64,000 nt of DNA, from NCBI GenBank assembly GCA_963787835.1, contig CAWBEI010000002.1:1184001-1248000 (forward strand), written 5' to 3'. The position numbers and the translations under genes are program-made. Positions within the stretch are counted from its first letter, which is position 1. Each line of letters starts with the position of its first letter. Shown here piece after piece: positions 1 to 64,000 of this stretch. The stretch is from Ignavibacteriota bacterium. GTDB lineage: Bacteria; Bacteroidota; Ignavibacteria; Palsa-1295. The notes under the pieces are model-generated. The model had not been told where the DNA came from and made no database searches. It worked only from the letters and a program-made list of their open reading frames with translations.

Positions 1-1217
1 CCAGCTTCATCGAGCACGTCGATAGCTTTATCGGGAAGGAAACGATCGGTGATGTAACGATCGGAAAGTTTCACGGCTTGCTCGATCGCTTTCTCGGCAT
101 AATGCACGCTGTGATGCGCTTCGTATTTCGATTTGATATTGTTGAGGATCGTGATCGTCTGATCGACGGTCGGTGGATCGACAATAATTTTCTGGAAACG
201 TCGGTCGAGCGCGCCATCCTTTTCAATATACTGGCGGTATTCATCGAGCGTTGTTGCGCCAATGCACTGAATGTCGCCACGTGAGAGAGCCGGTTTGAAC
301 ATATTCGAAGCATCGAGCGAACCAGATGCGCCGCCGGCGCCAACGATGGTGTGCAATTCGTCAATGAAGAGGATAACGTCCTTCGCTTTTTCAAGCTCGT
401 TCATCACGGCTTTCATGCGCTCTTCGAACTGGCCGCGATATTTCGTTCCGGCGACCAGCGCCGCAAGGTCGAGCGTAACAACGCGCTTCTCGTAGAGAAT
501 GCGCGGTACTTTCTTTTGCACGATACGCAAGGCAAGTCCTTCAGCGATGGCGGTTTTGCCAACGCCAGGTTCGCCGATAAGTACTGGATTGTTTTTCTTG
601 CGGCGCGAGAGAACTTGAGATACGCGCTCGATCTCCTTCTCTCGTCCCACGATGGGGTCGAGTTTATCTTCGGCGGCCATCTTGGTGAGATCGCGGCCGA
701 AGTTATCGAGCACCGGCGTTTTGGTGCGCTCCGGCTTTTTCTCCGATTGCGCGGCTTTGGGCGGTGAAGTTGGGCGGCCAGAAATGATGTTATCCAACTC
801 CGCGCGGACAGCATCGTACGTGACGCTAAACTGATTCAAAATCTGCGCGGCAATGTTATCCTCATCGCGCAAGAGCGAAAGGAGCAAGTGCTCGGTGCCG
901 ATCACATCGCTTTTGTAAAGTTTGGCTTCGAGATAGGTGATCTTCAGCACTTTCTCGGCTTGCTTGGTAAGCGGTATCTGCCCGATCGTAAGAGTCGTAC
1001 CTGAAGATCGCACGGTATCCTCGATCGCCTTTTTGATCTTGTAGAGATCGGCGCCGAGATTGCGGAGGATTTTCACCGCAATGCCTTCGCCTTCGCGAAT
1101 GATGCCGAGGAGCAAGTGCTCCGTTCCGATATAATCATGACCCAAACGGATCGCTTCCTCCCGCGAGAGGCGGATCACGTCTTGTACTCTATTCGAAAAA
1201 TTTCCTTCTGTTGGCAT
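1..1217 (-). CDS. clpC: ATP-dependent Clp protease ATP-binding subunit, N-terminal part (runs off the window)
   Basis: Not in the ORF track; manual translation from ATG 1217 gives [37 protein letters not shown], two Clp-N repeats, [16 protein letters not shown] Walker A and LFIDELH Walker B. Confidence 0.93.
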
Positions 1218-1433
1218 GGAGATATTCCTTTATTAAAAAATCAACGATTGTGCCATACGAATGTTACAACAATCTTTGAGGAGGAATTGATTACGTTCCT
1301 TCTCTATTTAAGTAACATCGCAATGCGCGGAGAATTACACCTCCGCAAGCAGAATTAGTGCAAATTAACGACCATTAGCTTAAAAGCCACATTTTCTGAC
1401 AGCCTGACAGTGCCATTCCGACAAATCGCCAAA

Positions 1434-2978
1434 ATGCTGACATTCCTGGCGTGCTTTTGCGCCCCGGTGATGGCGTTTGACCAGCAACTGGCACCCCTGC
1501 TTAAACACTCCATAAAATGTGCCACATCTACTTCAGCCATGAAGCCACAAGCCGGGACCTATCCATACACGTGGGCACTACCCACCGGTTTTCCCGATTC
1601 GATCCTTAGCCCATCTGGTCGGTTCATGATCTATTATTACGCCGCTTCTGCTAATCCCGACAGCATTGCCACTCTGGCATTCGCCCAGAGAGCGGCGGAG
1701 GACGCAGACAGTGCTTATGCCTTCGAGATCGGAGACTTAGGCTATACGGCGCCTGCATTCACCGAGGGATCTCATTACAATATTTATCTAACCTCCTTTC
1801 ACACCCCTTATGGATATGAGGCGTATGGCGCGACCTTCATCCTCGACAGCGGGCGTTTGGCAGACTCGCCAAGTGGGAACTACCGGTTCCGGTCCTATAT
1901 CCAAACAGATGATTCGTTCAACAGCGATATTTATGCTACGCACGGCCTCGATGCACTTCGCATTACGATCTTTCACGAATTCTTTCATGTGATCCAGTTT
2001 TCGGGTTACGGTCATCCGCCGAACTTCAATGCGCCAGATCCGAATTATGTTTATTTTCAGGAAATGTCCAGTGTGTGGATGGAATGGCTGAGCACTCCAA
2101 CCGTCAAGGATTATTTGAATTATGTTGCGCAATATCTGAGCACCCTCGATAACCGCTTCGATCTCTCACCGAGCGAAGGCTATGGCCAGTATATTTATTT
2201 TGCCTATCTTACGCATCGTTTCAACGATTCGGGCATTGTCCGTAAAATTTGGGATTACTACCGCGATAGTTCCACCGACCCGATCACCTGCATCGACGAA
2301 GTTTTGCGGTGGGATTATGGAAGCTCATTCTGCGAAGAGTATGAAAGGTTCGGTGCGGAAATTATCCAAACAGGAAGACGATTTAGCGGCAAATCTATTC
2401 TTCCGGATGCTCAGTTGTTGCCGGTCGATACTATTTCTGTCGTTACATTAGCTCCTGATTCACAAGGGCAGTTTCAGACGCTTGCGTTGTCATTGCAATT
2501 CGCGGATGTCGGTTCAGGTCAGGATACGTGCATTGAAGTGATTGCACGTGATACTGATCGCGATCTCCAATCCAATGCTTCTATTCAGTTCTCATCGATC
2601 GGTGCAGTGCCCACACTAATTCTCGATACCCCTTCTGCCTACTGCGACACAGAGGTTTGCATCCTGCCACTCTCTGCAGCCTCGCCAGGGCTGGAAGCTT
2701 ACCCCGCTCCATTTATTTCGGACGGCGCATCGCAAACATACATCATTGCATCGACGAATACCACGCCGCCGGTCTCCGTTGTGATGAACATTTTGGATCT
2801 CAGCATGAATGAAATTCGCTCGACGAAAACGGCTGCGTTGCCATTTCGCGGAACATGGAATGCCGTCTGGGATGGCCGCGACGACAACGGAAAATTAGTT
2901 CAGAGCGGAGAATATCTCTACACCCTCCATGTCGATGGTGCGTTGAAAGTAGGGAAGATCGTGGTGGTGAGGAAATGA
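1434..2978 (+). CDS. Secreted zinc metalloprotease-like protein with C-terminal FlgD-Ig/T9SS-type domain
   Basis: Signal peptide, HEFFH (HExxH) followed by YFQEMSS, C-terminal WDGRDDNGKLVQSGEYLY; start could be GTG 1410. Confidence 0.7.
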   Translation: MLTFLACFCAPVMAFDQQLAPLLKHSIKCATSTSAMKPQAGTYPYTWALPTGFPDSILSPSGRFMIYYYAASANPDSIATLAFAQRAAEDADSAYAFEIGDLGYTAPAFTEGSHYNIYLTSFHTPYGYEAYGATFILDSGRLADSPSGNYRFRSYIQTDDSFNSDIYATHGLDALRITIFHEFFHVIQFSGYGHPPNFNAPDPNYVYFQEMSSVWMEWLSTPTVKDYLNYVAQYLSTLDNRFDLSPSEGYGQYIYFAYLTHRFNDSGIVRKIWDYYRDSSTDPITCIDEVLRWDYGSSFCEEYERFGAEIIQTGRRFSGKSILPDAQLLPVDTISVVTLAPDSQGQFQTLALSLQFADVGSGQDTCIEVIARDTDRDLQSNASIQFSSIGAVPTLILDTPSAYCDTEVCILPLSAASPGLEAYPAPFISDGASQTYIIASTNTTPPVSVVMNILDLSMNEIRSTKTAALPFRGTWNAVWDGRDDNGKLVQSGEYLYTLHVDGALKVGKIVVVRK

Positions 2979-2982
2979 GGGT

Positions 2983-3047
2983 CTGAACCTGGATTTATGG
3001 GATTATTGGGATTTGTAGGATGGAATAGGTCAAAAATCAATCCCATT
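2983..3047. repeat. GAACC-tagged ~9-nt tandem repeat element
   Basis: CTGAACCTGGATTTATGGGATTATTGGGATTTGTAGGAT, the reverse complement of the AATC...GGTTC elements at 49419 and 61697. Confidence 0.6.
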
Positions 3048-3082
3048 GGATTAAATCTTATTATCGATTGGTTTACGAATGT

Positions 3083-3898
3083 ATGATGAAGCTTTTTACG
3101 TTCATTGTGTATACTTTTTCGCTCTTGACGGTAGCACAGGCGCAGAGTGGGAACGAGCTTTTAGTGTTGCATCTTGCTGCTCCTATAGAGCAATATATGT
3201 TCACGGTAGCGTGGGGCAGTCATATTGGATATACGTATTCTGGAACTATGTCTCTGAATGTCGATACCACCGTGAGTATTAGATTTCAGGACACAATTAA
3301 TGTCTCAGTTGGAAGTTATTCTATAGCATTTATCATTGATTCTATCCATAGCCAAATTTTGAAAGTGAGAGTGAAGAATACCGGACCTGTGGGAGGTTAC
3401 ATTGGCTACTACGATGAACCTGGAAGCGGATCTTGGTTCTATGTGGCAGACATTGATTCAATTAAATATGATCGAATGAACTCGGCAATTGAAATACTGC
3501 CGACGATTGCTGAAGCAACAGATACAGTTCAGGCAGCATGGGCAAGTAGTATTCCTTTCGGTAGTAATGATTATGAATTTGGAGGCAATGGGTGGAATGG
3601 CATGGAATATGATACAATATCTATGGAACTAAGTCCATTGAATTCTTCCGTCTCGAATGCCAAACCAGCTATCCAGAATTTATCGGTTCAGTATGACCCT
3701 AACGGACTATGGAAAGCATATTTGTCACCGGGTCTCACGGAAAGAGAATTAGATGTCATGAATATTGTGGGAGCTAATATTATGACCATTAGGATTCCTT
3801 CTGGTTTATCCTCTATTCCATTACCATCGATACTTTCGAATGGAATTTATTTTGTTCGAGTCGGCAATGAAATGGCAAAGTTTGTCGTGATGCCATAA
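3083..3898 (+). CDS. Secreted hypothetical protein with T9SS type A-like C-terminal sorting domain
   Basis: Signal peptide; ends LSNGIYFVRVGNEMAKFVVMP; visibly AT-richer than flanks. Confidence 0.7.
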   Translation: MMKLFTFIVYTFSLLTVAQAQSGNELLVLHLAAPIEQYMFTVAWGSHIGYTYSGTMSLNVDTTVSIRFQDTINVSVGSYSIAFIIDSIHSQILKVRVKNTGPVGGYIGYYDEPGSGSWFYVADIDSIKYDRMNSAIEILPTIAEATDTVQAAWASSIPFGSNDYEFGGNGWNGMEYDTISMELSPLNSSVSNAKPAIQNLSVQYDPNGLWKAYLSPGLTERELDVMNIVGANIMTIRIPSGLSSIPLPSILSNGIYFVRVGNEMAKFVVMP

Positions 3899-3940
3899 CT
3901 TGGGGCACACCCACCCTTACTTCGGTGTTATCCCGCCCAA

Positions 3941-5464
3941 ATGCCCAGACGCACCGACATAAAAAGCATCCTCATCATTGGCTCCGGCCCGATCGTGATC
4001 GGGCAGGCGTGCGAATTCGATTATTCCGGCACGCAGGCGTGCAAAGTCCTGAAGGAGGAGGGATTTCGCGTCATTCTCGTCAATTCCAATCCGGCGACGA
4101 TCATGACCGACCCGGAATTCGCCGATGCCACCTACATCGAGCCGATCACGCCGGAATATATCGAGGCCATCATTGCGAAAGAGCGTCCCGATGCCATTCT
4201 CCCAACCATGGGCGGACAAACGGCGCTGAACAATGCACTCGCGCTCCACGAAAGAGGCATTCTGAAAAAATATAATGTAGAATTAATCGGAGCAAAGCCG
4301 GATGCCATCAAGCGCGCCGAGGATCGTGAGGAATTCCTTGCCACGATGAAATCCATTGGCCTCGAAATGCCGCGCGGAGGATTTGTAAATACCGTCGAAG
4401 AGGCGCTGGAATTAATAGAACTTGTTGGGTTCCCGACGATCATTCGGCCCAGTTTCACAATGGGCGGTTCCGGCGGCGGAATATGCTGGAACATGCAGGA
4501 ATTCCGCGAAGTAGTACAGCATGGGTTGGATGCTTCTCCAGTACATCGCGTGCTTGTGGAAGAATCCGTGATCGGTTGGAAGGAATTCGAACTGGAGGTA
4601 ATGCGCGACATGGCCGATAACGTCGTCATCATCTGCTCCATCGAAAATTTCGATCCAATGGGCGTGCATACCGGCGATTCGATCACGGTCGCCCCCGCCC
4701 AAACGCTTTCCGATAAAGAATATCAAAAGATGCGCGATGCGGCGATCAAAGTTATTCGCGCCATTGGCGTAGAGACGGGCGGCTCAAATATCCAGTTTGC
4801 TCTGAATCCGAAGGATGGCAGAATGCTGGTAATCGAGATGAATCCTCGTGTATCGCGTTCCTCCGCGCTCGCATCGAAAGCAACGGGGTTCCCGATCGCA
4901 AAAATTGCGGCGAAACTTGCCATCGGTTACACACTGGATGAAATTCCCAACGACATCACCAAAATGACTCCAAGCTGCTTCGAGCCGGTCATTGATTATT
5001 GCGTGGTTAAGATTCCCAGATGGGATTTCGAAAAATTCAAAGGATTGGAAGCAAGTTCATCCCAGCTTGGCGTGCAGATGAAATCCGTTGGAGAAGCAAT
5101 GGCATTTGGCCGCACGTTCAAAGAGGCGCTGCAAAAATCGTTGCGCTCGCTGGAGCAGGGCCGCTACGGCCTCGGCGCGGACGGCAAGGATGAATTTGAC
5201 ATTCCGAATATGACGGAAGCCGAAAAGCGCTATGCCACCGAGACCATCCGCGAACGCCTCGGCCTTCGCCGCTCGGATATGATCTTCAACATTCGATTCG
5301 CTTTCCAGCTTGGCCTTTCACTCGATGAAATTTACGAAGCCACGAAGATCGATCCTTGGTTCTTAGATCAAATTTGGCAGATCGTGAGAAGGGAACGGGA
5401 ATTGAGGGAGGCAGCGAAACAAACTGTTCCCAATAATCAGATTGAAGAATTGCAAGTCGTATGA
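3941..5464 (+). CDS. carB: Carbamoyl-phosphate synthase large subunit, N-terminal half
   Basis: [48 protein letters not shown]; stops within the oligomerisation domain shortly after IDPWFL. Confidence 0.95.
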
Positions 5465-6156
5465 GGGCAGTTCTTTTCGATCTCTTCGGTACACTCGTCG
5501 ATAATCCGACGACCGCCGAGGTATCACAACTTCATCAGGAGGTGGCTTCCGTTCTTGGTGTGCCTACCGAAGACTTTGCGAAGGGTTGGAAAGAAACATT
5601 TCACGATCGCGCACAGGGTAAGCATGGATCGGTAGCTCAGTCCATTGCGGCTGCGGCGACGATGAATGGAAGAGTGATTAATCAGAATGAGCTTCCTCGT
5701 GCGGTCGAAATACGATACGAATTCACGCGTGGCTGGCTAACCCCTCGAAAGGATGCGCTTTCTACAGTAAAGGAACTGAAAAATAGAGGGCTAAAGATCG
5801 GACTGCTATCTAATTGCACCGATGAAGTGCCAGAAATTTGGCCTTCGCTGAATATTGCCTCAATGTTTGATGAGCCATTGTTCTCATCACAGGAACGATT
5901 ACGAAAACCGCTGCCGGAATTTTATCACCTTGCACTCGAAAGGCTGAAAGTAGCCGCTTCGGAATGCCTCTATGTAGCGGATGGAGACAATGGTGAACTT
6001 GCTGCAGCAAAGAAATTAGGAATGCCGGTGGTGATGATTCGACCCTCCGATCTACTTAACGATTACCGCCAAGACCCGGAAGAAGATTGGGACGGCCCGA
6101 GAATCGAACGATTATCGGAATTACTTCATTTGGAAATTCTAAATCAAATATCGTGA
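5461..6156 (+). CDS. HAD-family hydrolase
   Basis: FDLFGTLVD motif [23 protein letters not shown]; ATGA and GTGA overlaps with both carB halves. Confidence 0.9.
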
Positions 6157-7979
6157 AGCAAGAATTTCAAATTACCCCCGACCTCCTCTATCGCGCAAAG
6201 CGCGATGGTTTCTCCGACCGCCAGCTTGCCGGGATCTTCGGCGTGGGCGAGAATGATGTTCGTGCGCGCCGTAAAGAGCTTGGCATTGTGCCGGTTTTTA
6301 AGACCGTCGATACCTGTGCGGCGGAGTTTTCTGCCCAGACGCCCTATCATTACTCGACATATGAAGAGGAGAATGAGTCGGTTCGATCAGGTAAGAAGAA
6401 AGTTTTGATTCTGGGCGGAGGGCCGAACAGGATCGGTCAAGGCATCGAGTTCGATTACTGCTGCGTCCATGCTGCGCTTGCGCTTGAGGAAGAGGGCTTC
6501 GAGACGATCATGCTGAACTGCAATCCCGAAACCGTCTCCACCGATTACGATACCTGCGACAAGCTGTATTTCGAACCGCTCACGTTCGAAGATGTGATGA
6601 ACGTCATCGACTTCGAAAAGCCTGATGGCGTAATAGTTACATTCGGCGGACAAACCCCGCTCAAGCTTGCAAAGCAACTGGAAGCTGCCGGGGTACCTAT
6701 TCTCGGTACATCGCCGGATATGATCGATGTGGCAGAAGACCGTAAACGGTTTGGCGAGTTGATCGACCGATTGCATATAAAATGCCCGCCGTATGGCACG
6801 GCGTTCGAAACGGACGTAGCCATTCGCGTGGCGGAACGAATCGGTTATCCGGTGCTGGTGCGTCCGAGTTATGTGCTTGGCGGACGTGCAATGGAAATTT
6901 GCTACCGGCCCGAAGCGGTTGCAGAATATATGGAGAATGCGCGTGGCGTAAGTCCGAGCCATCCTATTCTCATCGATCATTTCCTCGAAGATGCATACGA
7001 GTTCGATGTCGATGCCGTGCGCGATAAAGAGGGAACAGTAATTATCGGTGGCATCATGCAGCATATCGAAGAAGCTGGGATTCATTCCGGAGATTCATCG
7101 AGTGTCATTCCGCCATACTATATTTCTGACGAGAACTACAAGCAGATCGTTGACTACACGCGCCGTTTAGCAACCGCGCTTGAAGTGGTTGGTCTCATCA
7201 ACATTCAATATGCGCTGAAGGATAGCACCGTTTATGTGCTCGAAGTAAATCCTCGCGCAAGCCGCACCGTGCCATTTGTTTCGAAAGCAACGGGACGTCC
7301 GCTGGCAAAGATCGCGGCAAAGGTAATGATCGGTCGCACGTTGAATGAGCTTGGCGTGAAGGATTTCAAGAAAGAAACGCCCTTCGTTGCAATTAAAGAG
7401 TCGGTCTTCCCCTTTGATAAATTCCCCCGCGTGAGAATGTTCTTAGGCCCGGAAATGCGCTCGACGGGTGAAGTGATGGGCGTTGGCGCGGACTTTGGCG
7501 AAGCTATTCTGAAATCCCATACTGGCGCGAACATGAAGCTGCCCGCTGAAGGTACACTTTTCGTATCTCTCCGCGATCAGGATAAACGTCCGCGCTCAAC
7601 AGAAGTAATTCGCGGCTTTTTTGATCTTGGATTTAACATCATTGCAACCGCCGGCACTGCAAAATTCCTGCGCGAGCATGGGATTCCCGCCGAGCCTATT
7701 CGCAAAGTAAGCGAAGGACGACCGAATATCGTCGATGCCATTAAGAACCGCGAAGTGCAGCTTGTGATCAACACCCCGAGCGGAGAAATTTCCCGTATTG
7801 CTGAGTACCAAATTGGCTGGGCCGCTATCGAACACAAAGTACCGTTCATCACGACACTTTCTGCTGCGGCAAGTGTGGTTAGCGCAATAAGTTCCATGCG
7901 GAAGGGCGAGCGGACGGTCAGGAGTGTGCAGGAATTACATAAGATTCTCGCGAAGCCGCATGAGCTACAAAACTATTGA
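6153..7979 (+). CDS. carB: Carbamoyl-phosphate synthase large subunit, C-terminal half
   Basis: GTG start overlapping the HAD stop; AKRDGFSDRQLA, VFKTVDTCAAEF, GGPNRIGQGIEFDY, second ATP-grasp and MGS-like domain. Confidence 0.93.
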   Translation: MKQEFQITPDLLYRAKRDGFSDRQLAGIFGVGENDVRARRKELGIVPVFKTVDTCAAEFSAQTPYHYSTYEEENESVRSGKKKVLILGGGPNRIGQGIEFDYCCVHAALALEEEGFETIMLNCNPETVSTDYDTCDKLYFEPLTFEDVMNVIDFEKPDGVIVTFGGQTPLKLAKQLEAAGVPILGTSPDMIDVAEDRKRFGELIDRLHIKCPPYGTAFETDVAIRVAERIGYPVLVRPSYVLGGRAMEICYRPEAVAEYMENARGVSPSHPILIDHFLEDAYEFDVDAVRDKEGTVIIGGIMQHIEEAGIHSGDSSSVIPPYYISDENYKQIVDYTRRLATALEVVGLINIQYALKDSTVYVLEVNPRASRTVPFVSKATGRPLAKIAAKVMIGRTLNELGVKDFKKETPFVAIKESVFPFDKFPRVRMFLGPEMRSTGEVMGVGADFGEAILKSHTGANMKLPAEGTLFVSLRDQDKRPRSTEVIRGFFDLGFNIIATAGTAKFLREHGIPAEPIRKVSEGRPNIVDAIKNREVQLVINTPSGEISRIAEYQIGWAAIEHKVPFITTLSAAASVVSAISSMRKGERTVRSVQELHKILAKPHELQNY

Positions 7980-9150
7980 CGACATCGACGTAACCGACAA
8001 GCGCGTATTCCTTCGCGTCGATTTCAATGTACCGGTTACGAAAGAAGCGCCATACACTATCACGGATGATACGCGCATACGTGCTGCAGCACCGACGATG
8101 TCTTCTTTAATAAAACGAGGCGCGAAACTCATCGTTGCAAGTCATCTCGGACGACCTAAAGGCGGACCGGATGAGAAAAATTCTTTACGCCCTGTGTTCG
8201 AGCATTTGAAAGAGAAGATGACAACTCCGATCTCGTTTGCGAAGGATTGCACCGGCCCCGAAGTGGAAGCGCAAGTGAATGCACTGAAACCTGGTGAAAC
8301 GCTCCTGCTCGAAAATCTTCGTTTTCATCCGGAAGAAGAGAAGAACGATCCTGCATTCGCACAAGCACTCGCAAAGCTTGCGGATGTTTATGTAGATGAT
8401 GCTTTTGGTGCGGCACATAGGGCACACGCATCCATAGAAGGCATTACGCATTTTGTAACCGTGAAGGCAGCGGGATATTTGATGGATAAGGAGTTGAAAT
8501 ACCTTGGAGGCGTGCTCACAAATCCAGCTCATCCTTTTATTGCTATTATCGGTGGAGCGAAAATTTCGGGAAAGATCGATGTCATTCAAAACTTGCTGCA
8601 AAAGGCCAATAAAGTTCTCATCGGCGGCGGGATGACTTATACGTTCCTTAAAGCTGAGGGGAAAGAGATCGGCAAATCATTGGTCGAAGATGATAAGGTT
8701 GAACTCGCAAAATCTTTGCTCGATCAGGCAAAAGGTCGTTTGGTAATTCCTGTCGATACAATGGTGGCAAAAGAATTTAACAACGATGCCGAACACCGTT
8801 CTGTAAGTGTTGATCTGATTCCGAATGATTGGATGGGCGTCGATATTGGGCCGGAGACGATCAAGCTGTTCACTGAGGAAATAGCAAGCGCGAAAACCAT
8901 TGTATGGAACGGCCCGATGGGCGTCTTCGAAATGCCGAATTATGCGACGGGAACCCTCGCTATTGCCGAAGCGATGGCGCGTGCAACCGCAAACGGCGCT
9001 ACGACCGTCGTTGGCGGCGGAGATAGCGTTGCGGCTTTGGAGCAAGCGCATCTCGCGGACAAAATGTCGCACGTTTCGACCGGCGGCGGCGCAAGCTTGG
9101 AATTTCTGGAAGGAAAAGTGCTGCCGGGCGTGAAGGCGTTGGAAGAGTGA
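7960..9150 (+). CDS. pgk: Phosphoglycerate kinase
   Basis: [36 protein letters not shown]. Confidence 0.97.
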
Positions 9151-9206
9151 TAGGGGTACTGGAATGGAAAGCGCCATATTCCCGTTTCAAATAAGAGGAT
9201 AAAACA

Positions 9207-9434
9207 ATGCAGGAGAACTTTTCCGACCTACCTATTTCCATCAACCCGCAAGTGCTTGGGGGCACTCCGGTATTTCTTGGAACACGCGTGCCTGTTTCGT
9301 CTTTATTTTCGTATCTCGAAAAAGATTATTCCCTTGAGGAATTTCTCGATTGTTTCCCATCGGTTTCGCGGGAAGCTGCCATCGCTGTTTTAACTCAGGC
9401 CGAACGCTTCACGCTTGAGCACGCGAACGCGTGA
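9207..9434 (+). CDS. DUF433-family antitoxin-like protein
   Basis: [19 protein letters not shown] signature, 75 aa. Confidence 0.88.
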
Positions 9435-9745
9435 GAATTCTCATTGATGAATGTGTGCCGCGTCCAATCAAGCGGTTTTTGAAAGATCATGATGCGCTTA
9501 CCGTGCAAGAGCTTGGCTATTCAAGTTTCACGAATGGAGAATTGCTCGCACTCGCGGAAGGGAAATTCGATCTTTTCATTACTTCCGATCAGAACCTAAG
9601 TTATCAGCAGAATCTCGCTGGCCGAACGCTTGCAATTCTTATGCTCTCGACCAATGATTGGGATATCATCAAAACGAGCGAAGCAGAGATTGTTTCGGCA
9701 GTCAATCGGATACAGCCAACTGAATTTATGGAATTAGAACTTTGA
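9431..9745 (+). CDS. DUF5615-family PIN-like toxin
   Basis: [24 protein letters not shown]; GTGA overlap with the DUF433 gene. Confidence 0.85.
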   Translation: MRILIDECVPRPIKRFLKDHDALTVQELGYSSFTNGELLALAEGKFDLFITSDQNLSYQQNLAGRTLAILMLSTNDWDIIKTSEAEIVSAVNRIQPTEFMELEL

Positions 9746-9837
9746 TGTCGCTTGGCAGGCATAGTTTCGAATTCCAGAAATGGAAGCGCACTCACTTACC
9801 CTTTTCTTCGTTCAAGGGGCGGGAATCAGGAAATAAG

Positions 9838-9850
9838 TCGTATATTTGTA
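9838..9850 (+). promoter_or_regulatory. Bacteroidota-type -7 promoter box
   Basis: TCGTATATTTGTA just upstream of pyrG; TCGTATCTTTGTA recurs before ftsB (40888) and pyrF (43708). Confidence 0.55.
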
Positions 9851-9851
9851 A

Positions 9852-11576
<1,725 letters not shown>

Positions 11577-11606
11577 GCTTGTGTTTTTGTGCTCAACTTC
11601 AATGAG

Positions 11607-12287
11607 CTATCCATTCGTCTTCTTCTCGTCCTGAAAAAGCCGGTACGAATAGACTCCCGTCCAAATCATCATCCCGATCACGGTTCCCAAGGCGATAAAA
11701 AGACTGGCGGACTGGAATATCAACGCAAGCACAATTCCCACAAGTGATCCGCGCACCCATAGCTTGCCGGCAAAGGCGTGTGTGCTGTTCCAGTTGTCTT
11801 CGCTGTCAAGCGTCCACGGGAGCCGGATGCCGATCATGTAATTTTGCTTTAACTTTGGCATTGCGAATCCAAGTCCGAAGAACAAGCCGAGCAATCCGAT
11901 GGCTATGAGAGGCGTAACATCGAGCTTCGGGTTGAACGCGGTTGCAAGCGTGAGAGCGAAGACGTATGTCAACATGGTGGCGATGAATAACCGAATCCAG
12001 AAATACGCTGGCATTGATGCCACGATATTCGCACGTTTCGGATCCAGGCGTGGAATAAAATAAAGGATGATCGCCACGAGCACATTCATCCCCGGCAAGA
12101 TCAATAATTCGAACGGACTTCCATAGCGGTTCACGTTACCATGTGCATCGAAATGCATCGGTACTCTGGCTGGAAGCGATGACCACGCGACCGCCAGAGC
12201 AATAAAGGGGAGAATGAGCAACACGATAAGCGGTAATTCCCTGAGAAACTTGCCAGAACCTTGATTTATAGAAATATTGCGATCCAT
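11607..12287 (-). CDS. SdpI/DUF1648-family membrane immunity-like protein
   Basis: LPARVPMHF...G, NYMIGIRLPWTL...W..TH, multiple TM helices; ATG 12287 chosen because the upstream extension is repeat-derived. Confidence 0.85.
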   Translation of the reverse strand: MDRNISINQGSGKFLRELPLIVLLILPFIALAVAWSSLPARVPMHFDAHGNVNRYGSPFELLILPGMNVLVAIILYFIPRLDPKRANIVASMPAYFWIRLFIATMLTYVFALTLATAFNPKLDVTPLIAIGLLGLFFGLGFAMPKLKQNYMIGIRLPWTLDSEDNWNSTHAFAGKLWVRGSLVGIVLALIFQSASLFIALGTVIGMMIWTGVYSYRLFQDEKKTNG

Positions 12288-12446
12288 GGGTGAGATATGA
12301 GTTTTATTCCAAACATTCCAGTCACCCCATAAATCCCAGCCGAAGGCTCGCAATGAGGAGTTCTTACCCTATTGAACTTTCACAGCTAAAATTGGATTAA
12401 GTAACTTCCACGCTCGAATACACGCTCCCCTACCACATATCCACCC

Positions 12447-13343
12447 ATGAATCTATCATTTCTAACCCATACATGGTATGGGCCATTGCTTTTCGTTGTC
12501 CTCACGGGACATCTCACCATCATGTGTACTTCGCTTTATATGCACCGTGCTATGGCGCATAGCGGTATTACGCTGCATCCTGCGGTCAGTATGGCAATGC
12601 GCTGGTGGCTTTGGATCTTCACCGGAATGAGCACACGCGAATGGGTGGCAGTGCACCGAAAGCACCATGCGTTCGTGGAGACCGTGGACGATCCACATTC
12701 ACCCGTCATTCATGGCTGGTTGCAGATCCTGTTTTTTGGGGTGAATTATTACCGCAAGGCGTATAACGATCCTGCCGTGATCGAAAAATACTCGAAAGGC
12801 TGCCCGGACGATTGGATCGAGCGCAAGATCTTCATTCCGCATAAAGTGATCGGGCTGATGTTCCTCCTCGTGATCGATGTTCTGATCTTTGGATTTATTG
12901 CCGGACCCCTGGTGTGGGGCGGACAGGTATTGTGGGTTCCATTCTGGGCGGCGGGGATCGTGAATGGTATCGGGCACACGTTTGGGTATCGAAATTACAA
13001 AGTGAAAGATGAAAGCCGTAATATTATCCCGATCGGCATGTTGCTTTCCGGTGAAGAGCTTCACAACAATCATCACAAATTTCCTTCGAGCGCCAGGTTC
13101 TCACAGCGCTGGTTCGAGATCGATATGGGGTGGTGGTACATTCAGGCGCTTAAGCTTTTTGGCTTGGCTAAAGTAGAAATGGTGCAACACGCCGTACCAA
13201 ACTTCAAGCAAGCTGCATTAGCTGCTAAGGAATCGGCCATCGAAAAGGTGCATGAAGCCACCGTTGCTGCTAAAGAAGCGGCGGCTCAGGCCAAGACAGC
13301 AGTGAAAGTTATTGCAAAAGGGCCGCTCGGATCGGAGTATTAA
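12447..13343 (+). CDS. Membrane fatty acid (delta-9-like) desaturase
   Basis: His boxes HRAMAH, HRKHH, HNNHH. Confidence 0.9.
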   Translation: MNLSFLTHTWYGPLLFVVLTGHLTIMCTSLYMHRAMAHSGITLHPAVSMAMRWWLWIFTGMSTREWVAVHRKHHAFVETVDDPHSPVIHGWLQILFFGVNYYRKAYNDPAVIEKYSKGCPDDWIERKIFIPHKVIGLMFLLVIDVLIFGFIAGPLVWGGQVLWVPFWAAGIVNGIGHTFGYRNYKVKDESRNIIPIGMLLSGEELHNNHHKFPSSARFSQRWFEIDMGWWYIQALKLFGLAKVEMVQHAVPNFKQAALAAKESAIEKVHEATVAAKEAAAQAKTAVKVIAKGPLGSEY

Positions 13344-13378
13344 AAAGAATCTGGATGTAGTTTACACATTCAGCGTCC

Positions 13379-14218
13379 TTACTGCTTCGCTGGTGCAAGT
13401 TCGCCGTACCAGTATGCAGACGTAACCCCTCCATCCATTAAGAAATCGCCTCCGGTGATGAACGCGCCATCGGCTCCCATCAAAAGTGCGGCAAGCGTTG
13501 CTATCTCATCCGGCGTACCAGCTCTACCTACTGGGCAAAGATTGATCATGCGGCGATATCCATCACCACGCGGGCCATTTAATTCATCCTTAGCAAGCGG
13601 AGTAATGATAATACCCGGGCTGATTGTGTTAATCCGTGCTCCACGCTTGCCCCATCGCACGGCCTCACACTTCACGCGCAGGGAGTTCCCCCGCTTCGAT
13701 ACCTGATATGCGTGAAGTGAATCCGTGATTTGATCCGGTTGCAGCATTGGAAGATCGAGCAGCTGGTCGGCCGGAGTAGTTGCCAACGCCGCATCTTGCT
13801 CGGGAGTAAGCGATGGGAGACGGTGCCCCGACATTGAGGCGATAACAATACCGGCCCCGCCCGATGCTATTACGTTCCCGAATTCCTCGAGTACGAGGGC
13901 AGTCCCATAAAGATCGACCTTAAGAATTGTGGTTGGTGATGCCTGTGTTGGAGATACACCGGCTGCATGAATAAGGCCTGTTATGCTACCAATGGTAGTA
14001 GCTGTTTCGACCAGTGCGTGGACCGACTTCCTCGAAGATACATCCACGATGGAAGTGCTCACATCAAACCCGGCATCGCTAAATACTTTTGCGGCGGCCT
14101 CGGCATTTTCCTTGCGTAGGTCGGCCAACAGCACATGTTTACCCGCACCGATCCGTCGTGCGATAGCCTGGCCTATTAATCCCGCACCGATTACAACGAC
14201 TACATTGGAATTATTCAT
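13379..14218 (-). CDS. SDR-family oxidoreductase
   Basis: GAGLIG, YQVSK, RINTISPG. Confidence 0.9.
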   Translation of the reverse strand: MNNSNVVVVIGAGLIGQAIARRIGAGKHVLLADLRKENAEAAAKVFSDAGFDVSTSIVDVSSRKSVHALVETATTIGSITGLIHAAGVSPTQASPTTILKVDLYGTALVLEEFGNVIASGGAGIVIASMSGHRLPSLTPEQDAALATTPADQLLDLPMLQPDQITDSLHAYQVSKRGNSLRVKCEAVRWGKRGARINTISPGIIITPLAKDELNGPRGDGYRRMINLCPVGRAGTPDEIATLAALLMGADGAFITGGDFLMDGGVTSAYWYGELAPAKQ

Positions 14219-14279
14219 TTTATATTCTTCACTTAAATGACCCTACAGCCCGGAGTGCGAAGCAAAGCCTTCAACTCGC

Positions 14280-14876
14280 TCAAGGCTTATTAACTCCCAA
14301 ACTTTGTTTTAGTTCAAGCTTTGGATCCGACGCAAGCTTTACAACGAGATCAGCGACACTCTTTCTTGAAAGCCATTTCTTAGGATTCTTGAAAGGTTCA
14401 CCCTTGTGGGTTAACTGATAGTCAATCTCATCGTTGTTGTTGAGCCATTCGGGTCTGATGATCGTGTAATCCAAATCAGATGCTTCGATCAGTAAAGCTG
14501 CATCTCGATAGGGATCAAGAACCGCTTGTACGGTTGGCCGGGGACTTCATCGTAGATTCCCATAGAGCTGATGAAAATGAGGCGGTTTACCTTGGCCTTT
14601 GCCATGGCTGCAATGATGTTCTTCGCCTGACGTGGAAGATCGGCGTCGAGATTTGCATACACGACATCATGGCCCTGGATCGTTTCATCGAGTTTTTTCT
14701 GGTCGAGAACATTTCCTTCGACAACGTGTACGCGCTTTGACTGGGAGGCAATGTCGCGCAGACGATTTGTGTTGCGTGCAAATAGCGTTAGCTCGAAGTC
14801 TGTATTCTTTTAAAAACAATTCAATCGCAAATCGTGCGATCTGACCGTTTGCGCCCAAGATCAAAACTTTTTTCAT
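14280..14876 (-). pseudogene. NAD(P)H-binding atypical SDR with two frameshifts
   Basis: MKKVLILGANGQIA frame shifts near 14805 to TDFELTLFARN...RLIFISSMGIYDEVPG and back near 14530 to VLDPYRDAALLIEASDLDYTIIRPEWL. Confidence 0.8.
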
Positions 14877-14893
14877 GAGTTTTTCCAGGAATG

Positions 14894-15325
14894 CTACTCA
14901 ACGGAAAGTTTTGTATATTCTTCGTCGGTTACTTTCTCCATCCACTCGACTGACTTACCATTAAGGCTTTCTTGGATAGCAAGATGGGTCATCGCTGTTT
15001 CAGGACTTGCGCCATGCCAGTGCCTTACAGCCGGAGGTGTCCAGATCACGTCTCCCTTTTGAATGCGACGAATGGGCCGCCCCCATTCTTGCATCAAGCC
15101 GGAGCCTTCGGTGACAACAAGTAGTTGGCCTTTGGGATGTGTGTGCCACGCCGATCTGGCGCAACACTCAAAGCACACATACCCAGCACTCATTGTGGAA
15201 GGATCTTCCCCGGCAAAGAGCATCGTGAAGTTTACTTCACCCGTGAAGGTTGTACTGGAACCTCGGTCGAGCGGTTGCTCTTCCGGCTTGATAATTGTTA
15301 TGGCGTTTTCGCTTTCCATTTGCAA
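14894..15325 (-). CDS. Cupin-domain protein
   Basis: WHTHPKGQLL...G, GDVIWTPPAVRHWHGA, VEWMEKVTDEEY. Confidence 0.9.
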   Translation of the reverse strand: MQMESENAITIIKPEEQPLDRGSSTTFTGEVNFTMLFAGEDPSTMSAGYVCFECCARSAWHTHPKGQLLVVTEGSGLMQEWGRPIRRIQKGDVIWTPPAVRHWHGASPETAMTHLAIQESLNGKSVEWMEKVTDEEYTKLSVE

Positions 15326-15342
15326 TCCGGTTCTGTGGAAAC

Positions 15343-16089
15343 TTAAAGGTCCTGAGCTGTTGGTCTGAAAAGAATCTCGTTAATATCCTCGTCTTCGGGC
15401 TGACTAATAACAAACGCAACTGCGCGAGCAAAGGAGTCTGGGGAAATCGCATATTCCTTGTAGAATTTCTTAATTCCCTCAGCAATGTCAGGCTCACTTA
15501 TGCTATTCGGAAGTTCCGTTGCAACTGCCCCGGGTGAGATGACGCATGTACGGATGTTGTAGGGTTTTACTTCCTGACGAAGTCCCTCGGAAATGACACG
15601 GACTGCGATTTTCGTTGCCGAATAAACAACCCCAGCAGGTCGGACTTTGTGACCCGCAACCGAAGAGACGTTGATGATCTGTCCGGATTTTTGTGTCTTC
15701 ATGTGCGGTAGTACGGCTGCTATTCCGTAGAGAACACCTTTGATGTTCACGTCGATCATCAGTTCCCAGTCTTTGATTTTGAGGCGTTCAAGGGGTGAGT
15801 GTGGCATCAAACCAGCGCAATTGATGATTACGTCAACTCTTCCAAATTTTTCAACAGCTTCGTCGACCAACTGTTTAACCTGATCGGCTTTCGTTACATC
15901 GGTTGCGTGCGCGAATGCAGTTCCTCCATTCTCATTGATCTGGTTGGCAAGCGATTGTATGCGATCAATCCGTCTGGCGCCTAAAACCAGCCGTGCGCCT
16001 TCCTTTGCTAAATGCTTCGCAGCTGCTTCGCCTAATCCACTGCTTGCCCCGGTGATGACGATAACCTTTCCCTCGATATTATTTTTCAT
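15343..16089 (-). CDS. SDR-family oxidoreductase
   Basis: [23 protein letters not shown]. Confidence 0.92.
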
Positions 16090-16146
16090 TAACTACGTCG
16101 ATTTTTCTGGCCATACATCAAACCCTTGTCAAATGAACAGCTTGGA

Positions 16147-18204
<2,058 letters not shown>

Positions 18205-18405
18205 TTATAATACGGCAAAAATTGATAAAAAATCCTTGAAATCCACCTCGGCTTAGGGGCGTTTCCGAGGTGCGCTGTTAGACCGCCAAAATCGCTCTAA
18301 ATCCTTGTAAAATCAGTAGTTTTTGACTATTTTTAGAACGCAAAAGTGAGGTGTAAGAGTCCCTATTTTAAGTTATTTTTTTTCTCATTTTTGCGTTTGC
18401 CTTAA

Positions 18406-19464
18406 GTGGCTAACGTATGGGACCAAGTTCGCAATCTTATCCTCCACCACGGCTGGAACAGCACCTGCTATCAATTGCTGAATCCGGGATTTGAGTATTG
18501 GATCAGCAAGGATGGCGATGCGGTTGCCGGCTACGTTGAATATGGTGGAACGCGAATCGTTGGCGGGTCGCCTGTTTGCACATTTGAACGGCTGCCGGAC
18601 GTTGTGAATGAATTCGAAAAGGATTCCGCCTCGCTCGGGCTTCGCGTTTGCTACTTTGCAAGCGAAGCTCGGCTTGAAAGCGTGATCGCTAAACGCGCGG
18701 GATATGCCATTACGCAGCTTGGCGCGCAGCCGGTTTGGAACCCAAGATCACTGGTTGAAAAGATGGCCGCGAAATCTTCGCTGCGTGGTCAGCTTAATCG
18801 TGCATTTCATAAAGGATTGGTCGTCGAACAATGGGCTCCCGGAAAGGCGACGGGTAATCCTGCATTGAAAAAAATTCTCGATGATTGGCTTTCCACGCGC
18901 GGATTGCCAAGCCTTCATTTCCTTGTCGAACCGGAAACACTTTCGAGTTTGGAGGATAGAAGAATGTTCGTCGCGCTACGTGATGAGGAAGCTGTCGGAT
19001 TTCTGAACGCCTCGCCAATTCCAGGACGCAATGGCTGGCTTGTCGAGCAGTTTGTGAGAGGACATGACGCGCCGAATGGGACGGTAGAGCTGATGCTGCA
19101 TCGTGCCGCAGAAATATTTGCCGAGGAAGGTTACGACTATCTGACGCTCGGGCTTTCCCCGCTTACACAACAAGCAGAGAATTCGCTTCATCACGCTTCG
19201 CCAATCATTCGATTTTTACTACGGTGGGCGCGGGCGCATGGCAAGCGATTCTACGATTTCGAAGGTCTCGAATTTTTCAAAACGAAATTCGAGCCAGAAT
19301 ATTGGGAACCGATCTACGCGATCTCGAACGAACCGAAGTTTTCCTTGCGCGCGCTGTATGCCATTGCATGTGCATTTACGAACGGTCATCCAATTCGGAC
19401 GGTGATGTTGGGGATTACCAAAGCGATAAGGTATGAGGCGCGTTGGGCTTTGCATAAGCCGTGA
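18406..19464 (+). CDS. Stand-alone DUF2156 / MprF C-terminal-like aminoacyl-tRNA-dependent transferase domain
   Basis: DAPNGTVELML, LTLGLSPL, FYDFEGLEFFKTKFEPEYWEPIY. Confidence 0.82.
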   Translation: MANVWDQVRNLILHHGWNSTCYQLLNPGFEYWISKDGDAVAGYVEYGGTRIVGGSPVCTFERLPDVVNEFEKDSASLGLRVCYFASEARLESVIAKRAGYAITQLGAQPVWNPRSLVEKMAAKSSLRGQLNRAFHKGLVVEQWAPGKATGNPALKKILDDWLSTRGLPSLHFLVEPETLSSLEDRRMFVALRDEEAVGFLNASPIPGRNGWLVEQFVRGHDAPNGTVELMLHRAAEIFAEEGYDYLTLGLSPLTQQAENSLHHASPIIRFLLRWARAHGKRFYDFEGLEFFKTKFEPEYWEPIYAISNEPKFSLRALYAIACAFTNGHPIRTVMLGITKAIRYEARWALHKP

Positions 19465-19526
19465 TCCAAGGCAAGAAGTTTTTCACCCATTGCGGCTGTT
19501 CTCTAACTTTACGCATTCACGCCGCA

Positions 19527-21233
19527 ATGGATATTGCCTCACTTTCTTACTTTACACCGCTTGTCAAGGATTACCTGACGCGCTTTTCCGAAGCGCCCGT
19601 TCGGGAATTTTTTCCCATTGCTCCGGACGCCCCGCAGGAGCAGATGAAACGGTTGATCGATGCGCGGCTTACGCATGAAGCCACGCTTCCACCCACTCAT
19701 CGAACGACGGTTACGAAGTCGATGCGAATCTATCACGAGTCGTTGGGAGAAATGAGTCCCGCGATTGCTCGTAATCTTGAACTGCTCGAATCCCCAGGAA
19801 CGCTCGCTATCGTGACCGGCCAGCAAACCGGGATGCTCGACGGTCCACTTTATTCCTTCTATAAAGCATTCACGGCGATCGAGCTGGCTAACGATTTCCG
19901 AGCGCGCTTTCCCGAGCATTCCTTCGTGCCCGTCTTCTGGATCGAAACAGAGGATCACGATCTCGAAGAAATATCGTCGGTGCATGTTCTAAATGCAGAA
20001 GGCCGTCTTGAATCCGTTCGTTATACACCTTCTGCGCTTGCTGCCAATCCAGAGGTAGCTTGGCGTAAACAAGTAGGGCCGACATTATTAGAGGAAGCGC
20101 CACTTGCTGAGTTTTTCGAGAAACTTCGCGGGGTATTGCAACCTACCGATTTTTCTGCTGAAGTAATGGCTCTGGTACAGCGTACCTATACTCCGGGAAC
20201 CTCGTTCGCTCGGGCGTTCGCTGCCTTGCTGTTGCATTATTTCGGGGAGGACGGCCTGCTCATTGTCGATGCAAATTCAAGGGAATTAAAATCGCTTGCA
20301 TCGGGACTATTTCGACGAGAGATAGAAACATCACCGCAATTATCGGAGAAGATCGTGCTGCAATCGGTCAAGGTGGAGGAGTATTATCATGCGCAGATCA
20401 AACCTCGTGCCATGAATATTTTCTTTGTCGATGAAGATGGTGATCGGTTGCCTATCGTTGAACGTGAAAAGACCACTGATAATGGACGATCTTTTTTTCT
20501 CAAAGGATCTCGAAAGACGTTCACACTCTCAGAATTGCTGGCTGATCTGGAGGAACATCCCGAGCGATTCAGTTCCAACGTAGTCACGCGGCCCTTATTT
20601 CAGGATACACTTTTACCAACCGTTGCGTATGTTGGTGGACCTGGCGAGATAGCGTATTTTGCCCAACTCGCTCGAGCGTATGAATGGGCTAATCTTCCAA
20701 TGCCGCTCATTTATCCTCGTGTGACGGCAACACTCATTGAGGAACGTCTCGAAAGGGTCTTCACGAAATTTCACATCCCGCCGGAAGAGATACTTGCAGA
20801 TGCTCATGGTAGGAACACCGCACTGTTCGATGCCATGATCGAAACAGAGTTGGTCCCGCGATTTGGATCGGCATTATCAGAAATAGACAGTTCGCTGGAA
20901 GCGATTCGTGAAAAAGTGAATCGGGTGGATGCTACGCTCGATGGAGCACTCACGGCACTAAAGGGAAAAGTACTTACGGCCGTCCGTGATTTTGAAGGCA
21001 AAACGCTTGCCGCAGAGCGAAAACGCCATGCCACGACCAAGGCACAGCTCGATAAAGTGCTTGCCGCACTTTTGCCAGCCGGAGAACTCCAGGAGCGTGA
21101 ACTAAGTATGGTCTATTTTCTCAACAAATATGGCCCGCGCTATTTTGAGCTGGTAAAACAGCTTATTCGGCCCGTTGCCTTGAATTTCCACGAACATCAT
21201 GTGTTTCATCTAAAAGACCTTCCACCGGGTTAG
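19527..21233 (+). CDS. bshC: Bacillithiol biosynthesis cysteine-adding enzyme
   Basis: IVTGQQ, GPLYSFYKA, VPVFWIETEDHD, AYVGGPGEIAYFAQL, LQER. Confidence 0.93.
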   Translation: MDIASLSYFTPLVKDYLTRFSEAPVREFFPIAPDAPQEQMKRLIDARLTHEATLPPTHRTTVTKSMRIYHESLGEMSPAIARNLELLESPGTLAIVTGQQTGMLDGPLYSFYKAFTAIELANDFRARFPEHSFVPVFWIETEDHDLEEISSVHVLNAEGRLESVRYTPSALAANPEVAWRKQVGPTLLEEAPLAEFFEKLRGVLQPTDFSAEVMALVQRTYTPGTSFARAFAALLLHYFGEDGLLIVDANSRELKSLASGLFRREIETSPQLSEKIVLQSVKVEEYYHAQIKPRAMNIFFVDEDGDRLPIVEREKTTDNGRSFFLKGSRKTFTLSELLADLEEHPERFSSNVVTRPLFQDTLLPTVAYVGGPGEIAYFAQLARAYEWANLPMPLIYPRVTATLIEERLERVFTKFHIPPEEILADAHGRNTALFDAMIETELVPRFGSALSEIDSSLEAIREKVNRVDATLDGALTALKGKVLTAVRDFEGKTLAAERKRHATTKAQLDKVLAALLPAGELQERELSMVYFLNKYGPRYFELVKQLIRPVALNFHEHHVFHLKDLPPG

Positions 21234-21325
21234 AGGTAGCCACAAAACTGAGAGAACTTCCCGGGGCGCACTTCGGTTAACGGCTTCCCGCAATGGGAAA
21301 TTAGAATTAGGGTAAGGATTTGTCG

Positions 21326-21360
21326 TTCATACTTCATACTTCATAATTCATACTTCATCA
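21326..21360. repeat. TTCATAC heptamer tandem repeat
   Basis: TTCATAC-TTCATAC-TTCATAA-TTCATAC-TTCATCA directly before tRNA-Arg(ACG). Confidence 0.85.
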
Positions 21361-21369
21361 TTGGGAATG

Positions 21370-21443
21370 GCACCCGTAGCTCAATTGGATAGAGCATCTG
21401 ACTACGGATCAGAAGGTTTGGGGTTCGAATCCCTGCGGGTGCA
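21370..21443 (+). tRNA. tRNA-Arg(ACG)
   Basis: GCACCCG/CGGGTGC acceptor stem, TCTGA-CTACGGA-TCAGA anticodon arm, GTTCGAATC. Confidence 0.96.
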
Positions 21444-21450
21444 CTTCTTT

Positions 21451-21542
21451 ATTTAAGAATTTTCAATTAAAAATTAAGAGTTGGGGGTGGGTGGCTCCGA
21501 TCGAAGATATAATGCCCGTTTCTTAATTCTCAATTATTAATT
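21451..21542. repeat. Inverted AAGAATT-type heptamer arrays
   Basis: TTAAGAATTTTCAATTAAAAATTAAGA ... TTCTTAATTCTCAATTATTAATT between the two tRNAs. Confidence 0.75.
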
Positions 21543-21550
21543 GAAACGAG

Positions 21551-21624
21551 GCGCCTGTAGCTCAACTGGATAGAGCATCAGCCTTCGAAGCTGAGGGTTC
21601 GGGGTTCGAATCCCTGCAGGCGCA
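21551..21624 (+). tRNA. tRNA-Arg(TCG)
   Basis: GCGCCTG/CAGGCGC acceptor stem, TCAGC-CTTCGAA-GCTGA anticodon arm. Confidence 0.95.
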
Positions 21625-21658
21625 CTCTGAGTTGAGATGCGTTAGATGCTCTGAGAAC

Positions 21659-22591
21659 TTAATGCCCTTTACCCAAATTCAAGAGTGGAGACAAGTGTTG
21701 ATCGAACGGGCTAAAGATCATCGAATTTCCTTTTTCTCCAACATCCTTAATTGTCTCCAAATACTTGTATTGTAGGTAGCTCGATGTTAAGCTGTGACCA
21801 ATGATCGCTTGCGCGCTGTCGATGCCTCTCGCTTGAATTTTTAAAATTTCCGCCTCGGCGGTAGCTTTTTGTTTCTTGTATTCCATCGCAATGGCTTCCT
21901 GCTGCGATGCGATCTTTGCATTAATTGCTGTTTGCACCTCCGTCGAAGGCACCACTTCCCTCAATTTAACATCTTCCAGCACAACGCCTCGTAAGCGAAA
22001 GATACTATCCAACTGTTGCTTGCAAATATTTTCGAATAATGTTCGATCGGCATTCACGTATAGGTCTGTGGAATTGAACAAAGTAGCAACTCTTGGAATA
22101 ACACTTCGAATATCCGGTCGAATGATCTTTTCAACGTAATCCGTCCCGATCAGTCGATACACTTTTGGAGCGTCCGTTGGGGACAAATGAAACGTTACCG
22201 ATAGATCCATTTGCGGCGTGCTTTGATCCTTCATCGTGATCGCCACAGCATCGTTCCCTTGAACAGTACCTTCATTCGTGCGGCTCGACATGGTATAATT
22301 CTGAGTACGGACATTCATTGTTTCAATCGACATGATGGGATTTATCACATGAAATCCACCCTGAAGTGCGTCCGGCTCAACATTCCCCAAAAAGGTCTTG
22401 ACACCAACTTCACCGGCAGGAATTACCACGAAACTCCCAAACACTAAAAGTAAAATCGACAAGATGATGGATACAGAGCCGATCGGCGCTATCCACCTCT
22501 TAGAAACGGCCTGCTGTGGCACTTTGCCGTTAGAGAGTATGAATCCTAAGCCGACTAAAAAGAACAGTATCGAAAAAACAACGGTAGCCAT
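21659..22591 (-). CDS. SPFH/prohibitin-family membrane protein
   Basis: Two N-terminal TMs, VVIPAGEVGV, IIRPDIRS, coiled coil AEAEILKIQARG. Confidence 0.88.
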   Translation of the reverse strand: MATVVFSILFFLVGLGFILSNGKVPQQAVSKRWIAPIGSVSIILSILLLVFGSFVVIPAGEVGVKTFLGNVEPDALQGGFHVINPIMSIETMNVRTQNYTMSSRTNEGTVQGNDAVAITMKDQSTPQMDLSVTFHLSPTDAPKVYRLIGTDYVEKIIRPDIRSVIPRVATLFNSTDLYVNADRTLFENICKQQLDSIFRLRGVVLEDVKLREVVPSTEVQTAINAKIASQQEAIAMEYKKQKATAEAEILKIQARGIDSAQAIIGHSLTSSYLQYKYLETIKDVGEKGNSMIFSPFDQHLSPLLNLGKGH

Positions 22592-22717
22592 AGTATATAT
22601 ATTGCTTAAAATAGAAGATCGCTCAACACGGAAGAATGCTTTAGAATTGCCCCACATGGGGCACCAGTTATCATTCTTGTTTTCGATCGAGAACGTTTGA
22701 TGTGATATTTAAAACGC

Positions 22718-22744
22718 GAACCCCCTCCGCATTGGAGGGGGTTC
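22718..22744 (-). terminator. Probable intrinsic terminator
   Basis: GAACCCCCTCC-GCATT-GGAGGGGGTTC 11-bp stem downstream of the 22821..23348 gene. Confidence 0.6.
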
Positions 22745-22820
22745 TAAAGGATGATCGATCATCCCGGAAGGCCAAAAAGTTATGACCTGCCGTTTCTTTC
22801 GAACGAATTATCTTCTAAGG

Positions 22821-23348
22821 TTACTTCAGAAGCACCATACGCTTGGAGGCAGTAAAAGTACCCGCATCCATGCGATAGATATATGTTCCCGAAGGAAGAT
22901 TATCCGCGTCCGTGAAGTCGATCTGGTAGGTACCCGGCACCTCTACTTCATCCACGAGCGGTGCATGTACTTCCTGGCCCAAGAGGTTCATCACGCGAAT
23001 AGTTACGCGTGTTTGCTCCGGGATGGAATACTTGATCGTCGTCGATGGATTAAAAGGATTCGGATAGTTCTGCTCGAGAGTGAAACCGGCTTCATCGGGG
23101 CCTACTTTCACGCTAAGAGCGGACTGTGGTAGTGTGTACCAAAATCCCTGCTCGTCGATGAAAGGAGATGTACCCGCTGCTCCGATGACTGGTTGACCGA
23201 TAGTGCCGTTTAACACGAGACCACCACCGGAAACGTTTGTCATCCCAGAGCCGATTACGCTTCTCGCGATCGTTATTGACTGTGAACGGGCGGTGAAGCT
23301 CGTCGCAGCCAGCAACAATCCAGCGATAACTAATGCGCGAATGTTCAT
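22821..23348 (-). CDS. Small secreted T9SS type A sorting-domain protein
   Basis: Signal peptide; FTLEQNYPNPFNPSTTI...LPSGTYIYRM...KRMVLLK. Confidence 0.88.
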   Translation of the reverse strand: MNIRALVIAGLLLAATSFTARSQSITIARSVIGSGMTNVSGGGLVLNGTIGQPVIGAAGTSPFIDEQGFWYTLPQSALSVKVGPDEAGFTLEQNYPNPFNPSTTIKYSIPEQTRVTIRVMNLLGQEVHAPLVDEVEVPGTYQIDFTDADNLPSGTYIYRMDAGTFTASKRMVLLK

Positions 23349-23564
23349 TGTGTATTTTCCCTTTGATTATGATTCGTCGAAAGAGAGTTCACCATATTAT
23401 ACAAACTTTTGAGCGAAATGCTCCCCGATTTTCCTCTTTTTTTCGTGTTGGCTAAAAATAATTCATTCTATATGAAAAGCAACGTGATCGATATTCAATA
23501 AATAATTATTTAAAAAAACACCAATGAGAATTCTCATTGCATTCCTATCGTTCAAGATGCGACT

Positions 23565-23822
23565 ATGAAAAAAACATTTCTTGCGTTACCGCTCCTTACC
23601 ATTGCGCTTCTTAGCTCCTGTGCAGATAAAATGACCGATCAACACAGCGAGCTTGTTGGCGGCGATCAGGGCCCCACCCCTCCCGAATTGCGGGATTACA
23701 AAAATAACGGCACTCCCAGCAACACCAATGGCATGGGGCAGCCGCTGGCTGGTGGAAAGGTAAATTCTACCCCTGATTCTTTATGGAATCAGAACTCCCC
23801 GCTTGAGGCGAAGCCGTTTTAA
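23565..23822 (+). CDS. Small hypothetical lipoprotein
   Basis: MKK plus hydrophobic stretch and LSSC lipobox. Confidence 0.7.
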   Translation: MKKTFLALPLLTIALLSSCADKMTDQHSELVGGDQGPTPPELRDYKNNGTPSNTNGMGQPLAGGKVNSTPDSLWNQNSPLEAKPF

Positions 23823-23841
23823 TAAGGAAGCTGCAAATTAC

Positions 23842-23965
23842 CGTCATTGTGAGGAAAACATTCGAAGCAAGCGGAGAATGTTTGATGAAGCAATCCCTTC
23901 ACCACCCTGAGATTGCAGTGTCGAGAAAATCTTCCTTCGGTCGGTTCTCTCTCCTCGTCAATGAT
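23842..23965. repeat. Family-B palindromic element, empty and degenerate
   Basis: CGTCATTGTGAGG...GAAGCAATC then GATTGCAG...CCTCGTCAATGAT. Confidence 0.7.
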
Positions 23966-24025
23966 ATGATAAAATAATCTCACGGCGGAAACTATCGCGT
24001 CCCATTTCCGTTAATATGAATGACA

Positions 24026-24171
24026 CTCATCGAGAACAGCCGAGGGATCAGGCCCGAAGACGCTGTAGCAACCGTTGAGACCCCGTTCCTCTTTTCACTT
24101 ATAGGAACGGACTCAAGCCAAGGTGCTAACTCCTGCTGATGTCATCTACGCGATGGCATTGGGAAGATGAG
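24026..24171 (+). ncRNA. SAM-I riboswitch aptamer
   Basis: CTCATCGAGA...GAGGGATCAGGCCCGAAGA...GCAACC...AAGGTGCTAACTCC...AAGATGAG, upstream of methionine biosynthesis genes. Confidence 0.93.
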
Positions 24172-24314
24172 CCGAATCGGATGCACGATCACAATCGATC
24201 GACATCCGGCGGATGCAAGATCATTAATCACGATCGGTCATCTGGCTATGACGATGGTTCGCAGAAGGCGAACCCTCCGGAGGGATGGTAGATCATCCGC
24301 GGAGTTGTCGCAAG

Positions 24315-24368
24315 GCCTATTCGGCGCAGCATTTAAATGCTCATCACCCGAATAGGGCTTTTTATTTT
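24315..24368 (+). terminator. Riboswitch-controlled intrinsic terminator
   Basis: CCTATTCGG...CCGAATAGG stem followed by GCTTTTTATTTT. Confidence 0.8.
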
Positions 24369-24462
24369 AAAGAGTTTTATTCGGGATCCCCTTTATTCTT
24401 TCATAAGAATAAGGCAGCGGAGCCGTCTCATGAATGTCCAACATTTTTGGATTATTACACAC

Positions 24463-25632
24463 ATGAGACAAGAAACACGAACCATCCTCGCGACCACCCA
24501 CACGGATTCCGAATACGGTTCCATCGGAACCCCACTCTATCAGACCTCTAACTTTCGCTTTCGGGAACCCGGAGTCTCCACAGGTTACGATTACACCCGC
24601 AGCGGGAACCCCACGCGCCACACGCTCGAAGAAGTCCTTGCCGATCTTGAAGGAGGGGCAAGGGCGGTAGCCGTTTCGACAGGCATGGCAGCCATCTCCA
24701 CTGTACTTTCGCATTTCGAGCAAGGTGCGCACATCATTTGCACGCACGATTGTTACGGTGGAACGGCACGTTTGCTGAAACTCTTCGAGGCTCAAGGCAA
24801 GATCGAAGTTTCCTTCGTAGATCTTGGGAACCTCGCTGCTGTTCGTGCGGAGATCAAACCGAACACTGCATGTCTTTGGATCGAAACGCCGAGTAATCCA
24901 CTCCTGCAAGTGGTAGATGTCGCCGCGCTTGCTAAACTTGCAAAAGTGTATGGACTTCTCGTTGTGGTCGATAATACATTTCTATCCCCATTCTTTTTTC
25001 GTCCGTTCGAAAGCGGTGCGGACGTCGTGGTTCACTCCACCACAAAATGGCTGAACGGGCATTCCGATGTTGTTGGCGGCGCGATCGTTTCGCGCACGTC
25101 AGAACTTGGCGAGCGGTTTCAATTTCTTGCCAATGCGCTGGGAACTACGACCGGTTCGTTCGATTCCTGGTTAGTGCTGCGTGGGATTAAGACGCTCGCC
25201 GTGCGCATGAAGCAGCATGAGCAGAATGCCATTGCCATTGCAAAATTTCTTCTTGACCATCCGCTTGTTAGTGAGGTCTATTATCCCGGTTTGGAATCAC
25301 ATCCAACACACGAGCTTGCAAAAGCGCAATTCTCAGGCTTTGGCGGAGTGATAAGTTTTCGAGTTATTGGAAACGTCAAGGATGTGCTTCGCTCGACCGA
25401 CATATTTTCCTTAGCTGAATCGCTCGGCGGAGTAGAATCCCTCATCGAGCATCCTGCCACGATGAGCCATGCTTCGATGGGCCCGGAACTTCGCGAACGA
25501 GCCGGAATTTCAGACGATCTGATTCGTATCTCGGTTGGTATCGAGCATGTGGATGATCTTATTGCAGATCTTGCAAAAGCCCTTAGCATCGTTCCCAAAT
25601 CGGAACCAATTGTGGAGGCCGTTGCATGTTGA
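24463..25632 (+). CDS. metB: Cystathionine gamma-synthase / trans-sulfuration enzyme
   Basis: YTRSGNPT, ETPSNP, VDNTF, HSTTKWLNGHSD, LAESLGGVESL; metB versus metC inferred from context. Confidence 0.8.
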   Translation: MRQETRTILATTHTDSEYGSIGTPLYQTSNFRFREPGVSTGYDYTRSGNPTRHTLEEVLADLEGGARAVAVSTGMAAISTVLSHFEQGAHIICTHDCYGGTARLLKLFEAQGKIEVSFVDLGNLAAVRAEIKPNTACLWIETPSNPLLQVVDVAALAKLAKVYGLLVVVDNTFLSPFFFRPFESGADVVVHSTTKWLNGHSDVVGGAIVSRTSELGERFQFLANALGTTTGSFDSWLVLRGIKTLAVRMKQHEQNAIAIAKFLLDHPLVSEVYYPGLESHPTHELAKAQFSGFGGVISFRVIGNVKDVLRSTDIFSLAESLGGVESLIEHPATMSHASMGPELRERAGISDDLIRISVGIEHVDDLIADLAKALSIVPKSEPIVEAVAC

Positions 25633-26699
25633 CCGCACCAACAAGATCCATTTGCCTCGATGCGCCGTTCGCGCTCGAATGCGGAACACGGCTCCCGGGT
25701 ATCGATATTGCGTTCCAAACGTATGGCGAACTGAATGATGATCGATCGAACGCCGTGATCGTACTTCATGCACTCACCGGCTGGCCGGCAGCCCACGAAT
25801 GGTGGAGCGGTCTTATCGGCGAAGGGAAACTGCTCGATCCCTCAAAATATTTCATTATTGTTCCCAACTTACTTGGAAGCTGCTATGGCACGACCGGGCC
25901 AGAATCCATCGATCCCACGCGCGGCACCCACTATCTGGCATCGTTCCCTACGATCACCGTTCGCGATATGGCGCGAGCGAATCTTGCGTTGCTCGACCGG
26001 CTTGGAATAGAACATGTTCATCTCTCTATTGGCGGCTCGCTGGGCGGAATGGTCGTGCTCGAAATGGCGGTATTGGCACCATCTCGGTTTCGCGCTATTG
26101 CACCTATTGCTGTCAGTGGCTCTCATTCGGCGTGGCGCATTGCATTTAGCTCCTACATTCGAAAGGCGATCATTGCGCACGATCCATCGCTTCAGAACCG
26201 AACAAAACTTGTAGAAGGACTCCGGCTTGCCCGTCAGGTTGCCATGATAAGTTACCGTTCCGCCGCTGAGTTCGACGAGCGATTCGGGCGCGAAAAGAAA
26301 GAGCTGACCTTCGAAGTAGAAAACTATCTCGAACATCAGGGCGACAAGATCGCCGAGCGGTTCTCACCCTATTCCTATCTGACCTTAACACGAGCAATGG
26401 AACTATACGATCTCGCCGAAGGCCGTGGCTCACTAACAAATGTCGCAGCAGGCATCCCATGTGAATCGCTGTTCGTTGGCATCTCGTCCGATCTGCTCTA
26501 TCCCACAGAAGAGATCGAGCGCTTTGCTTCGCTATTCCCGAACGGCCGTTACGAGACGCTTCATGCCATTCACGGCCATGATTCATTCCTGGTCGATACC
26601 GAGCCGCTGGGAAAGATCCTTTCATCCTGGCTTCGCAGTATCCAGCCACGTCCCAATTATTCCAACGTCGAACATCGCTTTGAGGAGGTAGCAGCATGA
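25626..26699 (+). CDS. metX: Homoserine O-acyltransferase
   Basis: HALTG, IGGSLGGM, SDLLYP, HGHDSFL. Confidence 0.92.
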   Translation: MLTAPTRSICLDAPFALECGTRLPGIDIAFQTYGELNDDRSNAVIVLHALTGWPAAHEWWSGLIGEGKLLDPSKYFIIVPNLLGSCYGTTGPESIDPTRGTHYLASFPTITVRDMARANLALLDRLGIEHVHLSIGGSLGGMVVLEMAVLAPSRFRAIAPIAVSGSHSAWRIAFSSYIRKAIIAHDPSLQNRTKLVEGLRLARQVAMISYRSAAEFDERFGREKKELTFEVENYLEHQGDKIAERFSPYSYLTLTRAMELYDLAEGRGSLTNVAAGIPCESLFVGISSDLLYPTEEIERFASLFPNGRYETLHAIHGHDSFLVDTEPLGKILSSWLRSIQPRPNYSNVEHRFEEVAA

Positions 26700-27718
26700 G
26701 TATCAATAGTATAGAACGCGCTCCATCGGTTACAGGCAAGAAGCAGTTGCGACATCTTCGCGTTGCGCTGTTCGGGTTTGGCGTCGTGGGAACCGGTGTA
26801 TGGGAAGTATTGGAAGCCAAACGCACTACCTTTCGCCGCCAATTCGGGACGGAGATCGAGATCGCCGGTATTTGCGTCCGCGATGTCGAAAAGCCTCGCA
26901 TCACTACCGCCCCGCTTTCGCTCATTACGGACGTTCCGGAACGATTGCTGGAAGATGACTCCATCGATATTGTCATCGAGCTCATCGGCGGACGCTATGA
27001 GGCGGCCAACCTTATCGAACATGCGCTCGGAAGCCGGAAGCACGTCATCACCGCTAATAAAATGGTGCTGGCTCACGAACTGCCACGCCTTGCATCGCTC
27101 GCCGAGCGGCAGGGTGTGGAACTGCTCTATTCCGCTTCGGTCTGCGGAAGCGTTCCCGTGCTTGCCGCGCTGGATGAACTTCGCACCCGCGACACCATCC
27201 AAAAAATATCCGGCATCGTCAATGGCTCGACCAATTTTATTCTCACCATGATGAGCGATGAAGGCGTGAGCCTCGAAGCAGCAATGACCGAAGCCCGTGC
27301 GCGTGGATTTTTAGAAGCGGATCCTTCACTGGATGTTTCCGGAGCCGATGCCGCGCAAAAGCTTTCCGTACTTACGTACCATGCGTTTGGCGAGCATGTT
27401 CGCCCACATGAGATCGATACGACGGGCATCGAGAACATCACGATTGAGGACATCCGCACTGCCCACGAGTCCGGCGAAGCCATAAAGCTTATTGCCTCGG
27501 CGGCCCGGAACCTTGCAAGCGGAAAGATCGAAGCCGCAGTGCGCCCGCAGCGTATTCCGCTTTCGCACGTCTTCGCGCACACCCGCGATGAATTCAACGC
27601 GCTCGAAATTCAGGCGCTCCATGCCGGCCCCCAAGTCCTCTATGGCAAAGGCGCCGGAAGCCTGCCAACCGCCAGTGCCGTCGTCAGCGATCTGGTGTCG
27701 TTGCTGAAAGGAGAATAA
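26696..27718 (+). CDS. hom: Homoserine dehydrogenase
   Basis: GFGVVG, VITANK, GIVNGSTNFIL, EADPSLDVSGADAAQK, GKGAG. Confidence 0.93.
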   Translation: MSINSIERAPSVTGKKQLRHLRVALFGFGVVGTGVWEVLEAKRTTFRRQFGTEIEIAGICVRDVEKPRITTAPLSLITDVPERLLEDDSIDIVIELIGGRYEAANLIEHALGSRKHVITANKMVLAHELPRLASLAERQGVELLYSASVCGSVPVLAALDELRTRDTIQKISGIVNGSTNFILTMMSDEGVSLEAAMTEARARGFLEADPSLDVSGADAAQKLSVLTYHAFGEHVRPHEIDTTGIENITIEDIRTAHESGEAIKLIASAARNLASGKIEAAVRPQRIPLSHVFAHTRDEFNALEIQALHAGPQVLYGKGAGSLPTASAVVSDLVSLLKGE

Positions 27719-27962
27719 TCTTCACCAGGAAATAGGTGCCATTTCTTTTTCTTGCTGAGTTCCCGATCGCCCTTGAATGCGAGCTGGATTCGCCATTTGT
27801 TGAAAAAGTTATCCACAAAACGCTTTCATGGGGAACTCGTTCATAACGAAACCTACCTACGCCCCACCGATTGTCAATGAACAGGACACCAACACTATTC
27901 CTACAGACACTTGGTGCCTATAGTCTCACACACCAATATACGACAATTTTTAGCCCGCACAT

Positions 27963-28039
27963 AAAAAAGCCCCGGACGAACCAGGGCCAAGGCTTTCGCC
28001 TGTAGAATCATCTTTACTATGATGAGCTTTCAGATTGTT
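27963..28039 (-). ncRNA. tracrRNA (predicted)
   Basis: Minus strand AACAATCTGAAAGCTCATCATAGT pairs with the first 24 nt of the repeat (14 bp + 2x2 loop + 8 bp), followed by AGGC-GAAA-GCCT and a GCCCTGG/CCGGGGC + T6 terminator; 5' end approximate. Confidence 0.85.
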
Positions 28040-28088
28040 ATGGATGTGTACGAATTATTTCGTATTTTAGTTCTTCTTAATATGTAAT

Positions 28089-31000
28089 ATGGCTAAAACA
28101 TTAGGTCTCGACATTGGGACAACATCTATTGGATGGTGCCTCATGGAAGATAAGGTCCACATTGTCCGATCAGGAGTTAGGATTTTTCCGGTTGGTGTGC
28201 AGGAAGATAAATTCGCGAAAAGCAGCGTCGAAGAATCGAAAAATGCCGCTCGGCGAACAGCACGAGGGATTCGGCGGGGATATGACCGCTATAAATTGCG
28301 ACGTAAACAATTGCGCCGAGTTTTGCTTGAAATGAATATGCTCCCCGAGAGGCTTGAACTTCCCTCCGCACGGGCGCTCTATGAACTCCGAGTCCGTGGG
28401 CTCGATGAGAAGCTTGAACTCCGAGAGATCGGTCGAGTTTTGCTGCACCTGAATCAGCGTCGCGGTTTCTTGAGCAATCGAAAGACGGCTTTGAAAGATG
28501 GCGAAAAAGAACGAAGCGAGATTAAGCTCCAAATGAATGAACTCCGGCAGCGGGTTGCCGATTCAGGCCTACGCACGCTGGGCGAATTTTATCTTTCGCT
28601 ATACCATGCGAACGAGGCCATTGAGAATTGGCACAACCCAGATGAGCCGGTTGAAAGAATCCGTAAACGCTTCGTTCATCGGTCGATGTACGAGGAGGAA
28701 TTCGAAGCAATTTGGAATACTCAATCGAAATTTTATCCCGAAATTCTGACCGAAGAGCGTCGCCGCGAAATAAAAGAAAGGTGTATTTATTATCAGCGGC
28801 CTCTAAAATCTCAGAAAGGAAGGATCGGCAAATGTAGATTCGAACCGAAGAAGCGAGTCGCGCCGCGAAGCTCACTGCTTTTTCAGGAGTTCAGAATTTG
28901 GGAATCAATTAGCCGTATCCGAGTGACGGACAATAAGCGACATCTCGGACCGCTTACACTTGAGGAGAAGGAGATTCTAGCGGAAGTTCTTGCTGAAACA
29001 GACGAACTTACCCAGGCAAAAATAAAGACGCTCATCCGGCTCACTAAAGCTGCGTATCTTAATGACATTGACAAAGTCAAAGGAAATACCACCGCAGCAA
29101 AGATCATGAAGGTTATTGGGCAGGAAGCTTGGCACTTGCTGCCAGAAGATAAACGCGAGCATGTTTGGCACGTTCTCTATTTCGCGCCGGATGAAAGCTG
29201 GTTGAAAGAGTGGGGGAAAAAGAAGCTCGGCCTCACGGAAGAGCAAGCTGAAAAGTTCTCCGAAATTTCGCTCGAACCGGATTACTCGCGGATTAGCCAC
29301 AAGGCAATCAATAAAATGCTTCCCTTCCTCAAAAAAGGTATGGATTACTCCGAAGCAAGCAAAGCTGCAGGTTATCACCATTCGTTTGATGAAGAGACAC
29401 AAGGCAAGGATCGAGTTCTCGAAGATAAGATTATTCGGAAGCCCAACGATGAAATCGATCAACTCCGCAGCCCGCTTGTTATGCGTGCCCTTAGCGAAAC
29501 GGTTGCACTTGTCAATGCTGTAATTCAGGAAGAAGGAAGACCAGACCAAATACGTATTGAGTTCGCGCGCTCGATGAAGATGCCGAAGGATGTTCGTGAA
29601 AACATGCGGCGAAGTAATCTCGATAAAGAACGACAACGCGAAGAATATAGGGAGTTCCTTAAAAGGAAGATGGGATGGGCTGATGTTTCACGAAGTCAAA
29701 TTACAAAATTCGAACTTTGGCTCGAAATGGAGTTTGATGAGGAAGATTTGCGAAAGATTAATTCTTCAATCGATGTTGAGGAGTTTAGAAAATTCGTCGA
29801 TAGAATTAAGCCGTCGGATAAGCAGAAATATGAACTGTGGCTCCAATGCGGCAGGATTTCACCCTATACTGGAAAAATAATTCCGCTCGGGCGGCTTTTT
29901 AGTCCAGACATCGAGATCGAGCACATTGTACCTTATAGCAAATCATTCGACAATTCATTCCGAAACAAGACATTGTCCGAAAGGGAATTTAATGCTGCAA
30001 AGGGAAACGATACACCGATAAAGTATTTCGAAAAGCAGGGAGCCGAGGCCGTGCGTCATTTTAAAGAAAGGATAAAGTCGTTGCCCCGGATCAAGCAAGA
30101 GCGAATGCTTCAAGAAGAATTTGAAGAGTTCAGACCCGGAAGTATCGAAAGCACTGCATGGATTGCGAAGGAAGCCCGTAATATTTTACGCCGCGTGTGT
30201 CTGGATGTTCGAACTTCGGATGGACAGGTAACATCACTGTTGAGGAAATACTGGGGTCTCAATACAATTCTCAACAGCGAGGGCGAAAATGAAAAGGAAC
30301 GAAAGGATCATAGGCACCATGCTATCGATGCCTTCGTGATCGCAAACACTAATGATTGGTGGATCAACTTATTAAGCCAGTCGAGCGCATTCGATCCTCA
30401 TAGAAAACTCAGCGATAATATATTAGCAATTCTCCGCACACCGGCTGGTCGTGACCTTGTAAAGGCAGCGGGATTGGGAGAAGCCGTCGAACCTGATGAA
30501 GCCGATCCGCTGATGCTCCAGACTGCCAACCCAGCGACGGGCGAAATTTCTGCTGGCGGCATACCAGGCCCCTACCCCAACCATCGTCATGAATTGGAAA
30601 ATGTTCTTTCCAAAATGCTAATTTCCTACCGCAACGAAAAACGGTTGCTCTCTGCGAAAAAGAATAAGTACAGGTATTCTCATCCACACGGTGAGAAGAA
30701 GATCCAACGATCTATTGCAATTCGGGGGCCGCTTCATGCGGAATCGGTCTTCGGACAGATACAAAATTCCCACAAAAATGGAGAATTAGAATTTGTCATA
30801 AGAAAGCCGCTCGCGTCACTCGACAAAATGAAACAGGTTGAGAAAATTGTCGATCCGGCAATTCGGAAACTTGTTAAAGATCACATTGAGCGAAACGGAG
30901 GGGAATCTAAAATTAAGGATGCGGTGCAAAAGCCGCTCTTTATGATGAGCTTGAATGGCAAAAAACTCATTCCTATCCACAGTGTTCGCATGATCGAACC

Positions 31001-31466
31001 TGCGGAACAACTTATTCAACTACGGCCTAAAGAAAATCCAAAACTCTTTGTGGATTCAGGTTCGAATTATTGTATTGCTATTTATGAAGATCCAAATAGT
31101 AAAAAAAGAGAATCAGAAATCATCACGTTTTTTGTCGCAGCAAAACGTGCGGTAAACGGCGAGTCCGTTTTTGCGGAGTCTCGGAATGGTAAGCCCATTC
31201 TCATGACTTTGAGAATAAATGATATGATAGTTACTTATGATGGTCATCCTGATGAGATCAATTGGCAAGATCAAGAAAAATTATCGTCAAGGCTTTATAG
31301 AATCGTTAAATTGACTGGACCGACGATATATGGTTCTCTCCATAATTGGAGCGGCGTTAAGGTTGATTACCCTAAACAATATCCTGTCGGGGTTGTTTTA
31401 ACCAAAAGCTTCAATCTATTGAAAGCGGTAAAAGCTACCATTTCGCTCACTGGAAGAATATTCTAA
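28089..31466 (+). CDS. cas9: Type II-C CRISPR-associated endonuclease Cas9, 1125 aa
   Basis: RuvC-I LGLDIGTTSIGW, Arg-rich bridge helix, RuvC-II IRIEFAR, HNH EIEHIVP..NK..N..KGN, RuvC-III HRHHAIDA. Confidence 0.96.
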   Translation: MAKTLGLDIGTTSIGWCLMEDKVHIVRSGVRIFPVGVQEDKFAKSSVEESKNAARRTARGIRRGYDRYKLRRKQLRRVLLEMNMLPERLELPSARALYELRVRGLDEKLELREIGRVLLHLNQRRGFLSNRKTALKDGEKERSEIKLQMNELRQRVADSGLRTLGEFYLSLYHANEAIENWHNPDEPVERIRKRFVHRSMYEEEFEAIWNTQSKFYPEILTEERRREIKERCIYYQRPLKSQKGRIGKCRFEPKKRVAPRSSLLFQEFRIWESISRIRVTDNKRHLGPLTLEEKEILAEVLAETDELTQAKIKTLIRLTKAAYLNDIDKVKGNTTAAKIMKVIGQEAWHLLPEDKREHVWHVLYFAPDESWLKEWGKKKLGLTEEQAEKFSEISLEPDYSRISHKAINKMLPFLKKGMDYSEASKAAGYHHSFDEETQGKDRVLEDKIIRKPNDEIDQLRSPLVMRALSETVALVNAVIQEEGRPDQIRIEFARSMKMPKDVRENMRRSNLDKERQREEYREFLKRKMGWADVSRSQITKFELWLEMEFDEEDLRKINSSIDVEEFRKFVDRIKPSDKQKYELWLQCGRISPYTGKIIPLGRLFSPDIEIEHIVPYSKSFDNSFRNKTLSEREFNAAKGNDTPIKYFEKQGAEAVRHFKERIKSLPRIKQERMLQEEFEEFRPGSIESTAWIAKEARNILRRVCLDVRTSDGQVTSLLRKYWGLNTILNSEGENEKERKDHRHHAIDAFVIANTNDWWINLLSQSSAFDPHRKLSDNILAILRTPAGRDLVKAAGLGEAVEPDEADPLMLQTANPATGEISAGGIPGPYPNHRHELENVLSKMLISYRNEKRLLSAKKNKYRYSHPHGEKKIQRSIAIRGPLHAESVFGQIQNSHKNGELEFVIRKPLASLDKMKQVEKIVDPAIRKLVKDHIERNGGESKIKDAVQKPLFMMSLNGKKLIPIHSVRMIEPAEQLIQLRPKENPKLFVDSGSNYCIAIYEDPNSKKRESEIITFFVAAKRAVNGESVFAESRNGKPILMTLRINDMIVTYDGHPDEINWQDQEKLSSRLYRIVKLTGPTIYGSLHNWSGVKVDYPKQYPVGVVLTKSFNLLKAVKATISLTGRIF

Positions 31467-31479
31467 GCGGTAGTTTAAC

Positions 31480-31593
31480 ATGATCTGCCGTACTCTTTAC
31501 TTCGGCAACCCCGCATACCTCTTGACGAAGGATAAGCAACTTGTCATTGCGCACCAGCTTGATTCGGTTAGTGATGAGAGGACGAGGGATTGA
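31480..31593 (+). pseudogene. cas1: Truncated type II cas1 (37 codons)
   Basis: MICRTLYFGNPAYLLTKDKQLVI matches the recalled Bacteroidota type II Cas1 N-terminus; the stop lies in the first repeat; no cas2 follows. Confidence 0.85.
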
Positions 31594-32328
31594 AACCATA
31601 GAACTCTAAAAAACAATCTGAAAGCGGATCACAGCCCATCGTTAGGTTCCTTTCGTGTCTAAATATTAAAACAATAGTACTCTAAAAAACAATCTGAAAG
31701 CAGATTACAGCTAAATTATGAAGCCTTCCGGCTCCGGCGGAGCATTAAAACCATAGAACTCTAAAAAACAATCGGAAAGCGGATCACAGCAACCAATTAA
31801 CTAAGGAGATGGAATAATGTATTAAAACCATAGAACTCGAAAAAACAATCTGAAAGCAGATCACAGCTTAGTTAGGGATTCCATGAACGCCCGACCAATT
31901 AAAACCATAGAACTCTAAAAAACAATCTGAAAGCAGATCACAGCAAGCGTGGAGCCGATCTGTGAGCGCACTCCATTAAAACCATAGAACTCTAAAAAAC
32001 AATCTGAAAGCAGATCACAGCTGAAACGCCGTGAGATCGGTTGGAACCTGAATTAAAACCATAGAACTCTAAAAAACAATCTGAAAGCAGATCACAGCCA
32101 TTCAAAAGCCCCCGTCATTCGCGCTACAATTAAAACCATAGAACTCTAAAAAACAATCTGAAAGCAGATCACAGCTCCTTCGGTGTTTCCCGCTTATCCT
32201 CCAGTATTAAAACCATAGAACTCTAAAAAACAATCTGAAAGCAGATCACAGCATCTCTGTTAGGGTGTCTGTTGAGTTGGTATTAAAACCAAAGAACTCT
32301 AAAAAACAATCTGAAAGCAGATCACAGC
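31589..32328 (-). CRISPR. CRISPR array, 10 repeats of 47 nt, 9 internal spacers of 29-32 nt
   Basis: Plus-strand repeat ATTAAAACCATAGAACTCTAAAAAACAATCTGAAAGCAGATCACAGC at 31589, 31665, 31744, 31821, 31898, 31975, 32052, 32129, 32206, 32282; orientation deduced from tracrRNA pairing. Confidence 0.97.
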
Positions 32329-32553
32329 CCAGTTGTTCGTTTGCCATTGGTGCTTATGGTATAACAACACACAATTTGTAGGGTTAAAGTCCCCATTCGC
32401 CCTAACTCTGTCCCGCAAAACCCCTTTCTGCGTCAACAATGGGGGTATGTTCACTGGCAGTCTCGCATCCCCCTAAACTTTCTCTATGAATTTTTCCTTT
32501 TAAGGGAAGCGGGTAAACCGCGGGGGCGGTATGTCCCACTTTTCGACATCACT

Positions 32554-33051
32554 ATGAGCCAAGAAAGAAATCTTAATGTCGTGATCGTAGATGACGATCC
32601 CACGATGTGCGAGATGGTACGCGATACGGTGGAAAAGAATATCCCCGGCGCGAGCGTGACCGTCTTTAATACCGGCGAGGACGCGCTGGCTGCGATCATG
32701 TCGGAGCCGGATTTCGTGGTCCTCGATTATCAGTTGGATACCATCAAGCCGGATGCGATGAACGGTATTCAAGTCCTCTCCAAATTAAAGGCGCGCTTTG
32801 CTAATTTGCCGGTCATTTTCTTAACCGGTCAGGACCGGATCGAGGTTGCCTCGAACACGATCAAGTACGGCGCCTACGATTATATCGTAAAGAACGAAAC
32901 AGCATTTCATAAGCTGGAACTTGCATTCACCCAGCTTAAAAATCTCCGCTCCCTCAAAAAGACCAACGGCTTCCAGCGGACGATGAACCTGGTCTTCTGG
33001 GCGCTTGCGCTGGGGCTGATCGTCTATTTGATCTATTTACGGCTGCACTAA
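32554..33051 (+). CDS. Response regulator receiver protein with C-terminal TM helix
   Basis: VIVDDD, VVLDY, FLTG, YIVK; hydrophobic C-terminus. Confidence 0.88.
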   Translation: MSQERNLNVVIVDDDPTMCEMVRDTVEKNIPGASVTVFNTGEDALAAIMSEPDFVVLDYQLDTIKPDAMNGIQVLSKLKARFANLPVIFLTGQDRIEVASNTIKYGAYDYIVKNETAFHKLELAFTQLKNLRSLKKTNGFQRTMNLVFWALALGLIVYLIYLRLH

Positions 33052-33058
33052 TCTATAG

Positions 33059-36046
33059 ATGATGATACGATGGTGCCAAACGGTGCGTACGAGGTTTCGC
33101 CTCGCGCTTATTGCGCTTGCCGTTCTTGTAATAGTTCCGATGCTGCCTGCAACACTCTTCGCGCAGGATCAACATTATTTTGACAGCCTGCACTCTGCGT
33201 ATGCCTTCGCCACGCAAGATACCGAACGGAGCGACCTGCTCCTGAAGCTCGCGACCGCGCTCGCCGATGCCGATACCGCAACGGCGATGAGCTACGCGCT
33301 TCAGTCCTACGATTATGCAAAAAAAGCAGGCGATGACCGCCGCGTAGCGAATGTGGAGTTATTCGAGGCGCATCAGTTCTCCAGCACCGGCCTTTACGAT
33401 AGCGCTCGCGCGAGGCTTTTGCACATTGTTCGGACGGCAGAGTCGCTGAAAGATTCCACCATCCTTGCGCAAGCCTATAGTCAGTTGGGTTGGAACGATC
33501 TTGAGATCGCAAGCTATGACGAAGCGCTGGAATACTTCCAAAATGGCCTCGATATTGTGCAGCGCAAGCAGGATTCTTCCGGGATCGGAAATGCGTACGA
33601 TAATCTCGGCTGCCTCTATCTCGATCAGCAGGAGCCAGAGAATGCGCTTAAGAATCTGCGGCTGGCTTTGGCGTATTCATCGCAAACGCGGGATATCCGG
33701 GCGATCGCGGCGATCTATAATAATATTGGGCTAAGCTACAACGGCCCAATGCATACGCTCTCGTTCGATGCACGGCTCGATAGCGCGCTCTTGTATTTTC
33801 GACACAGTGCGAAATTGTACGAAAGCGTCGATGACCGGAACCAGCTTGCTCGCATTCTCGGAAATGTCGGCAGTGTGTTCGAGAAAAAGGTGCAGATCGA
33901 TAGCGCGCTGTATTACGACCGGCAATCGGTGTATCTTCATGAGTCGCTTGGCCTGAACTCCACGTATGTGGCTCTTGCCTACGAACAGCTTGGGAATCTA
34001 TTTCTGCTGCTCCATCACTCCGATAGCGCATTTCATTATTTGAAGATCGCGCAATCCATCGACGAGGGCATCGGCGCCAAGCGGGGATTGGTCGATCTCT
34101 ATTTTAGCCTCGGTAAGGCGTATGCCTCGACGAACGATTATAAATCGGCATACGAGTATTTCCAAAAAGGCAGTTCGCTTCACGATTCGATCTACAGTGT
34201 GGACAAGAGTCGCATTCTTGCGGATATGGAAGCAAAATATCAAATGAGCAAGAACGAGCGAAAGATCGCCGCGCAAAACGAGCAGATCGCACAGGACCGC
34301 CTCGTCAATTACTCGATCATTGGCATTGTGGTGGTACTATGTCTTGTTGCGTTCGTTTTTTACCGCAATGACCGCAAGCTTCAACGCATCAATAAAGAAT
34401 TAGCCGCCGCAAAAGAACGCGCCGAAGCCAGCGAGCGCCTCGAACATCAGTTCCTTGCCAACATGAGCCACGAGATCCGCACGCCGATGAATGCGGTGCT
34501 CGGTATGACGACACTCCTGCTGGACACTCCGCTCAACCAAAAGCAGCGGGATTATCTCGAAGCCATTCATTCTTCGGCGGATAATCTGCTGGTGGTCATC
34601 AATGATATTCTCGATCTCTCCAAGCTTCAGGCCGGCAAGATGGAGTTTGAGCGCATTCCGTTCCGTCTGCAAGACGTCACGAGTCATGCACTGGAGATCA
34701 TGCGCTTCAAAGCAGAAGCGAAAGGCTTAGTGCTCTCCGAGGATATTTCTGAATCCACGCCGAAGGTGATCCTTGGCGATCCTGCACGGCTTTCGCAGGT
34801 GCTGATGAATCTGCTGAGCAATGCCGTGAAGTTCACGGACACCGGCTCGGTGCGGCTTATCGTAAGCGCGGTTGCTGCCGGGGATCGCAAGATGAACGTT
34901 CGGCTTGCCGTCCGCGATACGGGAATCGGCATTCCCAAAGAGAAGCTGAAATCGGTATTCGATTCTTTTTCCCAGGCCGATGCCGAAACTTCCCGCAAAT
35001 ATGGCGGTACAGGACTTGGGCTGACCATCTCCCGGAATTTCGTGGAACTCCAGGGCGGGCATATCAATGTGACGAGTGAACCAGGCAAAGGATCGGAATT
35101 CTCGATCACGATGCCGTTCGAAGTGGCAAGCGAAACCGTGATCGTTGCGCCAGAGGAAACAGCATCACTCGATGCAGCGTCGCTTCGAGGCATGCGCGTG
35201 CTTCTCGTCGAGGATAACGAGTACAATCAGATCGTGCTCGGCGACACGCTCCACAATATGATTCCGGAAGTGTCCGTGGAGATCGCATCGAACGGACGTG
35301 AAGCGATCACACTCCTGCAAAATTTTGCATTCGATCTCGTCCTCATGGACGTGCAAATGCCCGAGATGGACGGCATCGAAGCGACCAAATACATACGTGC
35401 TCATTTACCGCGTGGCAAGCGGGAGGTGCCCATCATTGCGCTTACTGCCAGCGTGATCAAATCCGAGATCGATCGCGCATTCGCCGCCGGAATGAATGAT
35501 TATGTGCCAAAGCCGTTTAAACAAGACGAATTATTCCGCGTGATAGCTAAATACTTTAAGGGTAGATCGAAACATCCTGCTTCGGCGGACTCGCCGGATA
35601 GCAAATCGACTGTGAACTCCGGATTAGATACCGCTGGCCAGAACGATCAGCTGGCAGCATCGCAGCCGCAGGGTGCCCCGGCATCAACTGCTCCTGCTGC
35701 GGTATCAGCTACTCCGGTCACCGATCTTTCTTCGCTCAAGGAGATCACCGGCGGCAATGACGAACAGCTCAAGAAATACATCCGCATGTTCTTGGATGGC
35801 GTCCCGAGCCAATTAGAATCCGTTGGCGATGCCATCGCCCAGAACGATCTCGATAATGCGCGGCGTAAGATACACGCCATGAAGCCGCACCTGAAATTCA
35901 TGGGAATGAAAACCGCCGCCGGGTTCGCAGAGACGATCGAACAGCTCTGTGCCGACCACAAAGATCCCGCACAGGTCAGCGAGAAATTCGCGCTCGTGCG
36001 CGCCCACTGCGAGCAAGCCATCGGCGAATTGCGTGCGCGGTTGTAA
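33059..36046 (+). CDS. Hybrid histidine kinase (periplasmic TPR, HisKA, HATPase, REC, Hpt)
   Basis: TPR repeats, TM, FLANMSHEIRTPMN, GGTGLGL, LMDVQMPEMDG, IHAMKP. Confidence 0.93.
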   Translation: MMIRWCQTVRTRFRLALIALAVLVIVPMLPATLFAQDQHYFDSLHSAYAFATQDTERSDLLLKLATALADADTATAMSYALQSYDYAKKAGDDRRVANVELFEAHQFSSTGLYDSARARLLHIVRTAESLKDSTILAQAYSQLGWNDLEIASYDEALEYFQNGLDIVQRKQDSSGIGNAYDNLGCLYLDQQEPENALKNLRLALAYSSQTRDIRAIAAIYNNIGLSYNGPMHTLSFDARLDSALLYFRHSAKLYESVDDRNQLARILGNVGSVFEKKVQIDSALYYDRQSVYLHESLGLNSTYVALAYEQLGNLFLLLHHSDSAFHYLKIAQSIDEGIGAKRGLVDLYFSLGKAYASTNDYKSAYEYFQKGSSLHDSIYSVDKSRILADMEAKYQMSKNERKIAAQNEQIAQDRLVNYSIIGIVVVLCLVAFVFYRNDRKLQRINKELAAAKERAEASERLEHQFLANMSHEIRTPMNAVLGMTTLLLDTPLNQKQRDYLEAIHSSADNLLVVINDILDLSKLQAGKMEFERIPFRLQDVTSHALEIMRFKAEAKGLVLSEDISESTPKVILGDPARLSQVLMNLLSNAVKFTDTGSVRLIVSAVAAGDRKMNVRLAVRDTGIGIPKEKLKSVFDSFSQADAETSRKYGGTGLGLTISRNFVELQGGHINVTSEPGKGSEFSITMPFEVASETVIVAPEETASLDAASLRGMRVLLVEDNEYNQIVLGDTLHNMIPEVSVEIASNGREAITLLQNFAFDLVLMDVQMPEMDGIEATKYIRAHLPRGKREVPIIALTASVIKSEIDRAFAAGMNDYVPKPFKQDELFRVIAKYFKGRSKHPASADSPDSKSTVNSGLDTAGQNDQLAASQPQGAPASTAPAAVSATPVTDLSSLKEITGGNDEQLKKYIRMFLDGVPSQLESVGDAIAQNDLDNARRKIHAMKPHLKFMGMKTAAGFAETIEQLCADHKDPAQVSEKFALVRAHCEQAIGELRARL

Positions 36047-36092
36047 TTATTTTTTGCTTTTTCCTCGTTTCTGATTTTATTCTTGTTCGTCT

Positions 36093-37517
36093 ATGCTCAC
36101 ACTTCAATTTCTTGGCGCAGCCGGACAAGTAACCGGCTCGAAATATTTTCTCCGAACGGCAACGCATCGCGGTCTGCTCGTCGATTGCGGGCTGTTCCAG
36201 GGCGGCCACGAACTGCGCCAGATGAACTGGAACCCGCTGCCGATCCAGATCTCGGATATTGCCAATGTTGTGCTTACGCACGCGCACCTGGATCACACCG
36301 GTTACCTGCCAAAGCTTGCAACGAGTGGTTTTGCAGGACAAGTATGGTGTACGCCCGCCACGCTCGATGTCACCCAATATATTCTTCGCGATAGTGCCCA
36401 TATTCAGGAGGAAGATGCGTTGACCGCGAACCGTCGTCATTATTCTCGTCATAAACCGGCGTTGCCGCTCTATTCTTCGGAAGATGCAGCAAAGGCGCTC
36501 GGAATGTTTCATGTGATGGACCGGCACAAAAAGAAAGTGCTGCCCGATGATATTAGCTTCGAGTATTCGAACGCCGGGCATATTCTTGGCTCATGCTCCG
36601 TCCGCTTTGAGAAGCTCTTTGATCCGGAGACCGGAAGTACTTCGCCACGAGAGCCGATTTCTGTTCTATTTTCCGGCGATCTTGGCCGCGAAAATCCTAT
36701 TTATCTCAATCCGCGAGAAGCGCCGCCTGCCGCGGATTTCGTTGTGTGTGAATCGACGTATGGAGATAAATTCCATAATGCGATCGATCCGACGGAAGAA
36801 CTATTTGGCATTGTCAAAGAGGTGCTGGCCTCGAACGCCGTGCTGCTCATTCCAGCCTTTGCGGTCGATCGCGCGCAGGAATTGATCTTCTGTCTCAACA
36901 ATCTAATCGAGACGGGCAGAATTCCCGCGATCCCCACTTACGTCGATAGCCCGATGGCAACATCCGTTACGGCTTTATACGAGAAATACTGCGATGAACA
37001 CCGCATTTCGCCGGAAGAACTACAGTCGCAGGATAAGAACCCACTATCCTTCTCATCGCTGAAGTTCACGCAGACGATCGATGATTCGAAGCGATTGAAC
37101 GATCTGAAAGGTCCGGCGATCATCATCAGTGCCAGCGGCATGGCGACCGGCGGGCGTATCATGCACCATCTTGCCAACCGGCTCAACCGGCCCGATACGA
37201 TCGTGCTCTTCACCGGCTATCAGGCCGAAGAAACGCTGGGCCGCGAACTGATGAATGGCGCAAAGACTGCGATGATCTTTGGCGAAAAAATTCCAGTCGC
37301 GGCAAAAATTCTCACGCTCACCAATTTCAGTGCACACTCCGACCAACGGGAGATCATGGACTGGCTAAAGCAGCTTCCGAAAGCGCCGAAGCGTATTTTC
37401 CTTACACACGGAGAGGATGGCCCGCGTACCGTCCTAAAAGGAGTGATCGAGAAAGAGCTTGGCTGGAATGTGGTGCTGCCAAAACTGAATGATATTGTAG
37501 ATCTGACAACGATGTGA
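36093..37517 (+). CDS. MBL-fold beta-CASP ribonuclease
   Basis: THAHLDH, AGHILG, ESTYG, SASGM, FSAHSD. Confidence 0.9.
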   Translation: MLTLQFLGAAGQVTGSKYFLRTATHRGLLVDCGLFQGGHELRQMNWNPLPIQISDIANVVLTHAHLDHTGYLPKLATSGFAGQVWCTPATLDVTQYILRDSAHIQEEDALTANRRHYSRHKPALPLYSSEDAAKALGMFHVMDRHKKKVLPDDISFEYSNAGHILGSCSVRFEKLFDPETGSTSPREPISVLFSGDLGRENPIYLNPREAPPAADFVVCESTYGDKFHNAIDPTEELFGIVKEVLASNAVLLIPAFAVDRAQELIFCLNNLIETGRIPAIPTYVDSPMATSVTALYEKYCDEHRISPEELQSQDKNPLSFSSLKFTQTIDDSKRLNDLKGPAIIISASGMATGGRIMHHLANRLNRPDTIVLFTGYQAEETLGRELMNGAKTAMIFGEKIPVAAKILTLTNFSAHSDQREIMDWLKQLPKAPKRIFLTHGEDGPRTVLKGVIEKELGWNVVLPKLNDIVDLTTM

Positions 37518-37533
37518 ACGACGATCTTTTTAA

Positions 37534-37957
37534 TGTCATCCTGAGCGAAGCAAATCGTAGCGGAGCGGAGATTTGCGAAGTCGAAGGATCGGTTGTTATG
37601 CTATGAAATCGTATTACGTTTACATTCTAAGAAATCGAACGGCGGTTCTATACATCGGAGTCACAAACGATCTTCAACGACGGCTTTATGAGCATAAGAA
37701 CAGGATGATTGCAGGATTCACTCATCGGTATAATATTGATCGGCTTATCTATTTTGAGACCTTCGACGATGTGAACATCGCGATTCACCGTGAGAAACAG
37801 TTGAAAGGCTGGACTCGCGAAAAAAAGCTTCGACTCATTCAATCCTCAAATCCAAATTTGGAGGAGATCTCTTTTGACTGAAATGGTGGAAATTACACCC
37901 GATTCTTCGACTTCGCAAATCTCCGCTCCGCTGCGATTTGCTTCGCTCAGAATGACA
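37534..37957. mobile_element. Family-A palindrome-flanked GIY-YIG element (putative)
   Basis: 57-nt inverted arms 37534-37590 and 37901-37957 (3 differences) enclose only the nuclease gene. Confidence 0.7.
37603..37881 (+). CDS. Small GIY-YIG nuclease (UPF0213-like)
   Basis: YVYIL..LYIGVTNDLQRRLYEH..AIHREKQLKGW. Confidence 0.92.
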   Translation: MKSYYVYILRNRTAVLYIGVTNDLQRRLYEHKNRMIAGFTHRYNIDRLIYFETFDDVNIAIHREKQLKGWTREKKLRLIQSSNPNLEEISFD

Positions 37958-40858
37958 AAAGTCCTGAAGGTTCTGAGTCTCGGATGTGTTATTTGCTTAT
38001 TGTTAAATTTAGTCTGTCCGTCTGCCCCTCGCGCGCAACTTCTTGGCATCACCGGAGCAAATCATCCGGAACTGCACTGGCAGCAAATCGAGACTGAGCA
38101 TTTTGTTCTGATCTATCATCAGGGTCTCGATTCCATCGTTCGCACTGCCGCGCCGATCGCGGAGGAAGTGTATCATGTCGTCACCACGAATCTTCAAACT
38201 CCGCTTTCTGCTAAGATCCGGATCTATTTTTCAGACAACGACGAGGAGCGCAATGCCTTCACCTTTGGGGATGATTATATATTTATTTGGATGCGTGGCA
38301 TTCTCGACGATAATTTATTTTCGCTTCGAGCGAGCGGTACATCGAAATGGCTGCGCTCTGTTATCACGCATGAATTCACACACATCGTTATTGCACTTGC
38401 TACGCATACCTGGGCGGACTACTTTTTCCCTGCAGGAGTGTTACAAGTTCCACGCTGGTTTAACGAAGGCATGGCCCGTTACATGGAACCAGATGGCTGG
38501 ACGAACGATCTGGACATTGCTCTCCGGGTATCCGCCGTTTCGAGCAAGTTGAATCTCGGCCTTGACGATTTTTTGAGTGGAACACTGCTCTATGAAGGAG
38601 GTCAATCACTCGTTCGGTATATTGCCGTAACGTATGGCGATAGCTCGCTCGTCAAAATCCTGAAATATCGTGGGGAATCATCGTTCTCCTATAATTTTGA
38701 AAGAGCTGTTAAGGGTGTTACCAACCACTCTCTCGACGAGATCTACGAAGAGTGGCATAAGGTGCTCAATGTGTATTACAACACACAATTTGGGCAAAAA
38801 GAAGACATTGAGGACATTGCGCGAAAGATTCCGACGCAGCTTGCGATCGTTGGTGCGGCACGGCTTGCGCCCGATGGCAAGCGAATTGCCGTGCTCGGCA
38901 AACGGGCGATCGATGCTCCTGCCAAATTGTATATCCTTGCGAATGATACTGGAACAGATCCAAAACGCCTGACCGAGGAGCCGGGGATCGAGCCATATCT
39001 GAGTTGGTCGCCCGACGGGAAATATCTCCTATTCTCGAAAATTCGGTTTGGTGATCATGGCGATCTTGTGTATGACTTATTCCGGTGTAATGCGGAGTCC
39101 GGCGATCTGGAACGGATCTCGTCGAACGAACGGCTCGAATATCCTGATTGGTCACCGGATGGCAAGACGATTGTCGCAGCGCAGTTCGATCGGTCGGGTT
39201 CCGACCTGGTGCTCCTGAATGCTGATGGAAGCAATTTGCAAAAACTTACAAACTTCAATGATGATAATGTGGAAGTGTATTCTCCACGGTGGTCCCCCGA
39301 TGGCAAGCAGGTCGCATTCAGCATTTTTCGAAAGAATGGAATGCGCGATGTTGCTACTGTTGATATTAATTCAAGAGAAATTCATGACCTGACGAATGAT
39401 TCGATCAACGATCGCTATCCGGTTTGGTCGCCAAAGGGAGATTCGATCGTATTTCTTTCATTTAAGAATGGAATTCCGAATTTGTATTCCATAGGAACCC
39501 GTGGGCACAATGAACCGAGTGGAGAATACGGGAAAGAATTGACCGATGTGGCTTCCAACATATTGGCTTGGGATATTGCCAAAGATTCCATTCTTGTGAC
39601 ATCATTCACGTCGCGAAATTCGGTCGATCTGTTTTGGTTGAATGCCAAGCGGTCTGTTACGTCTGCTCCGAGTGTGCCGCTTGCGAAGAAATACACTGCC
39701 TGGCGAACGGTTCGCTGGCCGCTGGTTACGAGGCCGCCGGATTCGCTTCCACCACTTCGTTTATCCAGCTCGGAGGCCTATCATTCGCTGGCTCACATTA
39801 GCCCGATCTTATTCGCACCGATCATAGGATCGGATATTACACATACCGGCGGAGGAGGGGCACAATGGGGTGGCCTTGGGATCTTCACCGATGCCATGCA
39901 AAAACATCTGTTTGAACCGTTCGCATGGTATGGGGATGCCTCGAACAAACTCTCGTACGGGTTTAGTTATGTGAACGATCAGCTGCTACCATCGATCACG
40001 GTCGGTGCTCAAGATGTGGTTGCGTTCCAGGATGTCATTCAGGATATTGCCTATTATGAGCATACGCAAAGCGCAGATCTTGGGATCGATTTCGCGCTCC
40101 ACACGCCAAACTCGCTTCTCGATCTGCATAACGTCTTTATTGGCGGCCAGTGGGAAAAGTTACAGCCGTGGAACGAAGTGCAATTTAGCGCGGTCGATTC
40201 CAATAAACGCCCGATCGCTGCTACGATGCTCGAGCTTGGGGCCGGATATGAGTATCTGTCTCCGCTGTTTCAAATGGGCGCATTGGGGGAACATGCAGAT
40301 AAAAACCTCGGCAGCGATCTGACGCGCACGCGACTGCGGGGGTTCCTCCATAAGCAATTTGCATTGGATGATAACGATGACCGGCAGCTCGCATTTATCT
40401 TGCATGGCGCAGCGGATTATGGCGATGAGTTACCCCAGGATTTCCTCGGTTTCTATAAATATGATGCGTTCGAGGAAGGATTTAATCTTGCCACCATCCA
40501 CGAGCGCGACCGCCTGCGCGGTATCCGGCAATACTATTATGGGAATCGGTTACTTAGCGGAACAGCAGAGTTGCGTGGCGCCGATGAGGTATTCCGCGCC
40601 TTATTGCCAATACTGAACCCGTTTCATCCTCAACTTGTCGAATTTTTCGATATTGGATCGACCTGGTATGCTAACGCCCCCTCCAATAATCCTAACGTGA
40701 CGATCACGCCGCTCTCCAAGACGCAGTGGCTGAAGACCGCTGGTATCGAGCTTCGCTCGGAAGTTGGCTTCGATGCTGCTATCGAAGGCGGGGTGGGATG
40801 GGAACTGGTGAAGAACTCTTCTGCCGACCTGTTCATCCGTATTACGGACCTTTTTTAG
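37952..40858 (+). CDS. Exported protein: HExxH peptidase-like domain, TolB/PD40 beta-propeller and probable C-terminal beta-barrel
   Basis: THEFTH and VPRWFNEG, repeated WSPDG, terminal Phe; the ATG lies within the palindrome arm. Confidence 0.78.
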   Translation: MTKVLKVLSLGCVICLLLNLVCPSAPRAQLLGITGANHPELHWQQIETEHFVLIYHQGLDSIVRTAAPIAEEVYHVVTTNLQTPLSAKIRIYFSDNDEERNAFTFGDDYIFIWMRGILDDNLFSLRASGTSKWLRSVITHEFTHIVIALATHTWADYFFPAGVLQVPRWFNEGMARYMEPDGWTNDLDIALRVSAVSSKLNLGLDDFLSGTLLYEGGQSLVRYIAVTYGDSSLVKILKYRGESSFSYNFERAVKGVTNHSLDEIYEEWHKVLNVYYNTQFGQKEDIEDIARKIPTQLAIVGAARLAPDGKRIAVLGKRAIDAPAKLYILANDTGTDPKRLTEEPGIEPYLSWSPDGKYLLFSKIRFGDHGDLVYDLFRCNAESGDLERISSNERLEYPDWSPDGKTIVAAQFDRSGSDLVLLNADGSNLQKLTNFNDDNVEVYSPRWSPDGKQVAFSIFRKNGMRDVATVDINSREIHDLTNDSINDRYPVWSPKGDSIVFLSFKNGIPNLYSIGTRGHNEPSGEYGKELTDVASNILAWDIAKDSILVTSFTSRNSVDLFWLNAKRSVTSAPSVPLAKKYTAWRTVRWPLVTRPPDSLPPLRLSSSEAYHSLAHISPILFAPIIGSDITHTGGGGAQWGGLGIFTDAMQKHLFEPFAWYGDASNKLSYGFSYVNDQLLPSITVGAQDVVAFQDVIQDIAYYEHTQSADLGIDFALHTPNSLLDLHNVFIGGQWEKLQPWNEVQFSAVDSNKRPIAATMLELGAGYEYLSPLFQMGALGEHADKNLGSDLTRTRLRGFLHKQFALDDNDDRQLAFILHGAADYGDELPQDFLGFYKYDAFEEGFNLATIHERDRLRGIRQYYYGNRLLSGTAELRGADEVFRALLPILNPFHPQLVEFFDIGSTWYANAPSNNPNVTITPLSKTQWLKTAGIELRSEVGFDAAIEGGVGWELVKNSSADLFIRITDLF

Positions 40859-40917
40859 CCGGAACCCTTGACTTTCGCTCCATAATTTCGTATCTTTGTA
40901 AATAGTTTTGCTCTATT

Positions 40918-41232
40918 ATGGCTCGAACATCTCTCAAAAAGCGGCTGAAGCGAATATTGCGCTCGCCGCGATCGCTGCTCATCACTGGCATCCTGACCGT
41001 TCTAACGACCACCCTGCTCTTTGCAAATAAAGGCTTGTGGCGCCATCTGGAGATCCGTCATCAGGTATCGGATCGCCGTGCCCAGCTTGCCAAACTTCAA
41101 CAGGATGAAGCGAACGTTACCCGCGCGGTTACGTTCCTTAAGCTCGAAGATGCTTCGACCATCGAACGCATTGCTCGCGAACGCTATGGCATGAAACGCC
41201 CCGGTGAGACGATATACACAATTAAGAATTGA
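40918..41232 (+). CDS. ftsB: Septum formation initiator family protein
   Basis: TM, coiled coil, IERIARERYGMKRPGE. Confidence 0.85.
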   Translation: MARTSLKKRLKRILRSPRSLLITGILTVLTTTLLFANKGLWRHLEIRHQVSDRRAQLAKLQQDEANVTRAVTFLKLEDASTIERIARERYGMKRPGETIYTIKN

Positions 41233-41317
41233 GAATTAATAATTAAGAATTTGGGCTCATCGCTCCTGAAGTTTTGCTATTATTCCTAACTATTAATTCT
41301 TAATTCTTACTTATTAA
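41220..41317. repeat. Inverted AAGAATT-type heptamer arrays
   Basis: AATTAAGAATTGAGAATTAATAATTAAGAATT ... ATTAATTCTTAATTCTT; includes the ftsB stop codon. Confidence 0.75.
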
Positions 41318-41323
41318 CTGTCC

Positions 41324-42268
41324 TTGCTTCTCGGAATTGATATTGGCGGTACAACGGTCAAGCTTGGTGTCGTCGATGCCACAAATGGAAGTATTGTAGC
41401 CGAATCCGCCTTCCCAACGCCTCAGACGGGCTCCCGCAGTGTGGCAGTGGAAATCGCCGAGCGGGTTCGCGAAATACGATCGGCATATCCCGAGATCGTG
41501 CGAATGGGAGTTGGAGTTCCGGGTGCAATGAACCAGGATCGATCTCTGGTACGGTATCCTCCCAACTTGATCGGTTGGAAAGAGGAACCGCTGAAAAAAT
41601 ATCTCCAGGAATTACTTCCGGACTTTGAAAGGATCGAAGTAGATAACGATGCAAATGTTGCGGCGCTGGCTGAAGCAAAGCTTGGCGCTGGCCGCGGACT
41701 TTCCCATTTCCTGCTCGTAACGCTCGGAACCGGAATTGGAGGAGCAGTTTATGCAACCGAGGGAACATTTCAAGGAATATATCGCGGCGCTTCCGGCGGT
41801 GCGGGGGAGTTCGGGCATACCTCTATTGATCTGAATGGCCCGAACTGCAATTGCGGCTCACGAGGATGCATAGAAGCCTATCTCGGTCAACACTATCTCT
41901 CGGAACGGACAAAACAGAAGCTTGTCCACGATCCCTCCATTTCGTCCACCTTGTCCAAAGAGTTAGGCGAACTCACTCCAAAGATCATTGCAAATGCAAT
42001 GAATAATGGCGATGCTTTCGCAAAAAGCATATTCGAAGAAGCCGGAATGCTGCTCGGCGTTGCGCTCGCGAATGTGGCCAATCTTCTCGATATGCATACA
42101 TTTATTCTTGGCGGTGGTGTAGCCGATGCGGGGGATGTATTATTTGAATCGGCTCATGCTACACTTCGCTCGCGCGTACTTGCTAATCTTCGTCCTGTAG
42201 TAGAAATTCGGAGGGCTGCATTTGGAAATCGTGCCGGAATGATTGGGGCTGCGCTCTTGGTGGGATAA
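41324..42268 (+). CDS. ROK-family sugar kinase
   Basis: GIDIGGT, DNDAN, LGTGIGG, GEFGH, CNCGSRGCIE. Confidence 0.92.
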   Translation: MLLGIDIGGTTVKLGVVDATNGSIVAESAFPTPQTGSRSVAVEIAERVREIRSAYPEIVRMGVGVPGAMNQDRSLVRYPPNLIGWKEEPLKKYLQELLPDFERIEVDNDANVAALAEAKLGAGRGLSHFLLVTLGTGIGGAVYATEGTFQGIYRGASGGAGEFGHTSIDLNGPNCNCGSRGCIEAYLGQHYLSERTKQKLVHDPSISSTLSKELGELTPKIIANAMNNGDAFAKSIFEEAGMLLGVALANVANLLDMHTFILGGGVADAGDVLFESAHATLRSRVLANLRPVVEIRRAAFGNRAGMIGAALLVG

Positions 42269-42332
42269 TCTGAGCATTGTGCTCGAACTCCGGTTTCGAG
42301 GTATCAGCCGTTTTTCGTTGTATTTTTGTTGT

Positions 42333-43697
42333 ATGAAGTCATGCTTGTTGGTCGTCATTTTTGTTCTTTTATGCGGTAGAGTAGTCGCGCAGGAGGTACA
42401 GGTTCCGTTCGATTCGTCGGGTACGATAACTGTTATCGATCAGGATCTGGAGAAAAAACTGGATCTGTTTCCCAGTTACCCTCATTTTCTGGAAGCCCGA
42501 CTTTATCACGAGCCGGATAGTTCTTATATGCTGGAGATCACTTCATTCGAAAGTGGAAAGCTACTCAAAGATCGCCTTCCGAAAAGCGCGGGTGCCATAC
42601 GATCGCTTCGAGCGGATGTCGATGCACGTATGGGGCCGCAAGCGCCAGTGGCGAAACTGGATCAAAGTTCTCGTTCAAAATTCATTGTCTGGGAAACACT
42701 ACTTTCTGTATTTGCCTACGGCCCACTGGTTACTAGCTCGGTCAATTCAAGCAATAGTAGTGTTGGCGCAGGGCTTGAATTGATCATCGGTGGCTCCGGG
42801 TACCTTCTATCTTCTGTTCTTACACAGAATGCCCCAATGACGGACGGAGATGCATCTCTTGCGCTTGGAGGGGCGTTTCTCGGGCCGATACATGGCATCT
42901 TGTTGGATGATATGCTTTCCAGCGGCAATCCTGGCTCTGAACTTGGGGTCGTAGCTACGCTTGCCGCTGTTGCGGAAACAGGGATCGGATATTCGGTCGC
43001 ATCCGGCAACCACATGACGGAAGGAACGGCCGATATTATTCGGTATGGAGGGTTGTTCGGAATGCTGGATGGTGCGGGTCTTGCCGTTGCGATCAATAAT
43101 GTGCCATCACCGTCGTTATGGACCGGCATGAGTTTGCTCGGTTCTGCCGCCGGATTTGGATTGGGAGCCATTTTGGCAAATCAATCCAACTACTCCAGGG
43201 GAAATGCTTCCACGGTGTTGACCGCTGGTATCTACGGAGCCTATATTCCACTGGCGATCTATTCATCGGCCATATTATACAATACTTCAAACAATCCATC
43301 CACGGGACTCGCATTGATAGGGGTGGCGGGTAATGTTGGCGGTGTTCTACTCGCCAATTCGCTCATGCAGGATCGGTATTTTTCGACGGCTGAAGGTACC
43401 GCTGTTATTCTCGGTACGACAGCCGGGTTTTTGATTGGCAGCGGAGTAGGATATATTATTACATCTTCAAACGGGTTCCAGACCTCAGCGTGGGGTTACA
43501 CCATACCTTCGATTATAGGTACCGTTGCAGGTTTTGCCATAACGATCGGATCTATCGGCAAGGGTAACGGCAACAAAACATCCACCGGATGGAATTTCGA
43601 CGCCAATCCTGGCGCGCTCATGGGTGCCCTTGTACCCAAGCATGAGAGCGGCCCTCCGGTTTCTACGCCGGTTTTTTCTGCAACCTGCAAATTTTAA
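42333..43697 (+). CDS. Gly-rich multi-pass membrane protein of unknown function
   Basis: Signal peptide, soluble N-domain, about ten Gly-rich hydrophobic segments. Confidence 0.7.
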   Translation: MKSCLLVVIFVLLCGRVVAQEVQVPFDSSGTITVIDQDLEKKLDLFPSYPHFLEARLYHEPDSSYMLEITSFESGKLLKDRLPKSAGAIRSLRADVDARMGPQAPVAKLDQSSRSKFIVWETLLSVFAYGPLVTSSVNSSNSSVGAGLELIIGGSGYLLSSVLTQNAPMTDGDASLALGGAFLGPIHGILLDDMLSSGNPGSELGVVATLAAVAETGIGYSVASGNHMTEGTADIIRYGGLFGMLDGAGLAVAINNVPSPSLWTGMSLLGSAAGFGLGAILANQSNYSRGNASTVLTAGIYGAYIPLAIYSSAILYNTSNNPSTGLALIGVAGNVGGVLLANSLMQDRYFSTAEGTAVILGTTAGFLIGSGVGYIITSSNGFQTSAWGYTIPSIIGTVAGFAITIGSIGKGNGNKTSTGWNFDANPGALMGALVPKHESGPPVSTPVFSATCKF

Positions 43698-43733
43698 TAC
43701 TCCTTCATCGTATCTTTGTAAAAAATTGATACG

Positions 43734-44522
43734 ATGACCTTTCTCGAAAAAATAAAAGCGGCTCAGGACAAGAGGCATTCCTTGCTCTGCGTTGGGCTTG
43801 ACACCGACTGGAAAACCATCCCTGATATCCTGAAGAACGAGCCGAATCCTGTGGCGTCGTTTAACCGAGCAATCATTGACGCGACGAGCGATCTTGCCTG
43901 CTGCTATAAATTGCAAATGGCGTATTATGAGGCCTACGGCACGAAGGGGATCGAAGCGGTCGAGCAAACACTTGCACATATTCCGAGCCATATTCTGACC
44001 ATCGGCGATGTAAAGCGCGGCGACATCGGTGCCACAAGTGAAAAATATGCTTATGCCTATCAGGAGATGTTTCCGTTCGATGCTATCACGATCAATCCAC
44101 TCATGGGCTTTGATGGCATCGAGCCATTTTTACGGCGTGAGGATAGGGGAGTGTTCTTTCTTGGCCTGACTTCCAATCCCGGAGCGCGGGATTTTGAGTA
44201 TCTCGAACTCACCAATGGGAAAAAGCTCTATGAAGAGGTAACCGATAAAGTCCGCGAATGGAACGCGCCGAAAAAGAATGCCGGGCTGGTAGTTGGTGCA
44301 ACAAAACCAGCCGAACTTAAAGCACTTCGACAGCGCGCGCCGGAACTTCCGTTCCTCATTCCCGGCGTCGGCACCCAGGGCGGGACGATGGAAGAAGTGC
44401 TTGAAGCGAATGCTGGCGGGATCGCGCTCATCAACGTCAGCCGTGGTATTGCCGGTGCTTCAATGGGAGCCGACTTCGCAGAAGCTGCACGAGCAGCGGC
44501 GAAGAAATATGTTGGACGATGA
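43734..44522 (+). CDS. pyrF: Orotidine-5'-phosphate decarboxylase
   Basis: LCVGLD, DVKRGDIGAT, TSNPG, LIPGVGTQGG, INVSR. Confidence 0.95.
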   Translation: MTFLEKIKAAQDKRHSLLCVGLDTDWKTIPDILKNEPNPVASFNRAIIDATSDLACCYKLQMAYYEAYGTKGIEAVEQTLAHIPSHILTIGDVKRGDIGATSEKYAYAYQEMFPFDAITINPLMGFDGIEPFLRREDRGVFFLGLTSNPGARDFEYLELTNGKKLYEEVTDKVREWNAPKKNAGLVVGATKPAELKALRQRAPELPFLIPGVGTQGGTMEEVLEANAGGIALINVSRGIAGASMGADFAEAARAAAKKYVGR

Positions 44523-45889
44523 TCCCCGAATCCTTCCTTTGTGAAATATGGAAAGCACACGCGAGCTTTCTTATCAGTCCTATTTTGCTTTCGGATGGAT
44601 CGCCCATTCAGGTGATCGAGTGCGGTGAACAGAACAACCATCGCGGCGGGCCAGATTTTATTGGTGCGCGCATCATGATGGATGGTGTGCAAATTCGTGG
44701 CGATGTTGAACTGCATATATCTCCCGAAGGCTGGAATGCGCACCATCACGAGGGGGATAATCGATATTCGAACGTTATTCTGCATGTAGTACTTGAGGAT
44801 GATGCAGAGCAGCACAAAGGGCCACCCGTGCCGCAGCTTATCCTTCGCAATAATCTTGCCTTCGGTCGCTCCGATCTTTGGGAAGAACTATTTCGTAGAT
44901 TGTACGATCGCAGCCCCGAACTTCCGTGCTTTCCACAGAATATACTTGTTCCGATGCGCTTCAAGCGAAAGGTGCTGGAACAATTCGGTCTTGCCCGACT
45001 CGAAGAGCTGATCGACCGGGTTACGCTTCCTGATGCGGAATTAAGCTCCCACGCAAACGTGCTCGAACGCGTCTATCAACTAACGATGGATGCGCTTGGC
45101 TATTCGCAAAATCGGGTTCCATTCCGGGAGCTTTCAGCGCTTTTGCCGCTTTCGCGTTTGCGATTTGCTCGCGAGGCATTTAGCGAGAACAGGAGCATTT
45201 CATTGGAAGCCGTTTTTTTCGGCGTTGCCGGACTCTTGCCAAAACCATCGCTCGAATTCGATAACGAGACGAATGACTATCTTCTCGATCTGAACGCGCG
45301 TTGGAATTCGATTCAGCAATCGCTCCGGTTTCCGGAGGTGCTGGCAGAGCACGACTGGGCGTTCTTCCGAATTCGCCCCACAAATAGCCCGCATCGGCGG
45401 ATAGCTCTTGCTGCTGCATTAGCTGAAAAATATTCCAGCCGCCCGGAATGGGATTTCCGAGATGCTTTTTTCGATAACGGACCGAAAGCAAGTTTGGGTG
45501 AGCATCCATTTTGGGAGTCGCATACGTCATTCCGGTCAAAATTGCCTGCGCCGGAATCGCTTTTGGGAGAGGAGCGGGGAGCAGCGATATGGCTAAATGT
45601 CATTCTTCCAGCAAGAATCGCTATGCTTCGAACGGAGCCAGAAAACCCCTCGCGGCGGCAAACGGAACGGGCGCTTATAGAGGAATGGGGTTCGGCGCGG
45701 ACGCAATCAAGCGCAAAATACCTTTCTGTGATACAACAGGAACTTCTGGAAGGCGAAAACGTTAACTCCGTCCGCTCCGAGCAGGGCGCGCTTTTGCTTC
45801 AGAGAAACTTCTGTCAAAAGCTTCGCTGTTCTGAGTGTCCCATCGGTCACCGCCTAATCGAAAAGGGCTGGCGGGTGGGGAAAGTATGA
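44519..45889 (+). CDS. DUF2851-family protein
   Basis: GPDF, GDVELH, HHEGDNRYSNVILHVV, RPTNSPHRRI, C-terminal C..C..C.IG. Confidence 0.85.
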   Translation: MIPESFLCEIWKAHASFLISPILLSDGSPIQVIECGEQNNHRGGPDFIGARIMMDGVQIRGDVELHISPEGWNAHHHEGDNRYSNVILHVVLEDDAEQHKGPPVPQLILRNNLAFGRSDLWEELFRRLYDRSPELPCFPQNILVPMRFKRKVLEQFGLARLEELIDRVTLPDAELSSHANVLERVYQLTMDALGYSQNRVPFRELSALLPLSRLRFAREAFSENRSISLEAVFFGVAGLLPKPSLEFDNETNDYLLDLNARWNSIQQSLRFPEVLAEHDWAFFRIRPTNSPHRRIALAAALAEKYSSRPEWDFRDAFFDNGPKASLGEHPFWESHTSFRSKLPAPESLLGEERGAAIWLNVILPARIAMLRTEPENPSRRQTERALIEEWGSARTQSSAKYLSVIQQELLEGENVNSVRSEQGALLLQRNFCQKLRCSECPIGHRLIEKGWRVGKV

Positions 45890-45960
45890 ACTATGAAGTA
45901 TGAAGTATGAAACGGGGCAAACGAGCCTATTTCATACTTCATACTTCATACTTCATACTT
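45881..45960. repeat. Inverted GAAGTAT/TTCATAC heptamer arrays
   Basis: AAGTATGAACTATGAAGTATGAAGTATGAA ... (TTCATAC)x4. Confidence 0.85.
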
Positions 45961-45966
45961 GGCATC

Positions 45967-46039
45967 GCGGGAGTAACTCAGTTGGTAGAGTGCGACCTTG
46001 CCAAGGTCGATGTTGCGGGTTCAAGTCCCGTCTCCCGCT
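45967..46039 (+). tRNA. tRNA-Gly(GCC)
   Basis: GCGGGAG/CTCCCGC acceptor stem, CGACC-TTGCCAA-GGTCG anticodon arm. Confidence 0.96.
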
Positions 46040-46066
46040 CTACGGGGTAAAGATGAAATATGAGAG

Positions 46067-46255
46067 ATGAAAGATGAGTTGAAATTCAAATATAGCCTCA
46101 ATATTGATCCACTTTGGATTGATATCCAAGAGGGTAAGGTAGATGACACTATCGAAATCGCGCGGGATTTATTCTTTGATTTTGATGAACATAAAAATAT
46201 TCTCTCCATCGAGATGCTTGATGCTTCGAGATTGTTGAAGTTCATGGAATCCTGA
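46067..46255 (+). CDS. DUF2283-like small protein
   Basis: Y...D.LWI...G.V.DT.EI...LFFDFD....ILSIEMLDAS pattern. Confidence 0.7.
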   Translation: MKDELKFKYSLNIDPLWIDIQEGKVDDTIEIARDLFFDFDEHKNILSIEMLDASRLLKFMES

Positions 46256-46259
46256 TATT

Positions 46260-47465
46260 GTGCCCACCCCTCAAGATTTAGCTGCCGAATTATCTCAAGA
46301 GCGATTTGCGCTTACATCGCTGCTTGAATTTGCGCGTACGCTTACTCCCGATCTTGGGCCGCGTGGCATTATGCGAAGCGTACTGCGGACGGTCATGGGC
46401 AAGTCCCTCATCAAAGAGGCGATCGCGTATCTTGGAACGATGGATGGGGAGCACTATGAATTAGTTGCGCACGCAGGGTTCGATCATCTCCCGCTTCCCG
46501 AAGTTCTTGACCGCAACGGATTCGAAAGGATGATCGAAGCTATATCGGAGCCGTTCACCGCTGTTCCACTAATCACTGCTGACGGTGCCGGCTATCTCGG
46601 ATTGCTGGGACTTGGCCCATCTATCAATCCGAAGTTAAGCGGGGATTCTGAGGCAACATATCTTGCTTCGCTCGCTGCGCTCACTTCGATCGCGCTCACG
46701 AACGCTTGGCTCTTCGAACGCGAAAAAGAACGGGAACGATTGGAATCTGAACTTCGGCTTGCACGAGATATTCAGCAATCGCTGCTTCCACAACAGTTAC
46801 CGCAAATTCCTGGTGTTGAGTTTGCTGCGATCTCGCGGCCTTCCGAATGGGTCGGCGGCGATTACTACGATGTTATTGAATTGGATAACGATCGTGTATT
46901 GCTTGCCATTGCGGATGTTGTTGGCAAGGGTGTTACTGCCGCGCTCACGATGTCAAATCTGCAGGCGGCTTTACGCGCATTAGTGATGATGCTGCGAGAG
47001 GGACATTTGTCGCTCCTGAACGTCGTGAAAGAATTGAACCGCCTGATGTGTGAAAGCACGGCACCGGAGCGTTTCATTACCGCCGCGTTCGGCGTGATAG
47101 ATGTTCGTCATCATACGTTGGAAACGGTCGTCTGTGGTCATCCTAACCCGATCATTATACCACCCGAGCATCAACCCGTCATTGCGGAAAGTACAGGAAT
47201 TCCTCTTGGGATTATCCCGACATTCCCGTATGAATCCCGAAGTTACCACCTTTCTCAAGGCAGTTTGCTTGTACTTTACACGGACGGCTTATCCGAAGCA
47301 TTTTACGGTGAGGCTCTTCTTGGAGAACGGGGTTCGGTTCAACTTGCATTAAAAGCATCGCAGCAGCATGGGGATCTTCAGCAGATCTTACAGGAGATGG
47401 GACGTTCGGAGCAAATATCCATCGAGGATGACATCACAGTATTGGCGGTTCGTATCACGCGATAG
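46260..47465 (+). CDS. PP2C/SpoIIE-family phosphatase with GAF-like N-terminus
   Basis: ARDIQQSLLP, VGGDYYD, IADVVGKG, LYTDGLSE, DDITVL. Confidence 0.9.
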   Translation: MPTPQDLAAELSQERFALTSLLEFARTLTPDLGPRGIMRSVLRTVMGKSLIKEAIAYLGTMDGEHYELVAHAGFDHLPLPEVLDRNGFERMIEAISEPFTAVPLITADGAGYLGLLGLGPSINPKLSGDSEATYLASLAALTSIALTNAWLFEREKERERLESELRLARDIQQSLLPQQLPQIPGVEFAAISRPSEWVGGDYYDVIELDNDRVLLAIADVVGKGVTAALTMSNLQAALRALVMMLREGHLSLLNVVKELNRLMCESTAPERFITAAFGVIDVRHHTLETVVCGHPNPIIIPPEHQPVIAESTGIPLGIIPTFPYESRSYHLSQGSLLVLYTDGLSEAFYGEALLGERGSVQLALKASQQHGDLQQILQEMGRSEQISIEDDITVLAVRITR

Positions 47466-47536
47466 GCTTCCCAAGTTGGCTTTGCTGCGAACTTGTCACG
47501 GAATGAGCCTGTTAACCCGCTCCGCCCCGGAATGGG

Positions 47537-47621
47537 AAAAGATGAAAGATGAATTATGAAAGATGAAATTCTTGGATTTCTCTTTTTTTCTTCATCTTTC
47601 ATAATTCATCTTTCATCTTTT
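47537..47621. repeat. Inverted GAAAGAT heptamer arrays
   Basis: AAAAGATGAAAGATGAATTATGAAAGATGAA ... TTCATCTTTCATAATTCATCTTTCATCTTTT, perfect arms. Confidence 0.88.
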
Positions 47622-47631
47622 CCCCGAATTT

Positions 47632-47704
47632 GCGCCCGTAGCTCAGTGGATAGAGCAACAGCCTTCTAAGCTGTGGGTCGCTGGTTCAAGTCCAGCCGGG
47701 CGCG
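47632..47704 (+). tRNA. tRNA-Arg(TCT)
   Basis: GCGCCCG/CGGGCGC acceptor stem, ACAGC-CTTCTAA-GCTGT anticodon arm. Confidence 0.96.
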
Positions 47705-47711
47705 CAACGGG

Positions 47712-47868
<157 letters not shown>

Positions 47869-47874
47869 TATTTC

Positions 47875-47969
47875 AATTAAGAATTGAGAATTAAGAATGA
47901 AGAATTGGGGGAAAGTATTGCCTCAATATGGATTTCTCATTCTTAATTCTTAATTTTTAATTCTTAATT
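47875..47969. repeat. Inverted AAGAATT heptamer arrays
   Basis: AATTAAGAATTGAGAATTAAGAATGAAGAATT ... CATTCTTAATTCTTAATTTTTAATTCTTAATT abutting the gltX start. Confidence 0.85.
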
Positions 47970-49407
47970 GACCTTGGTTCGCGTAAGATTTGCACCCTCT
48001 CCTACCGGTTATGTACACGTCGGTTCGCTCCGAACGGCGCTGTATAACTATCTCTTTGCCCGCCATCATGGTGGGGTAAACATTCTTCGTGTTGAGGATA
48101 CCGATCGCACGCGCTATGTCGAAGGATCGGTCGAGAATATGCTCCGCACGATGGAATGGGCCGGAATTGAGTTCGATGAAGGGCCGATCACCGGGGGGCC
48201 ATTCGGGCCTTACGTCCAATCCGAACGCACGGAATTATATCGTGAGCATGCCAATCAACTCATCGTAAGTGGTAATGCTTATCCATGCTTTTGCACCGCC
48301 GAGCGACTCGATCAAGTGCGGAAAGCACAACAAGCAGCCGGTATCCCGCCGATGTATGACCGTTTTTGCCGCAATCTGACCAAGGAAGAATCCGACCGCC
48401 GCATTGCTTCTGGCGAGCCGCACGTCGTTCGCTTGCGAGTTCCCATTGGCGAGCTTGTGCGATTTAATGACATTATTCGCGGCGATGTCGAGTTCGATTC
48501 AAAAACGATCGACGACCAGGTGCTGCTGAAATCAGATGGATTTCCGACCTATCATCTGGCCAATATCGTGGACGATCATTTCATGCAGATCACCCATGTA
48601 ATTCGTGGAGAGGAATGGTTGTCATCGACTCCAAAGCACGTTCTGCTCTACGCCGCCTTCGGATGGGAAGCCCCAAAATTCGCACACCTTCCGTTATTGC
48701 TGAATGCCGATCGTTCGAAGCTTTCAAAGAGGCAGGGAGATGTCGCTGTTGAGGATTATCGCGACAAAGGTTACTTACCCGATGCGCTCATCAATTTTGT
48801 TGCGCTGTTGGGATGGAACCCGAGCGCAACCGAGGAGATATTTACGATTGACGAGCTGATTCGTGGATTCGATCTGGAGCACGTCAATAAAGGCGGCGCT
48901 ATCTTCGGACGCGAAAAGCTCGATTGGATGAATTCGGAGTACATTCGTAAGAAATCTCCCGAAGAATTGCTGACGCTCGTACGCCCACTTGCGGAGGATA
49001 GAAAATATGTGGTAAGCGATGACTATCTTTTGGACGTCATTCGCGTAATGCAGGAGCGCGTCCGCACATTGCCGGATTTTGTCGATTTCGCAAGCTATTT
49101 CTTCGTGGCACCGACGGAATACGAAGAAAAGTACAAACAAAAGCATTGGAACCCTGAAGCCAAAGCACGTCTCACAGAGATACTTCCGCGTTTCGAAGCT
49201 GTGGAAAAATGGGATCACGACACGCTGGAAGCAGTTGTTCGCACATTCGCGGAAGAGCGGGGTATAAGTGCTGGTAAGATGATCCACCCCATTCGCCTTG
49301 CCGTGACAGGCCGTGGCATGGGGCCGGGATTGTTTGAATTGCTAGCGGTAATAGGGAAGGAAGAATCCATCCGAAGAATGAGATTCGCTTCAGATGTTCT
49401 TGTCTGA
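47968..49407 (+). CDS. gltX: Glutamate--tRNA ligase
   Basis: RFAPSPTG, HVGS, KLSKR, RGEEW. Confidence 0.97.
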   Translation: MTLVRVRFAPSPTGYVHVGSLRTALYNYLFARHHGGVNILRVEDTDRTRYVEGSVENMLRTMEWAGIEFDEGPITGGPFGPYVQSERTELYREHANQLIVSGNAYPCFCTAERLDQVRKAQQAAGIPPMYDRFCRNLTKEESDRRIASGEPHVVRLRVPIGELVRFNDIIRGDVEFDSKTIDDQVLLKSDGFPTYHLANIVDDHFMQITHVIRGEEWLSSTPKHVLLYAAFGWEAPKFAHLPLLLNADRSKLSKRQGDVAVEDYRDKGYLPDALINFVALLGWNPSATEEIFTIDELIRGFDLEHVNKGGAIFGREKLDWMNSEYIRKKSPEELLTLVRPLAEDRKYVVSDDYLLDVIRVMQERVRTLPDFVDFASYFFVAPTEYEEKYKQKHWNPEAKARLTEILPRFEAVEKWDHDTLEAVVRTFAEERGISAGKMIHPIRLAVTGRGMGPGLFELLAVIGKEESIRRMRFASDVLV

Positions 49408-49418
49408 CCGATCAGAAA

Positions 49419-49495
49419 AATCATCCGTGTAATCCAACCACATCCACGTAATCCAGGTTCTATCCCCGTGTCCCCCGTAATCCAGGTTCTGTCCC
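49419..49495. repeat. AATC...GGTTC ~9-nt tandem repeat element
   Basis: AATCATCCGTGTAATCC...CGTAATCCAGGTTCT twice, between convergent genes. Confidence 0.7.
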
Positions 49496-51463
49496 TTACT
49501 TCTTCTTATCGTCCTCTTCCTTGTTCTCTATAATAATGAACTCGATACGGCGGTTGATCTCACGGCCTTGATCGGTGGAGTTCGTGGTGATGGGGCTCGT
49601 TTGCCCGTATCCGCGCGTTTCGAGCCGTGTGCTGCTGACACCATGGTTAAGAAGCCAATCGCGAATCGAATTAGCGCGGTTCATCGAAAGCCGCTCGTTC
49701 GCGAGCGAATCACCCTGATTATCGGTATGTCCCTGGATCGAGATCTTCGTTCCAGAATATTTCTGCATCAATCCCAATAATTGGTTGAGTGGCGCAAAGG
49801 ATTCTGGCAGAATATCCCATTTGCCGGTCTCGAACTCGATGCGCGGCAAGTCGATACGCTGCCCGACCTGATATGGAACTTCTGGGCATCCATTGTTCCA
49901 TTTCGGTCCCGGCTCCAGCGGACAGGCATCCTCGTTATCGGGAATGCCGTCGCCATCGGTATCGGGATTGAGAGGGTTCGTGTGATATTTAAAGATCTCA
50001 TCGTAATCGGAGATTCCATCTCCATCGGTATCTTTCAGCAGCGGGTTCGTGTGATAAACGAAGATCTCATCATAGTCGGATAATCCATCGCCATCGGTAT
50101 CTTTTTTTAAGGGATCGGTGTGATATTTAAAGATCTCATCGTAATCCGAAATGCCATCCCCGTCAGTATCGCGCGAAAGAGGATCGGTGTGGTATTTCAG
50201 CACTTCGTCGCCATCGCTAAGGCCATCGCCATCGGTATCCGCAAGGCGTGGGTTTGTATGGTACTTATGCACTTCATCGCCATCCGTCAAGCCATCCCCA
50301 TCGGTATCGGGGTTAAGGGGATCGGTGCCATAAATACGGACCTCATCTCCATCACTCAGCCCGTCGCCATCCGTATCGGGATTATTCGGATCGGTATGGT
50401 AGATCATGATCTCTTCGATGTCGGTCAGTCCATCGCCATCGGAATCGGCGAGCTGATCGAGCACGGCATCCCCATATTCATAGAATCCACTTTCCTTCCC
50501 AAATCCGATCGCATACCGCATGGAGAGATAGGCTTCGGGCCGGTGCGGACCACGGGAGGATCTTGGAAAGGCGTGTTCGAGCCGGAGCAGCCCCGTTTCA
50601 ATATCCAAATTCTTCAAATTTCGGAGGACGATCCCAAAATTAACATCGTCCCCGGCAATATCTAATTGCGCGATCAGGTTGCGAATGCGATACCGCACCA
50701 GCGCCAACGGATTAAATCCCGGCACCCCCTGGTCGGTGCTCACATTATAGGTGTTGAAAAAATTAAGGTACCGTGAGATAGGGCCCGAACCGGAATATTT
50801 GCCATCGCCAAATCCGGCACCGACGCTAATGCCATTACGAGTGGAGTACCGAACTTCTCCGCTGGAACCGGGAAGAACCGGTCCCATGATCACGTCTTCC
50901 GACATGTCTTCTGCGGATGCTTCCCGCAATAACTTCCCATAGTCTCCAGAATCCGGCGGATGACCCAACCAGTAGGTGATCAAGAACGAAAGGGAGTTTC
51001 GGTCGGGATAGATGCTCTTATCGCTCTGACCGTCGCCGAGGTATTCACTCGCCTCGCTTTTGGAGAACAGATTTTCTGCTCGAAGACTAAGGCCGATTCG
51101 TGACGAGTCCCCGCCGACGACGAAACGGTCGATCTTGAACTGCGGATTCCAATCGATGAACGGTAGAATATCCGATGGGAAGACGTAGGACATCAGACCG
51201 AAACGGAACTGGCCATATTCCATCGATACATACTGGTTGAAATTGATCTGCTTTTCGGTGACGGGTATGGTCGAATGAGTAAAATCATCCCATTGTGAGT
51301 TCGGCGGAGTCGATGCGCCCCAGCCAATGATAACCCGAAAATCAGTAAATCGCTCGAATGGCGTACGCAGAACCTCGAATTGGGCACGAGCAGAAATGCC
51401 AACGCTCAGGAGGGCGAGGGAAACGAAAAACCTGGCAAAAATGAGTTTTACGCTCACAATCAA
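49496..51463 (-). CDS. OmpA-family protein with thrombospondin type-3-like Ca-binding repeats
   Basis: Seven 23-aa DTDGDG.SD.DE...YHTDP repeats; C-terminal GHTD..N.RLS..RA..NRRIEF. Confidence 0.9.
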
Positions 51464-51564
51464 AAAAGCAAGCTGCCGGCAAAACTATGGGGCTTCCCAA
51501 AGAAGAACTAATTTCGGCAAAAGGTTTCCGGTTTCTGCATTCCAGCGAAACAGGCTTCAGGGAA

Positions 51565-53676
51565 TCAACGGGATTGAAGATCCCTGATCTCTGCGCGTGC
51601 GGTAGCCGGATGGTGCAGTAATTTTTCTGCAAGATGCACGATCTTCGGTACCGTAAATCCATAGGCCTCTAAGATCTTATCAGCGGGTGCGGACGTGCCG
51701 AAGTGATCGACAGAAAGCGAAGCGCCATTCGGTCCAACCCATTTATCCCATCCGAACGAAGTTCCAAGTTCGATGGAAAGCCGGCATGTTACTTCTGGCG
51801 GAAGCACGAGGTTGCGGTAATGCTCCGGTTGTGCTTCGAAGAATTCCCAGCATGGCATCGAGACCACGCGAGTCATCATGCCTTTTTGTTCCAGTTCTAT
51901 TTGTGTCGCAAGCGCAAGCGATACTTCCGAACCGGTGGCGATGAGGATTATTTCCGGCGCACTCATCGCATCCGATAGAATGTATGCCCCTTTTGAAAGC
52001 CCATGCGCTGGCGCGTATTTCTCCTGATCGATGACCGGCAATTTTTGGCGTGTAAGCACAATTCCCGCTGGCCCCTTCATCTTCATCGCGCATCGCCACG
52101 CTTCGACCGTTTCGTTCGCGTCAGCAGGACGAATGATGGTAAAGTTTGGCATCGCGCGAAGCGAAGCAAGATGCTCGATTGGCTGATGTGTTGGCCCATC
52201 CTCACCCAGTGCAACACTATCGTGCGTCCACACGAAGATGGATGGTATGTTCATCAGCGCACTTAGCCGAACCGATGGGCGCATGTAATCGCTGAAGCAA
52301 AAGAAGGTGGAACCCGAAGGCCACACGCCGCCATGTGCGGCCATGCCGTTTATGATCGCGCCCATCGCGTGTTCGCGAATACCAAAGTTGATTGTGCGCC
52401 CAGCGTAGGAACCATGCTTGAGCTGGCTCGGCTCGTAATCGTCCGATGTTTCCAATTTCGTGAACGTCGATTCGTTCAGATCGGCGGAGCCGCTCATCAG
52501 CGTCGGTACTTTTTCCGCAATGATGTTCATCACCTTGCCGCCCGTGGTGCGCGTGGCAACAGGCCCATCTGCAGGTTTATAGACCGGCAGATCTTTGTCC
52601 CAATCATCCGGAAGTTCACGGTTGATCGATTGGGAAAGCGCTGTGCCATTTTTTGGATTTTCTTTTTGATAGACAGAGAATTCTTTATCCCACTCGGAAT
52701 GCAGTTTCGCACCGCGTTCGCCAGCCTCACGAAAAACATTCAACACACCTTCCGGAATGTAGAAATCGGGCTCTAACGGCCAGTCGAGATGCTGTTTTGT
52801 AAGAATGACTTCGTCTTTCCCAAGAGGGCTCCCATGCGCCTTGGGGCTATCCTGCTTGTTCGGGCTTCCATATCCAATATGTGTGTGGCACACAATAAGC
52901 GAGGGCTTATCTATTACAGATTTCGCTATGCGAATTGCGTGATCGACAGCATCGAGATCGTTCGGGTCGGCTACATCGATCACATGCCAGTGATAGGCCT
53001 CGAAACGTTTGCTGACATCTTCCGTGAATGTGATGGTTGTTGAGCCATCTATAGAGATCCCGTTATCGTCATAGAAAGCAATAAGTTTCCCAAGTTCCAG
53101 GTGCCCGGCCAGCGAAGCGGCCTCGCTCGAAATGCCTTCTTCCATACAACCATCGCCAAGAATCACGTAAGTATGGTGATCGATAATGGCGTGCTTTTCA
53201 TTATTAAAAGTGCTCGCAAGGAATTGTTCCGCGATTGCCATGCCCACGGCATTTGCAAATCCCTGACCGAGCGGACCCGTTGTTACTTCAATGCCGGGTG
53301 TATGCCCACGCTCAGGATGTCCCGGCGTTCTCGAGCCGAACTGACGGAATTGCTTAAGATCGTCGAGCGAGAGATCATAACCCGCGAGATGCAGCAGCGC
53401 ATAATGCAGCATCGAGGCATGGCCGTTCGAGAGCATGAAACGGTCGCGGTTGAACCAGTGCGGGTTCTGTGGATCGAAGCGAAGATGCCGGGTCCAGAGC
53501 ACGTAGGCAATAGGCGCAAGCCCCATCGGCGCGCCAGGATGTCCACTATTGGCCTTCTGGACCGCATCGACCGCCAGAAAGCGAATGGTGTTTACGCAAA
53601 GTTGATCGAGATCGTCGGAACTCCCACTCCTCTTTAAGGAGGGGGTTGGGGGGTGGTGTGAATTTTCGAGAGCCAT
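51565..53676 (-). CDS. tkt: Transketolase
   Basis: ANSGHPG, TTGPLGQG, GDGCMEEG, GIREHAM, GEDGPTHQP. Confidence 0.97.
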   Translation of the reverse strand: MALENSHHPPTPSLKRSGSSDDLDQLCVNTIRFLAVDAVQKANSGHPGAPMGLAPIAYVLWTRHLRFDPQNPHWFNRDRFMLSNGHASMLHYALLHLAGYDLSLDDLKQFRQFGSRTPGHPERGHTPGIEVTTGPLGQGFANAVGMAIAEQFLASTFNNEKHAIIDHHTYVILGDGCMEEGISSEAASLAGHLELGKLIAFYDDNGISIDGSTTITFTEDVSKRFEAYHWHVIDVADPNDLDAVDHAIRIAKSVIDKPSLIVCHTHIGYGSPNKQDSPKAHGSPLGKDEVILTKQHLDWPLEPDFYIPEGVLNVFREAGERGAKLHSEWDKEFSVYQKENPKNGTALSQSINRELPDDWDKDLPVYKPADGPVATRTTGGKVMNIIAEKVPTLMSGSADLNESTFTKLETSDDYEPSQLKHGSYAGRTINFGIREHAMGAIINGMAAHGGVWPSGSTFFCFSDYMRPSVRLSALMNIPSIFVWTHDSVALGEDGPTHQPIEHLASLRAMPNFTIIRPADANETVEAWRCAMKMKGPAGIVLTRQKLPVIDQEKYAPAHGLSKGAYILSDAMSAPEIILIATGSEVSLALATQIELEQKGMMTRVVSMPCWEFFEAQPEHYRNLVLPPEVTCRLSIELGTSFGWDKWVGPNGASLSVDHFGTSAPADKILEAYGFTVPKIVHLAEKLLHHPATARAEIRDLQSR

Positions 53677-53734
53677 AGTGCAAAAATACGACGTAACTTA
53701 CGGACGACCGCAATTCTTTGGATGAGCGAAGGAT

Positions 53735-55360
53735 CTAAACCCTATTTAACGCTTCCTCGATCGTTGGCGCAAGATTCTTTTCACCCAGCTCTTTCAAAAA
53801 TCCGCTGCCATCGAGCGCAATATACGGTTGGGAATGAATTTCAGAGATAATAAAGCGTCCTTTTGCCTGACGCACGCGCTTTTGAATATCGCTTAATACT
53901 TTCATGCCTGTTGCGTCAATAGCGGGAACGTTCCGCATTCGCACAATGAGCACTCGCGGGAATTTACCAACGGAGGACATCGTTTGCATAAAGGAGTCCG
54001 CAGCGCCAAAAAAGAATGGGCCGTTGATCTCATAGATCTGTACACCATCAGGAATGACGAGTTTGCTCATTTCGGCTGGAATATCGGAGTCATCCATTTC
54101 GCGCGAGATAACGCTTACGTTCGTAACCGTTGCCATGCGGTGCATGAAGAGGAACGCGGCAAGAACCATCCCGACCTCGATGGCGACCGTAAGATCAATG
54201 ACGACCGTAAGAATAAATGTTGTGAGTAAGACGATAATGTCGCTCTTCGGGGCTTTCAACAATGAGCGAAATGTTCGCCACTCGCTCATGTTGTATGCAA
54301 CGACGACAAGGATCGCTGCCAACGATGCAAGCGGGATCATTGATGCCAAATGACCGAATGCAAGCAGAATGAGCAGCAGTGTTAAGGCGTGGACAATGCC
54401 AGCGATCGGTGTCCGTCCGCCACTTTTGATATTTGTTGCTGTGCGCGCAATGGCGCCTGTTGCTGGAATTCCACCAAAGAGCGGAGTAACGATATTCGCA
54501 ACTCCTTGCGCGACAAGTTCCATATTCGAGCGGTGCTTGCCGCCGATCATGCCGTCTGCGACAACTGCTGAAAGTAAAGACTCCACTGCGCCAAGAACGG
54601 CGACCGTAAAGATCGATGGCATCAGCATCCGTATCATCGGCAAACTGATGTGCGGGAATTGCGGCGCAGGAATCGCTCCGGAGATCACGCCAAACCGGCT
54701 GCCGATCGTTTCGACGGGTATATTAAAGAAATAGACGATCGAAGTCATCAAAACGAGTGCAACAAATGGCGATGGAATTTTTTGCGTCACACGCGGCCAA
54801 AAAATAAGTATCAAAAGCGAGACGATCGCGATCCCAATTGCCCACGGATTAATATTCATAATATTCTCGCCGAATGCTGCCCACTTCGAAAAGAATTCTG
54901 CTGGAACGGTACCCATTTTTAATCCCAGAAAATCTTTAACCTCCGAAGAAAAGATAATAACGGCGATTCCGCTCGTGAATCCGGTAATGACCGGCGCAGG
55001 AATGAATTTTATGACGGCGCCAAATTTTGCGAGTCCCATTAAGACGAGCACGACTCCAGCGAGCATGGTGGTAACGATCAGTCCATCAACACCAAACTTT
55101 TCCACAACACCATAAATAACAACAACGAACGCGCCCGTCGGTCCGCCTATCTGCACGCGGCTCCCGCCGAGCGCGGAGATGAGAAAACCCGCAATGATCG
55201 CAGTGATGATGCCGCGTTCCGGCGATACGCCGCTCGCAATGGCGAACGCAATCGCCAACGGCAGCGCAACGACGCCAACGATCAATCCCGCCGTGACATC
55301 CTTGAAGAATGCCTGACGGTTGTAATCTTTAAGTGTGGTAAATAGCTTTGGTACGAACAT
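53735..55360 (-). CDS. SulP-family anion permease with STAS domain
   Basis: VALPLAIAF, GGSRVQIGGPTGA, PATGAIARTATN, INGPFFFGAA. Confidence 0.93.
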   Translation of the reverse strand: MFVPKLFTTLKDYNRQAFFKDVTAGLIVGVVALPLAIAFAIASGVSPERGIITAIIAGFLISALGGSRVQIGGPTGAFVVVIYGVVEKFGVDGLIVTTMLAGVVLVLMGLAKFGAVIKFIPAPVITGFTSGIAVIIFSSEVKDFLGLKMGTVPAEFFSKWAAFGENIMNINPWAIGIAIVSLLILIFWPRVTQKIPSPFVALVLMTSIVYFFNIPVETIGSRFGVISGAIPAPQFPHISLPMIRMLMPSIFTVAVLGAVESLLSAVVADGMIGGKHRSNMELVAQGVANIVTPLFGGIPATGAIARTATNIKSGGRTPIAGIVHALTLLLILLAFGHLASMIPLASLAAILVVVAYNMSEWRTFRSLLKAPKSDIIVLLTTFILTVVIDLTVAIEVGMVLAAFLFMHRMATVTNVSVISREMDDSDIPAEMSKLVIPDGVQIYEINGPFFFGAADSFMQTMSSVGKFPRVLIVRMRNVPAIDATGMKVLSDIQKRVRQAKGRFIISEIHSQPYIALDGSGFLKELGEKNLAPTIEEALNRV

Positions 55361-55435
55361 TGTGGGAGATCGCTCGGGAGGAAGTAGGGAATATCGGGAA
55401 CGAGTAGGGAGAAAAGATAATTCAACCAATACACC

Positions 55436-56302
55436 ATGGCACTTGATCATTTCCTGATAGAACCCGGCAGCGATTTTTCATTAGGCGCGGTTGATCCGGC
55501 AAAGACTCCGGGTTTCCGAAGCAAGCAAGGCGCGGAGAAAAAGCTCGTAAGCGACATCGAAGAACTTTCCAAGTTGCAGTCGATGCTGTTCGCGCAGGAT
55601 AATTTTTCATTGCTCGTCATCTTTCAGGCGATGGATACCGCAGGGAAGGATAGTGCGATCAAGCATGTGCTGACCGGAGTGAATCCGCAAGGCGTAGAAG
55701 TATATAATTTCCGCGTACCAAGCGCGGAGGAATTGAATCACGATTTCATGTGGCGTGCGATGAAAGTGCTTCCCGGACGCGGACGCATCGGCATATTCAA
55801 TCGCTCGTATTACGAGGAAGTGCTGACCGTCCGCGTGCATCCCGAACTACTCGCGAACGAAAAGCTCCCGAAATCTGCGCAAAAGAAAGATATTTGGAAA
55901 GAACGCTTCGAGGATATTAACGCCATTGAGAAATATCTCACTCGCAATGGTATTCGCATCCTGAAGTTCCATCTTGCTATCTCGAAAGAAGAGCAGCGCA
56001 AACGGCTTATCGCCCGAATTGATGAACAAGACAAGAATTACAAGATCAGCACTGCGGATGTGTATGAGCGCACGTTCTGGAAGGATTATATGTCCGCCTA
56101 CGAAGAAATGCTGCGCCATACCAGCACAGAATATGCGCCATGGTACGTCATTCCTTCCGACCATAAGTGGTACACGCGAATCGCTGTAGCAGATGTTCTC
56201 GTTAGTACACTAAAATCGCTCCAGCTTGAATTTCCAAAGATGACGAAAGACAAATTGCGTGAGATGGAGAAAGCGAAACGGCTACTGTCGAAGGAGGGAT
56301 AG
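55436..56302 (+). CDS. ppk2: Polyphosphate kinase 2 family protein
   Basis: QAMDTAGKD, IFNRSYYE, APWYVIPSDHKW. Confidence 0.92.
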   Translation: MALDHFLIEPGSDFSLGAVDPAKTPGFRSKQGAEKKLVSDIEELSKLQSMLFAQDNFSLLVIFQAMDTAGKDSAIKHVLTGVNPQGVEVYNFRVPSAEELNHDFMWRAMKVLPGRGRIGIFNRSYYEEVLTVRVHPELLANEKLPKSAQKKDIWKERFEDINAIEKYLTRNGIRILKFHLAISKEEQRKRLIARIDEQDKNYKISTADVYERTFWKDYMSAYEEMLRHTSTEYAPWYVIPSDHKWYTRIAVADVLVSTLKSLQLEFPKMTKDKLREMEKAKRLLSKEG

Positions 56303-56310
56303 TGGTTTGA

Positions 56311-56456
56311 TGCCATTCTGAGCGTAGCAAAACGTAGCGAAGCATCGGCAGCGATGCGGCGGAGTTTTGCGGAGTCGAAGAATCTTTTTCAATACCAGAG
56401 ATCCTTCGACTCCGTTCGGTTCCGCTTCGCTCCACCGAACTCCGCTCAGGATGACA
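56311..56456. repeat. Family-A palindromic element, empty
   Basis: TGCCATTCTGAGCG...GTCGAAGAATC, 15-nt spacer, GATCCTTCGAC...CGCTCAGGATGACA. Confidence 0.85.
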
Positions 56457-57369
56457 GTTTGGTATTCCTTTTCAATCCCGCCAGCTTCGTCCGCTTTATC
56501 GGCGATTTCTGAAACCGCCGCGAAAAATCATCCTGATCCATTTGTTGAATGTCTGCTGGAGTGAGATGCAGATTTTCTTCTCGGGGCGCAAACTCTGCGA
56601 TGTGCGTCGGCTCGGCAAACCTGTTCCACGGGCACACATCCTGGCAAATATCGCAGCCAAAGAGCCAGCCTTCCATTTTTGAGGCAAACTCTTCGGGAAT
56701 CTTGTGCTCCGGCTTTAGCTCGATGGTGAGATAGGAAATGCAGCGCGTGGCATCGATCTCATACGGCTTGAGCGCATCGGTGGGGCAGGCATCGAGGCAG
56801 CGCGTGCAGGTGCCGCACATATCTTCGGCGGGCGCGTCCGGTTCCAGCTCGATGTTGAGAATGATCTCCGCAAGAAACACCCACGAGCCAACTTCGCGCG
56901 TGATAATATTCGTATGCTTACCTTGCCAGCCAACACCCGCCCGTGCAGCGATCGGCTTTTCGAGTATTGGGCCGGTATCGGTATAATAGCGACCTTCCGC
57001 TTCGGGAGCGAGTAACTTTATTTCAGCAAGCAGTTTCCGAAGCATGGGCGGGATAATATCATGATAATCCGTACCCCATGCGTATCGAGAAATTTTTAAT
57101 TGGTCACCCTCCTCATACTGATGACCGTGATAGTAATTAAGCGCCAGCGAGAGAATGCTTTTCGCTTCGGGAAGGATATTCCTGGCGTCGCGGCGCTTAT
57201 TGTGATCGCGCTCCAACCATTGCATCATGCCATGCGCGCCCGATGCAACCCACGCCTGAAACTCATCAGCTTCGCTATCGAATGGCGCGGTGGAAGTCAC
57301 ACCGGCTTTGGTAAAGCCGATCTGGGTTGCTTTTTCTTTGATTAGTTTGGTAAGTTCAGCGCGCGTCAT
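56446..57369 (-). CDS. queG: Epoxyqueuosine reductase
   Basis: ISRYAWGTDYH, AGVGWQGK, CGTCTRCLDACPT, CISYLTIE, GCDICQDVCPWN. Confidence 0.95.
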   Translation of the reverse strand: MTRAELTKLIKEKATQIGFTKAGVTSTAPFDSEADEFQAWVASGAHGMMQWLERDHNKRRDARNILPEAKSILSLALNYYHGHQYEEGDQLKISRYAWGTDYHDIIPPMLRKLLAEIKLLAPEAEGRYYTDTGPILEKPIAARAGVGWQGKHTNIITREVGSWVFLAEIILNIELEPDAPAEDMCGTCTRCLDACPTDALKPYEIDATRCISYLTIELKPEHKIPEEFASKMEGWLFGCDICQDVCPWNRFAEPTHIAEFAPREENLHLTPADIQQMDQDDFSRRFQKSPIKRTKLAGLKRNTKLSS

Positions 57370-57371
57370 TA

Positions 57372-57464
57372 CTAGTTCACATTTTCCCGCACCCACACTT
57401 CGCCATCCGCCACTTTCACCTCATGGATGGGAATGCTTCCGCTTGCGTCGAGAAGCTGGCCTGT
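57372..57464 (-). pseudogene. Detached duplicate of the Rieske gene 3' end (31 codons)
   Basis: TGQLLDASGSIPIHEVKVADGEVWVRENVN* versus TGRQLDASGSIPIYEVKVADGEVWVRENTI* at 58228-58320. Confidence 0.85.
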
Positions 57465-57482
57465 ATTTCTCTCAATAAAAAC

Positions 57483-57509
57483 AACACCCTCACATATTGT
57501 GAGGGTGTT
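57483..57509 (-). terminator. Intrinsic terminator of the YodC-like gene
   Basis: AACACCCTCACA-TAT-TGTGAGGGTGTT stem, followed by GTTTTT on the minus strand. Confidence 0.7.
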
Positions 57510-57567
57510 ACCGAAATTAATTCAAGAGTAATTGAGGATTATACATCCTCGTTCCTTCGAACGGTGA

Positions 57568-58116
57568 TTAGTCGGGTTGCTGCGTTCTTGCAGCATCTGA
57601 AAAACCAATACCGAAAGAGGCAGCTCCAGGCTCAAAAGATTGATTTTCTGTGAAGTCTCGCACGGCAGGGCCACTGCCGCAAGGGTCAAAGCCTCGACCG
57701 AATGGGCTATGACCTCGACCATCAAATCCTCGACCGAATCCGCCACGACCTGGGGCTTCAAATCCTCGACCAAATCCGCCACAACCCCGCCCTTCAAAGT
57801 CTCGGCTGAATGGGCCACGAGCTGGGCCTTCAAAACCTCGACGGGATGGGCCACAACCGTGCCCTTCGAAGTCACGATCGGATGGGCCGCAACCACGACC
57901 TGCGAAGTCACGACCAGAAGAGTTAGCGGAATTGCCGGAAGTAGGAGCTTGATCCGTAAGCTGGTCTGGTAAATATGCACCAACCTTGGGTGTCATACCC
58001 TCGAACCAGTCACAGATGATTTTCTCGCCATCGGACTCTTTTTCACGAACTGTCATTTTGGGGCCGCCTGATTTAAGCCAGATTACGTCCCCGGTTTTCC
58101 ATTGTTTGTTATCCAT
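57568..58116 (-). CDS. YodC/DUF2158-like domain with 12-aa Gly/Arg/Phe-rich repeat tail
   Basis: GDVIWLKSGGPKMTV..CDWF; about seven [DG]FEGRGxGxFxR units; ATG 58116 (TTG 58140 is an alternative). Confidence 0.78.
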   Translation of the reverse strand: MDNKQWKTGDVIWLKSGGPKMTVREKESDGEKIICDWFEGMTPKVGAYLPDQLTDQAPTSGNSANSSGRDFAGRGCGPSDRDFEGHGCGPSRRGFEGPARGPFSRDFEGRGCGGFGRGFEAPGRGGFGRGFDGRGHSPFGRGFDPCGSGPAVRDFTENQSFEPGAASFGIGFSDAARTQQPD

Positions 58117-58227
58117 GTTGTTATTATTGTTATTATTCAATGAGGATGTATCTATACAACACCCTCTTCCCTAATGACGTATGATTGGTGAAAATGTTGC
58201 ACACATTAAAGGGATACATCGATTTTT

Positions 58228-58623
58228 TCAGATCGTGTTCTCCCTCACCCACACCTCGCCATCGGCCACCTTTACCTCATAGATGGGAATGCTTCCGCTT
58301 GCGTCGAGCTGCCGGCCGGTCGGAATATCGAATATCCAGTTATGCAGTGGGCAGGTGACTGTCTGGGCCGCGCAATCGATCGCCCCAGTCGCCAGCACTG
58401 GTGACATCTCGTGCGGGCAGATGTTAGAGGTGGCATAGATCACGCCATCGATGTTGAATATCGCGATCTCGCGATCCTCAATCACAATAACCTTCCCACG
58501 CTCGCAATTTTTTGGGAGTTCATCGACAGTGCAAGCGAAGGTGAATTCCATCGGAGCGTTCACCTCGCCCCGCAATTCTCTTCGCGCGGCTGCGAGGGCT
58601 TCGTCGTCGATTTTGTCTATCAT
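58228..58623 (-). CDS. Rieske [2Fe-2S] ferredoxin
   Basis: CPH and CPLH motifs. Confidence 0.9.
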   Translation of the reverse strand: MIDKIDDEALAAARRELRGEVNAPMEFTFACTVDELPKNCERGKVIVIEDREIAIFNIDGVIYATSNICPHEMSPVLATGAIDCAAQTVTCPLHNWIFDIPTGRQLDASGSIPIYEVKVADGEVWVRENTI

Positions 58624-58700
58624 TAGGTAAAGGAACAAAGTCAGAAGTTAGCTAATCCCCGATGTGAACTACTGCATTGAGAGCACCGTTAAACAACATT

Positions 58701-58925
58701 ATGGGAGAAAAGAATAAGGGAATTCCGCTTATCGAAGCGAATCCGTATTTACGGAGCCTCACAGAAGAAGAGCGTGAATATTTGCTGAGAGTGTCTGCCT
58801 ATGAGTCGAGCGTCTTTGAGGGAGCTCGGGGTCTCCAGCGGCCTGTCTTGCGCATTAAGTCCTTATCCCAACGTTTAGCGCCTCGTTCAAGGGCATCCGC
58901 AAAGAAGTCGGTCAAAGCTCGATAA
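58701..58925 (+). CDS. Putative Fic antitoxin
   Basis: 74 aa with SSVFEG matching (S/T)xxxE(G/N); convergent overlap with fic. Confidence 0.6.
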   Translation: MGEKNKGIPLIEANPYLRSLTEEEREYLLRVSAYESSVFEGARGLQRPVLRIKSLSQRLAPRSRASAKKSVKAR

Positions 58926-59512
58926 TTCTGCTTGTAGCCTTCAAATACTGCCGAAAGGTACCTCTTGTTTTGCGTTTTGGAGCCTTTCCCAGTAAATCCA
59001 TAATAGGGCGGGGGCTTAGATGCCTGTAAGGCCATCAGCCTTGCTATTACACGAGCAACCCTCCCGTTTCCTTCCCTGAAGGGGTGAATAGCGAGAAATT
59101 CTGCATGGACTTCCGCAATTGCTTCGGGAATATTTTGAGTTGGCTCAGGATGAAGGGGAGTAAGTCGCCGAAGAGTCTCCTGTTCAAAATGTTCGAGAGC
59201 ATTTCTAAGATGTTTTGACGGTGGAAATGGATAGCTACCTTTACTTATATTAACTTCCCTCAATTTTCCTCCCCAAGAATAAATACCACCCAAAAATTGC
59301 CGATGAATTTCCAGAATCAAATCTACTGTAATCACCGCCTCTGAAGTTACGGCCCTCTCAAAGTGCTTTTCGGCTTTAAACAGAGCCTCGTCTTCCACTC
59401 GGTTCATCTCTCGCTTCGAAGTGATTCCTAACAAATTCTTAAGAACGCGATCACGTGAGCCAGGTTCGAACTCACCTTCTTCACCAAGTGCAGTTTTGTA
59501 TCGTGATGCCAT
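58799..59512 (-). CDS. Fic-domain AMPylase
   Basis: True start MASRY at 59512 (TAATG overlap with nuoD); VLKNLLGI, HPFREGNGRVAR. Confidence 0.9.
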   Translation of the reverse strand: MASRYKTALGEEGEFEPGSRDRVLKNLLGITSKREMNRVEDEALFKAEKHFERAVTSEAVITVDLILEIHRQFLGGIYSWGGKLREVNISKGSYPFPPSKHLRNALEHFEQETLRRLTPLHPEPTQNIPEAIAEVHAEFLAIHPFREGNGRVARVIARLMALQASKPPPYYGFTGKGSKTQNKRYLSAVFEGYKQNYRALTDFFADALERGAKRWDKDLMRKTGRWRPRAPSKTLDS

Positions 59513-60729
59513 TATCGATCCACTTCCCCCAGCACAATATCGATCGAGCCGAGAATGACGATGAGATCGGCAATGAGATAGCCCCGCGAAATAAGCGGCA
59601 ACAAGCTGAGATTCGAAAATGCCGGCGATCGCACCTTCACGCGCCACGGTTTTACATCGCCTTTCGAGACAATATAATATCCCAGTTCCCCTCGCGGCGT
59701 TTCTGTGCGTGAGAATATCTCGCCTTCCGGTGGTTTCAGCCGTTTGGGAATTGCGGACTGAACGTCCGTCGTGTCGTTCGTTGGAAATTGCTCCAAGATC
59801 TGCTCGATGATCTTGAGGGATTGTTCCCATTCCACCATACGCACCCAATTCCGGTTGAAGGAATCGCCGAGCGTGGCGAGTTTGTCCGAGCCGACCGCAA
59901 TCTCGAAATCGAAGCGGTCGTAAATGGAATAGGGATCGTTCTTCCGAATATCCCATTTCACTCCGCAGGCGCGGAGCATCGGCCCAGTTGCACCGCCATT
60001 GATCGCAACTTCGGCATCGAGCACGCCAATATCCGCCGTACGCTGCCGGAAAATATGATTGAACGTCAGCAGATCGTTGATCTCTTTATGGGTAGCGCGG
60101 GAAGTTTTTAGGAACTCGCGGCACATCAGGAGCACGTCCTTGTGAAGATCGTGTGAAAGTCCACCGACCCACATATAATTATAGAGAAACCGGGCGCCGC
60201 AGGTTTTCTCGAACATTTCGAGGATGGTCTCGCGGTCGCGGAAACAATACAGGAAAGGCGTGAACGCACCAGCATCCATGCCGAACGTGCCAATTGCGAT
60301 AAGATGCGAGGCAATGCGCTGAAGTTCTGCAAAGAGCACCCGAATGTACTCCACTTTTTCTGGAACTTCAATATTCATCATCCGCTCCACAGCCGTTACA
60401 TATCCATGCTCGCCGGACATGGCGGCAATGTAATCCATGCGATCGACATAAGGAATGATCTGCGGATACGTGAGCTGCTCGGCATGTTTTTCGAAACAGC
60501 GGTGCAGATATCCAATGTGCGGAATGACATCGACCACTAATTCTCCATCTAGCACTACTTCCAAACGCAGGACGCCATGTGTGGAGGGATGCTGCGGCCC
60601 CATGTTCATCACCATCTCCTCGGTGTGCAGCCGCCCGCGCTCGACTTCTTCAGGAGCGTGGATTGGTGCGCTGGCATGCAGCGTGCTATGGGCTATCGTG
60701 TGACGATCAAATGATATTGATTCCGACAT
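59512..60729 (-). CDS. nuoD: NADH-quinone oxidoreductase subunit D
   Basis: NMGPQHPSTHGVLRL, GYLHR, ETPRGE, DIVLGEVDR. Confidence 0.96.
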   Translation of the reverse strand: MSESISFDRHTIAHSTLHASAPIHAPEEVERGRLHTEEMVMNMGPQHPSTHGVLRLEVVLDGELVVDVIPHIGYLHRCFEKHAEQLTYPQIIPYVDRMDYIAAMSGEHGYVTAVERMMNIEVPEKVEYIRVLFAELQRIASHLIAIGTFGMDAGAFTPFLYCFRDRETILEMFEKTCGARFLYNYMWVGGLSHDLHKDVLLMCREFLKTSRATHKEINDLLTFNHIFRQRTADIGVLDAEVAINGGATGPMLRACGVKWDIRKNDPYSIYDRFDFEIAVGSDKLATLGDSFNRNWVRMVEWEQSLKIIEQILEQFPTNDTTDVQSAIPKRLKPPEGEIFSRTETPRGELGYYIVSKGDVKPWRVKVRSPAFSNLSLLPLISRGYLIADLIVILGSIDIVLGEVDR

Positions 60730-60743
60730 CTAAAAGATTATTG

Positions 60744-61174
60744 GTCATTGCGAGAAGGAATCACGCAGCGGAGCGGAGTGATTCCTTCGAAGCAATCTCA
60801 CTCTTTAAGTTTATAGTACAATGTCATCGTACAAATCTTTCCATTCGGGGTTCATGGATCGAATCAACGATTCTTTCTTCGCCCTTGAGCCTGCCTTTAT
60901 CTGCTTCTCTCGAGCGATTGCAATATCCGGCTGCTCGAAGAATTCGTAATACACAAGCTTGTGTACCCGATACCTCGATGTAAATCCTGGTATCTTCATT
61001 TCACGATGTTCCGCGATCCTTCGTACAAGGTTATTTGTGACTCCGGTGTAAAGCACTCGATTGCTAACATTCGTTGTAATATAGACTGCAAAAAACGTCT
61101 GAGTCATTTCAAGAGTGAGATTGCTTCGGAAAGAATTGCTCCGCTCCGCTGCGCAATTCTTTCCTCGCAATGAC
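60744..61174. mobile_element. Family-B palindrome-flanked GIY-YIG element (putative)
   Basis: GTCATTGCGAG...GAAGCAATCTCACTCTT (60744-60805) and its inverse (61111-61174) enclose only the nuclease gene, inside the nuo operon. Confidence 0.7.
60811..61107 (-). CDS. Small GIY-YIG nuclease (UPF0213-like)
   Basis: AVYITT..LYTGVTNNLVRRIAEH..AIAREKQIKAGSR..NPEWKDL. Confidence 0.92.
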   Translation of the reverse strand: MTQTFFAVYITTNVSNRVLYTGVTNNLVRRIAEHREMKIPGFTSRYRVHKLVYYEFFEQPDIAIAREKQIKAGSRAKKESLIRSMNPEWKDLYDDIVL

Positions 61175-61198
61175 ATAATAAAATGTTTGATTCATTTC

Positions 61199-61720
61199 TT
61201 AATACGGCACCTTCATCCCATGATAAAAATCGGGTTCCCTAAAATCTTTGCGCAAGGGATGCCCCGGATAATCATCATCCAATAAGATACGGCGATGATC
61301 CGGATGCCCATCGAAATGAATGCCCATCATATCCCACGCTTCGCGCTCTTGCCAGTTGGCGTGTAGCCATATATCGGTTACCGATGGCACATGAGCATTC
61401 TCAGCAGGGACCGTAACCTTCAGTGCGATCTGATGTTGATGCTTCGTCGATTCCAGATGATAGACAACTGAAAGCGTGCCATTGCCATTATCGAGCGAAG
61501 AAAGCAAGAGCAAGCTGTCGAATGCAAGCTGGGGCTCATCGCGAAGAAAAAATGCGAGGTCACGAATGGATGCTGGATCCATAACGGCGAAATACGAACC
61601 CATCCGGCGCTGATAGGCATTCTCGGAATTGGATTCATGCCATGTGCCAACCTTCTCCCCAAAGAAAGAATGTATCGCCGCAACAATATCTGTAGAAATC
61701 ATCGAATCATCCAAAATCAT
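61199..61720 (-). CDS. nuoC: NADH-quinone oxidoreductase subunit C
   Basis: ANWQEREAWDMMGIHFDGHPDHRRIL, GHPLRKDF. Confidence 0.93.
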   Translation of the reverse strand: MILDDSMISTDIVAAIHSFFGEKVGTWHESNSENAYQRRMGSYFAVMDPASIRDLAFFLRDEPQLAFDSLLLLSSLDNGNGTLSVVYHLESTKHQHQIALKVTVPAENAHVPSVTDIWLHANWQEREAWDMMGIHFDGHPDHRRILLDDDYPGHPLRKDFREPDFYHGMKVPY

Positions 61721-61763
61721 CCGCGTAATCCCCTTTAATCCGCGTAATCATGGTTCTGTCCCC
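61697..61763. repeat. AATC...GGTTC ~9-nt tandem repeat element
   Basis: AATCATCG-AATCATCCA-AAATCATCCGCGTAATC...CGTAATCATGGTTCTGTCCC spanning the nuoB/nuoC junction. Confidence 0.75.
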
Positions 61764-62250
61764 TTACTATTTCCTGGAGTTTCATCAAACCTTCGAGCAA
61801 CGCTTCGGGGCGTGGCGGGCAGCCGGGAATATATACGTCCACCGGAATAATTCGATCGACGCCTTTGAGCACATGGTAACCATATTCCCAATACGGTCCA
61901 CCACAGTTGGAGCAGTTACCCATGGAGATGACGTATTTCGGATCGGCCATTTGCTCGTAGAGCATCTTAATGCGCGTGGCCATTTTGAGCGTTACGGTTC
62001 CCGAAATGATGATCACATCCGATTGCCGCGGACTTGGGCGCGGAATAACTCCGAAGCGCATCATGTCGTAATGTGAGGCGGCGGTGGCCATCATTTCAAT
62101 GGCGCAGCAGGCGAGGCCAAAGCTCATTTGCCATAGGCTCGAAAGGCGCGACCAATCGAACAGCACATCGAGGCTTGTCACGATTATGTTTGATTCCCCC
62201 GTTTTATCGGTGGGAATTACCGGGAGCTCGAGTTTATCTAAATAGCCCAT
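61735..62250 (-). CDS. nuoB: NADH-quinone oxidoreductase subunit B
   Basis: [29 protein letters not shown]. Confidence 0.96.
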
Positions 62251-62255
62251 GTGAA

Positions 62256-62369
62256 AATTACGAATTACAAATTACGAATGGAAATTGAAAATAGTTTTTC
62301 TCAGTGTGGCTCCGGTAAAAGCTGTGCTTGCGGAGATTTGAAATTCGTAATTCGTAATTCGTAATTTTT
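62256..62369. repeat. Inverted ACGAATT heptamer arrays
   Basis: AATTACGAATTACAAATTACGAAT ... ATTCGTAATTCGTAATTCGTAATT, overlapping the nuoA 3' end. Confidence 0.8.
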
Positions 62370-62768
62370 CATAACAACGACATCCTTTAACCTTGCAACA
62401 TAGGGCTTGGGACGCGCCCAATCGAGATCGCCTTTGGCCCACACATAGATGTATCCGACAAGTAAAATTCCGAGAAACGTGAACATTTCCGCAATGGCAA
62501 ACCAGCCCATACGTTTGAAGATCAAAGCCCAGGGAAAAAGGAACAAAATCTCGACATCAAACAAAATAAAGATCAGCGCGACCACATAATAGCGAATGTT
62601 GAACTTCACCCACGCGCCGCCGATAGGATCCTCGCCGCATTCATAGGAGGAAAGCTTGAACTGGTTCGGATTTTTCGGACGCAGAATTTTGCTCGTAAGC
62701 AACCCACCTGCGACAAAGATGATCGCGAGTATGATGAACGCAAATACGTGACTGAATTCCCCTAACAC
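62301..62768 (-). CDS. nuoA: NADH-quinone oxidoreductase subunit A
   Basis: YECGEDP, FILFDVE, KGDLDW. Confidence 0.94.
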   Translation of the reverse strand: MLGEFSHVFAFIILAIIFVAGGLLTSKILRPKNPNQFKLSSYECGEDPIGGAWVKFNIRYYVVALIFILFDVEILFLFPWALIFKRMGWFAIAEMFTFLGILLVGYIYVWAKGDLDWARPKPYVARLKDVVVMKNYELRITNFKSPQAQLLPEPH

Positions 62769-62855
62769 GACTGAGATTTATTGGATTTTAGCGTGATGTA
62801 TGAGATTGGAAAACGCATTGACGTTAGAGATAATGCCGAGCGGGTGTTAATACCA

Positions 62856-62958
62856 CGTCATTGCGATGAAGCAATCTCTGGCAGTCGTACTGTAAGCGGA
62901 GGGATTGCTTCGTCGAGCTTGATCGGCTGTCGCCGCTCAAGCCCTCCTCGCAATGACG
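62856..62958. repeat. Family-B palindromic element, empty
   Basis: CGTCATTGCGATGAAGCAATC ... GATTGCTTCG...CCTCGCAATGACG. Confidence 0.82.
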
Positions 62959-62987
62959 GTAAAAACACTTTTATAGATTCAGACAAT

Positions 62988-63015
62988 AAAAAGGCCGCGA
63001 ACACTCGCGGCCTTT
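62988..63015 (-). terminator. Intrinsic terminator after the cyclophilin gene
   Basis: AAAGGCCGCGA/TCGCGGCCTTT stem with T-run on the minus strand. Confidence 0.75.
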
Positions 63016-63036
63016 CTAAAACATCGGAGCGATCTA

Positions 63037-63714
63037 TCACTCGTTCTCGACATACATCTTTATTACACCTGCAGCTTTTCCGGGATTCGTGCCGCCCGGC
63101 TTGCCGACATTGGGAAGATTCACGATCTTGTCCACAACGTCCATTCCCTCAATAACCTGACCAAACGCAGTATAGCCACCATAGGGGCCTCCCTTATCGA
63201 GATTTCCCACCGAAGCATTATCAGCCACGCAGATGAAGAACTGGCAGGAAGCGGAATTTAGATCTTGGGTTCGCGCCATCGAAAGGATGCCGCGCGTGTG
63301 ATGGATGTCATTTAATTCCGCCATGAGTCTGTTTGACCCGTTATTCCCAATTCCATCGTTCGACAAATCATCGTCTTTCGTATTCGGATCTCCGCCCTGG
63401 ATCATAAATCCGGGAATGACACGATGAAAATAGGTACCATCGTAAAAATGGGTGTCAGCCAATTTTATGATATTTGCAACATGGTTCGGCGCGACTTTTT
63501 CGAAAAGCTGAAGCTTGATCGTGCCCAGCTTTGTAACAATGACAAGATGTCGCTTAGGATGTGCAGTGTATTTATCCAATTTGGTACCGGTATATGGTGG
63601 TTTGTAATCTGAGCCGTTGCCCATAATGGTTGTGGCGTTAGTAATGGTTAGTGTTGCGGCACAGAGTGCAAGTGCTGCCGCGAACATGAAGGAGTGTTTG
63701 ATCTTTTTATTCAT
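63037..63714 (-). CDS. Exported cyclophilin-type peptidyl-prolyl isomerase
   Basis: Signal peptide; FHRVIPGFMIQGGDP, GILSMAR, QFFI, YTAFGQV. Confidence 0.93.
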   Translation of the reverse strand: MNKKIKHSFMFAAALALCAATLTITNATTIMGNGSDYKPPYTGTKLDKYTAHPKRHLVIVTKLGTIKLQLFEKVAPNHVANIIKLADTHFYDGTYFHRVIPGFMIQGGDPNTKDDDLSNDGIGNNGSNRLMAELNDIHHTRGILSMARTQDLNSASCQFFICVADNASVGNLDKGGPYGGYTAFGQVIEGMDVVDKIVNLPNVGKPGGTNPGKAAGVIKMYVENE

Positions 63715-63799
63715 GCAAGTGGATTAAAACGAGAAAACCAAAATATTAGAAAATATAATAAGCCAAAAAACAGCGAACCGTTCCCCCATTATTTTGTCA

Positions 63800-63954
63800 T
63801 GTCATTCTGAGCGGAGCAAACGGGAGTCCGGTCTCAACGGACTCCCGTTTGCGGAGTCGAAGAATCATTTTTCTTTGAGTAGATCCTTCGACTCCGTTTG
63901 TCCCTGCAAGCATCGTGGGCGATCCGCGTCGGGACACACTCGTTCATGATGACA
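63800..63954. repeat. Family-A palindromic element, empty
   Basis: TGTCATTCTGAGCG...GTCGAAGAATC, 15-nt spacer, GATCCTTCGAC...CATGATGACA. Confidence 0.85.
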
Positions 63955-64000
63955 TTGATCATTTACATCACTCGATGGTAATTTTTCCCGTGGGACTGTT

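Follow-up and report, generated by a model that had tools for sequence, protein, structure and literature searches.

A small GIY-YIG gene between GTC-tagged hairpins in a nuoC-nuoD gap: a B-type Ssn cassette with a likely cognate repeat family

Between nuoC and nuoD of the window (the whole 64,000-nucleotide stretch of DNA that was analyzed) lies a small GIY-YIG gene enclosed by two palindromic arms, and the locus raises the question of what kind of element this is and whether gene and palindromes form a cognate pair. The explanation favored here, at a probability of roughly 0.6, is a B-type Ssn cassette, the enzyme of which likely nicks single-stranded DNA (ssDNA) immediately 5' of its own hairpin type, and is likely what spreads this family of hairpins.

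The gene, coding for a 98-aa single-domain GIY-YIG protein of the B clade of the Ssn family (KQIKAGS), runs on the minus strand from an ATG at 61107 to a stop at 60811 (60811..61107), with PF01541 as its sole domain (E = 1e-15); an alternative in-frame ATG at 61176 would give 121 aa, reading through the right arm. The left family-B arm, downstream of the gene (60744..60797, plus strand), has the GTC tag, an ATTGC/GCAAT basal stem, an A bulge and tandem G.A, and in its upper part a variable inner stem, a GC-GGA-GC apex and the closing C; the right arm lies upstream of the gene (61119..61174, minus strand). Both arms read GTC-ATTGC-GAG-hairpin-GAA-GCAAT-C with tags facing outward. The left-arm tail (60798..60808, plus strand) is an inverted match to the right-arm tail (61108..61118, minus strand; first bases 7/7), which stops directly before the ATG, and arms plus matching 7-8 nt tails form imperfect inverted repeats of about 65 nt. 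The flanking genes, nuoD (PF00346; 59512..60729, minus strand) and nuoC (PF00329; 61199..61720, minus strand), are on the same strand as the B gene. The preliminary description had been exact on the arms, their coordinates, the 98-aa GIY-YIG and its nuoC-nuoD position. The nuoD-arm and gene-arm junctions were covered by public contigs of two other runs with 0 differences; no empty allele was seen in the contigs of four sequencing runs, and no contig spanned the whole stretch. The 19 bases after the nuoC stop (61180-61198) form a near-repeat of the ssn gene start (61092-61110; 16/19), so that the upstream arm stands between two near-copies of the gene start; as a single case, this may be a relic or chance.

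Further copies of the arms were present in the window. A gene-less B dimer lies upstream of nuoA (62857..62957; left arm 62857-62876, its inner stem lost; right arm 62903-62957), and a second, degenerate dimer occupies 23843..23965 (left arm 23843-23895; decayed right arm about 23911-23965), and both empty B copies reported earlier are real. A family-A loaded element (37535..37956, plus strand) has ATYCT arms around a 92-aa KQLKGWT Ssn gene (37603-37881); gene-less A dimers were found at 56312..56455, with a nested 16-nt palindrome in one loop, and at 63801..63951, where the right arm is decayed. The difference between KQIKAGS and KQLKGW had been noted correctly, but the GCGGAGCGGAG loop does not mark loaded copies as was claimed, since other loops occur in the second A-loaded copy and in B-loaded copies of relatives.

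The B protein was compared with the gonococcal orthologue from locus L275, which stood in for meningococcal SsnA. Identity to this N. gonorrhoeae protein was 49% over 91 aa (pairwise E = 8e-28), inside the threshold used for Ssn membership (E < 1e-10 over at least 75% of the length). Ssn proteins of NTS/SRM repeats (SsnA, CDD cd10448) are single-domain GIY-YIG proteins of about 95 aa with the same catalytic residues; the B protein is likewise single-domain and below the 150-aa bound (98 aa, PF01541 only). As in Ssn/NTS systems, with inverted hairpins on both sides, a YGTC tag 5' of the stem, a C after it and repeats genome-wide, the B gene is flanked by oriented hairpins that carry GTC as a 5' tag and have a C following the palindrome. 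Residues Y9, Y20 and E67 aligned with SsnA Y6, Y17 and E64 in the orthologue alignment and were retained in 75/78, 76/78 and 78/78 B proteins, respectively; in the protein of the window Y9, Y20, R30, H34, E67 and N86 are intact. The predicted structure had a GIY-YIG fold (pLDDT 95; against Slx1, Z 7.7 and rmsd 3.2 over 92 residues), and the closest solved folds were Slx1/UPF0213 GIY-YIG domains (PDB 4xlg, 6seh, 1zg2; Z 7.1-7.7), with identity to the B protein under 30%; unlike the B protein, Slx1 is a structure-specific repair enzyme of several domains and lacks flanking repeats. Searches of NCBIfam and PDB by sequence returned no specific match, and no Ssn structure turned up in PDB searches. 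Judged by its sequence, the B protein is a member of the Ssn family described by Chenal 2025; the type of system is thus already known, and the protein is very probably an Ssn-type ssDNA nickase.

Arm structure was counted in 74 B arms of 54 nt. Their basal stem hardly varies and is followed by an unpaired A; above this bulge a first G.A/A.G was present in 73/74 arms, then G-C in 74/74, then a second G.A/A.G, which was replaced by Watson-Crick pairs in 9/74. The 8-bp inner stem had 41 variants and 95% Watson-Crick pairs, and pairwise changes in it were two-sided in 11,645 cases vs. one-sided in 1,265. A third G.A pair set lies above the inner stem, and the apical triloop was C-G-closed in 74/74 arms and GNA in 63/74. 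At other loci, all four Watson-Crick forms occurred for the pair above the first tandem G.A (172/178), which fixes the register. The shortest common B arm (26 nt) is the basal stem capped by GC-GNA-GC; four counted loop motifs were confined to the GTC strand of the arms, and the base before GTC in B arms was C in 40% and T in 47%. In DNA, G.A pairs in tandem form a stable arrangement. ViennaRNA DNA-folding energies were left out of the analysis, as the folding model is without sheared G.A pairs. According to a source available in part (PMC13037366), GCGNAGC is an unusually stable, DNA-favored mini-hairpin with a sheared G.A pair, and the related GCGAAAGC has a Tm of 76.5 C as DNA vs. 39 C as RNA. 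B arms look like strand-specific DNA mini-hairpins, and from their pattern of constraint we infer that selection acts on the ssDNA structure and that the enzyme would read the arm base. Distinct inner stems were counted in 116 of 130 B arms; the inner stems of A and B are almost random yet 95% paired, which suggests that they arise by fold-back copying rather than by stepwise compensation.

An unbiased scan of the host genome (G000) for GTC, a 5-bp stem, a loop, the complement and C gave ATTGC (116), ATCCT/ATTCT (63 + 16) and ATTCC (55) as the top stem words, vs. a shuffled maximum of 6. A stricter catalogue held 130 B, 82 A and 56 C arms vs. 0 in a block-shuffled genome, the A count taking in 5 ATTCCG-like arms. 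The third family, C, is NTS-like and has its own ssn gene outside the window, at G000:C2:1473138. Two nuclease-repeat pairs had been proposed to coexist in one genome; both are present, but the third pair had been missed and the Ssn/SRM identity was not recognized. The Ssn-like genes of the host genome, one each for B and C and two for A, all lie within 60 nt of arms from a single family, their own (4/4); the remaining three GIY-YIG matches in this genome are a tRNA-linked small protein and two long proteins.

Head-to-head dimers numbered 113 (61 B, 34 A, 18 C), and single-family dimers made up 113/113 vs. 41% expected at random, so the earlier statement that no element mixes A and B arms held beyond the window (0/113 dimers). 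Three apparent B/A half-arm hybrids were dismissed as regex artefacts. Spacer lengths had their peaks at 18 and 26 nt in B dimers, at 15-19 and 33 nt in A dimers and at 32 nt in C dimers. No dimer with identical arms was found among B or A, and partners of near-identical B arms had a similarity of 0.62 vs. a background of 0.59 (2/111 pairs at 0.9 or above); therefore, halves reassort or dimers are built from two arms. This reassortment of B halves, or assembly from two arms, is only within their own family. Where arm pairs at most 450 nt apart enclosed a gene, it was ssn only (3/113 dimers). Loop types and nested inserts are common to A and B arms, and dimers often combine one GACC-GRA-GGGAG loop with one GCG-A-AGC loop (26/60). 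An adjacent direct repeat of at least 5 bp was found at 0/113 dimers, and the longest shared flank word at dimers was 4.58 vs. 4.53 permuted; as to the classical IS/MITE marks, there was no target-site duplication at the dimers and there was presence/absence at orthologous sites. Carriage of flank along with an arm was rejected, because upstream identity among near-identical arms was at background. A 9-nt run common to the right arm of the window and C2:733804 was observed post hoc.

Five ATTCCG-type 'D' arms with A-like upper parts were observed in the host genome (G000:C2:4464, 10703, 1181279, 1321037 and 1797231), one of which faces a D-like arm at C2:1181200. A D-type gene was not found in G000, none of these arms pairs with a catalogued A or B arm, and D-flanked genes occur in relatives G005, G015, G019 and G020. 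A 16-nt palindrome of the GCATCG-4nt-CGATGC type was counted 58 times in G000, 11 of these nested in A/B arm loops, and 0 times in two permuted controls; within the window it lies at 56312-56384 and about 63905-63925, and it looks like a separate, smaller mobile hairpin.

For arm type against protein clade, loci were gathered by protein similarity only (282 full-length; 250 after dropping those at least 90% identical), and 200/250 homologues had an arm within 300 nt, in a sample biased to relatives of the three query proteins. In a FastTree phylogeny of the 250 proteins (190 labelled), arm class took 22 changes vs. a shuffled mean of 86.5, and 0/200 shuffles reached 22. An IQ-TREE subset of 59 proteins was restricted to loci with concordant arms on both sides, and its bootstrap was not fully converged; here a 98/90 branch had all 21 B proteins together on one of its sides, the 14 C proteins (among them that of the gonococcus) took 2 changes and the 18 A proteins took 6. 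The expectation that KAGS and KGW clades would sort with ATTGC and ATYCT arms was borne out for the first, a single 98/90 clade of K-[AGS]-G-S proteins with ATTGC arms, but not for the second, as KGW proteins formed a grade in the 59-protein tree; this grade took 6 changes and was interspersed with NWH/RWH proteins and with ATTCCG arms. Phyla of the 78 B loci included at least 13 named ones, 28/78 being without a phylum name.

The top class-discriminating columns were 74, 72, 73, 17, 77 and 21, and the class motifs were [AGS]-G-S for B, mostly G-W-x for A and K-W-N with W77 and G17 for C. Gly73 was present in 77/78 ATTGCG-flanked (B) proteins. Conversely, the 89 Gly73 proteins had B arms in 77 cases, other arms in 2 and none detected in 10, two of the last having B arms with a basal mismatch; 8/89 had no B arm nearby. 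The proposed cognate pairing was thus upheld for B (77/79 Gly73 proteins with an arm had ATTGCG) and only loosely for A, with ATYCTG arms at 35/38 KGW proteins with an arm. Exceptions were a KSGS protein with an ATTCCG arm, KAGS with an ATTACG arm and KASR with B arms (one each). With columns 72-74 and 77 removed, B took 7 changes vs. 57 shuffled, and the starred B branch of the tree disappeared. Co-evolution by independent pairs was not significant, with 1-4 pairs per trait (2 for pairing, p = 0.5); the tree has a single origin of B, so that joint travel of gene and arms may be all there is to the association. Foreign and own loci taken together, A was combined with B at 0/158 loci with arms on both sides, and CT and CC arms were mixed at 5/158 two-sided loci, a soft A class boundary. 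At least two arm types were present in 20/33 genomes having at least 2 examined ssn loci, and three types in 6/33. Viral contigs searched with the C protein gave 1 full-length Ssn among 9 loci. The association of B arms with the B protein clade is supported and points to a cognate pairing. The B protein probably prefers B arms over those of A and C, and each enzyme likely recognizes and spreads its own repeat; near-complete orthogonality of the enzymes is somewhat doubtful.

The nuoC-nuoD gap was without the element in 29/29 relatives, 14 of them of the same genus. Among the same-genus relatives 5/14 had the B gene, at no fewer than 4 different sites, none of them nuoC-nuoD. At 4 B-loaded sites in kin, G000 had no element at 3 and a gene-less B dimer at accB-accC; G010 is also loaded next to accC, the comparison covering the accC side. 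One A-loaded site of G002 (L012) has a single C arm in G000 (G000:C2:751466), and this intergenic site is a possible shared hot spot. The nuoA dimer is common to G000 and G009 and absent from G002, G006 and G014 (2/5 syntenic genomes); G005 is not syntenic at this site. These comparisons show gain or loss of cassette and dimers among kin. Gaps bearing an element had, on either side of it, an additional flank of 10-30 nt that was AT-rich and unrelated. A gene-less B dimer was also observed elsewhere in the nuo operon of G014 (L334, about 824-910), a genome 91% complete in which no ssn gene was found.

Over 41 genomes, the B gene was present in 0/16 genomes having zero B arms, and all 11 genomes with the B gene had at least 5 B arms (3/11 had 12 or fewer). 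In 8/16 genomes with at least 20 B arms (G003, G006, G007, G008, G012, G014, G015 and G021; 80-100% complete) the B gene was not found with this query, which would fit transient cassette visits with repeats outlasting the gene, and would fit cross-mobilization as well; RAYT loss with repeats persisting has been described (PMC3686654, available in part). B genes were found in G019, G032 and G033, with B/A/C arms of 69/1/0, 12/1/0 and 25/0/0; in G023, which carries genes of the A and C types, B arms numbered 0. Operon insertion by Ssn cassettes is recurrent: one lies between MmeI and DrmA of a DISARM locus (L276, Planktothrix plasmid) and another between sufB and sufC (L278, Azospirillum plasmid).

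In the available part of Chenal 2025 (PMC11893778), SsnA binds the GTC-tagged hairpin as ssDNA only and cuts a few bases upstream; it requires the bases before the stem and the C after, tolerates loop loss, is inactive when the palindrome sequence is altered with the structure kept, and lowers transformation by repeat-bearing DNA in N. meningitidis. Cross-cutting among four Ssn enzymes was reported there, the published SRM pattern was near 71% of homologues, and the gene-flank screen took one homologue per genome; no passage on several Ssn types per genome was found in that part of the text. Family C is the NTS-type pair, with a protein 56% identical to the gonococcal orthologue and on the same tree branch. 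In place of the 8-bp perfect stem of NTS, the B arm combines a basal stem of 5 bp with an A bulge, tandem G.A pairs and an extensible upper stem (24-74 nt), and the K-K-W-N of NTS-type proteins is replaced by K-[AGS]-G-S in the B protein. The SRM pattern of Chenal 2025 matched 0/130 B, 0/82 A and 35/56 C arms, and by locus 0/78 B, 0/46 A and 27/34 CCC loci; therefore, strictly speaking, B and A arms do not count as SRMs. In the Chenal supplementary files (13 of 14 searched), none of three A/B stem words occurred. No description of a B-type pair was found in the literature, although Fig. 2c/3e of Chenal 2025 may still show B-type arms, and a search for the B motif gave no match on bacterial repeats by title or abstract. 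What is new is a variant with its own hairpin design, a widespread Ssn branch missed by the published pattern.

Di Nocera 2013 (PMC3733652, available in part) described CGTC repeats, their dimers and coexisting families, found no dedicated transposase and raised mobilization by generalist transposases. Like B, CGTC REPs of families 1-4 have a YGTC tag, an A-T stem start, head-to-head dimers, frequent heterodimers and coexisting families, and B arms have the CGTC/TGTC tag and form head-to-head dimers (61). Family C is CGTC-1 of that work; stems in the published families measure 8-9 bp and loops 4-5 nt, and B lies outside the sizes given for all four. The peptides listed for CGTC-1, -3 and -4 did not fit B, although B-type arms could still be those of CGTC-2 (Di Nocera Fig. 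2). RAYT/TnpA-REP REPtrons also place one enzyme gene between cognate tagged hairpins, have many REP classes with cognate enzymes, and have repeats that outlast the gene, and TnpA-REP groups read bulged vs. perfect REPs strand-specifically, a parallel to B arm-base reading (PMC8266576, PMC3686654, both available in part). The REPtron enzyme is HUH-Y1 with a GTAG tag, whereas the gene flanked here is GIY-YIG with a YGTC tag; tnpA-REP is reported immobile in these sources, whereas Ssn cassettes occupy different sites among congeners.

In the mechanism proposed for the B-type Ssn cassette, the arm would fold on the GTC strand only, as on the other strand the G.A pairs and the GNA triloop become C.T mismatches. 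The enzyme would read the invariant arm base (YGTC tag, ATTGC/GCAAT, closing C, A bulge and first tandem G.A) and ignore the upper stem, which would be free to vary while paired. Residues 72-74 and 77, which closely follow the metal-binding Glu67, are candidates for the read-out of stem type, together with residues 17 and 21. Owing to the inverted arrangement of the arms, one cuttable end would be available on each strand during replication or DNA uptake. Loaded cassettes would result where host repair joins nicked ends at intergenic sites rich in AT, with no duplication of the target, and gene-less dimers would follow after loss of the gene or reassortment of halves. We know of no strand-transfer chemistry for GIY-YIG domains, and whether the B enzyme is needed for the spread of dimers is evenly balanced. 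A broader reading, speculative and as a whole rather unlikely, joins four proposals: Ssn cassettes would be minimal selfish elements and the long-missing mobilizers of CGTC-type repeats; several orthogonal enzyme-hairpin lineages would live side by side in one chromosome; dimers would be made from two recruited own-family arms, with random paired upper stems made by fold-back repair; and a swappable code of 3-4 residues after the catalytic Glu (KAGS, KGW, KKWN) would set specificity.

The most serious alternative, unlikely as we judge it, is that gene and arms are inherited as one unit and that the enzymes read a shared GTC-A...T-C frame and cut all families. The single origin of B, with too few independent contrasts, the cross-cutting among published Ssn enzymes (PMC11893778), the apical loops and nested inserts common to A and B, and the abundant B arms in 8 genomes without a detected B gene would agree with it, and 3 of those 8 (G012, G015, G021) carry only A-, C- or D-type genes. 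Set against this, B halves change partners but are never joined to halves of A or C, the inner stem varies freely next to a basal stem that does not vary, and SsnA loses activity when the palindrome sequence is changed and the structure kept (PMC11893778); in addition, G019, G032 and G033 pair B genes with almost only B arms and G023, with A/C genes, has 0 B arms. A domesticated function as in Neisseria, in which incoming B-arm ssDNA is restricted, transformation is tuned and mobility is ancient or incidental, is quite improbable as the main account, and can coexist with the preferred one. Such a role was shown for SsnA in N. meningitidis (PMC11893778), and the host genome has ComEC and DprA homologues, but these are near-universal (10/14 and 11/14 control genomes). 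The ssn gene was co-oriented with its upstream neighbor in 29/36 clear B cases, so the genes are probably expressed; however, the patchy B gene of the same-genus relatives (5/14, at least 4 sites, none nuoC-nuoD) speaks against domestication.

That the hairpins are REPs moved by an IS200/RAYT-type HUH transposase, with ssn genes as captured passengers, is very improbable. There are 9 Y1_Tnp loci above the Pfam cut-off in the host genome, target duplication is lacking as in HUH elements, and generalist transposases were raised as movers by Di Nocera 2013 (PMC3733652), but 0/9 Y1 loci lay within 600 nt of any arm (nearest at least 661 nt), ssn was the only kind of gene between arm pairs at most 450 nt apart, and a passenger would not sort by arm type across phyla. 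Hardly credible, finally, is an action of the arms as RNA, as a terminator or stabilizer tuning nuo expression: although 41/61 B element ends following a stop codon were within 40 nt of it and 2/68 B elements lay inside ORFs (crude ORF caller), the orientation of neighboring genes was near background, the element was absent at nuoC-nuoD in 29/29 relatives, and C-G-closed GNA triloops are DNA-favored, GCGAAAGC being far weaker as RNA (PMC13037366).

The Ssn paper predicted many enzyme-repeat pairs and, in its available part, characterized only NTS-like ones (PMC11893778); A and B arms are invisible to the published search pattern, and the present finding supplies a widespread second and third type. 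Three pairs in a single genome are a natural set for a cross-specificity test, with specific residues to swap. If the pairing is as proposed, orthogonal ssDNA cutters of less than 100 aa would be useful tools, and a swapped residue code could reprogram ssDNA cutting. Orthologous sites were seen in three states (no element, gene-less dimer, loaded cassette), which is relevant to a question standing since 2013, namely what moves CGTC repeats.

Some minor observations were made beside these results. A distant small GIY-YIG gene at G000:C5:66909-67328 lies between two tRNA-Met(CAT) calls, with a short GC-rich palindrome ahead of the second call; within 18 kb of this gene, arms of the A, B and C families were absent. 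After nuoD, the window has a Fic-domain ORF (PF02661; 58799-59956), beside which a small ORF (58677-58925) could be a partner candidate. The 7-mer TTACGAA/TTCGTAA forms short inverted arrays at 62259-62279 and 62344-62367, around the nuoA end and nuoB start, and a similar array was seen in the nuoC-nuoD gap of L143.
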